Made by a program: the position numbers and the translations under genes. Under the pieces are notes generated by a model. That model made no database searches. It saw only the letters and a list, made by a program, of their open reading frames with translations, and had not been told where the DNA came from. A DNA stretch of 25,928 nt from a virus (taxonomy: Duplodnaviria > Caudoviricetes), in the IMG/VR virus record IMGVR_UViG_3300005805_000427, positions 1 through 25,928 of that record. The stretch is one strand, 5' to 3'. Positions 1 to 25,928 of this stretch are shown piece by piece; the stretch's first letter is position 1; every line of letters begins with the position of its first letter.

Positions 1-106
1 GGGCAAGGAATCTTTTTACAATTGGGCGGCGGCGCGGGTTGCAAGACCTAGCGCAAAAAAACGGAGCTAGCCCAAAACCCATTCTTCCGACTTGAAAACC
101 GAAGTC

Positions 107-568
107 ATGACGCAGGAAGCGTTGGCGAAAGCGTTGCAAACAACGACGCGCACGCTGCGCGAATGGCAAAAGCGCGAGGACTGGCCGACCGGCGCGAGCG
201 TCGAAGAATTGCTGGCATGGCGCGACGCGGCGGGACTAGGTCGCGTCAAGGACGGCTCGATCGGCGGCTTGAAAGCCGAGCTAATGCGCCGCGACATTGC
301 TTTGCGCGACCTCAAACTCCAGCGCGAGCGCGCCGAGGTAGTCGAGCGCGAGACCGTCCGCGAAATGCTGCGCCTGCTCGGCACGAAGCTTGATCTTCTC
401 CTGCGCCTCAAGCTAGAGGTGGAGCTCGGTCCGCGGGTGGCCGGCAAGTCAGCCGCGGAGGCGAACGTTGAGGGCGCGATCATTCTCGACGAAATCCGCG
501 AAGTGGTGAACGCGAACCTGGCACGCTTCGAGGCGGATGCGATCAAGACGACGGTGGCCGAAGAATAG
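107..568 (+). CDS. terS: Terminase small subunit (Nu1-like, N-terminal winged HTH)
   Basis: MTQEALAKALQTTTRTLREWQKREDWP HTH followed by a coiled coil (LKAELMRRDIALRDLKLQRERAEVVE), as in lambda Nu1-type TerS; upstream of a gpA-type TerL. ATG 107 preferred over TTG 92. Confidence 0.8.
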   Translation: MTQEALAKALQTTTRTLREWQKREDWPTGASVEELLAWRDAAGLGRVKDGSIGGLKAELMRRDIALRDLKLQRERAEVVERETVREMLRLLGTKLDLLLRLKLEVELGPRVAGKSAAEANVEGAIILDEIREVVNANLARFEADAIKTTVAEE

Positions 569-767
569 GCGTGGAAACCTGGGCGCCCGCGCGTTTGCTC
601 TGGCGCTTAGTTGGGCGCCCCTTGAGCTTCGCAAGCACTAGCCTCTGGACCCACTCAGGCGGCAACCTATCGCCCATGATCCACGAATACGCGGTGCGCT
701 CGGGGCAGCCGATACGCCGGACAATCTCCCCAGCCCCCACCCGCTTGCACTCGCTTACAAAGTCCAT
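543..767 (-). CDS. Small HTH (Cro-like) DNA-binding protein in cassette A
   Basis: GAGEIVRRIGCPERTAYSWIMGDRLPPEWVQRLVL resembles a Cro/XRE HTH; divergent from 845..1072 across two palindromes; C-terminus runs through the attC half-site and overlaps the terS 3' end. Confidence 0.6.
   Translation of the reverse strand: MDFVSECKRVGAGEIVRRIGCPERTAYSWIMGDRLPPEWVQRLVLAKLKGRPTKRQSKRAGAQVSTPILRPPSS
593..616 (-). repeat. attC-like half-site (R''/L'' arm only), left end of array
   Basis: GTTTGCTCTGGC-GCTTA-GTTGGGC matches the arm GTTGGCTCTGGC-N5-GTTAG of the three full sites; no partner arm found upstream. Confidence 0.7.
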
Positions 768-787
768 GCCGCAATCCACGCGGAACA

Positions 788-835
788 TTGCACAATGTGC
801 AAGATTGTTCTTGCGCTGCGCTGCACACTGTGCAG
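788..835. promoter_or_regulatory. Two palindromic operator-like sites, TGCACAnTGTGCA, in a divergent intergenic region
   Basis: TTGCACA-A-TGTGCAA (788-802) and CTGCACA-C-TGTGCAG (821-835), both perfect inverted repeats, between the HTH gene (-) and 845..1072 (+). Confidence 0.7.
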
Positions 836-844
836 TCTGAGCGC

Positions 845-1072
845 ATGAAATACGCCGCCCGAATCGAAGCCGAAAAGAAACTCGCTATCGCCGCCGCTGC
901 CATGAAGCGCGCTGAAATGGGAACCGACGAATCCGCCTACCTCGCCGCAGCAGCGGCATGGAAAGCCAGCATCGCGGAACTAGTGTCAGCTGAGATAGCG
1001 CACCCGACCGCTCGCGAGAGCGCCCGCCGCGCAAACATCATCCGTCTGGAAAACCGAGGGCTCGCCGCATGA
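845..1072 (+). CDS. Hypothetical Ala-rich helical protein (cassette A)
   Basis: ATG at 845 just downstream of the palindromes (ORF track opens at 788); stop overlaps next start (ATGA at 1069-1072). Confidence 0.6.
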   Translation: MKYAARIEAEKKLAIAAAAMKRAEMGTDESAYLAAAAAWKASIAELVSAEIAHPTARESARRANIIRLENRGLAA

Positions 1073-1359
1073 GCCCAGCCGAAGCCGAAAACATGGCGAA
1101 AGCCACGCGGATGCGGAACGCCGAGCTGGCGTCCGCTCTGCGGACAATCGCGAGAATCCAAGATGATGACGCGCTGGCCAAGTGGGTGCTCGGCGTTGCG
1201 GCGGAACGCCTCGAAGCCAAGAAGCGTCCCGAGGAGTCTATGTCTTTCGCGGCATACATGGCCTACAATAAAAGAATTTCGACCCAAAACGCCACGCCTG
1301 CCCCGCGGGAACTAGGTCCGCTCGATTGCAAGCGACCGGACCAGCCGGGGCAGGCGTAA
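1069..1359 (+). CDS. Hypothetical protein (cassette A)
   Basis: 96-aa ORF coupled to the previous gene by an ATGA overlap; ends 8 bp before attC1. Confidence 0.55.
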   Translation: MSPAEAENMAKATRMRNAELASALRTIARIQDDDALAKWVLGVAAERLEAKKRPEESMSFAAYMAYNKRISTQNATPAPRELGPLDCKRPDQPGQA

Positions 1360-1367
1360 CTTTATTC

Positions 1368-1486
1368 GCCCAACAAATAAGATGAGCCACGAAGACAGCG
1401 CAAATTTCCAACTGGCATCCGATGCCGGCCCAGCTTCTGAGCAACCCCTGACCGCTGTCGCCGTTGGCTCTGGCGACTTGTTAGGG
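1368..1486 (-). repeat. attC-like site 1 (119 bp)
   Basis: + strand: GCCCAAC-N6-GATGAGCCAC...GACAGCG / CGCTGTC...GTTGGCTCTGGC-N5-GTTAGGG; imperfect hairpin with conserved AAC/GTT core. Confidence 0.85.
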
Positions 1487-1762
1487 CGTTTCTTGTCGCC
1501 CGAACTCCAGCGCCAATTTCCGAAACTAAGCCGGCCCCGAAAGCCAAGGCGCTGCCGGCTCTGCTACGGTAAAATCGAAATCGGGGAGCCGTGCTGCCGG
1601 TGGGAATACCTCGAACCGGGCGAAGGCTACGGCACGTCCTACGCACACCCCGAATGCTACCAAGTCACGATCGATAGCAAGTGGGACGAAGGAGACTGGG
1701 AGTGCTGTTCCCCTGGCGACGTCACTCGCCCTAACCGACAAGATGAGCCACGCCGCAGCTGA
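1382..1762 (+). CDS. Cys/His-rich hypothetical protein, putative zinc finger (cassette B)
   Basis: CRLC...HPEC motif; starts within attC1 (encodes AVGSGDLLG) and stops within attC2 (PNRQDEPRRS). Confidence 0.7.
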   Translation: MSHEDSANFQLASDAGPASEQPLTAVAVGSGDLLGRFLSPELQRQFPKLSRPRKPRRCRLCYGKIEIGEPCCRWEYLEPGEGYGTSYAHPECYQVTIDSKWDEGDWECCSPGDVTRPNRQDEPRRS

Positions 1763-1814
1763 GATGAGCACGCAAAACCCGGCGCCGGCCGTTGGCTCTG
1801 GCGCATTGTTAGGC
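1729..1814 (-). repeat. attC-like site 2 (86 bp)
   Basis: + strand: CCCTAAC-CGACAA-GATGAGCCACGCCG...CGGCCGTTGGCTCTGGC-GCATT-GTTAGGC. Confidence 0.85.
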
Positions 1815-2075
1815 GATTTTGCGGTGAGACGTGGCTGGCGCGCATTTAAGTGTGATGATTGTGGCCACGAATGGGAATGGCCATCGCGCGACCGACACAG
1901 TACAAGCGGCGAAGACTGCCCGAAGTGCAACGCTTGGATTTTCCCTCATTCCAACAGGCCGGATGCGATGCTTCCGTGCGATTCTATGGGCAATCTCCTC
2001 ATTCCGTGGAATGCTTCGCCTAACCGAAAAGATGAGCCACGGCCTGCGCAGCAATCGACAAAGGAAACACCATGA
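1764..2075 (+). CDS. Zinc-ribbon hypothetical protein (cassette C)
   Basis: FKCDDCGHEW...CPKC; ATG 1764 lies 1 nt after the upstream stop (alternative in-frame ATG 1743); begins AVGSGALLG, ends PNRKDEPR... in attC3. Confidence 0.7.
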   Translation: MSTQNPAPAVGSGALLGDFAVRRGWRAFKCDDCGHEWEWPSRDRHSTSGEDCPKCNAWIFPHSNRPDAMLPCDSMGNLLIPWNASPNRKDEPRPAQQSTKETP

Positions 2076-2128
2076 GCAATGAGAAAAACCAATCGGCGCA
2101 GGACGTTGGCTCTGGCGCATTGTTAGCG
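2018..2128 (-). repeat. attC-like site 3 (111 bp)
   Basis: + strand: GCCTAAC-CGAAAA-GATGAGCCAC..CCTGCGC / GCGCAGG..GTTGGCTCTGGC-GCATT-GTTAGCG; the loop contains AAGGAAACACC-ATG. Confidence 0.85.
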
Positions 2129-2473
2129 ATATGTGTTAATTGCAAATACTGGCGGCGCGGCGGGAGATTTGAGCATGTATGGTCTGCAAACGCGAAGCCA
2201 GGCGGCGAACGCTTCACGGTTGGACCCATCACGCGCGCTTTTGATGAGGTGGTCGATCTGCACACTGACCCAAACGAAAAATTCGGAATATGCTTACACC
2301 CGCTCATATCTTGCTGCGGTCGAAATGGGTGGCTTGGGTGGGAGAATAGCAACGACCCTAAGGCGCTAAAAGTGGAGGCATACGACGAGCGCGGCTTCAT
2401 CTCCACGGGCGAGGAATTCGGATGCCGCCATTTTTCCGCTAACTCGAATGATGAGCCACGCCGACCTCTCTGA
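2072..2473 (+). CDS. Cys-rich hypothetical protein (cassette D)
   Basis: CVNCKYW...GIC...FGCRHF; SD-like AAGGA at 2061; ATGA overlap with upstream stop; stop abuts the terL ATG at 2474. Confidence 0.75.
   Translation: MSNEKNQSAQDVGSGALLAICVNCKYWRRGGRFEHVWSANAKPGGERFTVGPITRAFDEVVDLHTDPNEKFGICLHPLISCCGRNGWLGWENSNDPKALKVEAYDERGFISTGEEFGCRHFSANSNDEPRRPL
2437..2460 (-). repeat. attC-like half-site (L'/R' arm only), right end of array
   Basis: CGCTAAC-TCGAAT-GATGAGCCACG matches the left arm of attC1-3; no intact GTTGGCTC...GTT arm downstream (terL begins at 2474). Confidence 0.75.
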
Positions 2474-4258
2474 ATGACCTGCGCTGACGACCTTCTTGCA
2501 AGCCTGCGCCTGCCTCGCCCGGACCGTGCCGCAATATACGACTGGGCGCGACGGCATGTGCAATTGCCGGAGAGCTACGCGACGCCGGGGCCGTTCAACG
2601 TGCGGCTCTCGCCTTGGCTCGTGCCGATCTTCGATGCGCTGCAAGACCCGCTGGTCCGGCGCGTGCATTTCCGCAAGGCGGTGCAGATTGGCGGCACGCT
2701 CGTGGCCGATGTCTGGTTGCCGTGGATTATCGCGAACGATCCGGGCCCGATCTCGTGGACGATGCAGACCGACGAGATGGTTGAGAAGCATGCGAAGACC
2801 CGCTTGTGGCCGTTGCTGGAGCGATGCCGTCCGGTAGCCGCGATGCTACCTAAGCCGGGACCGCACCGGACCACGACGGAGATTTTCTTCGGCGGATTCT
2901 TCCTGACGTTGAACGCGGCGAACCTTTCGACCCAGCAGAGCCAGTCGATCCGGTACAAAATTAACGACGAGCTTTGGCTCCCGCGCTGGCAGGAGATTTA
3001 CGGGCACGCCGTCGCGCGCGTGTCCAAGTTCGAGGAAGTCGGCCGGTCGAAGATATACAACGCGTCGCAAGCTCCGGTGATGGACGCTGAAACCGGCAAC
3101 GTCGAAGACACGAGCTTCCGCAGCGGCGACCAAGGCGAGTGGCACGCGGAGTGTCCGGCCTGCCGGAAGTTGCACCCAGTTGCCTTTGAGCAGATCACGC
3201 AAGACAATCGGCGGGCGGGCCTCGTTTGGGACCGCTCCGCGAAGCGTGATGATGACACTTGGGATGTTGCGCGCGTCGTCGAGACGGTGCGTTTCCGCTG
3301 CATGCATTGCGGGCATGAGTCGCCGGACAACGATGCGACCCGCGCCGGCTGGGCGAAGACTGGCCGCTTCGTGCCGCAAAACCCGAAGGCGTCACGCGAG
3401 GTGCGCTCATTCCGCATCGAGGCGATTGTAAGCAGGCCGATGCGCTTGCTCGCGGAGGAGTGGGCGCACGCCGAGAACACACTCGTGCGAACTGGCGACG
3501 AGTCCGCGAAGATCGAGTTTCGCACGAAGCGCGAGGCGCGACCTTGGGTTGTCGAGAAGAAGGTCGTCAACCTATTCGCGGCAAAGAGCGGCTATACCGT
3601 CGCAACTTATGCGGATGGATCGCCGATAGAAAACGAACGCTTGCGCGTGATGACAATCGACCGGCAGCTCGATCACTTTTGGGTCGAGGTCGGCGCGTTT
3701 CTCGACGGTCCAATATACCGGCAACTCTGGTTCGGTCGCGTTGAGACTCGCACCATGTTGCGCGAGATTCAGAGTCGCTATCGCGTGCCGTCATTCACCG
3801 TCGTGCAGGATCGCGGATATAAGCCTGCGGAAGTTGACCGCGACTGCGTCGAGTTTGGCTGGCGCGGAATGCGCGGCTATGCGCGGAAGTCGTGGACGAT
3901 GCGCGACGAGGCCAGCGGCACGCTGCTCAACTATCCGTTCTCCGAGCCGCAGATCAGCGACTACGCGGGCGGCGATGCGCATTTCTACAACTGGTCAGGT
4001 GACTATTTCAAAGACCTTCTCGCGCTCGCACTAGAGGGAAAAGGCGAGTTGAAGTGGCAGATGCCCGACGACGTGAATCCGTTGTATATTGAGCACCTAA
4101 AGGGTGAGGTGAAAACCGAGATTCGTTCCGGCGTCTGGGAGTGGCGCGAGGTTCGCAGCAACGCGCCGAATCACGGCCTCGACACGAGCGCCATGATGCT
4201 TTGCGTCGCGACCATTGCTGGCGTCCTACGATACGTGCCCAAAACGGACGCGATGTAA
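2474..4258 (+). CDS. terL: Terminase large subunit, lambda gpA family
   Basis: Walker A-like RKAVQIGGT, Walker B RYKINDE, SGDQGEWHAECPAC and CMHC zinc motifs, nuclease acidic motifs (MTIDRQ, VQDRGY, NHGLDT). Confidence 0.95.
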   Translation: MTCADDLLASLRLPRPDRAAIYDWARRHVQLPESYATPGPFNVRLSPWLVPIFDALQDPLVRRVHFRKAVQIGGTLVADVWLPWIIANDPGPISWTMQTDEMVEKHAKTRLWPLLERCRPVAAMLPKPGPHRTTTEIFFGGFFLTLNAANLSTQQSQSIRYKINDELWLPRWQEIYGHAVARVSKFEEVGRSKIYNASQAPVMDAETGNVEDTSFRSGDQGEWHAECPACRKLHPVAFEQITQDNRRAGLVWDRSAKRDDDTWDVARVVETVRFRCMHCGHESPDNDATRAGWAKTGRFVPQNPKASREVRSFRIEAIVSRPMRLLAEEWAHAENTLVRTGDESAKIEFRTKREARPWVVEKKVVNLFAAKSGYTVATYADGSPIENERLRVMTIDRQLDHFWVEVGAFLDGPIYRQLWFGRVETRTMLREIQSRYRVPSFTVVQDRGYKPAEVDRDCVEFGWRGMRGYARKSWTMRDEASGTLLNYPFSEPQISDYAGGDAHFYNWSGDYFKDLLALALEGKGELKWQMPDDVNPLYIEHLKGEVKTEIRSGVWEWREVRSNAPNHGLDTSAMMLCVATIAGVLRYVPKTDAM

Positions 4259-4282
4259 GATTTTTACGCCATGCGCTATGGC

Positions 4283-4522
4283 ATGGCGATGGATAATCCA
4301 TTTTTGGGCATCGACGCGGCTACGCTTTCGACGCTCAAGTCTGAGACGCTGGCGGCAATTCGCGCCTGCTTGCTGAACACGAGCTATAGTCTCAACGGCA
4401 AATCGGTGACTCGCGCCGATCTTGGCAGGCTGAATATAATGCTCGGCCAGATTCAGGCCGCGATTGACGACGCCAATGGAGTCACCGATACGGTGACTTT
4501 TGTCAGTTTCAACGGGAATTGA
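4283..4522 (+). CDS. Head completion / head-tail joining protein (gpW-like)
   Basis: SYSLNGKSVTRADL motif; position between terL and portal as in lambda. Alternative starts 4271 or 4289. Confidence 0.8.
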   Translation: MAMDNPFLGIDAATLSTLKSETLAAIRACLLNTSYSLNGKSVTRADLGRLNIMLGQIQAAIDDANGVTDTVTFVSFNGN

Positions 4523-4529
4523 TACCATC

Positions 4530-6890
4530 ATGGACGCTACGTCTTTCGACTTTCAAAAGGTCATCCAGAATCGTCCTTGGTTCGAGCGTGCAATCGAAAC
4601 CGTTGCGCCTGCCTATGCGCTGAAGCGTCTTGAAGCGCGCATCCAGCGCGAGATGTTTTCGTATAACGCGGCGATGACGGATCGTTTATACGCTCCACGC
4701 CAATACGGACAGCCGAGCGAATCGACGCAGACGGTGCGCGACCGCATCGTGATGATGTGGGAGGCGCGCGACCTCGTTGAGAATTTCCCGCAAGCGCGCG
4801 AGATCACGCGCAAATTTTCGCTCTATTGTACGCCGCAGGAGTTCTCGGCGATGACTGGTGACCGCGCGTACAATAACATCGTGAATGAATACTTTCACGA
4901 CTGGTGCAAGCGCGCCGACGTGACTGGGCGGCACTCGTTCCGCAAGCTCGTGCAGATTGGGTGCGAGGAGCGTCCGGTTGACGGCGACTTCGGATTTGTC
5001 CTTCGTCGTCTCGACAAGGAACTGAAGATCCAGATCGTTCCGGCGACTCGCATCGGCAATCCGAATGCGCTCACGGCGCAGCCTGCGAACTATTATCAAG
5101 GCGTGATCGTCGATGAGTTCGGTCGTCCGGTTGCGTATCAAATCTATCGGGTGACGCGGGATGGTGTATACTTCGATCCCGAGGAAATCCCGGCGGCGAA
5201 TTTCTGTCACTTCTTCGATCCGTTCCGCAGCGATCAATTCCGAGGCGTGTCCGATTTCCACGCCTGCGCGCGGTCGGCTCGGATGCTGTATGGCATTCTT
5301 GAGGCCGAGAAGACCGGCGTGCGCTTCGCTGCGCAGCAGGCGGCACTTGTATTCTCGGACAAGGCGGCGGCGAATCCGCGCAATCTGTTTACGCCGAATC
5401 CGTCGATCCAGTTGCCGAGCGGACAGGCGCAGAAAAACGAATTGTCAGAGATCGGAATGATTCGGTATTTCGGCACCGCTGATCGCATCGAGGTCATGCC
5501 CTCGCGTCCGTCGCAGGCGTTCGCCGGTTTCGTCCAGCACTTGATGCACGAGATCGCAATCGGCATCGGCATACCGCAAGGCGTTCTGTTCGGCACGCAG
5601 GACTTTAAAGGTCCGAGCGTGCGCGCCGAGTTCGCAGCGGCGGATCGCGTGTTCGTGCGGCATCAGGGCGTGCTCGTGGACAAGGTTCTCGATCCAATCA
5701 AAAATGCGGTCATCCTCGACGCCATCGCGCGCGAGGAAATTCCGCCGCCTCCGCTACAGACTGGCGAGACGATGGTGCAAGCTATCCGTCGTGCTACGCG
5801 CGGCGAATGGCGATTTCCGCCGAAGATCACAATCGACGTCGGCCGCGAGAGCGCGGCGAACATGAACGAGAACCGGCAAGGCGCGAAGTCATTGCAGGAG
5901 ATCGCCGCCGAGCAAGGCACCGACGCTTTCGGTCGTCTTGAGCAGATCGCGATGGAGGCGGCATACGTCAAGGAGCTGGCGCAAAAGTACGAGATTCCCG
6001 AAACAGCAATTCGGCTGGTGACCAATTCGCTTCCGAGCACTCCAGCCGCTGCCGCCGCTGCTGGCGACCAGGTCGCAACGTCTGCCGCGCAAGCGCAGCA
6101 AGCCGCATCTCCCGGTCAGTCTGCCTCCACCGAGAACATCGCCGAAGGCGCAACGCCCGACGCTCCGGTCGAACAGGTCAACGCCTCGGCCGATCTGATC
6201 ACGGTCAACTTCGCGGAGGATTCATACGTGCCGAATGATCGCATGGCCGCGAACGCTCGCCGCGCGCTTGAAGTTCGCGCCAGTAAACCGCCATCTCAGC
6301 GCGGCATGACTTCGGTCGGCCTGGCTCGCGCTCGTGATATTCAAAACAAGAAGCCGCTCTCAGCCGATACCGTTCGCCGGATGAAGGCATACTTCGACCG
6401 GCACGAGATCGATAAGCAAGGTTCGACGTGGGACGAGCAAGGCAAAGGATGGCAGGCATGGAACGGATGGGGCGGCGACGCCGGAAGAACGTGGGCGAAC
6501 GCAATCGTCGAGCGGCTCAACAAAGCCGAGCGCAAGGAAGCCGCGTCAACCGAGCAGCAGCGCAGACTTGAATCCGCCGACGTTGTTGCGATCACGCTCG
6601 AACAGCGGCCAGCCGATCCGCACGCATGGCTCAATGCCGTCGAGCAATACCGCAAGGAGCTTTCGGTCAAGGCAGCGACCGCGACCAATCCGATTCTCGA
6701 CAAGCCGCTCGTGCAATTCGCCGAGCCGAAGAAGTTTGATCTGCCGACGCCAGTCGCAGGCGAGACGCACGATGACTTCATGGCTCGCTGCATGGCCGAT
6801 CCAGTAGCAACCGCAGAGTTTCCAGACGCCGCGCAACGGAGCGCGGTCTGTATGAAACAGCACGAGGGAAAACTTCAGAAAAAGAACTGA
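4530..6890 (+). CDS. Portal protein, lambda family, with long C-terminal extension
   Basis: APAYALKRLEAR, ARDLVENFP, GVIVDEFGRPVAYQI, RSDQFRGVS motifs; core about 500 aa followed by an Ala-rich linker and extra domains. Confidence 0.92.
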   Translation: MDATSFDFQKVIQNRPWFERAIETVAPAYALKRLEARIQREMFSYNAAMTDRLYAPRQYGQPSESTQTVRDRIVMMWEARDLVENFPQAREITRKFSLYCTPQEFSAMTGDRAYNNIVNEYFHDWCKRADVTGRHSFRKLVQIGCEERPVDGDFGFVLRRLDKELKIQIVPATRIGNPNALTAQPANYYQGVIVDEFGRPVAYQIYRVTRDGVYFDPEEIPAANFCHFFDPFRSDQFRGVSDFHACARSARMLYGILEAEKTGVRFAAQQAALVFSDKAAANPRNLFTPNPSIQLPSGQAQKNELSEIGMIRYFGTADRIEVMPSRPSQAFAGFVQHLMHEIAIGIGIPQGVLFGTQDFKGPSVRAEFAAADRVFVRHQGVLVDKVLDPIKNAVILDAIAREEIPPPPLQTGETMVQAIRRATRGEWRFPPKITIDVGRESAANMNENRQGAKSLQEIAAEQGTDAFGRLEQIAMEAAYVKELAQKYEIPETAIRLVTNSLPSTPAAAAAAGDQVATSAAQAQQAASPGQSASTENIAEGATPDAPVEQVNASADLITVNFAEDSYVPNDRMAANARRALEVRASKPPSQRGMTSVGLARARDIQNKKPLSADTVRRMKAYFDRHEIDKQGSTWDEQGKGWQAWNGWGGDAGRTWANAIVERLNKAERKEAASTEQQRRLESADVVAITLEQRPADPHAWLNAVEQYRKELSVKAATATNPILDKPLVQFAEPKKFDLPTPVAGETHDDFMARCMADPVATAEFPDAAQRSAVCMKQHEGKLQKKN

Positions 6891-6892
6891 CG

Positions 6893-9800
6893 ATGGACAC
6901 GCTCACTCAAGTCGAACGGCTCATTGAACTGGCGATCATTCAGCGGTCGGAATTGCGCCGACTCGTGGAGGAATTGCCGCAATTGAAGGCGCATCTCAGC
7001 GAGGAGATCGAGCGCACGTTCGAGGAAACGGAACCGCAACTGCGCGCCGAGTTGGAGGAGTGGACGACGAAACAGACTGCCGACAAGACTGCGGCACTCG
7101 GTGCTGCTCTCGAAGCGAAGATCATCGAGCTTGCAAACAGCCTCGAGCGCAGCACGCAGGCGAGATACAACGCGATCATCGCCGAGCGCGACGAGAACGC
7201 ACGCCTTGCGTCTGCGGCTGAAGAGAAGATCGCCGAGCACGCGGCCAGCCTTCCCGGCGCTGTGAAGGAAATCGTCACGGCAGAACTCGCTCGTTTCCCG
7301 CGTGCTGGTGAAATCGACAAGCTGCGCAAGGAATTCGCAGAACCGAAGACGCTGAACCCGCGCGGAAAGTGGCGTCCTGATGTTGTCTATAACAAGCTGG
7401 ATTTCGTCACGATCAACGGCGATTCATACGTGTCCGCGAAGGACGACAATCGCACGCGACCGACGCGCAGTTCGTCGGACTGGACTCTTGTCGCCGCGCG
7501 AGGAACCGGCGGCGGCGGTGGTCCGACTTCGATCACCGACTTTCTTCCGACTCCCGGCAACGGCGAGCTTCTGATCGGCAACAACGGATCGTACTCCGCT
7601 GCGCCGCTGACTGCTGGCATCGGCATCAATATCACGAGCGCGCCGGGATCAATCACCATTGACGCTTCTGGAGCGCAGGAAACGCTGACCGCAACGATCA
7701 CGAATGCCGAATCCGTTGCGATCACTCGCGGTCAAGTCGTGTATGCGTTCGGAGCAACCGGCAATCGGATGTCCGTCAAGCTGGCGTCGAATCTAAGTGA
7801 TGCCACGTCCGCGAAAACCATCGGCGTCGTGAGCGACAATTCCATTTCTGCTGGTGGAGTCGGTCAAATCACCTGCGTCGGCGTTGTAGACAATCTGATG
7901 CTTGGAAGCTATAACGAAGGCGACACGCTCTATCTCGGCGCAACTGCTGGAACATTTACCAACGTTAAGCCATATGCTCCGAATCATCTCGTGTATGTTG
8001 GCATCGTAGAGCGCGCCAACAACGGTAACGGCCAACTGTATGTGCGCATCCAGAATGGCTACGAACTTGACGAGATTCACGACGTACAAATCAACGCGCC
8101 GAAGCTCGCCGGCCAGGTCATCGTTTACGATCAAACAAATGACCTCTGGAAAAACGCGCGGATCAACGCTGGCGCAGGCGTCTCGATAACGAATGGTGAT
8201 GCCTCGATCACGGTTGCCGCTGACGTTGTAAGCGTCTTCGGAAGGACCGGCTCCGTCACTGCGTCAAGTGGCGACTATTCTGCCGCGCAGATCACGAACA
8301 CGCCAGCGGGCAGCATTACCGCGACCGACGTTCAAGCGGCGATCAACGAACTAGATTCGGAGAAGCTCGCTAAGGCGTCGAACCTAAGTGACCTCGCGGA
8401 CGTATCGACGGCGCGGAACAATCTCGGACTCGGCTCGGCTGCGCTGGAAAGCACGACCTACTTTATCCAGACCGGACAAGCCGCAGGCGGCGACCTAACG
8501 GGCAATTATCCCAACCCTTCGCTGACGATCAGCGGAGTGATTGCTGGCAACTACGGTTCGGCATCCAGCGTGCCTTCGATCACGATTGACGCGAAGGGCC
8601 GCATAACTTCCGTCACCGCGCCGAACATTCAGATCATCGAGTCGCAGGTCACCGGCCTGACGAGCGCGCTGGCAAGCAAGATTCCAACGACGGAGAAGGG
8701 CGCGGCAAATGGCGTGGCGACGCTTGATGCTGGCGGCAAGGTTCCGACAACGCAGTTGCCCGATTCCGTTCTCGGTCAGCTCTACTACGAGGGCACGTGG
8801 GATGCCTCGACGAACACGCCGACGCTCATCAATCCTCCGAGCGCATCAACTCGCGGTGATTATTACATCACGAGCGCGGCTGGCTCATTCGCCAGCATCA
8901 CCTTCGACGTCGGCGACTGGATTGTATCCAGCGGTTCCGATTGGCAGAAGGTGGATAACACCGACGCGGTCGCATCCGTTTTCGGTCGCAATGGAAACAT
9001 CGTTGCGGCAATCGGTGACTATACTGCCTCGCAAGTCACGAATGTTCCGGCTGGAGGGATCGTTGCGACGACGGTGCAGGCGGCGATTGATGAACTCGAT
9101 ACTGAGAAGCTCGCGAAGGCGAGCAACCTGTCGGATGTATTGTCGACCTCGACGGCGCGTCTGAATCTCGGCATCGGAACGATGGGCGTGCAGGACTCGA
9201 ACAGCGTTGCGATTACGGGCGGCTCGATTAACGGAACGACGGTGGGCGCATCGTCGCCGAATACCGGAGCGTTTACTAGTCTCACGAGCAGCAGCACGAC
9301 GACGCTGAACGGCACCACGATCCCGGCGTCCTCCACCCTGCTCACCAGTGGCGGCGCCCTGGGTACGCCTTCGAGCGGCACCCTGACCAATGCGATCGGA
9401 TTGCCTGTCTCGACCGGCCTCAGCGGCCTGGGCACGGGCGTGGCAACGGCCCTTGCGGTCAACGTGGGCAGTGCTGGGGCCTTGGTGACGAATGGCGGCG
9501 CCCTCGGCACGCCGTCGAGCGGCACGGTCACGAACTTTACCGGCACGGCCTCGATCAACATCAACGGCACAGTCGGCGCAACGACCCCGAGCACGGGCGC
9601 GTTCACGTCGCTGAGTGTGAGCGGCGGTGCATATATTACAGGAGCGGTAAACATTGGCTCAACGGGAGTCGGCCTTGAGACCGGCGTGGCTTCATCCGTT
9701 AACGTCCTTCGCGGATTTGATCGCACGACCATTGCCTACGCGCCGGTTTCGATTCGCAGTTCGACCTTTGACTACAAAAGTGATGAGACTTCCACAGTGT

Positions 9801-9970
9801 TGTCGGCCAGTTCGACCGGCCTCGCCGTCACCGGCACGTTGAGCAGCACAGGCGCACTCGCAATCGGCAACACCGTGAACACCGTAAGCCCGACGAGTCC
9901 GAACCGCACCGTGACAATCGTTATCGGTGGCACGACGTACTATCTTCACGCAAAAACGACCAATGATTAA
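6893..9970 (+). CDS. Large fibre/adhesin-like virion protein
   Basis: 1025 aa: N-terminal coiled coil, NPRGKW...Y...D.V...GDSY...DWTLV module, G/T/S-rich beta repeats, KASNLSD...ARNNLGLG and KGAANGVATLDAGGKVP fibre motifs. Confidence 0.75.
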   Translation: MDTLTQVERLIELAIIQRSELRRLVEELPQLKAHLSEEIERTFEETEPQLRAELEEWTTKQTADKTAALGAALEAKIIELANSLERSTQARYNAIIAERDENARLASAAEEKIAEHAASLPGAVKEIVTAELARFPRAGEIDKLRKEFAEPKTLNPRGKWRPDVVYNKLDFVTINGDSYVSAKDDNRTRPTRSSSDWTLVAARGTGGGGGPTSITDFLPTPGNGELLIGNNGSYSAAPLTAGIGINITSAPGSITIDASGAQETLTATITNAESVAITRGQVVYAFGATGNRMSVKLASNLSDATSAKTIGVVSDNSISAGGVGQITCVGVVDNLMLGSYNEGDTLYLGATAGTFTNVKPYAPNHLVYVGIVERANNGNGQLYVRIQNGYELDEIHDVQINAPKLAGQVIVYDQTNDLWKNARINAGAGVSITNGDASITVAADVVSVFGRTGSVTASSGDYSAAQITNTPAGSITATDVQAAINELDSEKLAKASNLSDLADVSTARNNLGLGSAALESTTYFIQTGQAAGGDLTGNYPNPSLTISGVIAGNYGSASSVPSITIDAKGRITSVTAPNIQIIESQVTGLTSALASKIPTTEKGAANGVATLDAGGKVPTTQLPDSVLGQLYYEGTWDASTNTPTLINPPSASTRGDYYITSAAGSFASITFDVGDWIVSSGSDWQKVDNTDAVASVFGRNGNIVAAIGDYTASQVTNVPAGGIVATTVQAAIDELDTEKLAKASNLSDVLSTSTARLNLGIGTMGVQDSNSVAITGGSINGTTVGASSPNTGAFTSLTSSSTTTLNGTTIPASSTLLTSGGALGTPSSGTLTNAIGLPVSTGLSGLGTGVATALAVNVGSAGALVTNGGALGTPSSGTVTNFTGTASININGTVGATTPSTGAFTSLSVSGGAYITGAVNIGSTGVGLETGVASSVNVLRGFDRTTIAYAPVSIRSSTFDYKSDETSTVLSASSTGLAVTGTLSSTGALAIGNTVNTVSPTSPNRTVTIVIGGTTYYLHAKTTND
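8228..9180 (+). repeat. Diverged internal duplication (about 70 aa) in the fibre gene, about 8228-8437 and 8972-9180
   Basis: SVFGRTGSVTASSGDYSAAQITNTPAGSITATDVQAAINELDSEKLAKASNLSD vs SVFGRNGNIVAAIGDYTASQVTNVPAGGIVATTVQAAIDELDTEKLAKASNLSD. Confidence 0.9.
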
Positions 9971-9977
9971 TTCACCT

Positions 9978-10202
9978 ATGATCATCGCAATTGAACCAAC
10001 AGATTTCCGCGTCCCCGTCCAAGGCGTCGTCGTCGTCGTCAACCAGCTTGAAGTGCGCGTTTCGAGCTAGTTCAAGCTGGCCAGTGGCGTCGACCTCCAA
10101 CTCGGCAACGCCTACGTCGCTGGCGCACCCACGGCAACCGGCTACGTGGTCATCAAAGACTCCACCGGCACCTCATACAAGATCCCGGCGGTCGCTGTAT
10201 AA
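9978..10202 (+). pseudogene. Interrupted or chimeric ORF: 30 codons, in-frame TAG (10068-10070), then a 43-aa fibre-tip-like segment
   Basis: Manual translation: MIIAIEPTDFRVPVQGVVVVVNQLEVRVSS*FKLASGVDLQLGNAYVAGAPTATGYVVIKDSTGTSYKIPAVAV*. Confidence 0.55.
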
Positions 10203-10208
10203 TTTCTC

Positions 10209-10370
10209 ATGAGCCAACCCGACATCACACCCGCTCAAGCTCTCGAAAATCTCGCGCAAGCCGCCGCCCAGTTTCGCGGCACCCGCGCTGATCACGAAAT
10301 CCTCGAACGCTGCGTGCGCGTTCTCGCCGCGCTTGTGCAGCCGCCGCAGGCCGAGAAGAAAGCCGAATGA
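10209..10370 (+). CDS. Small hypothetical protein (53 aa, not in ORF track)
   Basis: MSQPDITPAQALENLAQAAAQFRGTRADHEILERCVRVLAALVQPPQAEKKAE; fills the gap and its stop overlaps the next ATG (ATGA). Confidence 0.7.
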   Translation: MSQPDITPAQALENLAQAAAQFRGTRADHEILERCVRVLAALVQPPQAEKKAE

Positions 10371-10801
10371 GTCTTTTATCATTCCTCGCCTCTGCCGCTG
10401 GCGGGACATTGCTCGGCGGCGCAACTCAGTTCCTCGGCTCGCTTGTTGGCGAGGCGAAGGAGTGGAGCGCGAGCAAGCGACGGATCGCCGAGATCGCCGC
10501 GCTGAAGGAAAAGCAGATCGCGGTCGCCGAAGTCGAGGCATTCGCGAAAGCGGTAGAGGGCACGAACAGCACGACATATTCGCTGCCGCCCAACGCCGCG
10601 TCGTGGATGCACGGCTTGATGACCATCGCCGCATTTTGCACGCAGATGGTGCGGCCGTGCATGGTGGCTGGCGCGTGCTTGTATATATGGACGCGACCGA
10701 ATGAGGAGCTGGCCGGACTGCATGGCGAGATTCTGACCGTATCCTTCGCGTGCATATATTTCTGGCTTGGCGTCCGCCATCAACTTTCCAAGAGCAAATG
10801 A
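10367..10801 (+). CDS. Putative holin (3TM-type)
   Basis: Hydrophobic N-terminus, charged coil, then VRP motif and hydrophobic segments ending YFWLGVR, as in 3TM holin-like proteins. Confidence 0.65.
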   Translation: MSLLSFLASAAGGTLLGGATQFLGSLVGEAKEWSASKRRIAEIAALKEKQIAVAEVEAFAKAVEGTNSTTYSLPPNAASWMHGLMTIAAFCTQMVRPCMVAGACLYIWTRPNEELAGLHGEILTVSFACIYFWLGVRHQLSKSK

Positions 10802-10965
10802 ACAGTCCTCGACCAATGGATTTTCTCGTAGCGTCATTGCCTACGGTATCGGCAACAATCATAGCGCAGGCAAATCAGGTCGTCGGCCTGATCGGATCGC
10901 TGCTCGGCATCGCCTATCTGCTCTGGCGATGGAAGCGCGAATGGAGCGGAAAAAAGCATGACTGA
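10798..10965 (+). CDS. Small membrane protein (holin-like)
   Basis: 55 aa; VVGLIGSLLGIAYLLWRWKR transmembrane segment with basic tail; overlaps both neighbours. Confidence 0.6.
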   Translation: MNSPRPMDFLVASLPTVSATIIAQANQVVGLIGSLLGIAYLLWRWKREWSGKKHD

Positions 10966-11908
10966 CTGGAACACGCTACACCGCGACGAGACGCGGAAGC
11001 TATACGAGTCGGAGATTGCCGGTCTGAAGAAGGAGCTTCAGGTCGCGAGGACTGCTCTCGATAACGCGACCAAGGCGCGAAAGACGAAGTTGCCTGCGCC
11101 AGTCGCAACACGCCGAAGGATTGGAGGCGACATTGTGCGCGTCGTGATTCCCGACACGCATGGATGCCTGATAGACAAGTCCGCTATCTCGGCGATGCTG
11201 TCGGACATCAAGCTGCTTGATCCGCAGGAAATTATTCTGCTGGGCGATCACGTAGACTGCGGCGGGTTCCTCGCGCAGCATCACGTCATGGGATATGTCG
11301 CCGAAACAGACTATACGTACGAAGAAGACCTTGCCGCCGCTAAGACGTTCCTCGATGCGCTCCAAGCCGCAGCACCGAGGGCAAAAGTCGAATACCTCGA
11401 AGGCAACCACGAGAGGCGCGTCGAGACGTGGTGCGTGACACAGGTTCTACGCCACAAGAAGGACGCCGAAGGCTTGCGACGATTGCTTGCACCTGAGTTT
11501 CGTCTCGGCCTGAAGGAACGCGGCATATCGTATTATCGACAAGGCGAATTCTATGACGAGCTTCCGGTTCCCGGCGTCATCAAGCGTGGCAAGTGTTTTT
11601 TCTTTCACGGCGTTTCAACCGCGAAGAACGCAGTCGGCGCAACGGTGGACAAGATCGGCGGCAACTGTGTATTCGGTCACACGCATCGAGCGCAGAGCAA
11701 TATCGTGCGGCGCATTTCCAGCGGTATCGTCGGCGCGTGGAATCCCGGTTGCCTCTGTCAGCTTCAGCCGCTCTGGCAGCATACGGCACCGACTGATTGG
11801 TCGCATGGCTATGCGGTGCAGCTCGTTGCCGCGAGCGGAGCGTTCCTGCATCTAAATATACCGATCATCGACGGCGAATCGCATTTCGCCGCATTGCTCA
11901 AGCTATGA
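10958..11908 (+). CDS. Calcineurin-like metallophosphoesterase
   Basis: All five motifs: IPDTH, LGDHVD, EGNHE, FFHG, GHTH. Confidence 0.92.
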   Translation: MTDWNTLHRDETRKLYESEIAGLKKELQVARTALDNATKARKTKLPAPVATRRRIGGDIVRVVIPDTHGCLIDKSAISAMLSDIKLLDPQEIILLGDHVDCGGFLAQHHVMGYVAETDYTYEEDLAAAKTFLDALQAAAPRAKVEYLEGNHERRVETWCVTQVLRHKKDAEGLRRLLAPEFRLGLKERGISYYRQGEFYDELPVPGVIKRGKCFFFHGVSTAKNAVGATVDKIGGNCVFGHTHRAQSNIVRRISSGIVGAWNPGCLCQLQPLWQHTAPTDWSHGYAVQLVAASGAFLHLNIPIIDGESHFAALLKL

Positions 11909-12159
11909 ACTGGAAACAGCTAGTCGAAGCGCAGAACCGAAAGACATACATACTGCCTCCCGGCTGGGACTCGCGCGACAAAATTGCGGAGCAACTCGAT
12001 TGCAGCGTGGACAACGTGCGCGTGCTTCTCGGTCCTGCATTGCGAGCGAAGACAATAGAGGTTGGGCAATTCCCGGTATGGGACGATGTAACAAAAAAGG
12101 TTGTCCGCATTACTGCTTACAGAAGGCGTCCGACTATAGAGTCAGGAAAAGCAAAGTGA
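11905..12159 (+). CDS. Hypothetical protein, possible winged HTH
   Basis: ATG 11905 overlaps upstream stop; SRDKIAEQLDCSVDNVRVLL is HTH-like. Confidence 0.65.
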   Translation: MNWKQLVEAQNRKTYILPPGWDSRDKIAEQLDCSVDNVRVLLGPALRAKTIEVGQFPVWDDVTKKVVRITAYRRRPTIESGKAK

Positions 12160-12181
12160 TTTGACGAATCCGCATTTTACA

Positions 12182-13120
12182 ATGGCTGCTCCGACTATCA
12201 CTTTTGCCGTCTCGTCCGGTCGAGTTGACCGCGAGGCTGGCATCATTCGTGGCGTCTCTCTGATCTCCGAGGGACCGGCACTAGGTCATGGCGTGCAGAT
12301 TGATTCCAGAACGCTTGAACAGGTGAAGGAAGCCGCGTCGCAATATGAAGGCGGACTCAAGGTGAAGCTCGATCACTCTGGTGGTGCCGGTGATATCATC
12401 GGGTTCGTCGAGAACCTGCGTATTGAAGGAAGCAAGTTGCTCGGCGATCTCAACCTGCTGGAGAAATCGCCGCATCGTGACTATGTATTAGAGATCGCGG
12501 AGAAGATTCCCGACACGTTTGGACTCTCTATTGCGTTCTCGGGTCCGACCGAACTAGCGAGCGATAAGCGCACCGTGCTTCAACGCTGCTCGGAGATATA
12601 TTCCGTCGATCTGGTTTCCGAGCCTGCGGCTAATCGCGACGGACTTTTCTCGCGTATACTCTCCAAGTTTAACGACGCCAATGGCGTCTCAATCGAAATC
12701 GAACCCAATCCCGAAATGAACGATGACATGAAAAAGGCCGTCGAGCAGATGATTCAGTCTGCGATGATGGCTTATGGTGAGCGTCTCTCGAAGCTCGAGT
12801 CGATGCTGCCGAAGGAAGAGGAAAAGGAAGTCGCGATGAGCGCGCAGAACGATGCCGTCAAGCTCGCCGCCAACGAAGCCGCTATCGCTGCGGTGAAGGA
12901 GTTCTCGAAGACTATCGGCGCGCCTGCTGCTCCGGTTGTTTCGTCCGAGGCCGCTGCGCCGAAGACCGAGACGAAGACCTTCGAGGCCGTCGTTGCCGAA
13001 AAGACCGCCGAGCTGAAAGGCGACAAGGCGGCGGCGATCACGTTCTGCATCAAGAACAATTCAGACCTTTACGTCGCCTACCGCTCGCGCGTGCAGGCTG
13101 GCGAGAAGATCAAACTCTAA
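12182..13120 (+). CDS. Prohead protease / scaffold protein
   Basis: VKLDH, FGLSI, SVDLVSEPA protease-like motifs; Ala/Glu/Lys-rich scaffold C-terminus; upstream of cement and capsid genes. Confidence 0.8.
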   Translation: MAAPTITFAVSSGRVDREAGIIRGVSLISEGPALGHGVQIDSRTLEQVKEAASQYEGGLKVKLDHSGGAGDIIGFVENLRIEGSKLLGDLNLLEKSPHRDYVLEIAEKIPDTFGLSIAFSGPTELASDKRTVLQRCSEIYSVDLVSEPAANRDGLFSRILSKFNDANGVSIEIEPNPEMNDDMKKAVEQMIQSAMMAYGERLSKLESMLPKEEEKEVAMSAQNDAVKLAANEAAIAAVKEFSKTIGAPAAPVVSSEAAAPKTETKTFEAVVAEKTAELKGDKAAAITFCIKNNSDLYVAYRSRVQAGEKIKL

Positions 13121-13132
13121 AATCAACCCAAC

Positions 13133-13483
13133 ATGGCTACCAACTATATCGGCACGGGCACGCTCCTTGCCAACACCACCATCACCGCCTTTTACGGCGT
13201 TGTGCTTTCCAGCAATCGCGGCGTCGGGCTTTCGAGCGCGACCGACTGCGACGGCTTCGCGCAGATTGACGCGGCTTCCGGCGACTATGTCACGGTCGCG
13301 TTCCTGACCAACTTCGGCACGCAGAAGGGTGTTGTCACCGCTGCTCCGGTGACGGTCGGTGACACGCTGTATCTCGGCGCGTCTGGCCTCGTTTCCACGA
13401 CCGGAACGATCACCATTGGCAAATCGCTCACGACGACTTCCAGCAACGGTGCCGTCATCGAGTTCATTCCGAAGAAACTCTAA
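13133..13483 (+). CDS. Capsid cement / decoration protein (DUF2190-like)
   Basis: 116 aa, G/T/A-rich, VTVGDTLYLGASGLV...IGKSL; lies between scaffold and capsid genes. Confidence 0.75.
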   Translation: MATNYIGTGTLLANTTITAFYGVVLSSNRGVGLSSATDCDGFAQIDAASGDYVTVAFLTNFGTQKGVVTAAPVTVGDTLYLGASGLVSTTGTITIGKSLTTTSSNGAVIEFIPKKL

Positions 13484-13506
13484 CAATTAACTAAAGGACT
13501 TCTACC

Positions 13507-14472
13507 ATGTATACGAATGCAGCCGCAGTCTTTCGCGGCGATATCGCTGGTGTGCTTGAGCAGGCTAAGGACTGGGAATCTGGTCTGGTTGCCACTCGCG
13601 TGATGCCTGTTCTCCCTGTGCCGGTTCGCGCCGGTCAGTATCCTTCTTTTCTCTTGAAGGAGGGCCAGCTCCTGAAGAACGAAATCAAGCAGCGTGCGCC
13701 GAACTCCGCGTATCCGCGCGCGACCCAGGCTTATAATCAGGAGACGTACATCGCGCAGGAGTATGGCGTCGAGATGGGCGTTGACGATACCGTCGCGCTC
13801 GATGTCTCGCGCTTCTTCGACGCCGAGGTCGTCGCCGCCAAGCTCGCGCAGCGGAAGCTCCTGCTCGGTCACGAAATCCGCGTCGCTGGCAAAATCTTCG
13901 ACGCTGGTACGTTCACCAGCACGAACTCCGGCACGGCCTACACGACGGGCAATCTCGCCTCGTTCGACGTTGGTGCCGACGTGCAGGAGGCGATTGATCG
14001 CCTGCTCGCGAAGGGTGAGAGCGTCAGCAATCTGCGCGTTGTCCTGAGCGCGCCGGTCTGGACTCGCATCCGCGCCAGCACGAAATTCCAGAACCGCCTT
14101 CGCGGTGCCGGTCTTTCGAGCGACACGATCCTCAACGCGAGCACGCAGGCCGCTGCCGAAGTCTTCGGCGTCGCCGAGGTGCTCATCGGTCGCGCCAGCT
14201 ACGACACCGCGCCGGAAGGCGTGGCGTTCTCCAGCTCGCAGGTCTGGTCGAACACTTACATCTGGGTCGGCAATGTCACCGAGGCGTCTTCCGGCTTCTT
14301 CGGTGGCGGCGCGGGCTTCACGCTCAACTGGAGCGAGTACGGTCCTGCGGTCGGCGTGTTCACCTATCGCGACGAGAGCGTGAAGTCGAACATCGTTCGC
14401 GCTTCGCAGTTCGTCGCCGAGAAGGTTGTGAACAGCAACGCGGGCCAGCTCATCGCGACGCAGTACTCCTAA
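13507..14472 (+). CDS. Major capsid protein (HK97 fold, gpE-like)
   Basis: 321 aa; LVATRVMPVLPV, KLLLGHEIRVA, AAEVFGVAEVLIG; SD AAAGGA upstream and terminator downstream. Confidence 0.88.
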   Translation: MYTNAAAVFRGDIAGVLEQAKDWESGLVATRVMPVLPVPVRAGQYPSFLLKEGQLLKNEIKQRAPNSAYPRATQAYNQETYIAQEYGVEMGVDDTVALDVSRFFDAEVVAAKLAQRKLLLGHEIRVAGKIFDAGTFTSTNSGTAYTTGNLASFDVGADVQEAIDRLLAKGESVSNLRVVLSAPVWTRIRASTKFQNRLRGAGLSSDTILNASTQAAAEVFGVAEVLIGRASYDTAPEGVAFSSSQVWSNTYIWVGNVTEASSGFFGGGAGFTLNWSEYGPAVGVFTYRDESVKSNIVRASQFVAEKVVNSNAGQLIATQYS

Positions 14473-14495
14473 GCTCTTTTGTAGGGTTCATGGGG

Positions 14496-14527
14496 AAGCC
14501 GCTCTCGTAACTGGGAGCGGCTTTTTT
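14496..14527 (+). terminator. Rho-independent terminator after the capsid gene
   Basis: AAGCCGCTCTC-GTAACT-GGGAGCGGCTT stem-loop running into a T6 tract. Confidence 0.85.
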
Positions 14528-14545
14528 GACGCCTAGTGCAGAGCC

Positions 14546-16246
14546 ATGCGCTTTTCGCTTTGCGTGATATGCGGCAACGAGTCGCACCACATAGGCCAGA
14601 TGCTCGCAGCATTTGCTCCTGCGTTTGACGAGCTTTCGCTCGTGCGCGCAATCGGCAAGCGTGTGCCTGATGGAACAAAGGAGATTGCCGAGGAGTGGTG
14701 CCGATCAAACGGCAAGGCGTTTGTTTTCTCCGAGTATATTAACGAGCCGACCGCACGCGATTGGGATCACGTCGATTCATTTGCTCGCGCTCGCAATGGC
14801 GCCTTTAAGCAGGCCAAAGGCGAATGGCTTTTCTGGGCCGACTGCGACGACGTGGTGCGCGGTGCCGAGAATCTACGCCGCACGCTGGAGCAAGTTCCGG
14901 CAGACGTGCAAATGGTGCGCTTTTCGTATGACGTCAAAGGGTCGAACAAATGCTTGTTCCGCGAGCGAGCGATTCGCCGAGACGCTTTCCACTCCGGTCG
15001 AGTCTGGCATCACGATGTACACGAGAACCTGCTGATTCTCGCTGGCGACAAGCATCTCGATCTCGGCGACGTTGTCTGGGTTCACGCACCAAAAGAAATC
15101 AAGCAGGAGAACCGAAGGCGCAATCTCCGCATCCTCGCAAACTCGGTTCGCGAATGCGCGACGCAGTATTTCTACATTCATCAGGAGCACTACTGTAACC
15201 AGAACCGCGAGGCCGCGCTGGAGTTTGGTCGCCTCGCGTTGCAGTTTCCGAATCTTCAACCGGCTTTCCGATACGAGGCGTTGCTGAATTGCGCTCGTCT
15301 GACTAATTCCAGCCGCGAAGCGAAGTCTCTTTTGCTCGAAGCGCATGGCGTTTTCCCGTGGTGCCGAGAGGCATTCGCCGGTCTTGTGCTGCACGCCTTC
15401 GAGCAGAAGGACTATTCAATGGCGGTCTATTGGGCGCAGCGCATGACGGAATTGCGCGAGCCATTGAGCGACAAGCGACCGTGGACGCACGAGGCGAAGT
15501 GGTACGGCTGGGCCGGATACGATCTTGCCGCTCGCGCATTCCGAGCCGAAGGAAACAAGGCGATGGCGGCGGTTCTTCAGGCTCAATACTATCTCGGCAA
15601 GACTCCGAAGATTTCGCTCCTGCACGCAACGCGAGGTCGATCTTCAATGGCGGTTTCAACGCGGGATATGTGGCTCAATGCGGCCAGCGATCCGACGCGC
15701 GTTGAGCATATCTTCGCGGTCGATGAGGACGATGCCGTCAGCGTCGAGATGGCGAAGCAGTTCATCTCCGTCACTTCGTCGGACAAATCGTGCGTCGCTG
15801 CGTGGAATCTCGCTGCGGAATCTGCGCGCGGAGAAATCCTCGTACAACTCTCGGACGATTGGGTGCCATGCGCCGGATGGGACGAGAAGCTGCTAGATCT
15901 CGTGAAGGATCGCGACGCTCACTCCGAGCCATTCGTGATCGCGCCGAGCGATGGAAGCCGAAAGGACGACTTGCTCTGCATGGCGATCTTGTCGCGTGCG
16001 CGCTACGAGCAGCAAGGGCATCTGTTCTTTCCTGAGTATGAGTCTGTATTCAGCGACAACGAATTCTCTCACCGAGCATGGCGCGACGGCATCGTGATCG
16101 ACGCGAGAGATCGCCTGCGCTTCGATCACCGGCATCCGGCTTTCGGCAAGGCGAACATGGACAAGACATATTCGCATACGAATTCCCGCGAGCGATACGT
16201 GCGCGGCGAGGCACTATTCAAGTCACGCAACCCAGACGCGAAATGA
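14546..16246 (+). CDS. Double glycosyltransferase: GT2-like, TPR, second GT-A domain
   Basis: SLCVICGNE, FARARN, WLFWADCDD, VHENL (GT2); helical TPR-like middle; ISLLHATRGR, AVDEDD, VAAWN, LVQLSDD (second GT-A). Confidence 0.88.
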   Translation: MRFSLCVICGNESHHIGQMLAAFAPAFDELSLVRAIGKRVPDGTKEIAEEWCRSNGKAFVFSEYINEPTARDWDHVDSFARARNGAFKQAKGEWLFWADCDDVVRGAENLRRTLEQVPADVQMVRFSYDVKGSNKCLFRERAIRRDAFHSGRVWHHDVHENLLILAGDKHLDLGDVVWVHAPKEIKQENRRRNLRILANSVRECATQYFYIHQEHYCNQNREAALEFGRLALQFPNLQPAFRYEALLNCARLTNSSREAKSLLLEAHGVFPWCREAFAGLVLHAFEQKDYSMAVYWAQRMTELREPLSDKRPWTHEAKWYGWAGYDLAARAFRAEGNKAMAAVLQAQYYLGKTPKISLLHATRGRSSMAVSTRDMWLNAASDPTRVEHIFAVDEDDAVSVEMAKQFISVTSSDKSCVAAWNLAAESARGEILVQLSDDWVPCAGWDEKLLDLVKDRDAHSEPFVIAPSDGSRKDDLLCMAILSRARYEQQGHLFFPEYESVFSDNEFSHRAWRDGIVIDARDRLRFDHRHPAFGKANMDKTYSHTNSRERYVRGEALFKSRNPDAK

Positions 16247-16881
16247 ACGTTCCCGAGCATTATCAAATCGACGCGAAGATAGGCGCGCTTCGGTCGAGGG
16301 ATCGTCGCGTGACTGCGGTTTACGATCACGCCTACGTAGCACGATATGAGAACTATCCACAGCGTGAATTGTCGGCGATCAGAGCGAAGCTGGTGCATCG
16401 CTTTTCCGAATTTGCGATCAATGTTTGCGACGTAGGCTGCGGCACAGGTGCTTTCCTCGAAGAGATGAAACGCACGCAGCCGGGAATCGTTTGCTGCGGT
16501 CACGATGTTTCGCCTTACCCGCTTCCGTCTTTTATCAATCGAGTCGGCGCAGACTGGCACGAGTTGCAATGGGACACGGTAACGTTCTTTGATAGTCTTG
16601 AGCACTTCGATTCGCTCGACTTCGTTGAGCATCTGCGCGCTCGTGCGGTGATCGTATCGCTGCCGTGGTATCATCCGTACATGGGATCGGAATGGTTCGC
16701 TCGATGGAAACATCGCAGGCCGGGAGAACATCTCTGGCACTTCACGCCGGTAAGCCTGACGAGACTATTCGCGCAGGCTGGATTCCGTCCGGTCTATGTC
16801 GGCAATCCCGAAGATGAAGTGCGAAAGCCGGATTCGGATTCCTGCGCTCCAAACATTCTGACGATGGCATTTCGCCGATGA
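16243..16881 (+). CDS. Class I SAM-dependent methyltransferase
   Basis: VCDVGCGTGAFL, FFDSLEH, EHLWHFTPVSL; ATG 16243 overlaps upstream stop. Confidence 0.88.
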   Translation: MNVPEHYQIDAKIGALRSRDRRVTAVYDHAYVARYENYPQRELSAIRAKLVHRFSEFAINVCDVGCGTGAFLEEMKRTQPGIVCCGHDVSPYPLPSFINRVGADWHELQWDTVTFFDSLEHFDSLDFVEHLRARAVIVSLPWYHPYMGSEWFARWKHRRPGEHLWHFTPVSLTRLFAQAGFRPVYVGNPEDEVRKPDSDSCAPNILTMAFRR

Positions 16882-17591
16882 AAATCTGTCTCGTATACAG
16901 CCAGCGACTCGGAGACATAATCCGCATCCTGCCGATTGCGCGTCATCTCTCTGCTCAAGGTCACGAGGTCTACATCGAGTGCTTGCCTCAATATGTCGGA
17001 GTTTTTGGTTCCGTTTCCTACGTGCGACCGTCGCTCAGGGAATTGCGCGAATCGGAAGGCTTCGGCAGAGTAATCGACCTCGAAATCTGGCCGCATCGCT
17101 ATGACGAGTTCAGACGCAGCGGGAAATCGTGGGAGGATTTCGTGTTCGGAATATGTCCCGAGTTCTCGAACATCCATCGCAAACCGCACTTCGATTTGAT
17201 CGACGAAAACGACGGCCTCGAAAGCTACGGACTTTCCCGCGAGGTGTGCATTTTTTCTCCATTCGGCTACTCTCAGGCGAGGCACTATAGGTTCTCCGAT
17301 CTGCTCTCCGAATGCCGCAGGCTCGCTTCCAAGCCAATCGTGACGCTTGCCGATCCGGCGCAGGCAAAGCATCTCATTGAGATTGGTTTTCCGAAAAACG
17401 AAATCCTGCGCGCTCGCTCTCAGGCCGACTTGCCGCGCTTGCTGCGTGACGCTGCGGAGGTGTTCACGATAAATTCCGCGCCATGCATCATCGCTGGTGC
17501 CGTCCGTCCTTGGTTCTGGCACGTCTTGTCCGGTTGTGCGCAGGATGACCACTACAGCGCAGCGTCGCGCGTTGTGACACTCGGCACTTAG
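16878..17591 (+). CDS. GT9 (ADP-heptose transferase)-like glycosyltransferase
   Basis: QRLGDIIRILPIARHL N-terminal motif and AAEVFTINSAPCIIAGA (DSGP-like) motif. Confidence 0.7.
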   Translation: MKICLVYSQRLGDIIRILPIARHLSAQGHEVYIECLPQYVGVFGSVSYVRPSLRELRESEGFGRVIDLEIWPHRYDEFRRSGKSWEDFVFGICPEFSNIHRKPHFDLIDENDGLESYGLSREVCIFSPFGYSQARHYRFSDLLSECRRLASKPIVTLADPAQAKHLIEIGFPKNEILRARSQADLPRLLRDAAEVFTINSAPCIIAGAVRPWFWHVLSGCAQDDHYSAASRVVTLGT

Positions 17592-17593
17592 GT

Positions 17594-17914
17594 ATGGCAA
17601 CTGTCAGAGACTTTGATCCGGTGCAGCTCGCGATAGATCAAGGCGCGATCCTCGATCAAGCTGGCGTCACGTTCGCATATCTCGGCAGCACGGTCACGGG
17701 CGTCTGGTCTTCAAGCCGCACGATGTTCTCGGACTTCGAGGATCAGCGAAGAGACGACGTACGCTTCACGGTATTCTTCACGACTTCACAGGTGAGCGGC
17801 ACGCCTGCGCAGACTACGACTTGCGTGCGTGCTGGCGTGACCTACTTCGTCGAGCAAGTGCGCTTTGACGTCGAGGGAAATGGCTGCGAAATGGACGTGA
17901 TTAAGGCGATATGA
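17594..17914 (+). CDS. Head-tail joining protein (FII-like)
   Basis: 106-aa beta-rich ORF at the start of the neck cluster; synteny. Confidence 0.65.
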   Translation: MATVRDFDPVQLAIDQGAILDQAGVTFAYLGSTVTGVWSSSRTMFSDFEDQRRDDVRFTVFFTTSQVSGTPAQTTTCVRAGVTYFVEQVRFDVEGNGCEMDVIKAI

Positions 17915-18804
17915 TCGCGATCACGCTCAACTCGGCGAAGCTCGATTATGCCTTGCAGCGATTAGCATCGGCGGCGCGCGTGGATTTGGGCAAGGTAATC
18001 AAACAAGAAGGCGGCAACGTCGCGAAGTCGATAATGATGATCATTCCTCCAACGCCTGTGCCGGGAAGCACGAAGCCGCGCGGGTCTGGGCTTTCGACCA
18101 AGGCGAAGCAGCAAGGCGAGAACGCGATCAAATCCGATCTGTTCGGAGGACGCCGTCGTCGGGTTGGTAGTGGAGCGAAACAAAAAATCGCTACATCGCT
18201 GGGCATCTTTCAGCGCATCGGAAATTCTAGGGTGACGCCACCGAAGCGCGCACGCACCGAGACCGTCAATGTTCGGCTGGGCTGGGAAAATTCAAAGAGC
18301 ATCCGCATTTACTGGAAGTTCTGGAAGCCCAGCGCATCGGTGGCTGAGATGAATGACTTTCATCTGCGTTACCGGAACCAATACGGACGAATCGGTTACG
18401 TCTCGCGGAACACAATCGGACGCTGGAAAGTTCAGGATCAGATGTGGATCTCGAATGAGACCGCTGACAACTACCTGAATTGGGTCCAATCGCGAGTTGG
18501 ATGGGCCAAGGCTGGCTTTGCATCCGCTGCGCTTGCCTGCGGCATCCGCATCCCGGCGTGGGTTCGTCGGCACGCGCCGAAGGCTGGCACTTCGAGCGTC
18601 AACTTCGGCGCGAATCCCTACGTGATCGGCACGGCGACCGCGATCAAGGTTCCGAATCCTGACCGGTACGTGAACGCGGGCCTTGAGTTTCGAAAGAAGA
18701 TCACGTTGAAGAAGGTCGATGCGATCCTTGCAAATCGCGCGGTCAATCTAGGTTTCGCGCGTGTCGATGGCGCGGGCCGCGTGCAAGACAATATGCCGCA
18801 ATGA
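17911..18804 (+). CDS. Putative neck / tail completion protein (basic)
   Basis: Arg/Lys-rich ORF between head closure and tail terminator genes; synteny only. Confidence 0.55.
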   Translation: MIAITLNSAKLDYALQRLASAARVDLGKVIKQEGGNVAKSIMMIIPPTPVPGSTKPRGSGLSTKAKQQGENAIKSDLFGGRRRRVGSGAKQKIATSLGIFQRIGNSRVTPPKRARTETVNVRLGWENSKSIRIYWKFWKPSASVAEMNDFHLRYRNQYGRIGYVSRNTIGRWKVQDQMWISNETADNYLNWVQSRVGWAKAGFASAALACGIRIPAWVRRHAPKAGTSSVNFGANPYVIGTATAIKVPNPDRYVNAGLEFRKKITLKKVDAILANRAVNLGFARVDGAGRVQDNMPQ

Positions 18805-19232
18805 GCACAAGAACCAACATCCGAAACGCCATCGCGAATGCGCTCACGACTCAAGGCGTCGTTGTCACCGCGAACATCCTCAAGGGCCGCAACAATACGC
18901 TGGCGTCGGTTTCGTTCCCATCGTGCGCCGTATATGCCGTCCATGAGGACATTGAGGTGCGGACGCTCGCGCCAGCGAATCGCGATCAGTATCGAGTTCT
19001 GCAAGTCGTCGTGGAATACTTCACGGCGCAGACCTCAACGACTTTGATAGACGACTTATTCGACACGGGATCTGCTGCTGTCGAGGCCGCAGTTTTGTCA
19101 GATGTTACACTCGGAGGAGTTTGTCGCGATACCCATTTGACGAGTGTGGATTATATGATCGAACCAGATGAAAATCTTCGCTGGGGCGTGGCTCGTCATA
19201 ACTTCAACTGCATATATTTAACTACCGACTAA
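18801..19232 (+). CDS. Tail terminator protein
   Basis: STRTNIRNAIANAL, FPSCAVYAVHE, VEAAVLSDVTLGG; directly upstream of the tail tube gene. Confidence 0.75.
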   Translation: MSTRTNIRNAIANALTTQGVVVTANILKGRNNTLASVSFPSCAVYAVHEDIEVRTLAPANRDQYRVLQVVVEYFTAQTSTTLIDDLFDTGSAAVEAAVLSDVTLGGVCRDTHLTSVDYMIEPDENLRWGVARHNFNCIYLTTD

Positions 19233-19233
19233 C

Positions 19234-19620
19234 ATGGCAAACCATCTCGGACGCGAAGGCACCGTCAAAATCTCCTCGACCACGATTGGAGAACTACGCA
19301 ATTACGCACTCGCCCACTCCTCCGACGTTGTCGAGGACTCGGTGCTCGGCGATACGTACCGCTCGCGCAAGGCGACGATGAAGACGTGGAGCGTCAACGG
19401 CGACCTCTACTGGGACGAAACCGACGCCGGTCAGATCGCGCTGACTATCGGCTCGACTGTGACCGTGAACCTGTATCCCGAGGGCATCGCCTCGACCTCG
19501 ACATACTACAGCGGCAGCGGCATCGTGACGAAGTTCGACATTTCGGCCTCGTTCGACGGCATGGTCGAAGGCTCGATCAGCATCGAGGGCAATGGCGTTC
19601 TCTCGACTTTGACAGTCTGA
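19234..19620 (+). CDS. Tail tube (major tail) protein
   Basis: GREGTVK, KTWSVNGDLYWD, YSGSGIVTKF...SISIEGNG, typical of siphovirus tube proteins. Confidence 0.85.
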   Translation: MANHLGREGTVKISSTTIGELRNYALAHSSDVVEDSVLGDTYRSRKATMKTWSVNGDLYWDETDAGQIALTIGSTVTVNLYPEGIASTSTYYSGSGIVTKFDISASFDGMVEGSISIEGNGVLSTLTV

Positions 19621-19628
19621 GGTGACGC

Positions 19629-19952
19629 ATGGATGCAATCGAATTAGTCCGCGAACACTTCGCCTCACTCGGCACTCGAAAGATCGAGGTTCCCGAATGG
19701 AAGCTCACCGTTCATGCCGCGCCTGTAACTCTCGCCGAAAAAAACCGGCTCTATAAAAAGAGCCGCGAGAGTGACATGGAACTGCTGGTTGATCTGCTGA
19801 TCATGAAGGCAAGCGACGCGAACGGGAAAAAGCTCTTCACGATTGACGACAAGCCGACGCTGATGAATCGAGCTGATTCCAATGTCGTGGGCCGCGTCGC
19901 AAATGCGATTCTCGCGGATGACGCGCCGAAGGTTGACGAGTTAAAAAACTAA
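19629..19952 (+). CDS. Tail assembly chaperone (gpG-like)
   Basis: VPEW, DANGKKLF, ends ELKN at a slippery site; between tube and tape measure genes. Confidence 0.85.
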   Translation: MDAIELVREHFASLGTRKIEVPEWKLTVHAAPVTLAEKNRLYKKSRESDMELLVDLLIMKASDANGKKLFTIDDKPTLMNRADSNVVGRVANAILADDAPKVDELKN

Positions 19953-20110
19953 CGGACGGCGAGGCAGGAGCCGACCTCCTCGCCGTCTACGCACTCGCGG
20001 AAAAGCTCGGCAAGTTCGCGCACGAAGTTCTCGAAATGCCAGCAAACGAAATGCAGGGCTGGCTCGCCTTTTACCATCATCAAAATCGCCTGAGAAAATC
20101 CAATGGCTAG
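19943..20110 (+). CDS. -1 frameshift extension of the chaperone (gpGT-like)
   Basis: Slippery heptamer A AAA AAC (19943-19949); -1 frame open to TAG 20110: LTDGEAGADLLAVYALAEKLGKFAHEVLEMPANEMQGWLAFYHHQNRLRKSNG. Confidence 0.82.
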   Translation, partial: KKLTDGEAGADLLAVYALAEKLGKFAHEVLEMPANEMQGWLAFYHHQNRLRKSNG

Positions 20111-21458
20111 TGCATCATTCACACTTCGGGCGGTAGATCAGACGCGGGCTGCGTTCGCCAGCGTGCAGAACTCGCTCGGTCGTCTGGAAAAGCAGACGAT
20201 GGCGGTTGCCAAAATTACGAAGCTAGCGTTCGGCGGCGAGGCAATAGTCGGAACGCTGAACATGATGCGTCAGCGGATTGATAAGGTGATAGAGTCTGGA
20301 GAGGAAATGGGATTTGATGATAAGCAAATCGCTGCTGCTCTCCGATTTGAAGATACAATAAATGGCATATTGGATACGCTCACCAAGATTCCGCTGGTTC
20401 TTTCTCAACTCGGTTTTAATCTTGGCGATGCTTTTTCTCCGCTGACTGAAGGAGAAATCGAAGATAGAATCAGGCGGTTAAAATTTGATAGAGCGCAAAA
20501 GGAGATTCTTTCGACCGTTGAAGCTACGAAGAAACTGCAAGACGAGTTTGATCTGATGGGTATCAGCGCAGGTGCTTCTGCGGATGAAGCTCGTCGAATG
20601 GCAACCGCGCTTTTCGAACAAGCCGTTGCGACATTTGCAACCAATCCGTCGAAGGGATTTCAGCTTCAGCAGCAGGCACTCGAAATGCTGAATCGCTCCA
20701 AGCAAGGCACAATAGATCTCGATAAAGAGATTCAACAAGCGCAGGACGAACTAAATAAGGTGCTGCCGGAATCACAACGTGTAGGAATGTCGCAGGCGGA
20801 TCTCATCGAAGGACTTCGTGAGCGGTATCGCCAACTTACAATAGATGTCACCGATCTGAATACTGCGCTCGCTGCTTATCGTGAAGTCGGCGGACCAGTC
20901 GGAGAGACGCAGGATATGCTTCTGAAGAAACTGAAGGAGCAATCGGTTGTCTCTGCTCAATTAAACAAGCTACTCGACGAACAGGGAAAGATTGCGCAGG
21001 AAGCGGGACAGATAACCGCTGGCGCATTCGAGGATGCGATTCTGTCCGGTGAAAAACTCCGCGACACGATGCGCGCACTTGCGCAGGATTTGATCCGACT
21101 GCTTTTCCGGCAGCAGATCACCGAGCCGCTGGCGAAGAATGTCGGTTCCTTCTTCACGGGATTATTCGCTGGGCGCGCAACTGGAGGTCCTGTGACTGGA
21201 AACACTCCGTATATTGTCGGCGAGCGTGGACCGGAATTGTTCGTGCCGACTTCATCCGGCAACATCATCTCCAATGCCGCAATGCGTTCCGGCGGCGGCG
21301 CACCAGCGATGGGAGGCGTGACGGTCAACTACAACATCGCCGCAGGCGTGACGCGCGGCGAATTGCTGCCGATTCTGGAAGCCGAGCGCAAGCGGCTCAA
21401 GGCCGAGATTCCCGACATGGTGCGACGCGGAGGATCATATCGCGCCGCGTTCGCCTGA
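20103..21458 (+). CDS. Tail tape measure protein (short, 451 aa)
   Basis: LRAVDQTRAAFASV N-terminus, helical middle, RATGGPV...YIVGERGPELFVP C-terminal motif. Confidence 0.9.
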   Translation: MASASFTLRAVDQTRAAFASVQNSLGRLEKQTMAVAKITKLAFGGEAIVGTLNMMRQRIDKVIESGEEMGFDDKQIAAALRFEDTINGILDTLTKIPLVLSQLGFNLGDAFSPLTEGEIEDRIRRLKFDRAQKEILSTVEATKKLQDEFDLMGISAGASADEARRMATALFEQAVATFATNPSKGFQLQQQALEMLNRSKQGTIDLDKEIQQAQDELNKVLPESQRVGMSQADLIEGLRERYRQLTIDVTDLNTALAAYREVGGPVGETQDMLLKKLKEQSVVSAQLNKLLDEQGKIAQEAGQITAGAFEDAILSGEKLRDTMRALAQDLIRLLFRQQITEPLAKNVGSFFTGLFAGRATGGPVTGNTPYIVGERGPELFVPTSSGNIISNAAMRSGGGAPAMGGVTVNYNIAAGVTRGELLPILEAERKRLKAEIPDMVRRGGSYRAAFA

Positions 21459-21463
21459 CGATC

Positions 21464-22045
21464 ATGGCTATCACATATCCACTCACGCCGCCTTCACCAT
21501 TTCGCGTCTCGCGCTTGTCGCTGACGGGAATGAGTGCGACCTCGCGCAACGTCTCGCCGTTCACGCTTCAGACGCAACAATACAACTGGCCGGGACAAGC
21601 GTGGATGGGCCAGGTCGAATGTCCGCCGATGGTGCGCGCTGATGCCGAGGCGGTGATCGCGTTCCTGCTGGCGGCGCAGCGCGGCACGTTCTACTTCCAG
21701 GATTACGCCAACCCGACGAACCGCGGCGGCGTTACTGGCACGCTGACCGTCTCCAGCGCGACGGCCAATACATCAACGCTCACGTTCAGCGGCGCGAGCG
21801 GCTCCTTCGCGCTGGGCGACTGGCTCCAGATCTCGACCTCACTCTACAAGGTCATTCAAGTCAACTCATCGAGCAGCGTGGAGCTTTTCCCTGCGCTTCG
21901 CTCAAGCTACGCAGGCGGGACCGTGATCACATATGCGAACGCCAAGGGAATCTTCCGGCTGGCCGAGCCGAAGACCGACTGGTCGATTGATCTGGCGAAC
22001 ATCTACGGCGTCTCGTTTTCCATCGTCGAGGAGGTCGCGACATGA
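21464..22045 (+). CDS. Distal tail protein (Dit-like)
   Basis: Follows tape measure; SPFTLQTQ...W, LGDWLQI...LYKV, VELFPALR. Confidence 0.7.
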   Translation: MAITYPLTPPSPFRVSRLSLTGMSATSRNVSPFTLQTQQYNWPGQAWMGQVECPPMVRADAEAVIAFLLAAQRGTFYFQDYANPTNRGGVTGTLTVSSATANTSTLTFSGASGSFALGDWLQISTSLYKVIQVNSSSSVELFPALRSSYAGGTVITYANAKGIFRLAEPKTDWSIDLANIYGVSFSIVEEVAT

Positions 22046-22698
22046 GCATAACAACGCCGGGACGCTCCCTGTCTGCCGATATGGTCACCGAGGTGACGAC
22101 GGCGCAGCTCGCTCCGATTCTGCTCGCTTCATTGAGCTTCTCGACTCCGGTGCACCTCTGGACCGGATACGGCAATCTCGTATACAATTCGACGACGTAC
22201 CTTGGACTCGGTACGTTTGGCACGATCTCTCCGATACAAGAGACGACCGATCTGGCCGCGCGCGGATTGACCATGCGACTCTCTGGCGTGCCGACTGCGA
22301 ATGTTGCTCTGGCGTTGACCGAGAGTTACCAAGGCCGCGAGTGCGCGATCATGTTCGGTGCGCTCTCGCCGACGTCCGGCACGCTGATCTCGTCGCCGGT
22401 CACGATCTTTTCCGGTCGCATGGACGTGATGCAAGTGACGGATGACGGTCAGTCAGCCGAGATCACGATGAGCGCAGAATCGAAGCTGATGGACTTTCGC
22501 CGTCCGCGCGAGACTCGATATACACACGAAGATCAGCAGACTCTCTTTCCGACGAATGGAGCTATCCCGGCACCCGATCTCGGACTTGAATTCGTGAATG
22601 ACATTCAGGAGAAGCCTATATACTGGGGAAATTCCAACGCAACACAGGCAACGAACTGGGATTCTGGAGACGAGACGAGTGCTCAGACATACGAATGA
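22042..22698 (+). CDS. Tail hub / minor tail protein
   Basis: HLWTGYG, YLGLG, IFSGRMD, RYTHEDQQ..FP..D.GLEFV...IYWG. Confidence 0.72.
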   Translation: MSITTPGRSLSADMVTEVTTAQLAPILLASLSFSTPVHLWTGYGNLVYNSTTYLGLGTFGTISPIQETTDLAARGLTMRLSGVPTANVALALTESYQGRECAIMFGALSPTSGTLISSPVTIFSGRMDVMQVTDDGQSAEITMSAESKLMDFRRPRETRYTHEDQQTLFPTNGAIPAPDLGLEFVNDIQEKPIYWGNSNATQATNWDSGDETSAQTYE

Positions 22699-23099
22699 CA
22701 CGAACCGACAACTGGCCGAGTCTGCTTGCTGCGTTCATCGAGGAGCGCAGGTACTTGCCCTTTGCGTGGGGATCGAATGATTGCTGCCTGTTCGCTGCCG
22801 ATTGGATTCGGTGCGTCTGCGGAATCGACTTCGCCGAGGACTTGCGCGGCACATATTCAACCGCGCTTTCCGCTGCGCGTGTATTGCGCAGGCATCGCGG
22901 CGTGATCGCTCTCGCCGAGGTCAAGGCCGGTCTTGACCGCAAGCCAATCGAACTTGTCCAGCGCGGCGATCTCATGGCTTTCGAGGTTCCCGGCGGCGTC
23001 GCACTCGGCATCTGCATTGGCTCAGTCGGTGCCGTCGTTGGAGCGCGAGGATTAGAGTTCCCAACAATCAATCGCGCCTGCGCCGCGTGGAAAGTATAG
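22695..23099 (+). CDS. NlpC/P60-like tail-associated protein (DUF6950-like)
   Basis: PFAWGSNDCCLFAADW...G.D, QRGDL motifs. Confidence 0.8.
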   Translation: MTRTDNWPSLLAAFIEERRYLPFAWGSNDCCLFAADWIRCVCGIDFAEDLRGTYSTALSAARVLRRHRGVIALAEVKAGLDRKPIELVQRGDLMAFEVPGGVALGICIGSVGAVVGARGLEFPTINRACAAWKV

Positions 23100-23100
23100 T

Positions 23101-25656
23101 ATGCCGCAAAGTGCTTTCATTCCGATAGCGACAAAGATCGTCGGATTGTTCGTCGGTGGAGCCGGTGCTGCGGCAACTGCATACACCTATGCCGTTGCGC
23201 AAGTGGCAGCGGTGCTTCAGTTCGTCGCGCTCACCGCCGCTTCGATGGCGACGAATAAACTACTGGCACCGAAAATGCCGGGTTTTTCGGATTCGTCTCT
23301 CGCCGACCGGACGCAGATGGTGCGGTCGCCGATTGCTGCGCGCCAAGTCGTCTATGGCGAAACGCGAGTGTCCGGCGTTCTCGTCTATATCTCCACGACC
23401 GGAACGAAGAATGAGTATCTCAACATGGTCATCGCGCTCGCCGCGCATGAGGTCGAGGAGATTGGCGACGTATATTTCAACGACGAGCTGGCGCATACCG
23501 GACTGGGACCGTCTGCGACAGGACGCTTCGCAGGATATGCCGAGGTATACAAGAAGCTCGGCGGCGATAGTCAGACGGCCGACACGAATCTGATCTCGGC
23601 GACGGCCAGCTTGACGAACGGCAAATGGACGAGCGCGCATCGTCTGCGCGGGATTGCTTACATCTACGTTCAGTTGAAGTGGAGCGATCAGGTCTGGCTC
23701 GGCGGCATCCCGAACATCTCGGCGAACATCAAAGGCAAGAAGGTATTCGATCCGCGCACGTCAACGACTGTATACTCGGCCAACGCTGCCCTCTGTCTGC
23801 GCGATTATCTGACCGACTCGACCTACGGACTCGGACTCTCGACGAACGAGATCGACGACACGGCATTCACCGCAGCGGCCAACATCTGCGACGAACAGGT
23901 GCAAGTGCTCCCGGCATCGCCGACCGTTTACGAGAACCGATACGAGGCGAATGGCGTGCTCTATTCGAGCGCATCGCCGGATGATAACATCGGCAAATTG
24001 CTTTCTGCGATGGGCGGTTTGATCGCCTATTCTGGAGGCCGCATCATTCCGTATGCGGCAGGCTATCGCATTCCGACCGTCACGCTCACCGACACGGATT
24101 TCGTCGGTCCAATTTCGGTCATCACAAAGACCAGTTCCCGCGACCGAGTGAACGCGGTCAAAGGCGTGTTCGTATCCGAAAAAAGCGAATGGCAACCGAC
24201 CGACTTCCCGCCGCAAATCTCGCCGACATATTACGCGCAGGACAATTCGATCCGATACTGGCGCGACGTTGTGCTGCCGATGACGACTTCGAGCAGCGCG
24301 GCGCAGCGCATCTCACGCATTGAGCTTCAACGCGCGCGACAGGAGGTGACGCTCACCGGACGCTTCCGTCTCGATGCCATGCAAGTGCGCGCGGGCGATA
24401 CGGTGATGGTCACGCTGGCGAAGTTCGGCTGGACGAACAAAGTGTTTGAGGTTCTCGACTGGCACTTCGCGTCTGATGGATCGCCGCCGCAACTCGGCAT
24501 TGAGATGACGCTGCGCGAGACTGCATCGTCGGTCTATAATTGGAACGTGTCCGACGAAATCGAGGTCGATCAGACGCCGACCACGACGCTGCCAAATCCG
24601 TTCAGCATCACGGGTCCGACGAACTTGACCTTGCTAGCCGATGGCACGACGCAACTGCTGCAAGTTGACGGAACGTTGTTGCCTCGAATCCGCGTGTCGT
24701 GGTCTGCGCCGAGCGAGGAGTTTGTGCAATCTGGCGGCACGATTGGCATCGAATACAAGGAGGGAACCTCGACCACTTATCTCAACTGGAGCACCGTTCC
24801 CGGCGATCAGTTCATCGACTACATTTCCTCAGATGTGAAAGTCGGTCTTTCGTATGATGTGCGCATATACGCGCAGAGCTATTTCAAAGTTTCTAGCACC
24901 TATGTAACGGCATCCGTTACGGTGGAGGCCGGTACGACTCCTCCCGCTGCTCCAACTGGTGCTTCGATTTCCGGCGACGGAGTGAAGCCAAAATACTTTC
25001 CCGGCACTCATGTCTTTCTGTTCGGAACGCGCATTGGATGGTCACCGAATACGGAAAGCGATTTCAGTCACTATGAAATCAAGGCAACTACAACCGATTC
25101 CGACGCGGCCACGAATTACTCTTGGACTCCATACGACGGAGTGAACTTTTTCGTTACCACTAGCGACACAGAAACCTTCTTATACAACGCAACTCTCGGA
25201 GCTGGTTATGTGCGAATTCGCGCAGTCAACCGATCTGGAGTGGCTTCTTCGTGGACTTCGGTTGGCAATGCAAACTCCATCGGCAACTCCAGCATTGGAG
25301 CAGGAAGCATCGCCGCTCAGAATTTCGATGATGTTGAAACAACCGGCATCAAGACCGGAGACGGATCGGCGACTCGACAAGTCAACGTCCGCTACGAAAT
25401 CTCCGACATAGTCTCGCTGACTGGCGGAAGCCCGACCGAAACCATCGCCATCGACACGACGAATCGCGGCTTCAACACCAAGCCTGACGCGGGCTGGATA
25501 CAATGCGCGAGCGACTCGAACATCAGCGGCGTGTACGACTTCGACAACGCGAGCAACTCGTCGACAACTTCATACTTCAACTTGCAGTCGGTGGACGGCA
25601 CGAATTTGCCTGCGGGCAATGAGCGGTTCTCGGTGCAACTCGTAGACTACACTTGA
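23101..25656 (+). CDS. Tail tip / host-specificity protein (gpJ-like) with FN3-like domains
   Basis: RQVVYGETRVSG, HRLRGIAY, KGKKVFDPR, NAALCLRDYL, RVNAVKG; C-terminal VSWSAP and VRIRAVNRSG FN3-like strands. Confidence 0.88.
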   Translation: MPQSAFIPIATKIVGLFVGGAGAAATAYTYAVAQVAAVLQFVALTAASMATNKLLAPKMPGFSDSSLADRTQMVRSPIAARQVVYGETRVSGVLVYISTTGTKNEYLNMVIALAAHEVEEIGDVYFNDELAHTGLGPSATGRFAGYAEVYKKLGGDSQTADTNLISATASLTNGKWTSAHRLRGIAYIYVQLKWSDQVWLGGIPNISANIKGKKVFDPRTSTTVYSANAALCLRDYLTDSTYGLGLSTNEIDDTAFTAAANICDEQVQVLPASPTVYENRYEANGVLYSSASPDDNIGKLLSAMGGLIAYSGGRIIPYAAGYRIPTVTLTDTDFVGPISVITKTSSRDRVNAVKGVFVSEKSEWQPTDFPPQISPTYYAQDNSIRYWRDVVLPMTTSSSAAQRISRIELQRARQEVTLTGRFRLDAMQVRAGDTVMVTLAKFGWTNKVFEVLDWHFASDGSPPQLGIEMTLRETASSVYNWNVSDEIEVDQTPTTTLPNPFSITGPTNLTLLADGTTQLLQVDGTLLPRIRVSWSAPSEEFVQSGGTIGIEYKEGTSTTYLNWSTVPGDQFIDYISSDVKVGLSYDVRIYAQSYFKVSSTYVTASVTVEAGTTPPAAPTGASISGDGVKPKYFPGTHVFLFGTRIGWSPNTESDFSHYEIKATTTDSDAATNYSWTPYDGVNFFVTTSDTETFLYNATLGAGYVRIRAVNRSGVASSWTSVGNANSIGNSSIGAGSIAAQNFDDVETTGIKTGDGSATRQVNVRYEISDIVSLTGGSPTETIAIDTTNRGFNTKPDAGWIQCASDSNISGVYDFDNASNSSTTSYFNLQSVDGTNLPAGNERFSVQLVDYT

Positions 25657-25658
25657 TC

Positions 25659-25928
25659 ATGGCTCTCCAAAAAACTTTCACGCTTCCGAGCGGCGTATCA
25701 GGAAATTATATACGACTAATCGCGCACCGTTGGGATCGGCAGACGCGCGAGGCGGTCGCTTGGTTCGCGCTCTACGTTGACTCCGCTGCGGCGAGCGCGG
25801 GCAAGGCGTCGCTGACGCCGTGGATCGCGAAGCTGGTGCTGACCGGCCCGAAGTTTGATCTCTACCTCGCGCCGAGCGCGCTCCACGCGAGCGACGTGCT
25901 CGCGCAACTTTACGTTGCGGCCAAGGCC
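25659..25928 (+). CDS. Hypothetical tail-associated protein, truncated by window end
   Basis: Manual translation MALQKTFTLPSGVSGNYIRLIAHRWDR... open to the end of the window; ATG 2 nt after the upstream stop. Confidence 0.7.
   Translation, partial: MALQKTFTLPSGVSGNYIRLIAHRWDRQTREAVAWFALYVDSAAASAGKASLTPWIAKLVLTGPKFDLYLAPSALHASDVLAQLYVAAKA

Follow-up and report, generated by a model that had tools for sequence, protein, structure and literature searches.

The window (the whole stretch of DNA analysed here, 25,928 nucleotides) is a single viral contig, IMGVR_UViG_3300005805_000427, which is about 70% complete and whose + strand encodes a lambda-like head/tail operon according to profile searches. 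Between the genes for the two terminase subunits lies an array of integron-type sites and gene cassettes, laid out as follows.

92..568, + strand: likely terS, small terminase subunit (phrog_57, E 0.002, residues 1-140)
593..616, - strand: upstream half site with R'' and L'' only, its L'/R' arm missing (weak model match, 11.7 bits)
610..1374, + strand: cassette 1 body, ends complementary over 8 bp
845-1072 and 1069-1359, + strand: open reading frames of cassette 1 (75 and 96 aa), no family match at E<0.01
1368..1486, - strand: attC1, full site, 119 nt (51.8 bits with a host-trained model)
1382..1762, + strand: cassette 2 gene, 126 aa, Cys-rich, phage-type, with homologues in four viral loci
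1480-1735: cassette 2 body, ends complementary over 9 bp (classical cassette unit 1374-1734)
1729..1814, - strand: attC2, full site, 86 nt (45.1 bits), containing the gene 2 stop and the gene 3 start (1743 or 1764)
1743..2075, + strand: cassette 3 gene, 110 aa, zinc-ribbon-like (PF09723, E 1.7e-4, below the Pfam cut-off)
1808-2024: cassette 3 body, ends complementary over 9 bp (classical unit 1735-2023)
2018..2128, - strand: attC3, full site, 111 nt (49.3 bits), containing the gene 3 stop, an AAGGA motif and the gene 4 start at 2072
2072..2473, + strand: cassette 4 gene, 133 aa, its stop abutting the terL start
2122-2443: cassette 4 body, ends complementary over 7 bp (classical unit 2024-2442)
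2437..2460, - strand: downstream half site with L' and R' only, running into sequence that resembles the 5' end of terL in relatives
2474..4258, + strand: terL, lambda gpA-type large terminase (PF05876, E 9.3e-27; phrog_15, E 8.7e-47)

Judged from these matches, the identity of terL is firm and that of terS only likely. The PHROG match of terS is weak, and Pfam and PDB searches with 92-568 returned no match; its assignment also draws on position, as it abuts terL directly in many relatives (see below). The array itself is covered by overlapping contigs from four runs of one study with no internal joint or difference, which speaks against mis-assembly, the runs possibly including the source sample. 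An Rfam search of 1-5000 and a search of GenBank phages with 550-2500 gave no match. Likewise, a promoter/terminator scan found nothing above chance, and no + strand sigma-70-like promoter passed. Further along the contig, the portal gene (within 4500-6890) has a long C-terminal extension matching phrog_2859, and the structural operon also includes glycosyltransferase and methyltransferase genes (14546-16881).

The sites are built from two recurring motifs. AAC-N6-GATGAGCCAC occurs in four mismatch-free copies (at 1372, 1733, 2022 and 2441) and GTTGGCTCTGGC-N5-GTT also in four (1463, 1791 and 2105 exact, 593 with one mismatch); four matches of either motif were reached in 0 of 100 shuffles. 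They combine into three full elements, 119, 86 and 111 nt long, with a half element on either side, all between terS and terL; an earlier note on this DNA had described the same set. In attC sites, spacers of 5 and 6 nt lie next to R'' and R'. On the minus strand, the full elements run R'', 5 nt, L'', loop, L', 6 nt, R', with the top strand on the minus strand. The minus-strand reading that the note had drawn from this 5/6 asymmetry holds in all three. Their cores fit RYYYAAC/GTTRRRY, with up to two letters off the RYYY/RRRY consensus, and the upstream half site begins 24 nt past the terS stop. The covariance-model check proposed for the 550-2500 region was also passed: a model from 33 host sites gives the three full elements 45-52 bits on the minus strand and all others at most 12 bits, scores that are partly circular, as the training sites were chosen by the window's motif, and that measure likeness to host sites rather than independence.

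Folding gives more modest support. The hairpins proposed for the + strand are present, with z from -0.26 to -2.68 over six folds (-1.5 to -2.7 for the + strand). As expected of attC, the bottom strand folds into a hairpin with the central spacer unpaired. For attC3, the minimum-energy fold of the + strand leaves the R boxes unpaired and the centroid pairs them; in excised-circle sites as modelled, the R boxes are fully paired and 2-4 kcal/mol are gained. The unpaired T of GTTGGC that the note had pointed to is found in the + strand folds of all three full sites. The first extrahelical base of attC is usually a conserved G, as stated in the part of PMC5371416 that deals with it. Here the first extrahelical position of the bottom strand is a T, as in the host sites, and in the fold it runs together with the central loop.

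A cassette is also defined by its ends. That is, the R' and R'' bounds of a unit should be mutually complementary, and in all four units they are: each body's GTT end pairs with its own AAC end over 8, 9, 9 and 7 bp (bodies 1-4), as against 3-6 bp in the 12 other end pairings, which include the R boxes within each in-array site. The cassette array proposed earlier can thus be delimited unit by unit. The pattern extends to other viral bodies, where pairing of own ends over at least 7 bp was found in 21 of 32 (host-like arrays L084 and L095 dropped beforehand), compared to 56 of 992 cross pairs. Among host bodies, the ends are complementary over at least 7 bp in 117 of 136. Moreover, the complementarity is retained when the letters change. 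For example, the cassette 3 body recurs in L294 (70% nt) with different ends, again complementary over 9 bp, and the gene 2 homologues of L326 and L327, which lie next to other site families, show end pairing over 9 and 8 bp. In L326 (2430-2778), the body of the gene 2 homologue ends in GTA...TAC rather than GTT...AAC and is still complementary over 9 bp, both triplets having changed together. Mutually complementary ends are the mark of real cassettes, and they are expected if each unit was once an excised circle with its two ends paired.

The earlier note overlooked the orientation of the genes, which run antisense to the sites and are built into them. All cassette genes lie on the attC bottom strand, and the canonical layout (a top-strand gene followed by its site) is not what we find. 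The starts of genes 2-4 lie 98, 65 and 50 nt deep in the preceding site, and their stops 27, 51 and 30 nt into the next one; in the case of gene 2, the bottom strand of attC1 supplies the first 33 codons. In genes 2-4, GTT falls at codon position 3 and AAC at position 1, giving one frame at both cores. Gene stops and following starts overlap or abut all the way to terL, whose start is also overlapped by an 8-codon frame (2451-2477). In host arrays, by comparison, genes occupy the top strand and stop immediately ahead of R''. A codon score favours the bottom strand in 20 of 27 viral bodies (7 dissent); of 117 genome bodies, 93 score better on the top strand (24 dissent). These counts leave out bodies with less than 7 bp of complement (11/38 viral, 19/136 genome). 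The score is crude and cassettes of one array are counted as independent, for which reason the Fisher p of 2e-7 overstates independence.

We found no description of inverted, site-embedded phage cassettes in a search of the open-access literature. Standard surveys would tend to drop such a layout; one metagenome survey, for instance, retained only genes whose overlap with a site did not exceed 50 nt, and its gene assignment was to the top strand (PMC7370490). As for function, attC excision is reported to rise when the bottom strand is on the lagging-strand template (PMC5371416). If the cassette genes were co-oriented with replication, the inverted polarity would place the bottom strand there, which we offer only as an idea.

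By homology, the cassette cargo is phage-type. The nearest Atlas clusters are 69-100% viral for the cassette 2 protein and 82-90% viral for the cassette 4 protein, for which a homologue search returned only itself. The cassette 3 protein has a 68% aa homologue in the phage contig L294, behind a different attC. An alignment-based scan of viral contigs found four homologues of gene 2, and in a scan of viral contigs with single proteins of three cassette bodies the matches were short and unconvincing. In thirteen versions of protein 2 (12 homologues and the window's), the stretch between the GTT and AAC codons is conserved. The tails differ in nearly all of them; the leaders form several classes, with four close members sharing theirs. 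Other arrays carry genes that, by their motifs, look methyltransferase-like and PAPS-reductase-like. Cassette 1 is less well defined in content, as about 230 nt with no convincing gene precede its reading frames. Two short inverted repeats (788-840) upstream of the frame at 845 may be an operator or promoter, to which the promoter scan gave no score. In addition, a contig of run X9 joins the end of terS, 30 other letters and window 1021-1074, which suggests that the interior of cassette 1 is mosaic with resident modules.

The terS-terL interval varies in relatives too. We surveyed the best 80 of 138 terL relatives, with both genes visible in 69 of them: terS abuts terL in 41/69, and inserts of 304-4309 nt are present in 28/69. 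The two closest relatives listed (96-97% terL) have unrelated modules in the interval, and attC sites of the array type were absent from 80/80 of these loci (best 80 of 138) and from three near-complete genomes. From these comparisons, the interval is an older hotspot and the array one filling of it. The earlier note's view of a swappable accessory locus therefore stands for the interval and fails for the array as its cause (0/80 loci with sites); we rejected the array as the device that makes the locus variable, as relatives vary without sites. The modules in seven intervals (L001, L004, L007, L008, L009, L078 and L080) share, in various combinations, a promoter-like block, a hairpin block and a short open reading frame just ahead of terL. 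These modules form a second, attC-free swapping system.

Related arrays do occur at or near this position. In L280 (terL 70%), a cassette lies between terS and terL with its downstream site cut, and in L337/G007 (terL 55%, 100% complete) an array lies between terL and the head-tail adaptor. The array in L090 and L337 (9232-11988), lying between terL and the head-tail adaptor, is longer and also inverted, and one of its leaders matches that of protein P0003 but stands in front of a different body. In the window, the first letters past the terS stop agree with the beginning of the L004 module; the downstream half site continues into letters like the terL start of relatives. Both outer junctions of the block lie off the AAC/GTT core, which means that a clean IntI crossover does not account for the entry, or the persistence, of the block as a whole. 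It probably arrived, or was trimmed, by micro-homology recombination that cut the outer sites.

Inside arrays, the picture is different for two contig pairs (L294/L317 and L313/L196). In each pair, the site is 95% alike and the downstream gene 82-85%, and upstream of AA|C the identity is 58-60%, that is, background. A shared site and gene with differing DNA upstream of AA|C is, on these alignments, the signature of a classical crossover. An attC site is recombined by IntI at G|TT, preferentially on its bottom strand. The earlier expectation of breakpoints at the AAC/GTT core is thus borne out at AA|C in these pairs and contradicted by the window's two outer junctions. A single contig of run X7 (depth 2.7, 13 loose letters) weakly adds a case, tracking the window to 1376 before diverging. 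Two joints in run X9 (1485-1790 and 1814-2015) were considered as excisions and rejected, as they rest on 24-25 arm letters with unknown sequence between. No skipped cassette was seen in the four runs of one study. Nor was there a close relative differing by one cassette, with 0/80 loci having sites (best 80 of 138) and 0/3 near-complete relatives.

Sites and genes are also shuffled against each other. The attC1 family precedes three unrelated genes, with 80-92% identity between groups, and attC1 itself is 80-84% identical to sites preceding other genes in L294, L317, L313 and L196. Conversely, bodies 2 and 3 are also found behind unrelated sites. A classical single crossover would not explain these pairings, which could reflect cassette genesis, crossover at R'' or recombination at the arms.

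Where would the recombinase come from? No PF00589 or tyrosine recombinase match was found in the contig (about 70% complete). The same holds for PF00589 in 5/5 terL relatives (three of them 97-99% complete) and in 5/5 viral records with arrays, of which three are 94-100% complete. Five further viral records gave one tyrosine recombinase above the cut-off, resembling a prophage integrase, and one weak match. The earlier proposal of a recombinase acting in trans is accordingly the most likely one, and a host IntI is its simplest source. A genome-contig scan with the right-arm motif found at least 149 loci, and among the matches listed the multi-match loci are mostly labelled Verrucomicrobiota/Opitutaceae; a Paceibacterota bin and a Gemmatimonadota bin are also among them. 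The Horticoccus array of the same arms has, 1.1 kb ahead of its first site, a divergently oriented intI that scores above the TIGR02249 cut-off (371 bits). IntI is above the cut-off in 2 of 5 genomes tested there and in 48 of 101 genomes of the Horticoccus family.

The phage's host is inferred from the site family only. In a prophage-based search of 301 Horticoccus-family genomes, the best terL match was 34% identical. A metagenome pattern scan found real sites at 2 of 15 loci, the remainder being chance matches inside genes, and the terL junction at 0 of 15. Two viral records, L084 and L095, have host-like arrays of canonical polarity at their contig ends and may be host DNA. L196, a contig in a Sulfuritalea-labelled bin, has an attC1-family site with a methyltransferase-like gene, inverted and with one spacer a letter short; it is probably a phage contig within that bin.

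Altogether, we give a probability of roughly 0.68 to the following reading: a four-cassette, Opitutaceae-type attC array with inverted phage-type genes, likely assembled and exchanged among phages by host IntI, and likely brought into the hotspot by micro-homology. Each unit would pass through an excised circle, whose bottom-strand hairpin would pair the unit's own two ends and be cut at AA|C. The site would precede the gene and give its start, and the neighbour's site would give the stop. With the start from a unit's own site and the stop from its neighbour's, any cassette order would yield a coupled operon. IntI would come from the infected cell, and the outer sites would have been cut in their loops, on or after arrival. 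In this way, the phage would likely borrow a bacterial integrase to reshuffle its own accessory genes.

Some of the same evidence can be read otherwise. The sites may be integron-derived but inert by now, persisting as linkers and translation-start sequence, with homologous recombination at the 10-13 nt arms or at whole sites swapping the genes. Such a view would account for the two cut outer sites with junctions resembling micro-homologies, the mosaic, attC-free interval in 28/69 relatives (best 80 of 138) and the new combinations of leaders and bodies, as well as for L325, where a gene 2 homologue is part of an ordinary operon and only a decayed arm follows it. Arm recombination, however, requires no end pairing, yet 4/4 units are complementary and remain so when the sequence changes. 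In addition, the breakpoints of the two contig pairs fall at AA|C, which is 6-7 nt beyond the conserved arm. On balance, we consider inert sites unlikely. Bolder, and to us a doubtful though less improbable proposal, is that phages run a mirror-image branch of integrons and make cassettes themselves. Host-type hairpins would be fused in frame to phage genes as a portable start, the neighbour's hairpin would provide the stop, and crossovers at both R boxes would shuffle starts and bodies independently. If this were true, phage genomes would be a place to watch cassette genesis, which is an open question.

The source of recombinase and cargo leaves room for two further alternatives. About 30% of the genome is missing and could hold the phage's own IntI or a short tyrosine recombinase, making the array a phage integron. 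This seems very unlikely to us, as a PF00589 search had no match in three relatives of 97-99% completeness or in the 100%-complete, array-bearing G007, and no attI-like start of the array was seen. Least probable, to the point of being hardly credible, is a stretch of host integron captured whole, with the real genes on the minus strand or the + frames due to chance. Minus-strand frames do span 82-100% of bodies 2-4, and the viral records L084 and L095 do carry host-like canonical arrays. Against capture, homologues of the + strand proteins that share conserved Cys motifs occur in other phages, the + strand wins the codon-use score in 4/4 bodies, and blastn of the bodies against the genome loci gave no match except the phage-like stretch in L196.

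The significance of the locus is that integron-type cassettes here carry phage rather than host genes. If shuffling by a host integrase is real, phages would be drawing on an adaptation system of their hosts when they swap accessory genes, the packaging operon included. With one site family before three unrelated genes, one gene behind several site families, and ends that co-vary, these cassettes are also substrates for testing how cassettes are made.

With two or more attC sites inside a few kb, no integrase nearby and no intI in the contig (about 70% complete), the terS-terL block is a real CALIN, with inverted, site-embedded phage cassettes of Opitutaceae type, and a variant of a known phenomenon. 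Phage CALINs, defined by at least two attC sites and no integrase, have been described as 17 clusters in 10,705 phages, and five of six phage attC sites assayed recombined with IntI1 (Qi et al. 2023, PMC9892861). The window resembles them in its multiple attC sites and missing integrase. It differs in having genes antisense to the sites and start codons within them, neither of which appears in the main text of that study (PMC9892861), and in its position, as the clusters are not described there as lying within a packaging operon. The report does mention divergent sites for P12002L. In phage TJE1, the one site checked, the assayed attC1 follows orf1 on the same strand, which is canonical and unlike the window (PMC9892861).

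The attG work offers another route, in which cassettes insert into attI-less DNA and folded sites can later be deleted (bioRxiv 10.1101/2022.09.11.507474). Such insertion predicts a complete site at the entry junction, whereas both outer sites of the window are cut; inverted phage genes are not treated in the portion of that work concerned with attG. Closer in anatomy are the sedentary chromosomal integrons of Opitutaceae (Horticoccus sp. 23ND18S-11, L257), with which the window shares the L''/L' arms, the 5/6 spacers and complementary ends. Those arrays have intI, an attI-like start, top-strand genes and near-uniform non-coding loops. The window has no intI, bottom-strand genes and loops that encode protein starts, and the top-strand start of its array is a cut attC. 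Accessory-gene hotspots of phages are known for moron-like modules. Like them, the window places variable small genes between conserved core genes, as do the modules in 28/69 relatives (best 80 of 138); the modules of these relatives lack attC (0/80 loci, best 80 of 138), whereas the window's array has it.

Follow-up and report, generated by a model that had tools for sequence, protein, structure and literature searches.

The closest described relatives of the repeats analysed here are the attC sites of integron cassettes. As far as the attC descriptions in Nivina et al. 2016 (PMC5027507) and in PMC3053210 (Larouche and Roy 2011) go, the two have in common the AAC and GTT core boxes, the L boxes, spacers of 5-6 nt, a bulged T that is predicted in the bottom strand's L'' arm, their length (86-119 nt here, within the described 57-141 nt), and the pairing of a cassette's own two ends. 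They would also share the crossover, which Nivina et al. 2016 (PMC5027507) gives as a cut that separates A from C in AAC. Our locus differs from these cassettes in that units B-D carry their genes on the bottom strand and take starts and stops from attC, with none of their own, and in that the attC loops appear to have been exchanged.

Clusters of attC sites without an integrase (CALINs) have been found in phages, and phage attC sites recombine with IntI1 (Qi et al. 2023, PMC9892861). Our locus resembles them in having several attC sites and no integrase in a phage. In the sections of PMC9892861 considered here, complete integrons in phages are only fragments taken over from the chromosomes of hosts or from class 1 integrons. 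Site layouts in those sections are typical or divergent, and they describe neither antisense cargo coupled in frame, as in our locus, nor a phage-adapted intI or attI. Searching mainly open-access literature for cargo that is inverted and in frame, or for integrons adapted to phages, we obtained only Qi et al. 2023, and the passages of PMC8618304 considered here have nothing on either; the 17 CALINs listed in the supplement of Qi et al. 2023 may include inverted ones.

Sedentary chromosomal integrons of Opitutaceae/Verrucomicrobiota (for example the Horticoccus array, L147-L152) are like our locus in their attC arm sequences and box pairing, and the attI-like end of their arrays recurs in two phage records (G011 and G012) that are described below. 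They differ in their cargo, which is on the conventional strand: this is the direction of the longest ORF in 94 of 102 bacterial cassettes. Box pairing and phage-borne attC clusters are already known. New here are co-varied boxes, a probable block capture, apparent loop swapping, free-gene counterparts of cassette genes, and two phage records that bear IntI and attI.

The row of sites between the terminase genes

The window is the whole stretch of 25,928 nt that we analysed. It is a whole virus record (IMGVR_UViG_3300005805_000427), is about 70% complete, and encodes the head and tail proteins of a tailed phage. Four cassettes (A-D) make up the 1.9-kb gap between the two terminase genes. The features are listed below; the top strand of the sites is the minus strand of the window.

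92..568, + strand: terminase small subunit, terS (phrog_57, weak, E 0.002); left flank
569..588, no strand: remnant of the phage backbone, in common with the terS-terL gap of relatives (18 of 20 nt as in L012; L011 and L082 similar)
589..617, - strand: s0, truncated attC of cassette A, L''-spacer-R'' arm only, R'' box at 610-617 (repeat family D1)
610..1373, no strand: body of cassette A, 763 bp, 8-nt box pair
1367..1488, - strand: s1, whole attC of cassette B, crossover 1373/1374
1374..1734, - strand: cassette B, 361 bp, 9-nt box pair, flanked by two whole attC sites
1727..1816, - strand: s2, whole attC of cassette C, crossover 1734/1735
1735..2023, - strand: cassette C, 289 bp, 9-nt box pair, flanked by two whole attC sites
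2016..2128, - strand: s3, whole attC of cassette D, crossover 2023/2024
2024..2442, - strand: cassette D, 419 bp, 7-nt box pair, with only a half-site as its right partner
2437..2460, - strand: s4, half attC, L'-spacer-R' (repeat family D3), crossover 2442/2443
2474..4258, + strand: terminase large subunit, terL (phrog_15, E 9e-47); right flank

Sites s1, s2, and s3 have the anatomy of attC, with AAC-to-GTT spans of 111, 78, and 103 nt and symmetric arms of 13 nt. The predicted folds contain one bulged T, and a second T, 6 nt off, is suggested by the sequence (T, not the usual G). The fold z-score of s1 is -2.76 (+ strand), those of s2 (-1.17) and s3 (-1.93) are weak, and the outer half-sites do not fold (0.06 for s0 and 1.21 for s4). 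With three whole sites, two halves, and no intI, the row falls under the definition of a CALIN (at least two attC sites and no nearby integrase). It is not a complete integron, as there is no intI beside the array and no attI at its head. The window record (70% complete) has no match to TIGR02249 and hence no intI that we could find, and the sequence after the AAC at 2443 is half of an attC, unlike the attI-like ends of host and phage arrays.

The left-arm motif occurs at 140 or more loci in genome contigs, which are mostly from Verrucomicrobiota among the 80 matches listed, and some of the arrays that bear it hold more than 10 copies. Five genomes with such arrays were tested, and three of them have an intI above the NCBIfam cut-off. 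In the host loci that show intI, the array finishes at AAC and a shared non-attC sequence follows (AAC|AGTGT), with the intI match about 490-610 nt further on. The same site family is thus tied to intI (in 3/5 genomes) and to a common attI-like array end. Judging by their sequence, we identify the repeats in the window as integron attC sites of the Opitutaceae type. A search of Rfam gave no family for the repeats, and searching GenBank phages with s2 gave three matches at chance level only.

The intI of the hosts is on the strand that displays the sites as the window's + strand does. In the standard integron layout, the orientation of intI relative to the array tells which strand is the bottom strand, so the + strand of the window is the bottom strand. 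A search for close prophage relatives matched 13 of 401 genomes of the phylum, at no more than 37% identity, and the best terL match in these 401 genomes is 35%, so we do not assign a host to the phage.

Pairing of the core boxes

The pairing of a cassette's own end boxes is reportedly textbook knowledge. In the window, an earlier sequence-only reading had claimed four exactly complementary pairs (GTT and AAC boxes at 610/1367, 1480/1727, 1808/2016, and 2122/2437), and we could verify all of them. The boxes of one unit are exactly complementary over 8, 9, 9, and 7 nt (A, B, C, and D), and the other 12 combinations of the box matrix over only 3-6 nt, so the pairing does belong to the cassette's own two ends. 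It is also correct that the two boxes of one integrated site match less well: they pair over 3, 6, and 5 nt, with 2, 1, and 2 mismatches in the 7-mer. Two boxes drawn at random from the site family match over 7 nt or more in 12.7% of cases for the viral pool (1296 pairs) and in 20.9% for the bacterial pool (13,225 pairs), and the chance of four own pairs out of four is p ~3e-4 to 2e-3. (This null is conservative because the true pairs were included in the pools.) As is to be expected from this pairing, a rebuilt circle junction gains 2-4 kcal/mol in folding over the site in its integrated form.

We do not agree that the pairing is a special footprint of circles, because most chromosomal cassettes with sites of this family show it. 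In chromosomal arrays of Verrucomicrobiota with the same attC type, the own ends pair over 7-8 nt in 82 of the 102 cassettes for which the next site could be detected; in the same set, 18 integrated sites reach 7 nt. The viral units with a 7-nt box pair number 10 of 21 by our detector, which misses diverged sites. Own-end box pairing is an ordinary signature of cassettes. The proposed crossovers at AA|C (1373/4, 1734/5, 2023/4, and 2442/3) are supported by the layout of attI and intI in the hosts.

In the contigs of 8 runs, none of the joints that a circle or a deletion would leave falls at an AA|C crossover. This weighs little for or against, as contigs cannot establish that such joints are missing. 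Contigs of X1-X4 had no circle or deletion joints, and those of X5, X6, X8, and X10 had six listed joints, none at the AA|C crossover. Three of the six lie among the sites, have sides of 24-31 nt, and reflect other attC copies. One X10 contig is nearly identical to the window from 2457 on, and in X10 the bodies of B-D are uncovered, which is a hint only.

Inverted genes that are coupled in frame

The genes and other elements within the cassettes are as follows.

543..788, - strand: HTH-like ORF, 81 aa (Pfam HTH_28, E 0.025, below cut-off); conventional cassette direction; exits through s0
789-801 and 822-834, no strand: two near-identical 13-bp palindromes in the divergent gap 789..834
845..1072, + strand: ORF A1, 75 aa, function not assigned; a longer frame runs from 788
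1069..1359, + strand: ORF A2, 96 aa, function not assigned; its stop precedes the AAC box
1382..1762, + strand: ORF B, 126 aa, Cys/His-rich; start inside s1, AAC crossed in frame, stop inside s2
1764..2075, + strand: ORF C, zinc-ribbon-like (Pfam Zn_ribbon_8, E 1.5e-4, below cut-off); start inside s2, alternative start 1743
2072..2473, + strand: ORF D, 133 aa, Cys-rich; start inside s3, stop abuts the ATG of terL

ORFs B, C, and D are antisense to attC, on the bottom strand, and do not have the canonical layout, in which the gene is on the top strand and ends at its attC or before it. Only the HTH ORF of cassette A is conventional. Each of ORFs B-D starts in its own attC, has a leader that is read off the L''-R'' arm, uses the next AAC as an in-frame codon, and has its stop in the loop that comes next. 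The stop of B is one base before the ATG of C, the stop of C overlaps the ATG of D, and D ends directly before terL. The sequence-only reading had not remarked on the antisense ORFs or on the half-site ends of the row.

This design is frequent in viral records. An ATG within the site opens at least 40 codons at 3 of 3 sites in the window, 25 of 36 viral sites (distinct sites from 20 loci), and 17 of 115 bacterial sites (viral vs. bacterial, Fisher p 1e-9, with sites of one locus not independent of each other). As 11 of the 36 viral sites have no in-site start, it is common, not universal. A stop in the frame of the AAC lies inside the site in all 36 viral sites vs. 74 of 115 bacterial sites. 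Of the 22 sites that could be scored, 18 have stop and start -8 to +12 nt apart, and part of this coupling arises because the site consensus itself holds an ATG.

Cassette A is not of this frame-locked type: it holds the HTH gene and two self-contained ORFs. The gap between the divergent genes (789..834) is a putative operator/promoter region, and cassette A likely brings a promoter. A sigma70 scan called no promoter in cassette A. We found no relative of ORF A1 in viral contigs.

A homologue of cassette C in another phage contig (L111) is 69% identical and has the same start and end boxes, different neighbours, and a different attC loop. Its boxes differ from those of the window at 3 of 9 positions, and they still pair over 9 nt. 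Another homologue of C, in L304, lacks its beginning; its end is at the same AAC, and beyond this come a third site and a third neighbour. The other homologues of C have no boxes and are free genes (at five metagenome loci, four of them distinct, and in P0002).

For ORF B, the look-alikes are mostly viral hypothetical proteins. Four protein homologues share the body between the box-coded residues and diverge exactly beyond these limits (LG...PN); in three of the four, the leader resembles that of a site and the tail beyond Pro-Asn is a different one, all at the protein level only. A search of viral contigs with the body of cassette B gave just 2 spurious short matches. ORF D had 23 matches, and the 20 of these that we compared are small homologues whose natural start and end lie just where the boxes of D lie. 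When we checked these 20 by eye, we saw no attC peptide and no cassette form among them, and a word-index search with ORF D matched only itself. The combination of paired own boxes with other neighbours is therefore found in DNA for C, and for B at the protein level only.

It had been suggested that homologous cassettes with boundaries away from the AAC triplet, or a row that always occurs as one fixed block, would contradict the sequence-only reading. Neither was seen: the homologue of cassette C, for which we have DNA evidence, keeps the same ends beside other neighbours. A gene family with both cassette and free forms, in which the limits of the cassette match the natural start and stop, is a concrete case in which to study how cassettes are made.

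Origin of the row

The row is cut at both ends. On the left, homology to the phage backbone continues to about 588, and the attC of cassette A begins in mid-stem. On the right, s4 is best identified from its half-site structure as the remnant of a lost fifth cassette, not as attI. Insertion at the AAC of 576-578 was considered and rejected, as the backbone homology runs past this triplet.

We scored the terS-terL gap in the best 80 of 138 terL relatives. It is empty in 41 (terS adjoins or overlaps terL), 28 relatives have other DNA there (300-4284 nt), and 11 are unscorable. The half-site motif is absent from the gaps of these best 80 of 138, including the 28 filled ones. We compared 21 gaps with that of the window, including those of relatives with 97% and 96% identity, and none had any DNA in common with it. 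The row thus shares an insertion hotspot with the phage morons of its relatives (28 of the best 80 of 138), and differs from those inserts in having attC motifs and in its DNA. In the whole records of five terL relatives, the attC motif had one match vs. two control matches. Given these comparisons, we take the terS-terL gap to be a hotspot for block exchange.

We propose that the row is an integrase-less set of cassettes with attC sites of the Opitutaceae type and three antisense genes that start within sites, and that it entered the gap as one block captured from a longer phage array. We give this reading a probability of about 0.62. The capture is suggested by an array that is cut at both ends, lies in a hotspot, and has no attI or intI.

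From the site anatomy, the box pairing, the polarity, the reading frames, and the truncated ends, we infer the following steps. Each unit would once have been a circle, with R'' against its own R', and IntI would cut the folded + strand at AA|C. An attI at some other place, probably that of a phage integron such as G011 and G012 have, would then have gathered the units into a row. A piece that runs from part of the attC of A to part of the attC of the fifth cassette would then have been swapped into the variable terS-terL gap, by recombination other than that of IntI. As B and C alone have a whole site on either side, we predict that only B, C, or B+C (361, 289, or 650 bp) may still be excised, by the IntI of a host or of a co-infecting phage, and that A and D would be fixed in place. 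(The circles of 361, 289, and 419 bp that had been predicted for B, C, and D are right as arithmetic, but the 419-bp circle of D is doubtful, with a half-site on one side.) Because AAC is an in-frame codon and the stop in each site is beside the next start, translation would stay coupled down to terL if a cassette were lost or exchanged. The source of transcription would be terS or else the divergent region within cassette A.

The sequence-only reading instead had four independent insertions by site-specific recombination. In a version of this that we considered, the IntI of a host inserted the units singly, first at a secondary site and then at a resident attC, and the ends decayed later. This would account for the internal junctions, which are all at AA|C with paired boxes, and for the AAC at 576-578 just 3' of terS, and attC sites of phages can recombine with IntI1 (PMC9892861). 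But the backbone homology passes through that AAC, so there is no junction there; both outer sites are half-sites, with the left edge off AAC and only B and C between whole attC sites; s4 is probably left from a further cassette and there is no attI; and none of the 28 filled gaps of relatives has the half-site motif, nor do any of the 21 compared share DNA. We consider single insertions unlikely.

Two phage records point to a possible source for the captured block. A full-length IntI-like gene is present in 2 of 21 other viral records that bear these sites: G011 (286 bits, above the cut-off) and G012 (212 bits). (The 10 site-bearing records that are at least 90% complete have no full-length IntI.) Both are phages by their neighbouring genes (portal, protease, and capsid; helicase and SSB). 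In both, there is an inverted array, a last cassette with paired boxes, an attI-like sequence that resembles that of the hosts, and the start of intI about 55 nt further on. The two IntI are 45% identical to each other, and that of G011 is 36-39% identical to IntI of hosts. Judged by known motifs, the catalytic residues are retained in both, as is the insertion typical of IntI. A search of viral contigs for further close relatives of this IntI of G011 gave itself and two partial matches only. G012 has eroded leaders without a detectable site. These records look like complete phage integrons with inverted cargo. It is plausible that integrons of this type are the platform on which arrays like that of the window are assembled, although we only infer the link to the window. 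The inverted in-frame design and the two records together suggest that phages use cassettes for their own accessory genes, and not only for cargo from hosts.

The loops of the sites have a history of their own. Over 117 nt, site s1 has 83% identity with an attC that fronts a different gene in L111; the leader of P0004 is 84% identical to a site that fronts a different gene in L097; and the attC loops of cassette C differ between the window and L111. It appears that attC loops do not stay with gene bodies, which runs counter to strict bottom-strand recombination. Such swaps would result from homologous recombination within the conserved arm, from events on the top strand, or from cassettes being formed repeatedly, and each of these three routes preserves the box pairing.

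If the first of these routes predominates, then sites derived from integrons may now be shuffled mainly by homologous recombination in their conserved arms of 20-25 nt, with pairing that dates from the birth of each cassette and no circles today. The exchanged loops are consistent with this, as are the lack of intI in most phages with these sites, the eroded leaders in G012, and the contigs with no crossover joints. On the other hand, the boxes of C co-vary between two phages and yet pair over 9 nt, which requires renewed selection or renewed formation, and two phages retain an attI and an IntI whose catalytic residues are intact. We find it improbable as the main explanation. Recombination in the arms and capture as a block can both operate.

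That the repeats are signals in RNA (hairpins for translation coupling or processing) and resemble attC incidentally is very improbable: stops and starts do cluster in the loops, but in chromosomes, where the genes are on the other strand, arrays of the same family lie next to intI and attI, there is no Rfam match, and the pairing joins boxes that are 200-750 nt apart, across a gene and not within a hairpin.

Beyond the capture of this one block, we tentatively suggest, at somewhat less than even odds, that phages of Verrucomicrobiota run an integron economy of their own. Ordinary phage genes would receive their starts and stops from attC, so that cassettes in any order form a coupled operon; some phages would have their own diverged IntI and attI; loops would be swapped; and arrays would spread as blocks. 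If so, the coexistence of free and cassette forms (C and D) would make the birth of cassettes directly testable, and with such short sites and a phage IntI the test would be cheap in E. coli.

Inverted cassette arrays in other phages and probable exchange of attC loops

Two viral records, G011 (L297:1-5769) and G012 (L298:5700-9329), each combine an inverted cassette array, with ORFs antisense to the attC sites, with an attI-like end and an IntI-like gene of their own; the same locus is present in L095. In G011, the portal, protease and capsid genes directly follow intI.

The loop of the attC site of cassette B (s1; window 1378-1494) also occurs in L111, a locus with a homologue of cassette C, where it is attached to an unrelated gene body. 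Similarly, P0004, a homologue of the cassette B protein, shares its attC-coded N-terminal leader with L097, and the gene bodies are unrelated. That unrelated bodies have loops and leaders in common implies that attC loops are exchanged between gene bodies. One viral locus (L268:2881-4675) has three near-identical attC-coded leaders, which suggests repeated copies of one site.

In a short metagenome contig with a cassette C homologue (L304:1-1016), the site is of a diverged type. This contig also holds two or more additional units, and an 8-nt box pair belongs to one of these. When we scanned downstream of terL for the left-arm motif, tolerating one mismatch, about 20 terL relatives had a lone left-arm-like motif with no partner arm, 0.3-5 kb downstream of terL. 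These are probably coding sequence.

The left end of the array and the terS-terL gap

580-588 and 612-620: 9-nt direct repeat flanking s0, the truncated attC of cassette A
789-801 and 822-834: a pair of 13-bp palindromes, almost the same in sequence, separating the divergent HTH-like ORF from ORF A1

The 9-nt repeat may mark microhomology used at the left junction, and the palindromes are likely operators.

Compared with the two closest terL relatives (L005 and L082), terS has a 93% match that is limited to residues 114-158. Its N-terminal part (window 92-430) is unlike theirs, which suggests a swapped DNA-binding domain. Different morons in the terS-terL gaps of L005, L008, L011-L013, L082 and others share promoter-like repeats, and these morons end in a small basic ORF (NPAAVALG type) that adjoins terL. 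One cassette of G011 contains a similar module.

Head and tail genes

4530-9970: portal, whose C-terminus carries a long extension (phrog_2859), and the next ORF
10958-11908: metallophosphoesterase gene, ahead of the head protease
14546-16881: glycosyltransferase and methyltransferase genes, between the capsid and tail genes

The ORF after the portal (1025 aa) matches tail proteins and lies within the head cluster.

Follow-up and report, generated by a model that had tools for sequence, protein, structure and literature searches.

Reversed integron cassettes in a phage contig, with attC sites as probable translational connectors

The window (the whole stretch of DNA analysed, 25,928 nucleotides of the Caudoviricetes record IMGVR_UViG_3300005805_000427) carries, ahead of its terminase large subunit gene, a row of small genes separated by hairpins. 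We read this array as integron cassettes lying on the attC bottom strand, with sites that probably act as standard connectors through which an integrase shuffles cassettes within a phage operon. Each site precedes the gene that belongs to it and gives, from its loop or its L arm, the start codon and a leader of 10-35 residues. The preceding gene crosses AA/C in one frame, and the next site codes for its tail and stop, the stop often falling at -1 or +4 relative to the start codon found there. Cassettes in related phage contigs are coded on the attC bottom strand in 56 of 64 cases, against 26 of 194 in bacterial arrays (Fisher p 1e-27). The canonical polarity, a promoterless top-strand gene upstream of its attC, is thereby reversed: the genes are bottom-strand and lie downstream of their attC.

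Judged from their sequence, the window hairpins are members of the attC family of Opitutae/Verrucomicrobia chromosomal integrons, whose arrays contain the same arms; the + strand of the window is the attC bottom strand. Each arm is present four times (chance means 0.08 and 0.33). Three sites are full, with RYYYAAC...GTTRRRY cores, inner L boxes and an imperfect long hairpin, and two more are halves. Fold z-scores on the + strand run from -1.2 to -2.4, modest evidence taken alone. The R-box heptamers at both ends of a cassette are exact complements in 4/4 window cassettes (p ~5e-5), and in 52 of 64 phage cassettes versus 9.5 by permutation. On the + strand, the window sites carry an additional T in the 3' arm; where class 1 sites have their extrahelical G, this attC family has a T, host sites included. 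In the bacterial arrays G001 and G002, which share the site family, IntI adjoins the array on the bottom strand.

With three full sites within 760 nt, the array falls under the CALIN definition (at least two attC within 4 kb on one strand, no intI nearby). IntI and an attI-like motif, the marks of a complete integron, were sought on this 70%-complete contig and neither was found. An Rfam search gave nothing near gathering score, and blastn of the array against cultured phages gave no match. The first viral scan, with a 14-base arm, returned 121 loci that were mostly chance matches, and a complete site was then required.

The operon opens with a likely terminase small subunit gene (92..568, + strand), named so from its position: Pfam and PHROG searches of it gave no match, and in 40 of 80 terL relatives a homologue of it runs over the terL start. 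At the left end of the array lies an attC half-site consisting of the R''/L'' arm only (591..616), beyond the span covered by the earlier note; its heptamer 610-616 is complementary to 1368-1374. The cassette A body (610..1374, +) holds ORFs 845-1072 and 1069-1359, overlapping by ATGA, and a minus-strand ORF (543-788) is present in the same region. Cassette A also includes a non-coding gap that perhaps bears a promoter; a sigma-70 consensus scan of 500-2500 returned 0 sites.

The first full site, attC1 (1368..1486, +, predicted crossover 1373/1374), contains the PN-frame TAA 1378-1380, the ATG at 1382 in its L arm and the leader of ORF B; its loop family recurs in other phages with different genes. 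ORF B (1382..1762, +) codes for 126 aa, a Cys/His-rich core between an attC-coded leader and tail. It ends in attC2 (1729..1814, +, predicted crossover 1734/1735), where TGA 1760-1762 is followed by ATG 1764. From there ORF C (1764..2075, +) runs for 103 aa, or 110 aa from the in-frame ATG 1743, with a zinc-ribbon-like core, into attC3 (2018..2128, +, predicted crossover 2023/2024). ORF D (2072..2473, +) codes for 133 aa, in which a small but complete Cys/His domain is flanked by 18 aa of attC leader and a short tail that is likewise attC-coded. A half-site with the R'/L' arm only (2437..2476, +, arm 2437-2460) then leads through TGA-ATG into terL (2474..4258, +; Pfam GpA_ATPase E 9e-27, phrog_15). 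Only B and C have a complete site on both sides.

The earlier note had proposed that attC sites supply start, stop and translational coupling, and much of this holds. ORFs B, C and D start inside an attC with the arm peptides it listed, and the sites do supply start codon, leader, tail and stop, with the reservation that the half-site closing ORF D lacks a partner arm. The links TGA-G-ATG (1760-1766), ATGA (2072-2075) with AAGGA at 2061-2065, and TGA-ATG (2471-2476) are as it described them. In the link TAA-G-ATG (1378-1384) the frame of the TAA is right, but this TAA is the stop of no ORF, because ORF 1069-1359 stops seven codons earlier (TAA 1357-1359). The first junction (1359 to 1382) is uncoupled in the array as it stands. 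The sites may keep ribosomes moving to terL, as that note supposed, but the ORF chain has a break at 568-845 and a looser link at 1359-1382.

Beyond the window, stops and starts lie closer than chance: of 60 phage loop families, 33 have the PN-frame stop directly next to the start codon of the same site, where loop shuffles that keep base composition give a mean of 16.1 and a maximum of 24. Of 24 sites possessing an in-frame ATG, 17 are coupled (null means 5.2 and 6.4), while 12 of 36 sites have no ATG in the called frame; the L-arm ATGA also makes 13 of 24 count as 'coupled' in a frame used by no crossing ORF. Part of the stop-start motif comes from the arm consensus, since it is found in 15 of 50 host-site families too. 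Compared with host loops, those of the phages contain more A and fold less. That any cassette order would give complete, coupled ORFs was an overstatement: the families just counted are tight, but the tight junction is absent in the other 27 of 60, and 16 of 43 single-ORF phage cassettes stop before the crossover.

Frame is where the two arms differ. At the downstream crossover all 27 crossing phage ORFs use the PN frame, an outcome expected at no more than 65% from ordinary phage genes (p 9e-6), in which R-box-like AAC motifs are in the PN frame in 57-65% of cases. The N-terminal arm frame is not fixed (LALA 20, VGSG 13, RWLW 2), so the three VGSG starts of the window do not generalize to the single shared frame first suggested. 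The rule that classical cassette ORFs end before or at R'' applies to 112 of 139 host cassettes; in 25 the ORF stops within the attC, and in 2 it runs past it.

The cassette genes themselves have relatives, with and without sites. Four homologues of ORF B are conserved from R box to R box, part ways right after PN and have different tails; ORF B also has a third-position substitution bias. Its family includes cassette-free members (L701, L704) and attC-wrapped ones (the window, L703, perhaps L702) from at least two attC families. ORF C matches Pfam Zn_ribbon_8 at E 1.7e-4, below the family cut-off, and has one homologue, which is without arm peptides; a search of its locus found generic zinc ribbons only. 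For ORF D a first search found only itself, and a profile-free full scan found 23 relatives, most full-length ones beginning at the first CxxC and ending a few residues past GCIH.

We propose that IntI, the host's or a phage copy lying off this contig, would cut the folded bottom strand at AA/C. The start codon and its gene would then travel together, with tail and stop taken from whichever cassette comes next. A cut at AA/C would therefore account for a frame that is uniform where the cut falls and varies at the junction left uncut. A ribosome ending the upstream gene could unwind the mRNA hairpin and restart on the next gene, so that shuffled arrays might stay translated from the phage's own promoter, making Pc unneeded. 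In the window the excisable cassettes would be B and C only. Recombination of the top strand as the cause of the layout was rejected, as it would presumably flip gene and site together.

All this supposes that the + strand ORFs are the genes, and by comparison of sequences ORFs B, C and D are indeed the conserved ones, antisense to the canonical cassette orientation. A host integron piece captured backwards, with minus-strand genes and + strand shadows, is very improbable and already largely refuted by the same comparisons. Minus-strand ORFs of 103-134 aa do exist, and some viral contigs (L126, L146) have host-type canonical arrays, but the homologues and the third-position bias belong to the + ORFs; the minus frame aligns with much lower scores and is interrupted by four stops in the nearest relative at the DNA level. 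The three minus ORFs were checked for database homology in Pfam and PHROG and are without support. PHROG matches number 9 of 68 on the bottom strand and 0 of 68 on the top strand; the window's own cassette ORFs had no PHROG match. Neither of the two results that the earlier note had set against its own reading, conserved and expressed minus-strand genes or a random crossover frame in homologous arrays, was encountered. The idea that host arrays also hold reversed cassettes of the phage type was not supported: the 15 host cassettes called antisense are mostly without a full-length ORF, and those with a full site have loops of the host type.

Two further readings accept the attC origin and differ on what moves or shapes the cassettes. 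The sites could be attC-derived and exchanged mainly by homologous or illegitimate recombination between arms, frame and coupling then being a general filter on gene swaps and not an adaptation to IntI. This we find unlikely. No IntI was found in 15 of 20 phage records or on the window contig, lone arms are numerous, and in 39 site pairs the loop is common to both while the genes on either side are different and unrelated, some of these pairs coming from host-like metagenome contigs; terL relatives without attC moreover keep the coupling, ending an ORF at the terL start in 18 of 21 junctions. However, an IntI-like gene directly follows the array in 5 of the 20 phage records (and in a prophage of an Opitutaceae chromosome), R-box complementarity is kept cassette by cassette, rare heptamers included, and the frame is fixed at the AA/C junction only. 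Breakpoints point the same way, both those of shared genes and those of a duplicate falling at AA/C. In the phage record G021 an exact 368-nt cassette duplicate, found on one assembled contig, is bounded at both AAC crossovers, one copy lying beside intI with its tail changed. Recent exchange at the crossover is seen in only 2 pairs among 100 phage sites, against the 39 pairs just named and 2 that share a gene start with different loops.

Less likely still, the cassettes would be real and the connector pattern a by-product of IntI inserting attC-bearing DNA at AAC near gene ends, with no need of selection for order-independent coupling. AAC is most often an in-frame Asn codon, ATG followed by A makes ATGA by itself, a cassette-free relative of ORF B already ends in RPN, and IntI secondary sites are reported to need only GWT (10.1101/2022.09.11.507474). 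The PN bias of ordinary genes and the motif in host arms speak for it as well. Yet the uniform PN frame lies above even the 65% null, coupling exceeds the composition-keeping shuffles, and the frame is open past the arm in 29 phage versus 7 host families. Connectors under integrase-driven shuffling remain the reading we prefer. A wider proposal, that Verrucomicrobia phages run their own integron class (phage IntI, an attI-like site, reversed cassettes with sites evolved into order-independent translation connectors) and make cassettes from their own genes, is on the sequences at hand a tentative one, with chances slightly short of even.

We found no paper on the reversed-cassette layout. Integrase-less attC clusters are known from virulent phages; their cargo includes DNA methyltransferases, and of six sites assayed with IntI1 five recombined (Qi et al. 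2023, PMC9892861). The likeness lies in clusters without integrase; bottom-strand genes, in-site starts and a fixed crossover frame are not described in the parts of that paper considered here. Among its phages, TJE1 has its genes on the top strand, unlike the window, and for P12002L attC1 the stated bottom strand is the coding strand, a site that the study could not verify. The chromosomal integrons of Opitutae/Verrucomicrobia share arms, R-box complementarity and the orientation of intI relative to attC, but their genes are top-strand (168 of 194), their hairpin loops GC-rich and their stops usually before or in R''; phage arrays point toward attI/intI, host arrays away. ORF-11/ORF-17 of attI1 and short attC ORFs are top-strand leader peptides, similar in their frame over the crossover, the stop in the next cassette and the reinitiation promoted across the hairpin (PMC8876359); such short leader-type ORFs have been termed anecdotal (10.1101/2024.03.26.586746). 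In the phages, by contrast, it is as a rule the cargo proteins that have both their ends coded within sites, and this on the opposite strand. The inverted-integrase integrons of Treponema likewise have intI co-oriented with cassette genes, but there, as described by Cury et al. (10.1101/030866), the integrase is flipped relative to attC, whereas in phage arrays it is the genes that are turned round, intI staying on its usual strand.

Integrons have been viewed as devices of bacteria, most recently as anti-phage gene stores, and the attC strand choice is said to serve genes facing Pc. Phages appear to employ these sites with the genes facing the other way and with the site serving as coding sequence as well, and some have their own integrase. 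This would give them a programmable shuffler of accessory genes in which the C-terminus of a protein varies with cassette order; a hairpin that carries its own gene's start beside the previous gene's stop likely permits reshuffling with translation unbroken. Cassette and cassette-free forms of one phage gene offer a handle on cassette genesis: because a site takes the place of the start and stop native to the gene, such pairs would, if our reading is true, make the long-open question of cassette creation testable. For annotators, VGSG/LALA and PNxxDEP termini in phage proteins are to be taken as recombination-site sequence, not as protein domains.

Another sample in the same study yielded a contig that is identical to the window over 1310-2594. 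As a hint only, one contig of run X6 departs from the window at 1376, two bases past the crossover, with 13 letters remaining.

The two arm motifs occur four times each in the window, a linear phage contig with an estimated completeness of 70%, and all copies fall within the presumed terS-terL interval. There are three full hairpin sites (1368-1486, 1729-1814 and 2018-2128) and two half-sites (591-616 and 2437-2460). The end heptamers are complementary in all four enclosed segments (permutation p ~5e-5), which is an integron cassette signature. The plus-strand ORFs of the earlier note, B (1382-1762), C (1764-2075) and D (2072-2473), were reproduced as described together with their arm peptides, and the stretch 1310-2594 recurs with zero differences in a second sample of the same study. 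Three of the four stop-start links proposed there also hold; the TAA at 1378 terminates no ORF, because the ORF at 1069-1359 has already ended, in that frame, seven codons upstream.

A full-site scan of bacterial genomes returned 119 stretches, mainly in Opitutae and other Verrucomicrobia, many of them long arrays. Four of the five genomes tested from these groups encode an integron integrase (IntI) above the TIGR02249 cut-off. In two of these genomes, G001 and G002, the integrase adjoins the array on the strand equivalent to window plus; window plus therefore corresponds to the attC bottom strand, with window minus the expected strand of canonical genes. The additional T that the plus strand has in its 3' arm agrees with this assignment when set against the aadA7 bottom strand given in the PMC9892861 supplement. 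The position of the class 1 extrahelical G is a T in this attC family.

Arm matrices were built and mapped at a threshold of two background hits per 1.0 Mb; loci lacking any full site were dropped, and cassette bodies were clustered at 70% identity (64 viral, 194 bacterial and 4 window clusters). With a Markov model for which long genes in the flanks served as training set, bottom-strand coding was called for 56 of the 64 viral bodies versus 26 of 194 bacterial ones, and at margin 5 for 44/47 versus 15/164. A single host-type array, L126, accounts for three of the eight viral exceptions; L126 and L146, both viral-collection contigs, carry arrays of host type with uniform loops, mostly canonical gene orientation and differing cassette orders. 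On unlabelled metagenome contigs, 23 of 168 bodies are bottom-strand. PHROG matches, to methyltransferases, PAPS reductases and unknown phage families, were obtained for 9/68 bodies on the bottom strand versus 0/68 on the top strand; the window's four bodies gave none on either strand.

ORF B has four homologues; conservation spans the whole interval between the R boxes, and the tails differ. Relative to the homologue in L701, substitutions at codon positions 1, 2 and 3 number 24, 22 and 46; opposite ORF B, the minus frame carries four stops in L701 and zero in L702. ORF C has one homologue, devoid of arm peptides, and ORF D has 23 relatives, most full-length ones starting at the first CxxC, the point at which D exits the R box. 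Together with the PHROG strand counts, these homologues and substitutions identify the plus-strand ORFs as real genes and argue against the minus-strand ORFs being the conserved, expressed ones. The phage cassette feature is real and general, and we consider the mechanism proposed for the reversed system likely. As for origin, the ORF B family stands without arms in L701 and L704, lies in a different attC-like family with the same reversed layout in L703 (around 2950-3400, judged by eye), and is possibly wrapped by a third such family in L702 (around 2800-2930); phage genes thus probably became cassettes more than once. Three stretches of a 2,242-aa protein (P0008) match residues 43-74 of ORF D.

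Reading frames were counted in 43 single-ORF viral cassettes, excluding the window and L126. An ATG lies upstream of the R box in 35 of them, with the arm read in the LALA frame in 20, VGSG in 13 and RWLW in 2, so the N-terminal frame is not fixed. At the downstream end 27 ORFs cross the crossover, all 27 in the frame reading PN; 7 stop at the R-box TAA and 9 earlier. In ordinary phage genes an R-box-like AAC falls in the PN frame in 57-65% of cases (27/27 against 65%, p 9e-6, shared ancestry being handled by clustering only). Of the frame conservation anticipated by the earlier note, the downstream crossover thus bears it out, and a shared VGSG start does not.

Coupling was scored on 36 cassettes with a complete site of their own, 24 of them with an in-frame ATG inside the site. 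A PN-frame stop lies at -1 (9) or +4 (8) in 17 of these 24 (14/21 excluding the window), with null means of 5.2 (maximum 13, 20,000 draws) and 6.4 (maximum 14, 5,000 draws). A control frame is also "coupled" in 13/24, since ATGA is part of the L arm. By loop family, tight junctions occur in 33/60 phage families, against a loop-shuffle mean of 16.1 (maximum 24, 2,000 shuffles), and in 15/50 host families (phage versus host, p 0.012); the started frame is open beyond the arm in 29 phage versus 7 host families. Phage loops are richer in A (0.28 versus 0.20) and less folded. The three window sites fold as RNA at -44, -31 and -35 kcal/mol, so that read-through into the hairpin would plausibly aid initiation. 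ORF-11 and the short ORFs of attC sites are known analogues of such coupling (PMC8876359; 10.1101/2024.03.26.586746).

In this clade coupling to terL is habitual; the half-site at 2437 conforms to the habit, which is not an attC invention. Among 80 terL relatives, none with window-type arms, terS overlaps terL in 40, inserts of 300-4,300 nt separate them in 28, and a terS match is absent in 12; of 21 distinct insert junctions, 18 have an ORF end between -5 and +2 relative to the start of terL. In the window the chain from terS is interrupted at 568-845. Across these loci (L171-L250) the terS-terL gap is an insertion hot spot of variable size (0 or 300-4,300 nt); many inserts finish with a short Lys/Arg/Gly-rich ORF stopping at the terL start, and some bear repeated A/C-rich leader elements.

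No IntI or attI-like motif was found in the window contig, 70% complete. Phage records with these sites were searched with PF00589 (5 records) or TIGR02249 (15); 5 of the 20 encode an IntI-like protein, 3 of 8 among near-complete records. Three of the five proteins score above the cut-off, one only when neighbouring matches are counted, and one below; a sixth gene belongs to a prophage in an Opitutaceae chromosome, which carries a canonical integron as well. The phage or prophage genes are G015:C1:36011-36970, G018:C1:59441-60397, G008:C1:8358-9329, G021:C1:27339-28250, G025:C1:42113-43000 and L569 (G002). Identity, mutual and to host IntI, is 33-42% for the three phage copies compared. Each phage gene directly follows a final RYYYAAC on the strand of the cassette genes; thus the intI/attI-like/attC geometry is canonical and the genes alone are reversed. 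A short common motif, attI-like in look, after the last RYYYAAC precedes most of them.

In G021 one cassette is duplicated (368 nt identical, AAC to next AAC), one copy lying beside intI with its protein tail changed, as would be expected from excision and reinsertion at attI, judging from this one assembly. Among 100 phage sites, loop and downstream gene are common to one pair, upstream gene and loop to 0, loop alone to 39, downstream gene alone to 2 and upstream gene alone to 1; in host arrays, loop-plus-downstream-gene versus upstream-gene-plus-loop pairs number 12 to 1. Recent exchange is consistent with the AA|C crossover, where the frame is fixed, and over longer times loops are joined to new genes too.

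Phage CALINs (attC clusters lacking an integrase) and IntI1 activity on their sites are already published (PMC9892861); phage TJE1 from that work is canonical, with two of three ORFs ending inside the site. In PMC11023631 and 10.1101/2022.09.11.507474, attC strand selectivity is described as orienting genes to Pc. Our literature search of openly accessible papers found no publication on reversed phage cassettes. In Polaribacter phage P12002L (L707 29200-30060) the stated bottom strand of attC1 is the coding strand of methyltransferase genes; attC2 is oriented opposite to attC1, with an extra copy of its motif at 37241.

Elsewhere in the window, an 81-aa minus-strand ORF (543-788), with no Pfam or PHROG match, resembles by eye a small DNA-binding protein; it spans the left half-site and is divergent from the ORF at 845-1072 (interval 790-845). 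Beyond terL (2474-4258), the portal ORF (4500-6890) extends ~400 residues past the portal domain, the ORF at 6893-9970 (1,025 aa) has tail-family matches despite its position among head genes, and glycosyltransferase and methyltransferase genes (14546-16881) lie between the capsid-region and tail genes.
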